From: a virus
Taxonomy: Duplodnaviria > Heunggongvirae > Uroviricota > Caudoviricetes
Virus record (IMG/VR): IMGVR_UViG_2617270992_000014
Reading direction: 5' to 3' (one strand)
DNA length: 41,104 nt
In this document: one piece after another, positions 1 to 41,104 of the stretch
Position numbering within the stretch: position 1 is the stretch's first letter
Layout: the number at the start of each line of letters is the position of its first letter
Position numbers and translations under genes: made by a program
The notes under the pieces: model-generated
What the model saw: the letters and a program-made list of their open reading frames with translations, nothing else
Told to the model about the DNA's origin: nothing
Databases searched by the model: none

Positions 1-1119
1 TCAAATAACCAACTTAACCCATTCCTGACCTCGAGTATCGTTATAGCGATCGGTGGTTGCCTGGACTTTATGTCCTAGTAATGTTTTTGTATCGATACCC
101 TGTGCACGGTACAGTCGTTCTGATAGAGAGCGTTGTTCATGAAATGTTGGCGGAGTTTTTCCTGCTGGTGGAATTATCCCAGCCAGATCCCGTGCTTTGG
201 CAAAGTAGTCGCTCAGGTTGTCTTTACTCATCGGCTTCGGTTGTTTCTGGTGCCGACTATGGATTAGATATGGACTTAATATTCTGTCTCGGCACCCATC
301 AATAACTTCTTTTAACGTTATCCCAATGGCATCACAGCGTAGTGTAAGCGGTAACGCCAGACGCATTCCGGTTTTTCCCTGGGTGATATGCAAGTGTTCG
401 TTCCACACATCTGAAAAACGCATGTGGCAAATATCATCACGGCGTTGGCCAGTAACAATCGCAAGAAGCATTGCGTTACGGATAAAGTGTTTTTCAGGCG
501 TTGCGTTGTAAATTTTTTGCCAGTCTTCCAGAGTGAGCCTGGCTCTGGTTACTTTAGGGATCGGTTTACGGGTAGCCTCCGGAGGATTCCATCCGGGAGG
601 GACTTCCCCTGCATGCTGTGCTTCTTTATAAATATCAACCCATAATCCGCGATTTACTCTCGCTGTGCTGACCATGTCTTTATCCAGCCACTCGTCCAGT
701 ATTAATGCAAAGTCTCTTACTTCCAGTTCTTTCAATGGGTGGTTTCCCAGACGGGAAACCAGGAATGCAGCCATTCGCGCTTTTTCTTTGTGGGTTGTAG
801 CTGCAATATCTCCATTTTTCAGCCGCGCGTCCTGTATTTTCAGATATCGATCAACCCATGCCTTTAATCTGATACCCCGACGTTTTGTTGCTGACGGGCT
901 TTCATCAATTTTGCGCATGAAATATTCGGCTTCTGCTGCAGCTATTCGCTGATTGGCTGTGGAAGCGATTCTTTCAGCTTTGCCTTTGTCTGTTCCGAGT
1001 CCGTGAAATTTTCCAGTCACAGGGTTTTTATACTGGTAGTAAACTCTGCCAGTTCTGCGATCAAACTTTTCGTAAAGACCGGCTACGTCAGTGCTGTTTT
1101 TTCGTGGCCTCGGTGACAT
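1..1119 (-). CDS. int: Tyrosine-recombinase phage integrase
   Basis: 372-aa ORF with an integrase-like N-terminal arm region and C-terminal catalytic region; sits at the prophage edge immediately downstream of an excisionase-like gene. Assignment by motif recollection, not a search. Confidence 0.85.
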   Translation of the reverse strand: MSPRPRKNSTDVAGLYEKFDRRTGRVYYQYKNPVTGKFHGLGTDKGKAERIASTANQRIAAAEAEYFMRKIDESPSATKRRGIRLKAWVDRYLKIQDARLKNGDIAATTHKEKARMAAFLVSRLGNHPLKELEVRDFALILDEWLDKDMVSTARVNRGLWVDIYKEAQHAGEVPPGWNPPEATRKPIPKVTRARLTLEDWQKIYNATPEKHFIRNAMLLAIVTGQRRDDICHMRFSDVWNEHLHITQGKTGMRLALPLTLRCDAIGITLKEVIDGCRDRILSPYLIHSRHQKQPKPMSKDNLSDYFAKARDLAGIIPPAGKTPPTFHEQRSLSERLYRAQGIDTKTLLGHKVQATTDRYNDTRGQEWVKLVI

Positions 1120-1366
1120 GAGTTAAAATCTCCTTCAGTGCATCATCATCGCCAGTATGAATTTCCGGCGCAATTCCCGTTTCACCAGGTCCAACAAATA
1201 CTGCCCGGCGATCTATCAGCCAACGTCCACGAATTTTTTGTGGTCTTGGTACGATGTATCCAAGTTTTCCGTATTTCACCAGGGTAGTGTTTGTTATTGG
1301 GAGACTGAACCGTTTGGGTTTCCACTCATCGAGCGTTATCAGGTACTGTTCGCTCATGGTTATCAC
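1088..1366 (-). CDS. xis: Excisionase-like small DNA-binding protein
   Basis: 92-aa ORF overlapping the int start by about 30 nt. Segment YLITLDEWKPKR resembles the lambda Xis N-terminus as recalled. Typical xis-int coupling. Confidence 0.6.
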   Translation of the reverse strand: MITMSEQYLITLDEWKPKRFSLPITNTTLVKYGKLGYIVPRPQKIRGRWLIDRRAVFVGPGETGIAPEIHTGDDDALKEILTHVTEATKKQH

Positions 1367-1418
1367 TCCGGAACGCGCCAGTTGCAGAATACCAACTACA
1401 ACTGGCGACGGTTGAACA

Positions 1419-3833
1419 TTAAAAATCAGCCTGACTCGGGATCAGTTTTTGCCAGATAGCTGAAACTTGTTTTGCCTGGTGACGTGCATCATCGAGTGCA
1501 TTGTGAGGTACACCTTCGAATGGAATAGTCATTCTGACATCAAAGCCAATGGAATTTCCCAGTTCAACAATTGTGCGTACATCGCGATCGTTGCAGTAGC
1601 GCCACGGGCAGGGGATGCCCTGTCGTTCATATGAACGGCGTAAAATTACGTTGTCGAAGTTGGCTCCATTTCCCCAGACTCGAACATAAAATCCACAGGA
1701 GTTTTCATCTATAAATTCCCGCAATTGCAGTAGTGCATCATCTAACGGAATTTCATCGGTCAGAATGGCAGATTGCGCCTCACGTGATTGCTTAAGCCAC
1801 CATTTAATGACGTCACGATCAATGACTCCGCCAGCAGTATCCAGATCGATGGTCTTGCTAAACTCCGGCCCCATCTCTCCGGTCTGCGGATCGAAAAATA
1901 TTGCACCTAATGAGATAATCGGGGCGTCGGGATTTTTTCCCATGGTTTCAAGGTCGATCATCAGGTGGTGCCGCACTCTGCTGGTGGATGTGATAACGTG
2001 ATGACCGTTCACCGCAATTAAGGGATCTGCTGTCTCGCCAGTTTCACTATCGCTGGCGTGGTCCTGAGCGCTGCCAGCATTCTCATTGTGCGGATGTTCA
2101 GCGCCTTCCATTTCCTCCGGATCATTTTCCTTAGCTTCAACCTGATTCTCTTCATCGAATATTTCTTGGTATGTTGCGTCGCCCATCACCGCACCACAGT
2201 CAGGGCAGTTACCCCCGCCAGTCTGGCCGCAGGCATTGCAGGCTATTTCCGGTTCCTGTTGCACTACTGGCTCAGGTTGTTTCACATCCGGGCTGTTTTT
2301 TTCCGTTTCTGGCTGGTTCTGGTACACAGAATCGCGAGTCTGGATCCCCTTCACCCATTTCGGATCGTTCGGGTCGCTAATCCCTGCAACAAATTCACCA
2401 CGTGATACTGCAAGCAGCTGATTGGCGTCAGGCTGGCTGATATTGGCTGCCTGCATAATTTTGTTTACTTCGTCAGCGGTAACTTTTACCTGATTAACCG
2501 GATCTATCTGTGCCTGAGCATCCAGCGATTGCGTGTCCTGGCGATGTTCAGTTGCATTCGGTTCCATTGTTTCAGCCGTTGCCTGTTCATCTGCCATTGC
2601 GTCAGACGGTTGTGATTTTTCCACATTATTTTTTTCTTCTTCTGTTTCGCGTTCAGCAGCCAGTTCGCGGTTAACTTCTTCCAGGATATCTTTTTCCGGC
2701 GTATGCCGGGCAGCTGTGAGAGTTTCCTTGCTGGGGTTCTCGTGATCAGTCTCTGTTAAATAGGCGTTGATATACCCCTGAAGACGTCCCGGGTAATGAT
2801 AAAACTCAGGGTGTGCGCTCCGGATAAGTGCAAAAATAGCGGCGCGGGAATAATCCAGGATACCCGGGATTGCGCGAAGTGCTGCGGACCATTCTTTGAA
2901 CGGACTTTCTTTCTTCCGGACGATTTCTTTTGCGCGACGATAAACGCTGCCCGGAATTTCATAAATATTAAAATCCATCGGAAGTGTGGCCGCTGCAATC
3001 TCCACATCCAGCGTATCGAAGGTGTGTACTAAATTCGGATTGCGATCGGTTTTGTTCCCTCCACCGGCATTAGCACCGGAAGCCGTGCGGGTGATGCGTG
3101 AAACACGATTTCCTTTCATCCACTCTTTTGTCAGCAGACCGCGATCGGTGTAGTCAGCGCCCAGGTATGCTTCGAAAAAAGCAGTCATCAGTCCCAGGTC
3201 TGAATTACCAGGATTAGGGAAAACTTTGTCAGTGTCACGAACCAGTTTGTGGAGATCGCGAATTTCCAGCGGTTCGAGTTGCGCTGCTTTATTTGAGATG
3301 GCCAGCGCGGTAACGGCGGGAAGTTTTTCATCCTGTGCGTTATGTAATGCGCGTAGTTCGCCCCGCGAAACGTGTGTGATCGGTTTTTCGCTGCCGTGCT
3401 GTGCCAGCCATCGAACAGGCAGAATCTGACCTGAAACCGGCAGGAGCATATTCTCCTCAATCTCAGCCATGTCTTCGCCGTTGACGTTGGTATTGTCAGT
3501 GCTGGCTGGTTTATCCTGAACAGAGGGCGAGGGCGCGATAAGCACCATTGTGATACCATCTTCCCCGCCTTTTTCGTATCGGTTGCAGAATTCGGTATCA
3601 AACACGCCTTCCGGAGGAAGGTCATTCACAACGGGTAAATGGACGCGAACAGGTTTTTTAAAATCCTCTTCGTCAAATCCTGCATCGTCCATTGCGACAA
3701 CACCGCGTGATATTGCAACCGATAATTTTTTTGCTGTGCGCCAGTAAAAACCGCCTTTAATCCCAAGACGTTTTCTGACTTTGTCATTTTTGGCTTCGTA
3801 ATACAGTGCAATTTCTTCTTTATCAGTGCTCAT
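1419..3833 (-). CDS. Large multidomain early protein with C-terminal DEDDh (DnaQ-like) 3'-5' exonuclease domain, central Cys4 zinc-ribbon and acidic low-complexity linker
   Basis: 804-aa ORF. C-terminal about 190 aa shows motifs IDLETMG, NGANFDNVIL and HNALDDARH consistent with DEDDh exonuclease motifs I-III. CNACGQTGGGNCPDCG is a zinc-ribbon motif. N-terminal about 550 aa unrecognised. Confidence 0.7.
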   Translation of the reverse strand: MSTDKEEIALYYEAKNDKVRKRLGIKGGFYWRTAKKLSVAISRGVVAMDDAGFDEEDFKKPVRVHLPVVNDLPPEGVFDTEFCNRYEKGGEDGITMVLIAPSPSVQDKPASTDNTNVNGEDMAEIEENMLLPVSGQILPVRWLAQHGSEKPITHVSRGELRALHNAQDEKLPAVTALAISNKAAQLEPLEIRDLHKLVRDTDKVFPNPGNSDLGLMTAFFEAYLGADYTDRGLLTKEWMKGNRVSRITRTASGANAGGGNKTDRNPNLVHTFDTLDVEIAAATLPMDFNIYEIPGSVYRRAKEIVRKKESPFKEWSAALRAIPGILDYSRAAIFALIRSAHPEFYHYPGRLQGYINAYLTETDHENPSKETLTAARHTPEKDILEEVNRELAAERETEEEKNNVEKSQPSDAMADEQATAETMEPNATEHRQDTQSLDAQAQIDPVNQVKVTADEVNKIMQAANISQPDANQLLAVSRGEFVAGISDPNDPKWVKGIQTRDSVYQNQPETEKNSPDVKQPEPVVQQEPEIACNACGQTGGGNCPDCGAVMGDATYQEIFDEENQVEAKENDPEEMEGAEHPHNENAGSAQDHASDSETGETADPLIAVNGHHVITSTSRVRHHLMIDLETMGKNPDAPIISLGAIFFDPQTGEMGPEFSKTIDLDTAGGVIDRDVIKWWLKQSREAQSAILTDEIPLDDALLQLREFIDENSCGFYVRVWGNGANFDNVILRRSYERQGIPCPWRYCNDRDVRTIVELGNSIGFDVRMTIPFEGVPHNALDDARHQAKQVSAIWQKLIPSQADF

Positions 3834-3909
3834 TGATAAACCTCATTACAGATTTAAGGGTGAACAAATCCCTGCCATTGCTGGCATATAAAATGAAACC
3901 AGATATTAT

Positions 3910-4167
3910 TTACGGCGCTGTTTTAAGTCCTGCCGGGATTTCGGTATTATCCATGCGAATAACTTTCTCGACCGGATAACAGTTACCGGGAATTTTCTGT
4001 TCTGCTGCGGCAGCCATACATTCTTTCATTGAACCATATATACCAGTAACCACATCAACAGGTTCGCCAGTATTAAGAAAAACTGTCAGAGTGAGAGCAA
4101 TTGCTGTATTCATTGCCAGCATCCTTTTTGCATCAGACGCAAACGGGCCAGCATTGAAACAATGCAT
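3910..4167 (-). CDS. Hypothetical small early protein (start uncertain, possibly at internal Met)
   Basis: 85-aa ORF in the leftward early operon with a hydrophobic central segment; no recognisable domain. Confidence 0.35.
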   Translation of the reverse strand: MHCFNAGPFASDAKRMLAMNTAIALTLTVFLNTGEPVDVVTGIYGSMKECMAAAAEQKIPGNCYPVEKVIRMDNTEIPAGLKTAP

Positions 4168-4433
4168 ATTTGATTTAATAGCTCCCGTTCGTGTTTTCTC
4201 TTATTAATGGCATCTTCAGTAAATACAGGGTTACTGATTCTGACACCAATTTCAAAACAACCTTCAGACGTATTGACGTTTGGTAATAACGTTTCCATTA
4301 TCGCGTCCTCAACAATGAATTTTGTGATGCGGTGCCTGGTGCCTCCAGGTGACGTTAACCAGTTAACAATTAACGCCGGAATACAGGGACCCGCCTGCAA
4401 GTACCTACCCATAAGTATTGATACGGAGAACAA
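4110..4433 (-). CDS. Hypothetical small early protein (true start probably at the internal METLLPN Met)
   Basis: 107-aa ORF, AT-rich, same orientation as neighbours; overlaps the previous ORF in another frame. Confidence 0.3.
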   Translation of the reverse strand: MFSVSILMGRYLQAGPCIPALIVNWLTSPGGTRHRITKFIVEDAIMETLLPNVNTSEGCFEIGVRISNPVFTEDAINKRKHERELLNQICIVSMLARLRLMQKGCWQ

Positions 4434-4624
4434 ATGGTCTTTTAACTGTTCCGCGTGCGCTTAGCCGCATTCACCGCATCACAAAATTCACTTTAAAAAG
4501 GGCGGACATCAGCCAGCAATGAAAACTGATGCCGCCAAAGGTGCTAATCAACATGAAGTATTACGTAAGATGAATTCAACAAAACGCAACGAGATGGCAT
4601 CACTTATTGAAATAGCTATTGATT

Positions 4625-4999
4625 TTAATGATTAATCGAAATCTCATGGCTAGCTGTAACACTCCCGTCTGTGGCGGGATGCTTTAAATCACAGGAATTA
4701 ATGCTTCTTGTTGCGAAGTAATTTTCAAGGGGGTTCATTCGAATCCCTTTCTGTTTCATTAACAAGCCAAATCCCTTATTAATGATGTCCATTAGATCCA
4801 GGAAGTATTTTTCATGTAAATCCTGGTTATCAGAGAGCTGCTTCTCTTCGTACAGACCGATAAAGGCACGACGCACGTTACTGGATATAGTATCGATGGT
4901 TTCTTTTTCTACGGTACTCAGGTCAAGAGTCGCCAGTTGGGAACGAACTATATTCGCTGCCATTTCCTGGAATTGCATTGGTAAATCTTTAAATTCCAT
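4625..4999 (-). CDS. Hypothetical early protein
   Basis: 124-aa ORF in the leftward operon, closely followed by the next ORF; no recognisable domain. Confidence 0.45.
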   Translation of the reverse strand: MEFKDLPMQFQEMAANIVRSQLATLDLSTVEKETIDTISSNVRRAFIGLYEEKQLSDNQDLHEKYFLDLMDIINKGFGLLMKQKGIRMNPLENYFATRSINSCDLKHPATDGSVTASHEISINH

Positions 5000-5021
5000 T
5001 ATTAGCCTCGTTGGTTAGCTA

Positions 5022-5240
5022 TTAACGTGGGTATGTAATCATTCTGGCAATGCTTAATGCCGCTGCTTTTTCCAGTCTGGTGATATCCTGCTCCAGAGCG
5101 GACAGATTTTCAGCCTGCTTAGCCCTGGCTTCATTGGCCCATTTCAGATCCTGCGCTGCATTAATTTTCTGGCGCATCCACTCATAAAGTTCATCATCGG
5201 TATAGCCTGGTGCGATGATAGTGGGTTCTGGTTTCTGCAT
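5022..5240 (-). CDS. Hypothetical small early protein
   Basis: 72-aa ORF in the leftward early operon; charged, helical-looking; function unknown. Confidence 0.45.
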   Translation of the reverse strand: MQKPEPTIIAPGYTDDELYEWMRQKINAAQDLKWANEARAKQAENLSALEQDITRLEKAAALSIARMITYPR

Positions 5241-5311
5241 GTCAGCTCCTTGTGGTTAGCGTTGCCTGCTTTTAACCACGTCAGGCGAGGTGGTATCCTC
5301 TGAGGGGTCTG

Positions 5312-5668
5312 TTACTCGAGAGGAAATTGGTTATGAATACAATCAAGTTTTCTTGCCCAGAATGTGGTGGCGAAGTCTTTGACACATCCTTTAAGCCGCA
5401 GGGCTCTGACAGTTTCGCGGGAGCCATCTGCAAAAATTGTGGTCACCTTGTAACTGAAGATGAGTCCTCGCAGTTCGATGACGAAATCGTTGACAATATC
5501 TTCGGTGCACTCACCAGAGACTTTCTGAAATAAAGGCGCATACCGCTTAGTTACCGCTCTGATAACTCTTACCTGTCCGGTAATGGCGCTGATGTCAATA
5601 TAAAGCGCCATTGCTGCTTCTTTGCCGATCCTGGGATGCCTTCCATTCTGATGTTTGACTTCGCCCAC
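5312..5668 (-). CDS. Hypothetical first gene of the leftward early operon (GTG start); competes with the antisense Zn-ribbon ORF
   Basis: 118-aa ORF with GAGGA about 8 nt upstream of the GTG on the minus strand. It is not arginine-rich and does not look like an N antiterminator. Fully contains a plus-strand ORF. Confidence 0.3.
   Translation of the reverse strand: MGEVKHQNGRHPRIGKEAAMALYIDISAITGQVRVIRAVTKRYAPLFQKVSGECTEDIVNDFVIELRGLIFSYKVTTIFADGSRETVRALRLKGCVKDFATTFWARKLDCIHNQFPLE
5327..5533 (+). CDS. Small Cys4 zinc-ribbon protein encoded antisense to the leftward early operon
   Basis: 68-aa ORF with CPECGG and CKNCGH motifs (classic C4 zinc ribbon); AGAGGA about 8 nt upstream of the ATG; acidic C-terminus. 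Confidence 0.4.
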   Translation: MVMNTIKFSCPECGGEVFDTSFKPQGSDSFAGAICKNCGHLVTEDESSQFDDEIVDNIFGALTRDFLK

Positions 5669-5856
5669 TGAGAAATCCTCTGTTTCCCCTTAACGCCGGG
5701 GTAGCGGAACAAAAACCTGCTGCATAGTTATTAAAGTTGAACCCTGCCGTCATGTTCTTACGCCTCGGGCTGGCTACTTAACCCCTGACCACTGCCTGGT
5801 AACTCGAAGTATTGCCCTGCGTTCTGTGGGGCGGGGTGGGTTGGTATGTTGTTAAG

Positions 5857-5870
5857 GTAACAAGAGTTAC
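5857..5870. promoter_or_regulatory. Candidate left operator (OL-like) palindrome GTAACAAGAGTTAC
   Basis: 14-bp GTAAC-N4-GTTAC inverted repeat, same architecture as the two palindromes in the repressor-cro intergenic region; lies between the repressor terminator and the first leftward gene. Confidence 0.5.
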
Positions 5871-5910
5871 CATTAGAGTCAATACAATGTTGCAAAAGGT
5901 ACACTTGAGG

Positions 5911-5937
5911 GCATAAAAAACCCGCAATGAATGCGGG
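5911..5937 (-). terminator. Intrinsic terminator downstream of the repressor gene
   Basis: Plus-strand AAAAAA-CCCGCA-ATGAA-TGCGGG reads on the minus strand as a 6-bp GC stem followed by a T-run, immediately after the repressor stop. Confidence 0.6.
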
Positions 5938-5944
5938 TTCTGAC

Positions 5945-6619
5945 TCAGTCTAAGTATTGATGTATTTGTGAAACTTTACCTTTAATGGTGTAACCACCAT
6001 TCAGTTCGATGGGTTTGTAAAGCGGATTCAGTGACAACAGATAGATGTTTGGTCCGTCAATCGCAACTTTTTTTAGTGTTACGTTTGGCGTTCCTTCCAA
6101 TTGGATTAAGATTATTTTTCCCACCAGTTCTCTAATGTTACTTGAGCATGGTGTGATCAGCACGGTAGATCCGTCGGGGATGGTTGGGAGGCCGTTAGAG
6201 TTTGTCATCGCATCTCCCTCAACATGCAATAAAAAAGAGTTTTCAGCGGTTTTTGTCATGACATCAACCCAATTCTTAATACCAGGAATCTCGGTTACTG
6301 GACAACTCATATCCCAATAACCAGCCTGTTCCCACGTTAAAACGGGCAACCGGGCGATGTTGTCACTAATGTAAGGGTACTGATTCAGACGCAGATCATC
6401 GGTTTTATCGTGACAGTCCTTTCCATAAAGAATCCATTCAGGAGATTTGGAAAGCAATTTTGACAGTAGATGCAAATTCTCACCGTCAGGTTTTGAAGAG
6501 CCATTTTCCCATTTTGTTACGGATACACGAGATATGCCGATTGCTTTCGCAACCTGCTGTTGGGTTAATCCAACGTCTTTTCGACGATTCCGAATACGTT
6601 CGCTGATAGTGTTTTTCAT
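5945..6619 (-). CDS. CI-like prophage repressor (N-terminal HTH plus C-terminal LexA/S24-type autopeptidase domain); longer alternative starts at 6661 and 6718
   Basis: HTH segment LTQQQVAKAIGISRVSVTKWENG; C-terminal domain resembles the S24 peptidase fold. The start at 6619 places both operator palindromes in the intergenic region and implies a leaderless transcript as in lambda cI; the longest ORF would overlap cro. Confidence 0.8.
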   Translation of the reverse strand: MKNTISERIRNRRKDVGLTQQQVAKAIGISRVSVTKWENGSSKPDGENLHLLSKLLSKSPEWILYGKDCHDKTDDLRLNQYPYISDNIARLPVLTWEQAGYWDMSCPVTEIPGIKNWVDVMTKTAENSFLLHVEGDAMTNSNGLPTIPDGSTVLITPCSSNIRELVGKIILIQLEGTPNVTLKKVAIDGPNIYLLSLNPLYKPIELNGGYTIKGKVSQIHQYLD

Positions 6620-6633
6620 GTAACCAATGTTAC
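6620..6633. promoter_or_regulatory. Candidate right operator palindrome GTAACCAATGTTAC
   Basis: 14-bp GTAAC-N4-GTTAC inverted repeat abutting the proposed repressor start codon. Confidence 0.55.
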
Positions 6634-6667
6634 TACCAAGTGATGTTGCTATGGTTGACATTTCTAT

Positions 6668-6681
6668 GTAACTATTGTTAC
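6668..6681. promoter_or_regulatory. Candidate right operator palindrome GTAACTATTGTTAC
   Basis: Second GTAAC-N4-GTTAC palindrome 48 bp from the first; TTGACA hexamer at 6655-6660 between them; lies about 30 bp upstream of the cro start. Confidence 0.55.
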
Positions 6682-6710
6682 CCTCCCGCTCGAAATAACA
6701 GGAGAGTTTT

Positions 6711-6923
6711 ATGTTCAAAGATGATGTTCTGCGCTATTTCAAAAAAAAGCGACTAGTAGCTGAGGCTCTTGGAATTTCACATGTGGCTGTTGTGCGGTGG
6801 AAAGCAGTTATTCCCAAACTTCGCGCAATGGAACTGGATGAAATTACTAACGGTGAATTGAAATACAACCCAGAACTTTACAAGAAGCAGGATAGCACCT
6901 CGAACGAAGGAAAGAATGATTAA
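6711..6923 (+). CDS. cro: Cro-like small HTH regulator (YdaS-like)
   Basis: 70-aa ORF divergent from the repressor, AGGAG 7 nt upstream; HTH segment RLVAEALGISHVAVVRW. Confidence 0.75.
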   Translation: MFKDDVLRYFKKKRLVAEALGISHVAVVRWKAVIPKLRAMELDEITNGELKYNPELYKKQDSTSNEGKND

Positions 6924-7348
6924 TGAAAATCAAGCATGAACACATCCGCATGGCGATGAATGTCTGGGCGCATCCGGACGGTGAAAAAGTTCCGGCAGCT
7001 GAAATAACCCGGGCTTATTTTGAGCTTGGTATGACGTTCCCGGAGCTATATGACGACAGCCATCCGGAAGCCCTGGCTCGCAATACTCAGAAAATATTCC
7101 GCTGGGTGGAGAAAGACACCCCTGATGCGGTTAAAAAAATTCAGGCGTTGTTACCAGCGATCGAAAAAGCAATGCCACCTCTGCTGGTGGCCCGAATGCG
7201 CAGCCACAGTTCAGCCTATTTTCGGGAGCTGGTGGAGACGCGGGAACGACTGGTGAGAGACGCTGATGATTTTGTCGCAGTGGCGATCGCTGGTTTCAAC
7301 CAGATGAATCGTGGTGGCCCGGCGGGAAATATTGTGGTTGTGCATTGA
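6923..7348 (+). CDS. YdaT-like protein in the CII position (regulator of unknown mechanism)
   Basis: 141-aa ORF directly after cro (ATGA-type junction); size and position match the ydaS-ydaT pair of Rac-type prophages as recalled. Confidence 0.55.
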   Translation: MKIKHEHIRMAMNVWAHPDGEKVPAAEITRAYFELGMTFPELYDDSHPEALARNTQKIFRWVEKDTPDAVKKIQALLPAIEKAMPPLLVARMRSHSSAYFRELVETRERLVRDADDFVAVAIAGFNQMNRGGPAGNIVVVH

Positions 7349-7413
7349 CTGACAATATTCATACCGGATCACTTCCGGCAATTTGTGAGTAAAAAGATTC
7401 GGTATCAAAAGAG

Positions 7414-8460
7414 GTGAGTATGGCTAACGCCTGGCTCAGATTATGGCATGACATGCCAAATGACCCTAAGTGGCGAACAATTGCCAGGGTGTCAGGGCAG
7501 CCAATCGCAACAGTGATGGCTGTGTATATCCACCTTCTGGTGAGCGCGTCACGAAATGTCACGACATGTCACGGCGTGTCACTACGTGGTCACATTGATG
7601 TCACGACGGAAGATTTAGCAAGTGCGCTTGATGTGACGGAAGAAGTAATTGATTCAATTTTACAGGCAATGCAGGGGCGGGTACTTGATGGAGATTTGAT
7701 CAGTGGATGGGAAAAACGCCAGGTACTGAAAGAGGACAATGGCAACGTTTCACAAACCGCGAAATCCCCGGCAGAGCGCAAGAGAGCGCAGCGCGAGAGG
7801 GAAAAATTACGAAAACAGAATGAGGGGGCGCGCGACGAGTCACGCATATGTCACGACATGTCACGACGAGTCACGACAGATAAAGATACAGATAAAGAAT
7901 TAAACCCCACACATAACGCGCGCGTGCGCGAGAGTGCTCCGGTCAGTGAGGCAAATGGCGTGCCGTTGCAAACATCGGAACCTGATTACCTGGAAGGCCT
8001 GAGCGAACCCATCGGGAAATTTCCGATGACCGATGGCTGGCATCCGTCGCCGGATTTTCGACGACGGGCGGCTCTGTGGGGAGTGGCTCTGCCGGAGCCG
8101 GAATTTACACCAGCTGAACTTGCCGCCTTCCGGGACTACTGGGCAGCGGAGGGTAAAGTTTTCACGCAGGTTCAGTGGGAGCAGAAATTCGCCCGTCACG
8201 TAAATCACGTCAGGGCGCAGGCTAAACCAGTCAGCAAGGGGGTAAACCATGCAGCAGCACCAGGTGGCACCGCATCACGGGCAGTTCAGGAAATTCGGGC
8301 AGCACGTGAGCAGTGGGAACGTGAAAACGGATTTATCAGCGACGGAAACGGCCTGGAAGCTGTGGGAACTCATGGGGGAGGTTTATTCGAACCGCTGGAC
8401 CCAGAAGAACGGGGCCGCACCTTCGAAGCTCTGGATTGCACAGATTGGCGCGATGACTGA
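7414..8460 (+). CDS. Replication initiator (O-like) with DnaT-like C-terminal domain; contains the replication origin iterons
   Basis: 348-aa ORF; C-terminal segment [33 protein letters not shown] resembles DnaT-like primosomal domains; two clusters of direct GTCAC(G) repeats inside the coding sequence. Confidence 0.7.
7548..7609 (+). repeat. Iteron cluster 1 (six GTCAC repeats at about 10-11 bp spacing), candidate origin of replication
   Basis: GTCAC at 7548, 7558, 7568, 7578, 7589 and 7600, seen directly in sequence. Confidence 0.7.
7839..7879 (+). repeat. Iteron cluster 2 (four GTCACG repeats at about 10-11 bp spacing) followed by an AT-rich tract
   Basis: GTCAC at 7839, 7850, 7860 and 7870, then GATAAAGATACAGATAAAGAATTAAA; resembles the iterons plus AT-rich layout of ori-lambda. 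Confidence 0.7.
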
Positions 8461-8914
8461 GCAGCAAATCCGGCAGGTCTGCCGCCAGTGCATGGACCGT
8501 TGCAGGGCAGGTGAAACATGGCCTCCGGACCTGGCTGAGTTTGTGGCGCTGATTTCGGAGAGCGGGGCAAATCCATTTGGTCTGACGGTGGATAACGTGA
8601 TGGAGGAGTACCGACGCTGGCGCAACGAGTCCTGGCGATACGACGGAAGCGATAAATACCCGTGGTCTCAGCCTGTGCTGTATCACATTTGTCTCGAGAT
8701 GCGTTCCAAGGGGATTGAGCGCCAGATGACCGAGGGGGAGTTAAAACGGCTTGCAGAACGGCAGCTGACGAAATGGGCAAAGCATGTTGGTAACGGACTG
8801 AGTGTTCCACCCGTCCGTAGGCAACTGGCAGCACCCATACGTCCTGCGGGACCAACGCCAATTGAGTTGCTGAAACAGGAATATGAACGCCGGAAAGCGG
8901 CTGGGTTTGTTTGA
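8249..8914 (+). CDS. Replication protein P-like (helicase-loader homologue); start uncertain (8249 with strong SD, or 8453)
   Basis: Segments [26 protein letters not shown] and [18 protein letters not shown] resemble lambda P as recalled. AAGGGGG sits 6 nt upstream of the ATG at 8249; ATG at 8453 overlaps the O-like stop. Confidence 0.6.
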
Positions 8915-8946
8915 GTTGAGAAGTAATTTTTACCGGGAGGAAATTT

Positions 8947-9717
8947 ATGGAGACTGTTTTTGACGCACTGAAAGCGATGGGAAAAGCCACGTCGGTAGAG
9001 CTGGCTGCGCGACTTGATATCAGTCGTGAAGAAGTACTGAACGAGCTGTGGGAACTGAAAAAGGCTGGCTTCGTTGATAAAAGCGTATACACCTGGCGTG
9101 TGGCTGGTGAAGGTGAATCCGGGGTAGCCGAAGAGCAGCCAGCACAATCTGAAGTACAGGATGTGCTAACCAGGGAGGTCGAACGAAAAGTTACCGCTGA
9201 CATGATGATTGAGTTTATCGGTCAGGAGGGCGCTAAAACGTGTGAGGAACTGGCGGGTAAGTTCGGTGTCAGCACTCGCAAGGTTGCTTCCACGCTGGCG
9301 GTAGTAACCGCAACGGGGCGGCTGGCACGCGTAAACCAGAACGGTAAATTTCGCTACTGCATGCCGGGCGAGAATTTACCAGTAAAGCCGAAAGTCGCAT
9401 CGGTAACGGAGAATGATGGTAAAGCCTTTCCTCAGCCAGCCGGCATTGCGTTACCAGTACAGGAAGCTGCAACACAGGAAGATATTAAAACAGAAACTGT
9501 AGCGGACATTGTGCAGTCGCTGCCATCGTTTACTGCAACGCGAGCTGATGATTTGATTTTGCCATCGCTGCATTTGGCAAACCGCGAACTGCGTCGGGCG
9601 AAAAATCATGTCCAGAAGTGGGAGCGTGTCTGCGCTGCGCTGCGGGAGCTGAACAGGCACCGGGATATTGTCCGACAGATTTTCGATTCCTCCAGTCGTA
9701 TTGTGTCGGAAAAGTGA
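8947..9717 (+). CDS. Hypothetical protein with two winged-helix-like segments
   Basis: 256-aa ORF with GGAGG-type SD; [31 protein letters not shown] and [24 protein letters not shown] resemble wHTH modules; function unknown. Confidence 0.5.
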
Positions 9718-10155
9718 TTGCCGGAGGCACCTATGGCAAAAGTATTTACACAAGAAGAGCGAGAAAAAATTAAAGGGCAGGTTGTTGAACTCGTACGCCA
9801 GAGTGGGCGTGAGACGTTACGGCAACTGGAAGTCAAGACAGGTGCGACAAGATATCTGATGAGCGTTCTCGCAAGAGAGCTGGTTGCCAGTGGGGATGTA
9901 TACAACTCTGGCTACGGGTTATTCCCGTCAGAACAGGCTCGTAAGGACTGGCAAAACGCCCGCAAAAAACTCTCGAGGGCAAAGCTGAAGAAAACGGCTG
10001 TGGTTGATCCGGACCTTATCTGGTCGTTACCAGACGGAGAAATACGCCGCTACGACAGGCGTCAGAACATAATCTGTCGCGAGTGCCGGAAAGGCAAGGT
10101 TATGCAGCGCGTACTGGCGTTTTATCAGGGGAATTTTGAGGAGGAGGTGCGGTGA
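9718..10155 (+). CDS. Hypothetical protein with winged-helix-like segment (possible paralogue of the preceding gene's module)
   Basis: 145-aa ORF; RETLRQLEVKTGATRYLMSVLARELVASGDV follows the same pattern as the previous gene's module; C-terminal CRECRKGK. Confidence 0.5.
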   Translation: MPEAPMAKVFTQEEREKIKGQVVELVRQSGRETLRQLEVKTGATRYLMSVLARELVASGDVYNSGYGLFPSEQARKDWQNARKKLSRAKLKKTAVVDPDLIWSLPDGEIRRYDRRQNIICRECRKGKVMQRVLAFYQGNFEEEVR

Positions 10156-10406
10156 GTGAATCAAAATGCCAGGTTAATGGCAATCAGATAGAACCATGTG
10201 CGGCACTGGCAAAAGCCCTTGAGCATGATGCTGAATACACGACGCGAAAAGGTCTGCTGATATACAAAATCTGGAATGAGAATTTAACTCGCGGCCCTGA
10301 TTTGGTGATGTTGCGTTCCGGTGAATTTTCTAAATCACCAGTGCGGGTTTCATTTTGTCCGTTCTGTGGTGAAAGTCTGAAAACGTGGGAGAACAGAAAT
10401 GAATGA
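10152..10406 (+). CDS. Hypothetical small protein with CPFCG motif
   Basis: 84-aa ORF overlapping the upstream stop by 4 nt; Cys residues near both termini suggest a small zinc-binding fold. Confidence 0.45.
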   Translation: MSESKCQVNGNQIEPCAALAKALEHDAEYTTRKGLLIYKIWNENLTRGPDLVMLRSGEFSKSPVRVSFCPFCGESLKTWENRNE

Positions 10407-10710
10407 AATTAAAGAAATACCAGTAGTACGTGATGAATATGGCTGCTGGACGCATCCTGAATATGAAAAATTCTGTGATGGTAGAGAACATATTTCAACG
10501 GAAGAGTTTAACGCATGGATGGAGGAAAATAATCTTCAGTGGACCATCAGAACTATGGATGAAGATGATTTTAATCTGGACGCAGATGGTCCCGATATTG
10601 CCTCCTGGAAACCGGAACGACCAGAGGGCGATGGATGGTTTATTGGTTCAATACATGACACCGAAGATGGCCCGGTTTGTGTCTGGTTGCGAAATAAGGC
10701 TGAAGCGTAA
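10399..10710 (+). CDS. Hypothetical acidic protein
   Basis: 103-aa ORF overlapping the previous gene by 8 nt; Trp- and acidic-residue-rich; no recognised domain. Confidence 0.5.
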   Translation: MNEIKEIPVVRDEYGCWTHPEYEKFCDGREHISTEEFNAWMEENNLQWTIRTMDEDDFNLDADGPDIASWKPERPEGDGWFIGSIHDTEDGPVCVWLRNKAEA

Positions 10711-10907
10711 AGGCGATAAATCACCTGGCAACAAAACACTGAAAATTTAAATCAGAAGTGGTTTTTATTAAATCCTTAACCGGAGGGATTCCTGCACCCT
10801 CAAATCATCCGGAGGCCGCCCGAAAGGGCGGTAATAAAAATGGCAGAACTAACTAAAGAATGGTTGCAACAAACAATTACTGATATTCAGATCAATTGAG
10901 GTGAGAA

Positions 10908-11078
10908 ATGCGGATGGAAAATTGTTTATTGCCGTATCTGGTGCGGTTTGGGGCGTCGTCATTAACAGTTATTCCACATGTCATGATGGCTGACAATATT
11001 ATCCCGGCACCAAAGCGCCATACCGGTATTGCAGCGGCGCGACGTGCAGCAAAGAAACGCAGGAGAGCAAAACGATGA
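10908..11078 (+). CDS. Hypothetical 56-aa protein with Arg/Lys-rich C-terminal tail
   Basis: Own translation of an ORF below the track's length cut-off: MRMENCLLPYLVRFGASSL...RRAAKKRRRAKR; GAGG upstream; stop overlaps the next ATG. Confidence 0.3.
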   Translation: MRMENCLLPYLVRFGASSLTVIPHVMMADNIIPAPKRHTGIAAARRAAKKRRRAKR

Positions 11079-11263
11079 AAAACCGTAAAGCAAAGATTCT
11101 GTTAGCTCGCAGAAACGGTGTTGGGGTCTGGCGATGGTTGAGGATTAGTAACAGACGAGTGAGGTTGACGGGGTGTTGCGGGGTGATGGGTCACAGCTGT
11201 TGCAAAAAGCCCAGCGCGGCGCAAAACCGCTGGAAAAACCACGGGCGCACTAAAGGAGAGTGA
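11075..11263 (+). CDS. Hypothetical small basic Cys-rich protein
   Basis: 62-aa ORF with AGGAG 9 nt upstream, coupled to the previous small ORF; CCGVMGHSCC motif. Confidence 0.3.
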   Translation: MKNRKAKILLARRNGVGVWRWLRISNRRVRLTGCCGVMGHSCCKKPSAAQNRWKNHGRTKGE

Positions 11264-11264
11264 T

Positions 11265-11528
11265 ATGGCAACTTTGACAAAAAAAGAACAAGCATGGTTG
11301 AACGAATTACAGGACGTTCTTGATCGCTGTCCGTCACCGAAAAAAATTGGTTTTTACACCATTGGCGATAAAAACATTTACCTGTATGACCTACGCCGCA
11401 TGGATGTAATCATGGAGGCTCTTGATAATCGTTCGTCGATGGATTGGTGTGCTGCTGTCCATGATATGAATGCCGGATTTGATGAAACGATTTTGTTCCC
11501 CTCGTCAGTTGAAAGCACTGCGGGTTAA
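11265..11528 (+). CDS. Hypothetical protein
   Basis: 87-aa ORF starting 2 nt after the previous stop; no recognised domain. Confidence 0.45.
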   Translation: MATLTKKEQAWLNELQDVLDRCPSPKKIGFYTIGDKNIYLYDLRRMDVIMEALDNRSSMDWCAAVHDMNAGFDETILFPSSVESTAG

Positions 11529-11538
11529 GGAGTAACAA

Positions 11539-12162
11539 ATGACCACCTTTACCAAAGAACAGTTAATCTCCCATGCACGCGAAAGCGTTAGTTATCTGGA
11601 AAACGTGAAAGGACGCGTTAGCAAAGAAGGTGCGGACTGCAAAGTTGTTCTTGAGATGGTTGAACGAGATCTAGAACTGGCACGAATCGCACTGACATCG
11701 CTTGAAGCAGAGCCAGTTGCAGTAAACGACGACATGGCTTACGCATTCCATCACGCACTGTCAGATTCATCGCCAGGTGCTGATGAGGTAGAGGAAATTA
11801 AGGCCGGGTTGCGTGCAGCCTTTGCCAATGTCACCACCCAACCAGCACCAGTAGTGCCGGAATTTGAAACATGGTTTAACAGCCAGGAGTCAGGGAGGAG
11901 TATATGCAGCACACAGATTCGTCGTTCCCTTCAGGAAATTTCATGGAACGCCTGCTGCGCCGCCATGCTTCAGGGGAAAGGCGATGGTATCCTCACCAAT
12001 GAGGATACCAAAGGGGGCGTTCAGGTACGGGAATTAACAATGCTGATTAAACAACTGGTTAGCCAATTGAGGAAAGCGAAGCCGGACTGCAAATTACCGG
12101 AGAAGGCGATGGTCTACCTGAAGCGAAACGGACTGATAAACGCGGAGGATATTTTACGATGA
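11539..12162 (+). CDS. Hypothetical protein
   Basis: 207-aa ORF with AGGAG-type SD (TTAAGGAGTAACAAATG); no recognised domain. Confidence 0.5.
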   Translation: MTTFTKEQLISHARESVSYLENVKGRVSKEGADCKVVLEMVERDLELARIALTSLEAEPVAVNDDMAYAFHHALSDSSPGADEVEEIKAGLRAAFANVTTQPAPVVPEFETWFNSQESGRSICSTQIRRSLQEISWNACCAAMLQGKGDGILTNEDTKGGVQVRELTMLIKQLVSQLRKAKPDCKLPEKAMVYLKRNGLINAEDILR

Positions 12163-12242
12163 CCTGGCCTGAAGCATTCACCACGGTAGGAATCGCAATG
12201 GCGGTGGCGCTGATTGTGTATTCGATTTGCCGCTGGGGATAA
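12159..12242 (+). CDS. Candidate 27-aa hydrophobic membrane peptide
   Basis: Own translation MTWPEAFTTVGIAMAVALIVYSICRWG; GGAGGA 9 nt upstream; ATG overlaps the upstream TGA. Below the ORF-track cut-off. Confidence 0.3.
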   Translation: MTWPEAFTTVGIAMAVALIVYSICRWG

Positions 12243-12453
12243 AAACGGTTTGCGGGAAAAAGGGAGTTAAGTAAAATTGCTGCGGGTGCTTGAGGCTATC
12301 TGTCTCAGGCATGAACACCAAAAGGCAGATAGAGAAAAGCCCCAGTTAACATTACGCGTCCTGCAAGACGCTTAACATTAATCTGAGGCCCAATCTATGT
12401 CTCACAAATGTAGGTTAGCCTCTTACGCGCCGAAAGGCAAGGAGAAGCAGGCT

Positions 12454-12609
12454 ATGAAGCAGCAAAAGGCGATGTTAATCGTCCTGATCGTCATCTGTTT
12501 AACCGTCATAGCGACGGTACTGGTAACGAGGAAAGACCTCTGCGAGGTACGAATCCGAACCGGCCAGACGGAGGTCGCTGTCTTCACAGCTTACGAACCT
12601 GAGGAGTAA
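12454..12609 (+). CDS. hok: Hok/Gef-family type I toxin (small membrane peptide)
   Basis: MKQQKAMLIVLIVICLTVIATVLVTRKDLCEVRIRTGQTEVAVFTAYEPEE is near-identical in pattern to HokD/RelF-type toxins as recalled; AAGGAG upstream. The track ORF extends upstream to 12397 in the same frame. Confidence 0.8.
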   Translation: MKQQKAMLIVLIVICLTVIATVLVTRKDLCEVRIRTGQTEVAVFTAYEPEE

Positions 12610-12751
12610 GAGACCAGGCGAGGGAGAAACCCCTCGCCACCTCTGATGAGTCAGGCATCCTCAATGCACCCACACTTAACCCGCTTCGGCGTTTTTCCGT
12701 TGATTAACTCTAGTTATCAGAGAACCGAACTTTTACTGATGGGGCAGGGAG

Positions 12752-13144
12752 ATGAAGAAACTTGTTTTAGTTGCAGGTGTAATGATTGCAACAGTAATGT
12801 TGGGAGGGTGTGCAGCAAAGATCGATCCTGCGTTGAAAGCAGAAGCAATGAAACCACTAACATGTAAAGATGAAAAGCAATGTGACTTTTATTGGAAACG
12901 AGCGCAATTCTGGTTGGCTAATAATTCCTCATGGAAAATTCAAACGGCGACAGACACGCTAATTTCCACTTATAACCCTTCACCAAATAGCCCATTCCTC
13001 GCTTATCAAGTGAGTAAAATGCCAAATGAAGATGGATCCGCAAGAATTTTCATCAAGCCTTTTTGCGATAATATGTTTGGCTGTCAACCAAACCCCTATC
13101 AGGCAATAGTTTCCTTTAAAAACTTCGTTAAAACTGGGCAGTAA
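12752..13144 (+). CDS. AT-rich lipoprotein of unknown function
   Basis: 130-aa ORF with a signal peptide and lipobox (VMLGGC); coding region visibly AT-richer than its surroundings; followed by an intrinsic terminator. Confidence 0.65.
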   Translation: MKKLVLVAGVMIATVMLGGCAAKIDPALKAEAMKPLTCKDEKQCDFYWKRAQFWLANNSSWKIQTATDTLISTYNPSPNSPFLAYQVSKMPNEDGSARIFIKPFCDNMFGCQPNPYQAIVSFKNFVKTGQ

Positions 13145-13274
13145 TGTATAGAGGGACGGTAAATTATTAGTGAAAACGCTGTAAACCCTATGGATTGAGT
13201 CAGGATTTAATCCGATAATTATTCTATCGTTCCTTTACAAGTCCGGCATATTACCTTCAGTTTGTTTTAGTATA

Positions 13275-13300
13275 CCCGCTTCGGCGGGTTTTGTTTTTTT
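13275..13300 (+). terminator. Intrinsic terminator after the lipoprotein gene
   Basis: CCCGC-TTCG-GCGGG hairpin followed by TTTTGTTTTTTT. Confidence 0.7.
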
Positions 13301-13371
13301 CTGGCATTCTGGTTTACAATACGCACGCCAGCCTGAACAACTGGCACCTGCTGCGCCAGCAGAGACAACCG

Positions 13372-13650
13372 ATGGCGCACGATACCAAATTACACAATTC
13401 TGATGATTCAGCCGTCTTTGCCAGCAGGCACGGGCGGTGCTCTCATGCATTCAAATCTGACTGGTTCCGGCACGACCCATGCACTGAAGAACAGGCCGAA
13501 TGGCTAATTCAGAACTACCGCAGACGTGGTTACGAGTTTCAGAAAGACCTCAGTCTTGATTTCCGACACTGGATAATCTCAGTCAGACTTCCTTACTCCG
13601 AACGCCCACCGCGTCCGTCCCGCACATTCCAGCAACGCATCTGGAGGTAA
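13372..13650 (+). CDS. Hypothetical protein upstream of the DUF968 gene (start uncertain)
   Basis: ORF whose stop sits 2 nt before the DUF968 start. The track's start at 13291 (TTG) lies inside the terminator T-run; the first ATG is at 13372. Confidence 0.4.
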   Translation: MAHDTKLHNSDDSAVFASRHGRCSHAFKSDWFRHDPCTEEQAEWLIQNYRRRGYEFQKDLSLDFRHWIISVRLPYSERPPRPSRTFQQRIWR

Positions 13651-13651
13651 C

Positions 13652-14710
13652 GTGCGGGTATTAGTGACTCCTGAAATTGCTCACCGTCTGGGGATTGTAC
13701 TTTTCAGGCCCGGTCCTGATGCGATGCCTTTGTTTATGCAGGGGCGTGTGCTGGTGGAGCCGGAACCCAAAAGCATGCGAGGTTTGCCATCCGGAGTCGT
13801 TCCTGCCGTTCGCCAGCCGCTGGCGGAGGATAAATCATTACTGCCATTTTTCAGCGATGAGCGGGTAATTCGTGCTGCCGGTGGCACTGGTGCACTGTCT
13901 GACTGGCTCCTGCGTCATGTTAAATCCTGCCAGTGGCCTCATAGTGACTACCATCACAGTGAAATCGTCATACATCGTTATGGTACCGGAGCGATGGTGT
14001 TGTGCTGGCACTGCGACAACCAACTGCGTGACCAGACATCCGAATCACTCGAGCAACTTGCTCATCAAAATCTGTCTGCATGGATGATTGACGTCATACG
14101 CAATGCAATGAATGGTACGCAAGAGCGGGAATTATCGCTGGCTGAGTTATCCTGGTGGGCGGTCTGCAATCAGGTGGCGGGCGCGCTACCGGAGGCAGTA
14201 TTACGTCGTTCGTTGGGATTACGTACGGAAAAAATCCGCTCTGTGTACCGTGAGAGCGACATCGTACCGGGAGAACAGACAGCCACCAGCATACTGAAGC
14301 AGCGCACAAAAAATATTGTGCTACCGCCTCACGCCCACCAGCAACAGAACTCACCACAGGAAAAGACGGTGGTCAGCATTGTCGTTGATCCGGAGTCTCC
14401 GACTCAGTATCTCCAGCGTCAGAAACCACAGCGGGAAGAGATGCCCGTATACACGCGCTGGGTAAAAACGCAGAAATGCATGACTTGTGGCAATCAGGCA
14501 GATGATCCGCATCACATCATTGGCTATGGACTGGGAGGGATGGGAACAAAGACTGACGATTTGTTTGTTATTCCGCTGTGCCGTAAATGTCATAACGAAC
14601 TGCACGCCGGGGTAAAAGATTTTGAAGAAAAACACGGCAGCCAGCTGTTGTTGCTGATTCGTTTTTTAATGCACGCGAGAAATTCGGGTGTCCTGAAGTG
14701 GAAAGCATGA
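13652..14710 (+). CDS. DUF968-family protein (YdfU-like) with C-terminal HNH-like Cys/His motif
   Basis: 352-aa ORF; C-terminal CMTCGNQADDPHHIIGYGLGGMGTKTDDLFVIPLCRKCHNELH; sits immediately upstream of rusA as DUF968 genes do in lambdoid prophages (from memory). Confidence 0.7.
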   Translation: MRVLVTPEIAHRLGIVLFRPGPDAMPLFMQGRVLVEPEPKSMRGLPSGVVPAVRQPLAEDKSLLPFFSDERVIRAAGGTGALSDWLLRHVKSCQWPHSDYHHSEIVIHRYGTGAMVLCWHCDNQLRDQTSESLEQLAHQNLSAWMIDVIRNAMNGTQERELSLAELSWWAVCNQVAGALPEAVLRRSLGLRTEKIRSVYRESDIVPGEQTATSILKQRTKNIVLPPHAHQQQNSPQEKTVVSIVVDPESPTQYLQRQKPQREEMPVYTRWVKTQKCMTCGNQADDPHHIIGYGLGGMGTKTDDLFVIPLCRKCHNELHAGVKDFEEKHGSQLLLLIRFLMHARNSGVLKWKA

Positions 14711-15076
14711 ATGACTGAACGCATAGAATTTGTTTTGCCTTACCCGCCGACGGTGAACACCTACTGGCGACGTCGTGGCAGTACATATTTTGTATCAAAA
14801 GCCGGTGAGCGTTATCGCCGTGATGTGGCGCTCATTGTTCGCCAGCAGCGACTGAAATTGAACCTGTCCGGAAGGCTGGCAATAAAAATTATTGCAGAGC
14901 CGCCGGATAAGCGCCGTCGGGACCTGGACAATATTCTGAAAGCACCACTGGATGCACTGACACATGCGGGGCTGCTCATAGACGATGAGCAGTTTGATGA
15001 AATCAATATTGTGCGCGGTCAGGTCGTTCCTGGTGGTCGGTTGGGGATAAAAATCACAGGGCTGGAGTGCGCATGA
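14711..15076 (+). CDS. rusA: RusA Holliday-junction resolvase
   Basis: 121-aa ORF; PYPPTVNTYWRRRG, RRRDLDNILKAPLDAL and GGRLGIKIT correspond to conserved RusA segments as recalled. Confidence 0.85.
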   Translation: MTERIEFVLPYPPTVNTYWRRRGSTYFVSKAGERYRRDVALIVRQQRLKLNLSGRLAIKIIAEPPDKRRRDLDNILKAPLDALTHAGLLIDDEQFDEINIVRGQVVPGGRLGIKITGLECA

Positions 15077-15762
15077 ATAACCAGTATTTACAGTTTGTGC
15101 GTGAACAGCTCATTATCGCCACCGCCGATTTGAGTGGAGCAACAAAAGGTCAGCTTGAAGCCTGGCAGGAGAATGCCATGTTTGATACAGGGCGTTACAG
15201 GCGTAAAAAAATCCGGTACCGCGATGAAGTGACCGGAAAAATGATCACGCGGGATAATCCACCAATCCCGGGGAAACAATCGCTGGCGAAGGGGACGTCA
15301 ATTCCTCTGGTAAGTCAGGTTGAGTTTTCGACATCATCATGGCGACGGGCAGTTCTGTCTCTTGAAGAACATCATAAAGCCTGGTTGTTGTGGTGTTACA
15401 GCGGAAATATTTGCTGGGAACACCAGATCGCGATAACACAGTGGGCATGGGAAGAGTTTAAGGCTCATTCTGGCAACAGGAAAATTGCAGAGAAAACACG
15501 GGAACGCCTGAAAAAATTAATCTGGCTGGCGGCGCAGGATGTGAAGAGCGAGCTGGCTGGGAGTGAGACTTATGAATATCAGGAACTGGCTGAATTGATG
15601 GGGGTTGCTAAATCCACATGGACAGAGACATACCGACCTCGCTGGGAGATTATGCGTGACTGTGTTACAGGCCTGGACAAAGATGCGCTTATATCGGCAA
15701 TGCACTTACGTTCACAACAAAAGGTATCTAATACCAGGTTAAATATTGCAAAACCGAACTGA
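15073..15762 (+). CDS. Late-gene antiterminator Q (82/Qin-type family)
   Basis: About 230-aa ORF directly downstream of rusA (ATGA overlap), followed by a strong intrinsic terminator as expected for the pR'/tR' region. Family assignment from size, position and partial motif recollection. Confidence 0.7.
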   Translation: MNNQYLQFVREQLIIATADLSGATKGQLEAWQENAMFDTGRYRRKKIRYRDEVTGKMITRDNPPIPGKQSLAKGTSIPLVSQVEFSTSSWRRAVLSLEEHHKAWLLWCYSGNICWEHQIAITQWAWEEFKAHSGNRKIAEKTRERLKKLIWLAAQDVKSELAGSETYEYQELAELMGVAKSTWTETYRPRWEIMRDCVTGLDKDALISAMHLRSQQKVSNTRLNIAKPN

Positions 15763-15826
15763 AAAGTGTATTTTGCGCATAAATCTGATATTTTGCCGAT
15801 TTTGTACGCGATGGCAAAGTAAGCAA

Positions 15827-15852
15827 GCCCCGCCGCTGAGCGGGTTTTTTTA
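15827..15852 (+). terminator. Intrinsic terminator downstream of Q (tR'-like)
   Basis: CCCGC-CGCTGA-GCGGG hairpin followed by a 7-T run, about 65-90 bp after the Q stop. Confidence 0.65.
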
Positions 15853-15897
15853 TGCCTGAAAAACGGTACAAGGGCGTTAAACACGCTGGAGGATTAA

Positions 15898-16134
15898 ATG
15901 GAAGAAAAGCAGCCTTATATTTTCAATCCGGGTATGTCCATGACAGAACTGCAGACATGGCTGGAAAGGCAATCGATGGCAGTATCTTGTTTTAATAAAC
16001 TGGTTGAGGAAAAAGCCGCTATCGAGAAGCGGCTTGAGGAGATTAATCGATATCTTGATTTTTACGCATCGCGAATTTCTGAAGAAAAGTTGAGTTTTGT
16101 TCAGGAGCCCAGTCCTGATCTGACCAGTGAGTAG
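15898..16134 (+). CDS. Hypothetical coiled-coil-like small protein
   Basis: 78-aa ORF with GGAGGA 6 nt upstream of the ATG; 3' end overlaps a convergent minus-strand ORF. Confidence 0.4.
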   Translation: MEEKQPYIFNPGMSMTELQTWLERQSMAVSCFNKLVEEKAAIEKRLEEINRYLDFYASRISEEKLSFVQEPSPDLTSE

Positions 16135-16513
16135 TATCAGTATGTGTGACAGGCAAATTAAGCCCAGTAAGAAACTCGGCAGCTTCTTCGCACATATTAT
16201 CTGGCGTCAGGTACTCTGCAATAACAAAAAGACTGTCACGCAGGGAGAGTTTGCGAATATCTTCCAGCTTCCATTTTGTTATCCTGAAAATCATATGGTG
16301 TAGCGCCTTTCTGTTATCCAGGTGGTAGTGAAGGTGCGCATTTTTTCTTCGGTATTCTTCCAGTACGCATTCCAGCGTAAAAATCTGTCCGATTCGATAC
16401 CACGCTTCACGGTACTGCTGAATGGTCATGTCGAGTAAGACATGCTCTGGAATGTTATTGTTCTGGCATACCTTGAGCTTTATTGCTTGTAGTAAATTGG
16501 AGTAGTCACTCAT
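16043..16513 (-). CDS. Hypothetical protein encoded opposite to the late operon
   Basis: 156-aa ORF, AGAGG 5 nt upstream of the ATG on the minus strand; AT-rich; no recognisable domain. Confidence 0.5.
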   Translation of the reverse strand: MSDYSNLLQAIKLKVCQNNNIPEHVLLDMTIQQYREAWYRIGQIFTLECVLEEYRRKNAHLHYHLDNRKALHHMIFRITKWKLEDIRKLSLRDSLFVIAEYLTPDNMCEEAAEFLTGLNLPVTHTDTTHWSDQDWAPEQNSTFLQKFAMRKNQDID

Positions 16514-16628
16514 AAAAACCTCTGGCTTGATGTTGTTACTTTTGGCGAATTAACGATATCAAAAACGAAAAGTGTAGTTAATACAATGCAATACAATGGA
16601 AGCATGATTTACTTTGCGCTTTGACCCT

Positions 16629-16652
16629 GGGCTCGCTACGGCGGGCCTTTTT
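16629..16652 (+). terminator. Terminator-like hairpin inside the Q-to-lysis island
   Basis: GGCTCGC-TACG-GCGGGCC (7-bp stem with one G-U pair) followed by TTTTT. Confidence 0.4.
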
Positions 16653-16789
16653 CATATTCGCGCCACGCCCGGCGCACATCAAAAACCACAGAGCCTTTCA
16701 GGGGTGAGCTTACGGGATGGTCAGTGTGACTTTCTCTGTGGGCTGGTCACCTCCGGGCGCAGGCTCACCCACTAAAAGGAAAAGTCACG

Positions 16790-25863: not shown

Positions 25864-26202
25864 ATGCAGGCGGGCAGATTACGTGATCGCGTAACTATTC
25901 TGAATGTCACCACCGTCCGTTCTCCGTCAGGGCATCCGGTGGAGACAATGACGGAGGGGGCAACCGTATGGGCAGAAGTTAAGGGGATCAGCGGGAGGGA
26001 GAGAATATCAGGAGGTGCAGAAACCGCTCAGGCTACGGTCAGAGTCTGGATGCGATTTCGGCGCGATGTGACAGCGACTTCACGTCTGAAAGTGCTGACC
26101 GGTGCATTTAAAGGGGTCACTCTTGGTATAGAAGGGCCACCAATACCGGATGCACGCGCCACCCGGCTTGAAATGCTCTGCAGTCTGAAGGGGAATGTGT
26201 GA
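25864..26202 (+). CDS. Head closure / head-tail joining protein
   Basis: 112-aa ORF; position and size typical of the head-closure protein in HK97-like modules. Confidence 0.65.
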   Translation: MQAGRLRDRVTILNVTTVRSPSGHPVETMTEGATVWAEVKGISGRERISGGAETAQATVRVWMRFRRDVTATSRLKVLTGAFKGVTLGIEGPPIPDARATRLEMLCSLKGNV

Positions 26203-26648
26203 TGGATTTCAGTCTTGATTTTTCAGGTCTGGCGGATATTGCACGGGATCTGGAGACGCTCAGCAGGGCAGAAAACAATAAGGTGCTGCGCGATGCCACC
26301 CGTGCCGGTGCTGAAGTTATGCGGGATGCGGTTGTTGAACGTGCGCCGGAGCGAACCGGAAAACTGAAGAAAAATGTGGTTGTTCTGACTCAGCGCTCAA
26401 AGCGTCGGGGGGAAATTATTTCTGGTATCCATATTCGCGGACGGAACCTGCGAACCGGAAACAATGATAACAGCATGAAAGCCAGCGATCCCCGAAATGC
26501 GTTTTACTGGCGCTTTGTGGAGCTGGGAACGATAAACATGCCCGCGCATCCATTCATTCGCCCGGCTTTCGATACGACAGAGGAGCTGGCGGCGCAGGTT
26601 GCCATACAGCGAATGAATCAGGCTATTGATGAGGTCTTAAGTAAATGA
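26199..26648 (+). CDS. HK97 gp10-like tail-component protein
   Basis: 149-aa ORF overlapping the upstream stop; position-based assignment. Confidence 0.65.
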   Translation: MMDFSLDFSGLADIARDLETLSRAENNKVLRDATRAGAEVMRDAVVERAPERTGKLKKNVVVLTQRSKRRGEIISGIHIRGRNLRTGNNDNSMKASDPRNAFYWRFVELGTINMPAHPFIRPAFDTTEELAAQVAIQRMNQAIDEVLSK

Positions 26649-26989
26649 GGGAAGCCACACTGTATTCCCTGCTGTCTCAACTGGCCGGAGGACAGGTTTA
26701 TCCTTATGTGGTCCCGCTGACGGAGGGAAAACCTGCGGTATCTCCGCCGTGGCTGGTGTTTTCTGTGGTGTCTGACACGGCGTCTGATGTGCTTGATGGT
26801 CAGGCTGAATCCAGAATTACCGTGCAGATCGATGTCTGGGCAACGGTGCCTGATGACGCAGATGATATCCGAGAACAGGCGCTTGATGCGGTGAGGGAAC
26901 TTGCACCCTCCGTTATTTCTAAAACGCAGGGTTATGATCCTGAATCCCGTCTGAGCAGAGCCACGCTTGAATTTCAGGTAATAGCCTGA
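26645..26989 (+). CDS. Tail completion / tail terminator-like protein
   Basis: 114-aa ORF coupled to the previous gene; last gene before the major tail protein. Confidence 0.6.
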   Translation: MREATLYSLLSQLAGGQVYPYVVPLTEGKPAVSPPWLVFSVVSDTASDVLDGQAESRITVQIDVWATVPDDADDIREQALDAVRELAPSVISKTQGYDPESRLSRATLEFQVIA

Positions 26990-27010
26990 GTTCGTTAATG
27001 ATTTTACCCA

Positions 27011-27034
27011 CCCGCCGCTGGCGGTTTTTTTTAT
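27011..27034 (+). terminator. Hairpin with T-run upstream of the major tail gene
   Basis: CCGCC-GCT-GGCGG followed by eight T residues. Confidence 0.45.
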
Positions 27035-27049
27035 TTTCAGGAGACGAGT

Positions 27050-27754
27050 ATGTCCTCTAATTTTGAGCGTTCGCAACTGACGAAAATTATGATTTCGTCT
27101 GCACCGGTAACAGCAGAAACCCTGGATTCTGCCAGCTATCTTGGCCTGAGCTGTACAATCAAAGAGGTGCAGTTTACCGCAGGACAAAAGCAGGATATTG
27201 ATGTCACCACGCTGTGTTCTGTTGAGCAGGAAAATATTAACGGTCTTGGTGCCGCGTCAGAGATTTCCATGTCAGGCAACTTTTACCTCAATGCTGCCCA
27301 GAATGCGTTGCGCAGTGCCTATGACAATGACACCACGTATGGCTTTAAAGTTATTTTTCCGTCAGGAAACGGATTTACCTTTATGGCAGAGGTGCGTCAG
27401 CATACCTGGTCTGCAGGAACCAATGGTGTTGTGGCTGCAACGTTTTCCCTGCGCCTGAAAGGTAAACCTGTGCTGACGACAGAACCGCTGAAAGTGAAGG
27501 TCGATTTAAACAGCACGCTGCAGGTTTCTGCCGGAGCGAAACTCGAAATGGTGGTTGAGGCTGCCGGTGGTGTGCCGCCTTATTCTTATGTCTGGAAGAA
27601 AGGTGGTTCTCCTGTTTCCGGACAGACGGCGGCAACGTTCAGTAAGGCATCAGCAGCATCCGGTGATGCCGGTGCGTATACCTGCGAGATTTCTGATTCA
27701 GCAAGCCCGGTTAACAAAGTGACCTCCACTTCCTGCACTGTAACCGTCAGTTAA
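27050..27754 (+). CDS. V: Major tail protein V with C-terminal Ig-like domain
   Basis: 234-aa ORF; C-terminal about 90 aa (PPYSYVWKKGGSPVSGQTAATFSKASAASGDAGAYTCEISD) has an Ig-like pattern as on lambda gpV; AGGAG upstream. Confidence 0.8.
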   Translation: MSSNFERSQLTKIMISSAPVTAETLDSASYLGLSCTIKEVQFTAGQKQDIDVTTLCSVEQENINGLGAASEISMSGNFYLNAAQNALRSAYDNDTTYGFKVIFPSGNGFTFMAEVRQHTWSAGTNGVVAATFSLRLKGKPVLTTEPLKVKVDLNSTLQVSAGAKLEMVVEAAGGVPPYSYVWKKGGSPVSGQTAATFSKASAASGDAGAYTCEISDSASPVNKVTSTSCTVTVS

Positions 27755-28140
27755 TGAGGATGGATGTGATGACTAAAAATATCCGTAATCTGGCACTGGC
27801 AACGATGTCGGGGTTTCGCCATAAAACCGTTGATGTGCCTGAATGGGAGGGAGCAACGGTTGTGTTACGGGAACCTTCTGCAGAAGCCTGGTTGCGCTGG
27901 CAGGAGATCGTTAAAGCCAGGGAAGATGATACATCGCCATCTGTTGCAGAGCGTGCCCGCCGAAATCTGGAGGCAGACGTTGAACTGTTCATTGATGTTC
28001 TGTGTGATACCGGGCTGCAACCCGTATTTTCAGAGGATGATCGTGAACAGGTGATTGCCGTGTATGGCCCGGTGCATGCCCGGCTTCTTCGCCAGTCTCT
28101 GGAACTGATCAGTGATGCCGGAGAGGTTAAAAAAAAGTAG
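27754..28140 (+). CDS. G: Tail assembly chaperone G
   Basis: 128-aa ORF between V and the tape measure gene, ending in a poly-A slippery site. Confidence 0.7.
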   Translation: MRMDVMTKNIRNLALATMSGFRHKTVDVPEWEGATVVLREPSAEAWLRWQEIVKAREDDTSPSVAERARRNLEADVELFIDVLCDTGLQPVFSEDDREQVIAVYGPVHARLLRQSLELISDAGEVKKK

Positions 28141-28442
28141 CACTTCCGGGGATGCGTTTTCTGATGATGCTGGCGCTCAGGATGGGGCGCACATTGTCAG
28201 AGTTACGCCGGGAAATGTCCGCATCAGAAATCATGATGTGGGCAGAATTTGACAGGTTCAGCCCGCTGGGGGACGAACGGGCTGATATCCGGGCTGCCCA
28301 GATTGTTTCAGCTGTTTACGGTGCGCAGGGGGTTAAAGTACCACTGAATGATGTGCTTCTTCAGTGGGAGCAGGAGCAGACAGAAGGCGCCTCAGATCCA
28401 TTTGCCGGGCTGGAAAACGCGCTTTTAACCGTGTCTCAGTGA
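27754..28442 (+). CDS. Tail assembly chaperone G-T fusion produced by programmed -1 ribosomal frameshift
   Basis: Slippery heptamer A AAA AAG at 28131-28137 at the end of G; the -1 frame is open from 28131 and continues through the 28152-28442 ORF. Confidence 0.6.
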
Positions 28443-28451
28443 GTCAACATA

Positions 28452-28472
28452 ACCGCTTCGGCGGTTTTTTTT
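28452..28472 (+). terminator. Hairpin with T-run between T and the tape measure gene
   Basis: ACCGC-TTCG-GCGGT with a UUCG-type tetraloop followed by eight T residues. Confidence 0.45.
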
Positions 28473-28482
28473 CGTCCGGAGA

Positions 28483-31400
28483 ATGAGTGTGGCGACATTA
28501 CGTGAACTGATTATTAAAATTTCGGCAAACTCCCGGTCATTTCAGTCAGAGATCTCCCGGGCTTCGCGTATGGGGCAGGATTACTACCGCACCATGCAGA
28601 ATGGAAGCCGACAGTCCGCTGCTGCATCCCGTGAAATGCGGCGTGCACTGGCAGAAGTGACGGATCAGATAAATACAGCTAAATCTTCGGCACTGAACAT
28701 GGCGGGGGCATTTGCCGGGGCTTTTGCTACCGGTCATCTTATTTCTCTCGCCGATGAGTGGAATTCAGTCAATGCCCGTCTGAAGCAGGCCTCACAGTCC
28801 AGTGATGATTTTCAGGCATCACAACGCGAATTAATGGCAATCAGCCAGAGAACGGGGACGGCTTTTTCTGATAACGCCAGCCTTTTTGCCCGCTCTGCAG
28901 CTTCCATGCGGGAGTATGGCTACAGTTCTGAGGAGGTACTGAAAGTCACTGAGGCGATCTCCACGGGCCTGAAATTATCCGGTGCCAGTACAGCAGAAGC
29001 CAGTTCGGTGATCACGCAGTTCAGTCAGGCACTGGCGCAGGGAGTGCTGCGCGGTGAAGAGTTTAACTCGGTGAATGAGAACGGCGATCGTGTTATTCGT
29101 GCGCTGGCTGCGGGAATGGGAGTTGCCCGTAAGGATCTGAAGGCCATGGCGGATAACGGAAAGTTGACTGCCGATAAGGTTGTTCCTGCACTGATTAGTC
29201 AGCTTGGGGCATTACGTGATGAATATGCGGCAATGCCTGATACGGTTTCATCCTCTGCAACCAAAGTTGAAAACGCCTTTATGGCCTGGGTTGGTGGTGC
29301 GAACGAGGCAAGCGGAGTGACGAAGACGCTCTCCGGTGTGCTGAATGGTATTGCAGGCAATATTGACACCGTGGCAACCGCTGCCGGTGCTCTGGTTGCC
29401 GTCGGGGTAGCCCGATATTTTGGCAATATGGCGTCTTCTGCTGGATCTGCAACTGCCGGATTAATTACTGCAGCCAGAAACGAAGTGGCTCTTGCGGAAG
29501 CGCAGCTCCGGGGGACGCAGATAGCAACCGCCAGGGCGCGTGCGGCGGTTTATCGTGCGCAACAGGCGGTCGCGGCTACCCGTGGTACTGAAAGACAGGC
29601 AGCCGCAGAAGCGAAACTGGCTGCTGCTCAGGCATCACTTACCCGTAATATTGCGGCCAGAACAGCAGCACAGACAACGCTGAATACTGTCACGTTAGTG
29701 GGGAGTCGTCTGTTAAGTGGGGCACTGGGACTGGTTGGGGGTGTGCCGGGGCTTGTCATGCTGGGGGCCGCGGCCTGGTACACAATGTATCAGAATCAGG
29801 AGCAGGCCAGAGAATCTGCACGCCAGTATGCCGCAACAATCGACGAAATTCGCCAGAAAACGTCGGCAATGTCGCTTCCTGAAGCGTCAGATAATGAGGA
29901 AAAGACGCGGCAGGCACTGAAGGAGCAGAACAGGTTAATTGACGAGCAGAAAAGTAAGATTAAATCCTTACAGGAAAAAATTGCTGGCTATCAGTACGTG
30001 CTGGCAAACCCGGGCTGGACAACCGATAACGGTTTTATGATTAACCACATGACGTCGGTAAAAACTGTCACAGAAGGGCTTGCCGAAGCAACAAATCAAC
30101 TGGCAGTTGAACAGTCCCGTCTCACTCAAATGCAGGGCAAAGCGCAATCCATTCAGGATGTGCTTGCCGGGCTGGAAGAACGACGGGTGGCGTTGATCCG
30201 TCAACAGGCGGCGGAACAAAACAAAGCGTATCAGTCCCTGTTGATCATGAATGGGCAGCATACCGAGTTTAATCGCCTTCTAGGGCTTGGTAATGAATTA
30301 CTTCAGCAGCGACAGGGGCTGGTGAATGTACCGTTACGGCTACCACAGGCAACCCTGGATGATAAACAGCAGACCGCACTGAATAACAGCAAGCGCGAAC
30401 TGGCTCTGTCCCGCCTTAAGGGGGAAGCGCGTGAGCGTGCCCGACTGGGTTATGCTGCGGATGATCTCGGCTTTGTGGGAGAGGCGTATCAGACAGCCAG
30501 ACAGAATTATATCAATAACTCACTGGATGCCTGGCGAAATAACCAGGCAAATAAACCCAAAGCGCATAAAAAGACCGAAGCGGAAAAAACAGAAGATATT
30601 TATAAACGGCTTATTAAACAGCAGAAAGAACAGATAGCACTGGCAGGGCAGAATACTGAACTGGCTAAGATGAAATATCAGGTCAGTCAGGGCGAATTAT
30701 CAACCCTGTCAGAAGCGCAGAAAAAAACGCTTTTGCAGAATGCAGCACTCATCGACCAGAAAAAGATTCGTGAGCAGCTTGCTGCGTATGAGAGCAGTCT
30801 GGCGGACAGTAATGCCAGTGCCCGGGCATCTGACGACGCGCAGTTGCTGGGATATGGTGAAGGCTCACGGATGCGTGAACGACTCCAGGAAATGTGGAGT
30901 ATCCGGCAGACGTTTGAGCAGAAAAATAACGAACTGCTGAGACAGTATCAGGCCGGAGAAATTGAAGAAGCCCTGTGGAAACAGGAGAAAGAACTGAATA
31001 AAAAATATCTGGAAGAGCGTCTCAGCGATCAGCAGGATTATTATGCAAAGGCCGATGCTTTACGTAATAACTGGAATCCCGGACTCCAGGAAGGACTGAC
31101 CAACTGGGCAGACAGTGCCACCGATTATGCTTCACAGGCGGCAGATGCTGTCGTTTCCACGATGGACGGGCTGGTATCAAATATTTCCGATGCACTGGCC
31201 GGGAATGTTGTGGAGTGGAGGAACTGGGGGAGTTCAGTTCTCCGGGAAGTTTCAAAAATTCTGATGAATGCAGCCATTGTTAACGGACTGAAATCACTCT
31301 CCGGTGCCGGAGGGTGGCTTGGTACGGTCGGCGGATGGATTTCGGGGGCGGTGGCAAACGCAAAAGGTGGTGTTTACACATCGGCAAATCTGAGTGCTTA

Positions 31401-31716
31401 CAGTAACACTATTGTGGATACACCGACGTATTTTGCTTTTGCGAAAGGTGCCGGGCTGATGGGTGAGGCCGGGCCTGAAGCTATCATGCCACTGACACGG
31501 GCAGCGGACGGCTCTCTTGGGGTCAGAGCCATTGGCAATGTGAATGGTGGCGGTGGATTTGTTTATTCTCCCGTGTATCACATCAGCATTCAGAATCAAG
31601 GGAGCAATGGCGAGATAGATGCGCGCTCAGCCAGGGGACTGGTGGATCTGATCGACAGCAGGGTTGTGTCAATTATGCAGTCATCGCGTCGGGATGGAGG
31701 ATTATACAGTGCCTGA
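28483..31716 (+). CDS. H: Tail tape measure protein
   Basis: 1077-aa ORF (GTG start) with extended helical, Ala/Gln-rich composition, immediately after G/T. Confidence 0.9.
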   Translation: MSVATLRELIIKISANSRSFQSEISRASRMGQDYYRTMQNGSRQSAAASREMRRALAEVTDQINTAKSSALNMAGAFAGAFATGHLISLADEWNSVNARLKQASQSSDDFQASQRELMAISQRTGTAFSDNASLFARSAASMREYGYSSEEVLKVTEAISTGLKLSGASTAEASSVITQFSQALAQGVLRGEEFNSVNENGDRVIRALAAGMGVARKDLKAMADNGKLTADKVVPALISQLGALRDEYAAMPDTVSSSATKVENAFMAWVGGANEASGVTKTLSGVLNGIAGNIDTVATAAGALVAVGVARYFGNMASSAGSATAGLITAARNEVALAEAQLRGTQIATARARAAVYRAQQAVAATRGTERQAAAEAKLAAAQASLTRNIAARTAAQTTLNTVTLVGSRLLSGALGLVGGVPGLVMLGAAAWYTMYQNQEQARESARQYAATIDEIRQKTSAMSLPEASDNEEKTRQALKEQNRLIDEQKSKIKSLQEKIAGYQYVLANPGWTTDNGFMINHMTSVKTVTEGLAEATNQLAVEQSRLTQMQGKAQSIQDVLAGLEERRVALIRQQAAEQNKAYQSLLIMNGQHTEFNRLLGLGNELLQQRQGLVNVPLRLPQATLDDKQQTALNNSKRELALSRLKGEARERARLGYAADDLGFVGEAYQTARQNYINNSLDAWRNNQANKPKAHKKTEAEKTEDIYKRLIKQQKEQIALAGQNTELAKMKYQVSQGELSTLSEAQKKTLLQNAALIDQKKIREQLAAYESSLADSNASARASDDAQLLGYGEGSRMRERLQEMWSIRQTFEQKNNELLRQYQAGEIEEALWKQEKELNKKYLEERLSDQQDYYAKADALRNNWNPGLQEGLTNWADSATDYASQAADAVVSTMDGLVSNISDALAGNVVEWRNWGSSVLREVSKILMNAAIVNGLKSLSGAGGWLGTVGGWISGAVANAKGGVYTSANLSAYSNTIVDTPTYFAFAKGAGLMGEAGPEAIMPLTRAADGSLGVRAIGNVNGGGGFVYSPVYHISIQNQGSNGEIDARSARGLVDLIDSRVVSIMQSSRRDGGLYSA

Positions 31717-32050
31717 GCCTGAAGTTTTTAACTGGATCCCCCGTGAGGGGATGGAGACGACACGAAAGCCATCAGTTATTACGGTAAAGTTTGGTGACGG
31801 ATATGAACAGCGACGGGCTGGTGGTCTGAATGCGGATCTGAAAACGTTTAAACCGGTATTTCGTGTCACAGATGAATATTCCCGTGCCGCGCTGGACAGT
31901 TTTTTATCCCGTCATGCCGGGATTCGTGCTTTTTTGTGGCGTCCGCCAAAACACAACAGGACTGTCCGGGTTGTCTGCAGGGAGTGGAGCATTTCGGATA
32001 ATGCCATGTATACCGATTTTAACTGTACCTTTGAAGAGGTCACTCACTGA
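31694..32050 (+). CDS. M: Minor tail protein M
   Basis: VKFGDGYEQRRAGGLNADLKTF and FLWRPP resemble lambda gpM as recalled; the ATG at 31694 overlaps the tape measure 3' end. Confidence 0.8.
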   Translation: MEDYTVPEPEVFNWIPREGMETTRKPSVITVKFGDGYEQRRAGGLNADLKTFKPVFRVTDEYSRAALDSFLSRHAGIRAFLWRPPKHNRTVRVVCREWSISDNAMYTDFNCTFEEVTH

Positions 32051-32748
32051 TGCAGGATATACAGCAGGAAACACTCAATGAGTGCACTAAAACGGAGCAA
32101 TCCGCGCTGGTCGTGCTCTGGGAAATTGATCTGACAGAGGTCGGCGGAGATCGTTATTTCTTCTGTAATGAGCAGAACGAAAAAGGTGAAGCAGTCACCT
32201 GGCAGGGGCGGCAGTATCAGGCCTATCCCATTCAGGGAAGTGGATTTGAGATGAGCGGCAAAGGAGCCAGTGCAAGGCCAACGCTGAAAGTCTCTAATAT
32301 GCACGGCATGGTCACAGGGATGGCGGAAGATCTGCAGAGTCTGGTCGGCGGAACGGTGGTCCGGCGTAAGGTTTACGCCCGTTTTCTGGATGCGGTGAAC
32401 TTCGTCAACGGAAACAGCGAAGCCGATCCGGAGCAGGAGGTAATCAGCCGCTGGCGCATCGAGCAGTGCAGCGAACTGAGCGCGGTGAGTGCCTCCTTTG
32501 TACTGTCCACGCCGACGGAAACGGATGGCGCTGTTTTTCCGGGGCGCATCATGCTGGCCAACACCTGCACCTGGACCTATCGTGGTGATGAGTGTGGTTA
32601 TAGCGGTCCGGCGGTCGCGGATGAATATGACCAGACAACGTCCGATATCACGAAGGATAAATGCAGCAAATGCCTGAGTGGCTGTAAGTTTCGCAATAAC
32701 GTCGGCAACTTTGGCGGCTTCCTTTCCATTAACAAACTTTCGCAGTAA
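32050..32748 (+). CDS. L: Minor tail protein L
   Basis: 232-aa ORF, same length and position as lambda gpL, including the C-terminal Cys cluster CSKCLSGCKF. Confidence 0.85.
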   Translation: MQDIQQETLNECTKTEQSALVVLWEIDLTEVGGDRYFFCNEQNEKGEAVTWQGRQYQAYPIQGSGFEMSGKGASARPTLKVSNMHGMVTGMAEDLQSLVGGTVVRRKVYARFLDAVNFVNGNSEADPEQEVISRWRIEQCSELSAVSASFVLSTPTETDGAVFPGRIMLANTCTWTYRGDECGYSGPAVADEYDQTTSDITKDKCSKCLSGCKFRNNVGNFGGFLSINKLSQ

Positions 32749-32753
32749 ATCCC

Positions 32754-33497
32754 ATGACAGAGACAGAATCAGCGATTCTGGCGCACGCCCGGCGATGTGC
32801 GCCAGCGGAGTCGTGCGGCTTCGTGGTGAGAACGCCGGAGGAGGAAAGATATTTTCCCTGCGTGAATATCTCCGGTGAACCGGAGGATTATTTCCGGATG
32901 GCTCCGGAGGACTGGCTGCAGGCCAAAATGCAGGGTGAGATTGTGGCGCTGGTCCACAGTCACCCCGGTGGTCTGCCCTGGCTGAGTGAGGCTGACCGGC
33001 GGCTGCAGGTGCAGAGTGATTTGCCGTGGTGGCTGGTCTGCCGGGGTGAGATTCACAAGTTCCGCTGTGTGTCGCATCTCACCGGGCGTCGCTTTGAGCA
33101 CGGGGTGATGGACTGTTACACGCTGTTCCGGGATGCTTACCATCTGGCGGGGATTGAGATGCCGGATTTTCATCGCGGGGATGACTGGTGGCGTAACGGT
33201 CAGAATCTCTATCTTGACAATATGGAGGCGACGGGTTTTTACCGTGTCGCACTGACAGAGGCGCAGCCGGGCGATGTGCTGCTGTGCTGCTTTGGATCAT
33301 CGGTGCCGAATCATGCCGCCATTTACTGTGGCGGCGGCGAGCTGCTGCACCATATTCCTGAACAACTGAGCAAACGAGAGAGGTACACCGACAAATGGCA
33401 GCGACGCACACACTCCCTCTGGCGTCACCGGGCATGGCACGCATCTGCCTTTACGGGGATTTACAACGATTTGGCCGCCGCATCGATCTGCGTGTGA
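32754..33497 (+). CDS. K: Tail assembly protein K (JAB/MPN plus NlpC/P60-like domains)
   Basis: 247-aa ORF; HSHPGG is a JAMM-type metal motif and the C-terminal half has a Cys/His peptidase-like pattern, as in lambda gpK. Confidence 0.85.
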   Translation: MTETESAILAHARRCAPAESCGFVVRTPEEERYFPCVNISGEPEDYFRMAPEDWLQAKMQGEIVALVHSHPGGLPWLSEADRRLQVQSDLPWWLVCRGEIHKFRCVSHLTGRRFEHGVMDCYTLFRDAYHLAGIEMPDFHRGDDWWRNGQNLYLDNMEATGFYRVALTEAQPGDVLLCCFGSSVPNHAAIYCGGGELLHHIPEQLSKRERYTDKWQRRTHSLWRHRAWHASAFTGIYNDLAAASICV

Positions 33498-34042
33498 AAA
33501 CGGGGGCCGAAGCCATCCGGGCGCTGGCCATGCAGATCCCGGCGTTTCGTCAGAAGCTGAGCGACGGCTGGTATCAGGTACGCATTGCCGGGCGGGATAC
33601 AGGCGAAAACGAATTATCTGCCCGTCTTAATGAGCCGCTGGCAAATGGTGCAGTGATCCACATCGTGCCGCGTCTGGCGGGTGCCAAAAGTGGCGGTGTG
33701 TTTCAGGCAGTGCTGGGGGCTGCGCTGATTGCGGTGGCATGGTGGAACCCTGTGGGCTGGCTGGGTGCCGCGGCTGTATCGGGTATGTATGCGGCAGGGG
33801 CCAGTATGATCCTGGGCGGTGTGGCGCAGATGCTGGCACCGAAAGCCAGAACTCCCCGCACACAGGCAACAGATAACGGCAAACAGAACACCTATTTTTC
33901 TTCGCTGGATAATATGGTTGCACAGGGTAATTCGCTGCCGGTGCTGTATGGCGAAATGCGCGTGGGGTCGCGGGTGGTATCTCAGGAGATCAGCACGGCA
34001 GATGAAGGTGATGGTGGTCAGGTTGTGGTGATTGGTCGCTGA
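33395..34042 (+). CDS. I: Tail assembly protein I
   Basis: 215-aa ORF; N-terminus MAATHTLPLASPGMARICLYGDLQRFGRR and C-terminus match lambda gpI as recalled; overlaps K by about 100 nt in another frame. Confidence 0.85.
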   Translation: MAATHTLPLASPGMARICLYGDLQRFGRRIDLRVKTGAEAIRALAMQIPAFRQKLSDGWYQVRIAGRDTGENELSARLNEPLANGAVIHIVPRLAGAKSGGVFQAVLGAALIAVAWWNPVGWLGAAAVSGMYAAGASMILGGVAQMLAPKARTPRTQATDNGKQNTYFSSLDNMVAQGNSLPVLYGEMRVGSRVVSQEISTADEGDGGQVVVIGR

Positions 34043-34061
34043 TGAAAAATGTTTTATGTGA

Positions 34062-34084
34062 AACCGCCTCCGGGCGGTTTTGTC
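34062..34084 (+). terminator. Terminator-like hairpin between I and J
   Basis: CCGCC-TCCG-GGCGG followed by TTTTGTCGTTT. Confidence 0.35.
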
Positions 34085-34102
34085 GTTTATGGAGCGTGAG
34101 GA

Positions 34103-41104: not shown

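Follow-up and report, generated by a model that had tools for sequence, protein, structure and literature searches.

A structured mRNA leader shared by a TerB-like gene and unrelated accessory genes of lambdoid phages is a candidate default-off translational gate

Introduction

What does the 276-bp stretch directly upstream of a prophage TerB-like gene do, and does it set expression of that gene apart from the late operon in which the gene lies? The stretch occupies positions 16514-16789 of the window, by which we mean the whole 41,104-nucleotide DNA analysed here (IMG/VR record IMGVR_UViG_2617270992_000014, Caudoviricetes). The gene order in the window is Q, terminators, leader, TerB-like gene, holins and endolysin. 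The Q protein matches PF06323, and 67 nt past its stop codon a terminator scan finds a plus-strand intrinsic-terminator-like hairpin with a run of seven T (CCCGCCGCTGAGCGGG + T7, 15829..15852), a candidate tR' of the late promoter region; PPompW and Stx2 phages have a conserved counterpart of 15781-15856 downstream of their Q genes. A minus-strand ECs1072-family gene (16043..16513, so annotated in locus L001 and given for context only) borders the stretch on the left. On the right lies the regulated gene of the window, the TerB-like gene (16790..17215, plus strand, 141 aa), followed by a DUF3927 gene, two holin genes and an M15 endolysin gene; the profile matches from the TerB-like gene to the endolysin gene are PF05099, PF13064, PF16931, PF05449 and PF13539. 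In phi80 the corresponding order is Rz, terminator, leader, rha.

An initial annotation, made from the letters of the window, had described 16514-16789 as a non-coding leader with a terminator-like hairpin, a perfect 8-bp inverted repeat and further GTGAC/GTCAC complementary segments, and had proposed a regulatory RNA structure or a protein-binding site controlling the island independently of the late operon.

Results

Comparison with other genomes reveals that 16514-16789 is a composite: a spacer specific to one gene, then a transcription terminator, then a folded mRNA leader of 133 nt. The proposed 276-bp leader thus survives as 16657-16789, which is conserved, and fails as a single unit, since 16514-16628 is specific to the neighbouring minus-strand gene. 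This spacer (no strand assigned) is part of the ECs1072 module and lies outside the conserved leader; it is found in only 3 of 5426 E. coli genomes (matches covering at least 80% of the 276-nt query), all remaining E. coli matches beginning at query position 113 or later, mostly at 117. Homology with other genomes starts at 16630, 16644 or 16657, again showing that the stretch is not one unit, and in relatives tRNA genes occupy the place of the ECs1072-family gene. A tandem 10-mer, AATACAATGC/AATACAATGG (repeat D6, 16580-16599), lies inside the spacer. The stretch is probably non-coding, as first described: only short mechanical ORFs overlap it, and homologues differ by indels of 1-3 nt, which argues against coding; the small ORFs 16614-16775 and 16717-16833 were ruled out because these indels are not multiples of three.

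The terminator-like hairpin is indeed present. On the plus strand, the stem at 16629-16648 has eight pairs, six of them G-C, closes a 4-nt loop (GGGCTCGC-TACG-GCGGGCCT) and runs directly into TTTTT, and the terminator scan likewise returns 16629..16652. With a G+C-rich stem-loop directly before a U-tract on the transcribed strand, we assign 16629-16652 on sequence grounds as an intrinsic terminator. In relatives the terminator closes the prophage tRNA cluster, its homologue in loci L094 and L095 beginning 14 nt past a tRNA-Arg gene, and several differing terminator hairpins occupy the same position. A T-run precedes the leader in 144 of the 175 family members described below, and most members probably carry an intrinsic terminator directly upstream.

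The conserved structured leader (16657-16789, plus strand) is a 133-nt core whose conservation is about equal to that of coding sequence and whose end always falls at the ATG. The 8-bp inverted repeat, GGGTGAGC (16702-16709) with GCTCACCC (16763-16770), was readily located and extends to 13 nt at 85% complementarity (repeat I1). The GTGAC/GTCAC segments are likewise found, as GTGACTTT (16726-33) with AAAGTCAC (16781-88; repeat I4) and as a GGTCA-gtg-TGACT hairpin, and two repeats beyond those first listed were identified, CCACAGAG (16686-93) with CTCTGTGG (16734-41; I3) and CGCCCGG (16666-72) with CCGGGCG (16753-59; I7). A lone perfect 8-bp repeat within about 60 nt is not rare in 276 nt (about 0.25 expected, an estimate), and the whole 276-nt stretch folds better than shuffles (z = -3.2, with 1 of 200 shuffles as good). 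The significance of the structure comes from conservation and covariation across homologues, not from the single repeat.

These segments make up a set of helices, all on the plus strand. The P1 hairpin, GCGCC [ACGCCC] GGCGC (16660..16675), is supported by compensatory changes (CCGCC/GGCGG, ACGCC/GGCGT, GCGTC/GACGC, GUGUC/GACAC and GCACU/GGUGC). Its loop plus 2 nt forms the 5' strand (A, CGCCCGG, 16666..16672) of P0, and the 3' strand (A', CCGGGCG, 16753..16759) lies directly 5' of the P4 3' strand; across types P0 takes at least 13 distinct complementary sequence pairs, one column pair being CG in 41 cases, UA in 36 and AU in 1, and the first loop nucleotide is unpaired in most types. An A-rich single-stranded linker seen in the alignments, ACATCAAAAA (16676..16685), varies in length. 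P2 joins CCACAGAG (16686..16693) to CTCTGTGG (16734..16741) and has at least 15 variants across the family, including the compensatory CCAUGGAG/CUCCAUGG, CCGCAGA/UCUGCGG and CCACAA/UUGUGG. Its 5' strand abuts the block CCUUUCAG (16694..16701), almost invariant and complementary to the Shine-Dalgarno (SD) region; this anti-SD block is supported by the minimum free energy (MFE) fold, by compensatory changes (CUUUU/AAGAG, GG/CC, UCUUA/UAAGG and CCUA/UAGG) and by RNAalifold on a diverse set. Within it CCUUU pairs with AAAGG (16775-79) and AG with CU (16772-73), and C16699 stands opposite A16774 in every type, a conserved C.A opposition.

The inverted repeat is the core of P4, a helix of about 19 bp whose outer end is CCUUUCAG paired with the SD region. 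The core 5' strand, GGGTGAGCTTACG (16702..16714), pairs with 16758-16770, and the whole 3' strand, CGCAGGCTCACCC-A-CT-A-AAAGG (16758..16779), ends in the SD AAAGG (16775-79). The core varies as AAAUGAGC/GCUCAUUU, GGUAGAGC/GCUCUAUC and GAUGAGCCUU/AAGGUUCAUC; in the window P4 is built of 5+2+10+2 pairs separated by 1-nt interruptions, in locus L201 it runs for 20-21 pairs without a break, and its energy is -23 to -36 kcal/mol in most types. P3 is an apical hairpin (AUGGUCA-GUG-UGACUUU, 16717..16733) with compensatory changes at pairs 2, 3 and 7, replaced in loci L009 and L116 by a wholly different GACG/CGUC hairpin. The 3' half of P3, segment D (16726-16733), has an alternative partner in D' (AAAGTCAC, 16781..16788), which lies between the SD and the AUG. 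The D:D' helix shows compensatory changes (AUUACGUC/GACGUAAU and UUCGUC/GACGAA) and type-specific pairs such as UUUCGCUGA/UCAGCGAAA and UGUCGGAUG/AUAUCCGAUA, and in other types it extends over the AUG. Segment D is offset from the anti-SD block by +27 to +37 in most types and by +51 in some, the apical P3/D region being highly variable among types.

By combining a covariance model (R1) with a pattern scan, we collected 175 unique members in 34 sequence types. The same architecture precedes unrelated genes, namely Rha, KilA-N, AntA, ANT/KilAC, T5orf172, HNH and TerB-like: R1 finds it ahead of an ANT/KilAC gene at 64 of 80 loci and gives 3 more matches at a second position, and the pattern scan places it upstream of Rha, KilA-N, AntA, T5orf172 and HNH genes. 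Carriers include phi80 (rha), HK620, HK106, HK639, CUS-3, epsilon34 and Stx phages. Among 5426 complete E. coli genomes, 954 carry the Rha-type leader and 218 the TerB-type leader; about a fifth have a leader of the family. The window has every family hallmark: the P1 loop can pair with a segment that immediately precedes the P4 3' strand, the P2 5' strand abuts a CCUUUCAG-like block forming outer P4 with the SD (R1, 170 bits), and the leader ends at an accessory-gene start, ATG 16790, between the Q and holin genes. In two loci (L116 and L192) an HNH-AP2 endonuclease gene is inserted within the leader, and PPompW phages carry an ISEc20 (IS110 family) insertion.

The family appears to be so far unannotated. 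Against Rfam 15, the whole window at gathering threshold gave only sok (12284-12459), the prophage's hok/sok copy, which lies away from the leader and is unrelated to it; 16480-16860 at E up to 10 gave chance-level matches of at most 16 bits, and eight family loci gave tRNAs only. Literature searches found no earlier description of the leader.

The initial annotation had suggested covariation across homologues as a check of the pairing. Pairing is kept while sequence changes, and the inverted-repeat helix covaries across the 34 types. For each helix we compared the duplex energy of every strand with its own partner and with the partners of other types, using 5000 permutations (34 types). P2, P0, P4 and D:D' each pair better with the cognate partner, with none of 5000 permutations as good (cognate versus non-cognate: P2, -11.1 versus -7.2 kcal/mol; P4 core, -25.7 versus -18.5 kcal/mol; D:D', -9.1 versus -7.3 kcal/mol), and nine control segment pairs show no comparable cognate advantage, the lowest reaching 161 of 5000 permutations. 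P1 and P3 are supported by compensatory changes. Counted by alignment cell, two runs gave 95.4% paired (15 pairs changed on both sides) and 95.3% (8 such pairs), some of the "changed on both sides" counts being register slips of loci L105 and L100 in the model-fitted alignment; none of 500 shuffles reaches either value, and slid controls are 35-59% paired. When 25 types were aligned with plain MAFFT, RNAalifold still found P1 and the anti-SD:SD helix, and only these because the variable middle is misaligned. All-against-all column covariation was noisy and affected by lineage, and was dropped in favour of helix haplotype tables and the cognate/non-cognate tests.

The same comparison bears on whether the repeats act in RNA or in DNA. 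G:U pairs number 34 against 5 A.C oppositions, the single conserved C.A excluded, and R1 scores 170 bits on the forward strand and about 16 bits on the reverse. With G:U far exceeding A.C, a strand-specific score and identical helix sequences before unrelated proteins, the suggested protein-binding DNA site is unlikely, whereas a regulatory RNA structure just 5' of the TerB-like start codon is borne out by a covarying helix that extends outward into anti-SD:SD pairing. Candidate DNA sites examined by eye were rejected: TGTGA-N6 is not a match for a CRP site, the two halves of CTGT-N4-ACAG are not spaced as in a LexA box, and the ATCAA-like motifs come without the TTR element that IHF sites contain. 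The hexamers around P1 that resemble promoter elements show no conservation.

The helices cannot all form together. The single-sequence MFE contains P1 and P4, RNAalifold on a close-relative alignment returns P0 and P2, and a single nested structure was rejected since neither combination covers all covariation. P4 crosses P2 and D:D', yet all covary, the mutually exclusive conserved helices typical of riboswitches; because P4, P2 and D:D' cross one another, we infer on purely geometric grounds that they represent alternative states and not one compact fold. P2 stacked on D:D' has the layout of a classical H-type pseudoknot, and the P1-loop pseudoknot formed by P0 likewise has classical geometry. 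The SD is sequestered in the window MFE and in the full-length MFE of 29 of the 34 types. The P4 fold is favoured by 10 kcal/mol over a nested fold with P2 and P0. P2 is absent from the nested MFE, and folding truncated, nascent-like RNAs brought it into the MFE for only 4 of 34 types, which lends no support to a simple kinetic model with co-transcriptional P2. An RNA thermometer of the fourU or ROSE type was rejected in silico, the SD unpaired probability moving only from 0.05 to 0.08 over 30-42 °C.

The claim that the island is controlled independently of the late operon found no support. The promoter scan finds no plus-strand sigma-70-like promoter in 15600-17400, and no -35/-10 hexamers are conserved between the upstream terminator and the gene among the 34 types, so that the own promoter expected of a moron was not found. 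Moreover, since the P1 loop covaries with a downstream segment, the P1 hairpin must be transcribed. With no such promoter, a terminator upstream and the cassette between Q and the holins, Q-dependent read-through is the simplest reading.

Discussion

Taken together, 16657-16789 is probably the 5' leader of the TerB-like mRNA and a member of a portable family of translational gates, off by default, within the Q-dependent late operon. Transcription would enter from upstream by reading through the intrinsic terminator 16629-16652, which may otherwise shield the cassette and the lysis genes from upstream transcription. In one predicted state, P4 would pair CCUUU-C-AG-GGGUGAGCUU with AGGCUCACCC-A-CU-A-AAAGG and bury the SD; in the other, P2 (16686-93:16734-41) stacked on D:D' (16726-33:16781-88) would bury the spacer and, in other types, also the start codon. 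P0, joining the P1 loop to 16753-59, would tie the 5' end to the SD-carrying strand. Both predicted states would block initiation, the ribosome-binding site (RBS) being free presumably only when P2 is combined with the P3 hairpin, and the gate would allow little or only conditional synthesis of potentially harmful proteins. As both predicted states are off, the model by itself would give no route to expression; the gate might be opened by RNase III cutting P4, by a trans-acting factor or during a co-transcriptional time window.

Another reading is a factor-responsive switch, in which RBS exposure would be decided by a signal such as temperature, a small ligand, an sRNA or a protein of host or phage, and the crossing helices would be two or three sensor states. 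This is an extension of the gate, not a contradiction of it, and we hold it as a tentative possibility. It would fit with helices that cannot coexist each covarying, with the invariance of the unpaired or dual-role CCUUUCAG nucleotides and of the C.A opposition, with the P1-loop pseudoknot geometry, and with the stability of P2 (about -11 kcal/mol), which matches or exceeds that of the outer anti-SD:SD segment it excludes (about -4 kcal/mol). The linker is A-rich. Hfq-binding sites are often A-rich. In 1995 Henthorn and Friedman reportedly linked the rha genes of phi80 and P22 to IHF-deficient hosts. However, Rfam 15 holds no matching riboswitch or thermometer family, the nested model keeps the SD over 88% paired throughout 25-50 °C, unlike a thermometer, no candidate ligand logic was found for the antirepressor, Rha and TerB-like genes, and the apical P3/D region is very variable, unlike a ligand pocket. 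At its broadest, and with similarly low probability, the reading is that lambdoid phages including Stx phages carry in this leader an RNA switch of a new, multi-state class. Its crossing sets would be P4, P2 plus D:D', and the P1-loop pseudoknot; it would sense a cellular or phage signal (a metabolite, an IHF-dependent factor, RNase III, Hfq with an sRNA, or the speed of Q-modified polymerase may be considered) and so time or restrict synthesis of Rha, antirepressor, KilA and TerB-like proteins.

We regard as unlikely that the element serves chiefly for RNase III cutting or message stability, where cutting of P4 would either detach the cassette mRNA from the RNA before it and release the SD, or make the message less stable. 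The length of P4 suits such a role: its 19 pairs with 1-nt interruptions in the window amount to the roughly two turns of mostly continuous double-stranded RNA that the enzyme requires, continuous in locus L201, and the element sits within a long polycistronic late transcript, right after tRNA genes or a terminator in relatives. Nevertheless, cleavage alone leaves the covariation of P0, P2 and D:D' unaccounted for, and as RNase III is constitutive it would give processing, not regulation.

Very unlikely, in turn, is a DNA-level cassette junction, that is, a homology patch or target site for swapping accessory cassettes among lambdoid phages whose repeats act in DNA. The homology breakpoints (16630, 16644 and 16657) and the recurrence of one leader before at least seven unrelated gene families would suit it, as would the HNH-AP2 gene in the leader and ISEc20 in PPompW phages; an element found at mosaic joints that is also an insertion target keeps a DNA-level role under consideration. 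A recombination patch should, however, conserve sequence, while the helices change sequence and keep complementarity; G:U tolerance is strand-specific, the SD and start codon take part in the pairing, and cassette shuffling more likely follows from sharing the leader. Least credible of all is a promoter or operator of its own that expresses the TerB-like island apart from the late operon, for instance in the lysogen: terminator-bounded cassettes do resemble morons and the A/T-rich linker after P1 is sometimes -10-like (by eye, TTCACA-N16-TATTAA in the phi80-type leader), but beyond the negative promoter scan and the unconserved hexamers, a start downstream of such a -10 would leave out P1, whose loop covaries with 16753-59, and the CTGT-N4-ACAG strings lack LexA-box spacing.

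The default-off gate has functional parallels in well-known systems. In the RNase III-sensitive hairpin of the lambda N leader and the alternative structures of lambda cIII mRNA, the RBS is occluded and RNase III or the folding equilibrium sets translation. Shared with these is the principle of an mRNA leader in a lambdoid phage that blocks the RBS of a regulatory gene by a long hairpin or by alternative folds; in contrast, the present leader has no sequence or Rfam relationship to these, lies in the late operon behind a terminator, contains four to six covarying helices including a hairpin-loop pseudoknot, and is portable between unrelated genes. The fold-back of hok mRNA (hok/sok), with its metastable hairpins formed co-transcriptionally, and the kinetic trap of the MS2 maturation-gene leader keep mRNAs for harmful proteins untranslatable at every folding stage until a defined event. 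The present leader resembles both in its successive mutually exclusive helices, an analogy that is functional only, and differs from hok in that no antisense partner or 3' processing site was identified. Like preQ1-II and SAM-II type platforms, it has predicted H-type pseudoknots that would set SD access and conserves both competing helices, yet it lacks a recognised ligand-pocket-like invariant core, an Rfam match and metabolite logic in its genes. Antirepressor, KilA and Rha-like targets are also silenced at the RNA level by P22 sar-ant, P1/P7 c4-icd/ant and Gifsy-1 IsrK-orf45-anrP. Those systems use trans- or cis-antisense RNAs, whereas the present element is purely intramolecular as far as seen; Rfam C4 and isrK gave no match in the eight family loci (gathering threshold) or in the window region (E up to 10). 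The put-type antiterminator RNA of HK022 is found shortly after a promoter and ahead of the terminators that it suppresses, and such an identity was rejected for the present element, which is downstream of its adjacent terminator and has no promoter nearby.

The leader constitutes a large, well-supported structured-RNA family absent from Rfam 15 and present in classic phages and in Stx1/Stx2 phages. Since prophage induction and host killing can be influenced by Rha, antirepressor and KilA-type regulators, control over the translation of these proteins matters for how stable lysogeny is and how Stx phages behave. Three mutually crossing, covarying helices also offer a concrete system for sequential or alternative RNA folding, and the shared leader may explain the free exchange of accessory genes at lysis-cassette borders. 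By an old observation, rha is said to be harmful to phi80 and P22 only in IHF-deficient hosts; a switch, if true, could be the missing post-transcriptional layer behind this.

The same prophage neighbourhood (Q, esterase, TerB, holin) harbours the Pas sRNAs (PasA/C/D) of EPEC prophages, which adjoin holin genes and are linked to TerB genes (PMC8550237; bioRxiv 10.64898/2026.05.13.724894). PasA, by contrast with the leader, lies on the strand opposite the late genes. Identity with the Pas sRNAs was rejected: E2348/69 PasA, PasC and PasD2 gave only scattered 10-15-nt matches to the window with blastn-short (best E 0.01; a longest match of 14 nt at that E value) and none within 16514-16789.

The leader also touches on gene annotation. 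The phi80 record places the rha start at a GTG within the leader, and PGAP Rha-family CDSs overlap the leader; both are probably start-site errors, affecting hundreds of genomes.

Composition of the stretch upstream of the TerB-like gene

The window is a lambdoid prophage in which, on the plus strand, a DUF968/NinG-like gene and RusA precede the Q antiterminator gene (15067-15762; PF06323). The 276-nt stretch at 16514-16789 lies between a minus-strand ECs1072-family gene (16043-16513), itself placed between Q and the TerB cassette, and the plus-strand TerB-like gene (16790-17215; PF05099), which is followed on the same strand by a DUF3927 gene, two holin genes, an M15 endolysin gene, HNH and the small terminase. 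Directly after Q, positions 15781-15856 are 84% conserved with PPompW and Stx2 phages and end in a strong plus-strand terminator-like hairpin (15829-15844, then T7); this is likely the pR'/qut/tR' region. The ECs1072-family gene is antisense to late transcription, and late transcripts must cross 16043-16513 antisense; in relatives its place is held by tRNA-Thr/Gly or tRNA-Met/Arg/Arg clusters. In the early region, a sok antitoxin RNA match at 12284-12459 (plus strand; Rfam RF01794, 118.8 bits, gathering score 59) points to a toxin-antitoxin locus of the hok/sok type.

The 276-nt query is matched in 218 of 5426 complete E. coli genomes, of which only three cover at least 80% of it; the remaining matches all begin no earlier than query position 113, most often at 117 (window 16630), and some at 128 or 144. 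Positions 16514-16628 travel with the ECs1072 gene and are replaced by tRNA genes in relatives. The terminator hairpin described in the initial annotation is found at 16629-16648 with its T-run, and its homologue begins 14 nt 3' of a tRNA-Arg gene in two related loci (L094, L095). Because its place follows tRNA genes in relatives, we assign this hairpin to the upstream module as its terminator. Among relatives, the 16629 position is taken by five or more different terminator hairpins, and one group (L020 type) has none there. The unit from GCGCCACGCC (16660) to the ATG is invariant. The proposal of a regulatory RNA structure holds for a covarying leader (16657-16789, 133 nt) but not for a single 276-nt unit, as the stretch is composite with 16514-16628 standing apart. 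A tandem 10-mer in the ECs1072-module-specific spacer, AATACAATGC / AATACAATGG at 16580-16599, may be part of the upstream region of the ECs1072 gene.

Covarying helices in TerB-linked leaders

The inverted repeat initially noticed, GGGTGAGC (16702-16709) with GCTCACCC (16763-16770), is present and extendable to 13 nt; the complementary segments reported with it, GTGACTTT (16726-16733) with AAAGTCAC (16781-16788), are present too. Two additional repeats had gone unmentioned, namely CCACAGAG (16686-16693) with CTCTGTGG (16734-16741), and CGCCCGG (16666-16672) with CCGGGCG (16753-16759). A single 8-bp repeat is unremarkable alone, with an estimated 0.25 expected by chance in this much sequence, and the 276-nt stretch folds better than its shuffles (z = -3.2). 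It is the comparison of homologues that carries the real weight.

That comparison, which the initial annotation had suggested, shows pairing kept by compensatory changes both in TerB-linked leaders and in the whole family. For 78 unique leaders linked to TerB, drawn from E. coli, Klebsiella, Enterobacter, Citrobacter and related genomes, tables were compiled helix by helix. P1 (16660-16664 with 16671-16675) is compensated as CCGCC/GGCGG, ACGCC/GGCGT and GCGTC/GACGC, and P2 (16686-16693 with 16734-16741) as CCATGGAG/CTCCATGG, CCGCAGA/TCTGCGG and CCACAA/TTGTGG. The P3 hairpin (16717-16733) carries several compensations; a completely different hairpin, GACG/CGTC, takes its place in L009 and L116. 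P4 (16702-16711 with 16761-16770), the inverted repeat first noticed, has the inner-end variants GAGCTT/AGGCTC, GAGCCA/TGGCTC and GAGCCTTA/TAAGGCTC, and its outer part, AG/CT followed by CCTTT/AAAGG with the Shine-Dalgarno (SD) sequence, is compensated as GG/CC and CTTTT/AAGAG. D:D' (16726-16733 with 16781-16788) is compensated as ATTACGTC/GACGTAAT and TTCGTC/GACGAA. The single-sequence minimum-free-energy (MFE) structure of the core consists of P1 and a long P4 hairpin burying the SD. In a model-fitted alignment, P1+P4+P3 is paired in 95.4% of cells with 15 pairs changed on both sides, and P0+P2+D:D', where P0 pairs the P1 loop, in 95.3% with eight, a few of these both-side changes being register slips of L105 and L100. 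None of 500 shuffles reached either level of pairing, and slid controls were 35-59% paired.

A leader family in front of many genes

With the covariance model R1, a second, diverged copy was detected in L060, upstream of the gene for a 231-aa ANT/KilAC protein. Among 80 loci of relatives of this protein, 64 have a leader ending at the ATG, and three more matches fall elsewhere, at a second position 3' of the ANT/KilAC gene. An exact-pattern scan with CCTTTCAG..GAGC..CTAAAAGG returned at least 120 loci, with KilA-N/ORF11CD3, Rha, AntA, T5orf172/MUG113, HNH and TerB-like genes downstream. By BLAST, the Rha-type leader is found in phi80, where Rz and a terminator precede it and rha follows directly, as well as in HK620, HK106, HK639, CUS-3, epsilon34, g341c and Sf101, in many Stx1a and Stx2a phages, and in Klebsiella, Enterobacter, Hafnia and Providencia phages; 954 of the 5426 E. 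coli genomes carry it. Rfam 15 holds no family for the leader, and no description of it was found in the searchable literature. The leaders form a large, strongly covarying, unannotated family, unusual in its set of helices that cross one another, and precede regulators that matter for prophage behaviour; this is of more interest than the initial proposal.

Some prophages carry two or three diverged copies before different genes: of the two in L060 (2859-3006, 5089-5236), one precedes TerB and the other the ANT/KilAC gene, and L201, L203 and L237 each contain an additional copy about 1.4 kb downstream. In phi80 (L398 2593; JX871397 position 43739), the annotated rha start is a GTG inside the leader, 36 nt 5' of the conserved SD-ATG, and PGAP 'Rha family' CDSs of RefSeq E. 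coli genomes overlap the leader too; these starts are probably mis-called.

Covariation across the whole family

The family set comprises 175 unique members in 34 types less than 90% identical to one another. Over these types, P0 is formed by at least 13 different complementary pairs (for example CGCCCGG/CCGGGCG, CGCUCGG/CUGAGCG, UGCCCGG/CUGGGCA, UUUCUCC/GGAGAA, UCUCAC/GUGAGA, UCACCC/GGGUGA and UCCACCGG/CUGGUGGA) and P2 by at least 15, while P4 has many variant pairs, such as AAAUGAGC/GCUCAUUU, GGUAGAGC/GCUCUAUC and GAUGAGCCUU/AAGGUUCAUC. The anti-SD:SD pairing varies as UCUUA/UAAGG, CUUUU/AAGAG and CCUA/UAGG. In an alignment-free test, the duplex energy of each 5' segment with its own 3' region was compared with that for other types' 3' regions. 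Cognate pairing was stronger for P2 (-11.1 vs -7.2 kcal/mol), P0 (-17.1 vs -15.2), P4 (-25.7 vs -18.5) and D:D' (-9.1 vs -7.3), the cognate mean being reached in 0 of 5000 permutations for each helix; no comparable advantage appeared in nine control segment pairs (lowest, 161 of 5000). Even from a plain MAFFT alignment of 25 types, RNAalifold recovers P1 and the anti-SD:SD helix.

G:U pairs far outnumber A.C oppositions (34 vs 5, leaving aside the invariant C16699.A16774), and R1 scores 170 bits on the forward strand against about 16 on the reverse, arguing that the functional molecule is the plus-strand RNA. C16699 and A16774, both invariant, break the anti-SD:SD helix in all 34 types and account for 34 of the 35 C.A 1x1 mismatches counted.

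Architecture and proposed mechanism

The RNA runs in the order [terminator] - P1a - loop(A) - P1b - A-rich linker - P2a - anti-SD (16694-16701) - P4a - P3 - P2b - A' - P4b(SD) - D' - AUG, where a and b denote 5' and 3' strands, A and A' those of P0, and segment D is the 3' half of P3. P0 takes the P1 loop, in most types sparing its first nucleotide, which stays unpaired, and can coexist with P1 because this pairing has H-type pseudoknot geometry. In 29 of the 34 full-length MFEs the SD lies buried in P4, and for the window the predicted pairing of the SD stays above 88% between 25 and 50 °C. D (16726-16733) and P2b (16734-16741) are contiguous on the inner strand. Together, P2 and D:D' are arranged like a classical H-type pseudoknot that covers the spacer and, for many types, also the AUG. 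P4, P2 and D:D' are mutually crossing, and P2a adjoins the anti-SD block without a linker; from this geometry we infer that complete P4 is incompatible with P2 plus D:D'. This would give at least two states, both closed to the ribosome, and leave P2 with P3 as the only combination in which the ribosome-binding site is exposed. In a model restricted to nested pairs, the P4 state is favoured by 10 kcal/mol. A simple kinetic model finds no support in truncated-RNA MFEs, because P2 appears in only four of 34 types.

On the best-supported reading, the leader would be a translational gate that is off by default and controls accessory proteins with a potential for harm. Its transcription would depend entirely on Q-modified polymerase of the late operon reading through the upstream terminator; the initially suggested control independent of that operon is not borne out. 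The closest functional analogues are the lambda N and cIII leaders, together with the hok and MS2 leaders, which are closed through successive folds. Antirepressor genes of P22 (sar), P1 (c4) and Gifsy-1 (IsrK) are also under RNA control, all by antisense RNAs. The leader has no sequence or covariance-model relation to any of these systems, and the Pas sRNAs from the same prophage neighbourhood are unrelated to it. Its features do not fit an RNA thermometer, a moron with its own promoter or a put-type element.

Insertions, lone modules and unrelated leaders

In PPompW phages (L197 3539-4997, LC567822), ISEc20 of the IS110 family lies inside the leader right after CCTTTCGGGGG, at about window 16704, and TerB and the lysis genes are missing downstream. 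In L116 and L192 (809-1366), an HNH+AP2 endonuclease gene (PF13392, PF00847) follows the terminator, P1 and AACCACAG, with a second P1 copy and the remaining leader on its 3' side, which suggests homing into the leader element. The terminator and P1 (window 16630-16680) occur alone at L004 3001-3051, followed by unrelated sequence and the holin gene essD of a Qin/DLP12-like prophage; P1 thus moves along not only with the leader but also with the terminator. In other hosts, TerB homologues at 85-92% identity (L010, L012, L144, L163, L128, L175) have unrelated leaders, that of Erwinia (L012) forming a different long hairpin, TTCTTTGAGCTGCGCCAG / CTGGCGCAGCATCAAAGAGAA. PP818812.1, 'Actinobacillus phage vB_Apl-pPE4', is 93-96% identical to the window's enterobacterial prophage DNA, and records labelled Bacillota MAG, Pseudomonas lundensis and Kocuria sabuli (L005, L010, L016) carry TerB genes 86-95% identical; these host labels likely reflect mislabelling or contamination.

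Follow-up and report, generated by a model that had tools for sequence, protein, structure and literature searches.

In phage lambda, the tail assembly chaperone G and its frameshifted form G-T are both needed for tail assembly, and both are absent from virions (PMC5009743). Low-level frameshifting sets the ratio of the two products, which is about 30:1 (PMC5009743); the same source cites the lambda G/G-T studies of Levin, Hendrix and Casjens (1993) and of Xu, Hendrix and Duda (2004, 2013, and 2014). The sequences A_AAA_AAG, G_GGA_AAG, and the bare A_AAG are established −1 shift sites in Escherichia coli, A_AAG alone being a minimal one (PMC5009743, Atkins et al. 2016). Tail assembly chaperones have also been reported as triggers of Avs17 immunity (bioRxiv 10.64898/2026.01.04.697583).

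The closest characterized relative of the genes considered here is the gp13/gp14 pair of phage HK97 (NP_037708/NP_037707; the structure of gp13 is PDB 2OB9). In RefSeq, HK97 carries a joined coding sequence (CDS), NP_037707, described as “translated due to a -1 frameshift.” Antonov et al. (2013) grouped 41 frameshifted gene pairs with similarity to an HK97 protein as a “Phage_TAC” cluster (PMC3711429). Two cassettes from this work were assayed in E. coli with a GST-MBP reporter: GCC_AGA_AAA_AAG_TAG yielded 7% ± 0.79 frameshifting, and GCG_GGA_AAG_CCG_TAA yielded 6% ± 0.61 (PMC3711429).

Here, we analyzed a 41,104-nt stretch of viral DNA (IMG/VR record IMGVR_UViG_2617270992_000014; hereafter, the window). 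We conclude that it very probably contains the programmed −1 site of the G/G-T tail assembly chaperone of an HK97-like E. coli prophage. Our evidence consists of sequence geometry, family membership, synteny, and comparative constraint, while the frameshift product and its efficiency are taken from the data of others on homologues.

G and T are an HK97-type tail assembly chaperone pair

The genes that define the neighborhood of the junction in the window are as follows.

27050–27754, + strand: major tail (tube) protein gene with a C-terminal Ig-like domain, the upstream synteny marker (phrog_158, E = 8e-109; Pfam Ig_2/Ig_3 and weak tail-tube matches)
27769–28140, + strand: gene G, tail assembly chaperone, 123-aa zero-frame product (PF06222; PDB 2OB9 match; start as in RefSeq)
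28451–28472, + strand: terminator-like hairpin followed by T8, between T and the tape measure gene (putative terminators are annotated in HK97 at equivalent positions)
28483–31716, + strand: tape measure protein gene, 1077 aa, the downstream synteny marker, whose product G presumably binds (Pfam Phage_HK97_TLTM, TMP_3, Tape_meas_lam_C)

G belongs to Pfam family PF06222 (Phage_TAC_1), with a score of 195.2 bits against a cutoff of 25 (E = 4e-58, match 1–124 of 124), and T belongs to PF06223 (Phage_tail_T), with 72.1 bits against a cutoff of 25.9 (E = 5e-20). A 224-residue profile, phrog_14766, spans G and T as a single protein. G also matched PDB 2OB9 over residues 1 to 123 (E = 6e-50), and the sequence of 2OB9 is that of HK97 gp13, which equals the HK97 G translation. 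G and T are flanked by the major tail protein gene and the tape measure gene. Further out, an HK97-gp10-like gene and a tail-completion gene precede the Ig-domain major tail protein gene, and the 1077-aa HK97-type tape measure gene is followed by genes similar to lambda M, L, K, and I; the full tail module is present in the window. The most likely start of G is the ATG at 27769, which has GAGGA 8 nt ahead of it, coincides with the beginning of the Pfam match, and is the start annotated in RefSeq. On the same three grounds, a start at 27754 was set aside.

Of 5426 complete genomes, 902 contain the element, which is an E. coli prophage; phages such as Evi and phi467 carry it at 95 to 97% DNA identity. 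Every record of the element that we inspected lists two or three separate CDS for this region, and none has a join. The statement of the first-pass annotation that standard annotation would show two genes thus holds for the RefSeq and GenBank records.

HK97 shares both Pfam families, PF06222 and PF06223, with the window. In both, the pair occupies the slot between the major tail and HK97-type tape measure genes, T is in the −1 frame, the slip falls at the same aligned Lys codon, and the linker reads K-V-x-x-P-G-x-x-F-L-M. The two differ in several respects: the HK97 heptamer is G GAA AAG and its G gene runs five codons further, whereas the window has A AAA AAG with an immediate TAG; the HK97 moron gp15, located between T and the tape measure gene, is absent from the window; and the HK97 T frame has GTA at the position of the window ATG at 28152. 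The HK97-group phages HK75, HK633, and mEp234, whose G differs from HK97 G at one residue, are ~61% identical to the window over the whole fusion. In the Burkholderia phage Bcep176, with 36% identity, a joined product, 69′, is annotated as “lambda T equivalent.”

The gene pair of the GeneTack “Phage_TAC” cluster (PMC3711429) is the same HK97-like prophage pair and is annotated as two genes. According to blastn-short searches, the 7% cassette is 100% identical to the junction of Stx2a_WGPS6, a Stx2-converting phage whose G-T is 63% identical to that of the window, and the 6% cassette is 94% identical to mEp390. The cassettes are thus of the O157 Stx-phage type (63% protein identity) and of the mEp390 type. 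The A AAA AAG TAG architecture of the 7% cassette is identical to that of the window, whose own flanks include GGAGAGGUU upstream.

Lambda shares with the window the genomic slot and the −1 shift onto an A-site A AAG, within the heptamer G GGA AAG rather than A AAA AAG. Lambda T, which is longer (144 aa), is of the same Pfam family as the window T (PF06223), and the profile of the T-frame products and lambda T align with each other from their first residues (residue 1 in each). This alignment places the slip Lys-Val of the window at the experimentally defined junction position of lambda (KVFDGELSFALKLAREMGR in lambda, KVALPGMRFLMMLALRMGR in the window). Lambda G, in contrast, matches only PF06894 (Phage_TAC_2) and the window G only PF06222, and a BLASTP comparison of the window fusion with lambda G-T revealed no similarity. 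We therefore do not call the window G a lambda G homologue in the strict sense; only T is shared, through Pfam and the profile alignment.

Geometry of the G/T junction

The elements of the junction are listed below.

28128–28130, + strand: TAA stop in the −1 (T) frame, the upstream limit of the T-frame opening (computed frames)
28129–28136, + strand: A8 homopolymer that holds the slip site, a possible RNA polymerase slippage tract and indel hotspot (computed; A7 in L013, A6 in L109, A9 in L128)
28131–28137, + strand: slippery heptamer A AAA AAG, with AAA in the P site and AAG in the A site (A AAG in 46/46 junctions, the full heptamer in 31/46)
28138–28140, + strand: TAG, the zero-frame stop of G adjoining the slip site (stop right after AAG in 30/46 junctions)
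28137–28151, + strand: linker V-A-L-P-G, read in the −1 frame only and “intergenic” in standard annotation (codon constraint in relatives)
28137–28442, + strand: T segment in the −1 frame, 101 codons and TGA, which joined to G residues 1 to 123 gives 224 aa (Pfam PF06223, phrog_14766)
28152–28154, + strand: ATG taken by annotators as the T start; not conserved (start-type codon in 13/46 junctions; no usable Shine-Dalgarno sequence)

The 3′ end of G reads GGA GAG GTT AAA AAA AAG TAG in the zero frame (28120–28140), and zero-frame reading up to 28160 continues after TAG as CAC TTC CGG GGA TGC. The A8 run occupies 28129–28136 and is followed by G at 28137; the heptamer A AAA AAG at 28131–28137 is in X XXY YYZ phase. 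After a TAA at 28128–28130, the −1 frame stays open through the ATG at 28152 to the TGA at 28440–28442. The open frames of G and T overlap by 10 nt (28131–28140), with T in the −1 frame relative to G, and the predicted G-T fusion is 224 aa long, with the junction ...SDAGEVKKK|VALPGMRFLMM.... It includes VKKKVALPGMRF, and its KKK junction is a trypsin cut site. The first-pass annotation had described G as ending GAG GTT AAA AAA AAG TAG with a slippery heptamer at 28131–28137, the −1 frame as open from 28131 through the 28152–28442 open reading frame (ORF), and the junction peptide as ...EVKKK-VALPG...; sequence reading and computed frames agree with all of this, the computed peptide being ...EVKKK-VALPGMRF....

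The bare AAAAAAG motif is not rare in the window: 16 copies were counted on both strands against 9.35 expected, and 3 of 100 shuffles reached 16. This abundance is what one would point to in arguing that the A-run is a chance occurrence without recoding function, or that the prophage is decaying and G and T are remnants. However, among all these copies, only that at 28131 combines three features: an in-phase position at the extreme 3′ end of a long ORF (139 codons open upstream of it), an immediate zero-frame stop, and a 101-codon −1 extension. Both G and T domains are, moreover, intact and far above Pfam thresholds, and the tail module is complete.

The A-site tetranucleotide is invariant among divergent relatives

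Relatives were collected in two samples: 80 viral contigs with G identity of 96 to 100%, and 46 loci from GTDB species-representative genomes with G identity of 42 to 71%. The latter span Enterobacter, Serratia, Pectobacterium, Proteus, Morganella, Pantoea, Yersinia, Orbus, and others; HK97-group and Burkholderia phages were added to the comparison. The set of junctions analyzed consists of 46 distinct junctions, i.e., 45 divergent relatives (G identity of 42 to 71%) and the window, and leaves out loci with T outside the −1 frame. The junction alignment was anchored on the slip motif, and the same register is fixed independently by the conserved G C terminus and the T-frame peptide K-V-x-x-P-G-x-x-F-L-M.

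Among the 46 species-genome loci and 80 viral contigs, each intact locus has its T in the −1 frame with respect to G. All loci with T outside this frame have an indel: A7 instead of A8 (L013), A6 instead of A7 (L109), A9 together with another frameshift in a degenerating symbiont genome (L128), an indel within G (L094), or an 11-nt deletion (L084). Three fused database proteins (P0001–P0003) were considered as natural in-frame G-T fusions and rejected, being derived from indel-bearing assemblies or from a deletion.

The composition of the 46 junctions was as follows.

Heptamers: A AAA AAG, 31; G GAA AAG (HK97 type), 7; A GCA AAG, 4; G GCA AAG, 3; G GGA AAG (mEp390, the same as in lambda), 1
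Lengths of the A-run: 3 (8 junctions), 4 (7), 6 (3), 7 (20), 8 (7), 9 (1)
Codons from AAG to the G stop: 0 (30 junctions), 1 (3), 4 (1), 5 (5), 8 (6), 11 (1)

All 46 of the 46 junctions have A AAG as the A-site tetranucleotide. Two of its bases are synonymous third positions, and these, too, are constant from Enterobacterales to Orbaceae. Neighboring wobble positions have entropies of 1.3 to 2.0 bits, and elsewhere in G, Lys is encoded by AAA 181 times versus 101 times by AAG. Constancy of synonymous positions over such a range is hard to reconcile with chance or decay, even though A-run indel variants do occur in databases; we consider this explanation vanishingly unlikely, and the comparative data effectively refute it. 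The conserved tail-assembly-chaperone type of G-T frameshift put forward in the first-pass annotation is, on the other side, supported by gene identity, synteny, frame, slip-site conservation, and the experiments with homologous cassettes.

The weakest heptamers (A/G GCA AAG) occur with an adjacent stop in seven of seven junctions that represent only about two clades. As a sign that an adjacent stop may help the slip, this pairing is suggestive only.

Codons upstream of the first T start are constrained in the T frame

An alternative in line with the public records of the element, all of which list a separate T CDS, is that T is translated on its own and no functional fusion is made. Translation would start at the ATG at 28152 or the conserved Met at 28164, possibly through termination-reinitiation. 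In the window, an ATG stands six codons past the slip site and 11 nt after the G stop, where most relatives have none. The codon aligned with it is of start type in only 13 of 46 junctions and is otherwise ACN, GTA, or CTN. No Shine-Dalgarno (SD) sequence is found at a usable distance from the ATG in the window sequence: GGGG abuts it, and GGAGAGG is 25 nt away.

At +10 (28164 in the window), a Met codon is present throughout the family without exception, and a free T could in theory begin there. This Met is the first start-type codon of the T frame in 27 of 46 junctions, yet the codons that precede it, +1 to +9, are constrained at the protein level. Among them, Val is present in 38 of 40 relatives, Pro in 39 of 40, and Phe in 40 of 40, and the entropy of the Pro codon is 0.00, 0.17, and 1.94 bits at codon positions 1, 2, and 3, respectively. 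This pattern indicates that selection has acted on codons +1 to +9 as T-frame coding sequence, ahead of the first start that is available. The G stop precedes this stretch in 30 of 46 junctions, where only ribosomes that have shifted −1 from G can translate it. The curators of HK97 and Bcep176 annotate the fusion, and fusion products were seen for the two homologous cassettes. Two independent genes without a functional fusion are, therefore, very unlikely, while some independent production of T by re-initiation at the window ATG at 28152 is possible.

Ribosomal and transcriptional slippage

The same 224-aa protein could be encoded if RNA polymerase added one A to the A8 tract, giving an mRNA with A9; G-T could be made mainly in this way or, to a substantial extent, in this way as well. 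At 8 A, the tract falls within the range (n > 7 A) implicated in programmed transcriptional realignment (PMC3711429), and Thermus dnaX uses A9 (PMC3711429, PMC5009743). The G-T protein made in this way would be indistinguishable from the product of a ribosomal slip, and reporters of the GST-MBP type do not separate the two routes. By the same logic, since the site is an A8 homopolymer, a junction peptide found by mass spectrometry would show that the fusion exists and would be silent on its ribosomal or transcriptional origin.

What is conserved in the family, however, is the in-phase A AAG and not the length of the run, which is 3 or 4 in 15 of 46 junctions and 6 to 7 in 23 of 46. The G_GGA_AAG cassette, with A3, still yields 6% frameshifting. 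The runs of three or four A in lambda (G GGA AAG), HK97 (G GAA AAG), and mEp390 (G GGA AAG) are too short for polymerase slippage, from which it follows that the ribosomal mechanism is ancestral and family-wide. We thus regard transcriptional slippage as an improbable main or substantial route in the window and favor the ribosomal slip; transcriptional slippage may make a minor contribution in the A8 lineage to which the window belongs.

A broader version of the idea, in which lineages with A8 or A9 owe a substantial share of G-T to a polymerase-added A, strikes us as rather unlikely, if less so. In that case, transcription and translation would together determine the G:GT ratio, the length of the run (3 to 9 A) would serve as an evolutionary dial, and the tract would also be a replication-slippage switch. 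Tract variants with A7 and A9 are present in databases; with such a switch, they would abolish G-T or lock it on.

Search for dnaX-like stimulatory elements

The A AAA AAG heptamer read by a single tRNA-Lys is common to the window and E. coli dnaX gamma/tau (RF00382), where frameshifting is ~50%. The K-12 dnaX site consists of AGGGAG, a 10-nt spacer, A AAA AAG, 6 nt, and a strong hairpin; the window, in comparison, has an SD-like element 3 to 7 nt upstream and a nonconserved hairpin 23 nt downstream. The upstream element is the following.

28120–28127, + strand: SD-like GGAGAGGU ahead of the slip site, which probably does not stimulate a −1 shift (spacing; not conserved in relatives)

Within it, GAGGU ends 3 nt and GGAG ends 7 nt before the heptamer. 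SD stimulators act 9 to 14 nt upstream of −1 shifts and 3 nt upstream of +1 shifts (PMC5009743). With a spacing of 3 to 7 nt versus 10 nt in K-12 dnaX and the 9 to 14 nt expected for −1 shifts, GGAGAGGU was rejected as a dnaX-like SD stimulator.

A downstream stimulatory structure, which the first-pass annotation had suggested looking for, was not found by folding, RNAalifold, covariation, or Rfam searches. There is no stable stem-loop ~5 to 9 nt downstream of the heptamer, and folds from the slip site, when compared to shuffles, gave z scores of +0.85 and −1.2. The nearest solid hairpin begins at 28161, 23 nt past the heptamer; the window hairpins at 28161–28200 and 28216–28244 were dismissed as stimulators, being too distant and not conserved. 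RNAalifold applied to 28 divergent junctions predicted 0 pairs. When the window hairpin was projected onto relatives, its outer helix was paired in 53% of cells and its inner helix in 80%, and its covariation, 0.077, was below that of slid controls (0.110 and 0.096). An Rfam scan revealed no DnaX-like element (RF00382), the only match being a sub-threshold one to isrK.

Without dnaX-like stimulators, an intrinsic slip of a few percent is expected. Output at this level fits the intrinsic shiftiness of the site, as the tested homologues show; lacking a stimulatory structure, the window site could also be less efficient than they are.

DISCUSSION

Our analysis suggests the following course of events at the G/T junction. 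Most ribosomes would terminate at the TAG at 28138, with the 123-aa chaperone as their product. A small minority, roughly 5 to 10% if the site behaves as the tested homologues do, would slip back by 1 nt while tRNA-Lys decodes AAG at 28135–28137, with another tRNA-Lys on AAA at 28132–28134. Both tRNAs would re-pair on AAA AAA (28131–28136), and reading would restart at GUA (28137–28139) and run to the TGA at 28440, yielding the 224-aa G-T. What would drive the slip is the inherent tendency of the single E. coli tRNA-Lys to shift on A AAG. The stop codon next to it may contribute by keeping the A site empty for longer and so allowing a slip in the P site only.

By analogy with lambda, the G part of the fusion would bind the tape measure protein, while the T part would recruit the major tail protein. 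With slipping fixed at a low frequency, G and G-T would be made in the proportion that tail assembly requires.

The site in the window is an unannotated instance of a well-known mechanism, in a family that is already curated (HK97) and in which frameshifting has been measured in two homologues. Since RefSeq and GenBank list G and T separately and omit the 224-aa fusion, there is an annotation gap, and it concerns what is, by analogy with lambda, the form in which T would act. A join with the ribosomal_slippage qualifier would correct the proteome of the element for proteomics, phage engineering, and studies of phage defense. Nothing here is new in kind; what the family offers is a series of heptamer variants at one homologous site (A AAA AAG, G GAA AAG, G GGA AAG, and A/G GCA AAG), which could be used to study the trade-off between the strength of a shift site and an adjacent stop codon.

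Hairpins within and around the tail genes

Two stable local hairpins are predicted within T (z score of −4.8 for the 120-nt fold), the second with an 11-bp stem, and strong terminator-like hairpins with T8 tails flank the block of the major tail protein gene V, G, and T on both sides:

27012-27032, terminator-like hairpin on the V side
28161-28200, local hairpin in T
28216-28244, local hairpin in T
28451-28472, terminator-like hairpin on the T side

The two hairpins within T are too distant from the slip site for classical stimulators, and covariation among relatives gives no support for the one at 28161-28200. In HK97, putative terminators are annotated at positions equivalent to those of both flanking hairpins, and the moron gp15 lies between T and the tape measure gene, whereas the window has no moron there. 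A match to Rfam isrK at 28387-28471, which runs up to the second terminator-like hairpin, is below threshold (18.7 bits versus a gathering score of 50; E value of 0.36).

Heptamer strength and other slippery-looking sites

In all seven junctions with A/G GCA AAG heptamers (L100, L101, L112, L113, L115, L117, and L119), where re-pairing is possible in the A-site only, the G stop directly follows AAG; with stronger heptamers, 1 to 11 extra codons before the stop are tolerated. The adjacent stop may represent “shifty stop” compensation in these junctions, which come from only about two clades.

Within 20415-20433, an in-phase T TTA AAA is found three codons upstream of the stop codon that ends ORF 19951-20433; from the heptamer, the −1 frame runs on into the 585–amino acid ORF 20433-22190. 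Since the latter has its own ATG overlapping that stop, the junction is probably an ordinary gene overlap rather than recoding.

The GenBank record of phage vB_EcoM-606R7 (L002:1916-2053, corresponding to window 28112-28252) lists three “tail assembly chaperone” CDSs. One of them, a 46–amino acid +1-frame ORF across the slip site, is almost certainly a spurious call made because the frameshift went unrecognized.

Length variation at recoding sites

The dnaX gene of E. coli ETEC1730 (NZ_CP122832.1, 3752880-3753021) carries a flag for a frameshifted pseudogene. At the slippery run it has GCAAAAAG (A5), where K-12 (L141, 493330-493440) has GCAAAAAAG (A6), a one-base homopolymer indel at the recoding site that is possibly an assembly error.

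Compared with the intact Stx phage–type junction L138, JGI metagenome 3300055986 (contig Ga0250194_04094; L084:2346-2409) has an 11-nt deletion that removes the TAG and the bases following it. G and T are thereby placed in one frame, in precisely the register of a −1 slip, and encode a 222–amino acid protein (P0002). This is a GT-only allele, either natural or artefactual.

The A-run of the slip site itself (28129-28136) also differs in length among database sequences (proteins P0001 and P0006):

L013:2861, A7
L109:1859, A6
L128:1854, A9

Logan assemblies likewise contain ORFs shifted at this homopolymer. The run is an indel hotspot, whether from replication or from sequencing, and indels in it would either abolish G-T or lock its production on.
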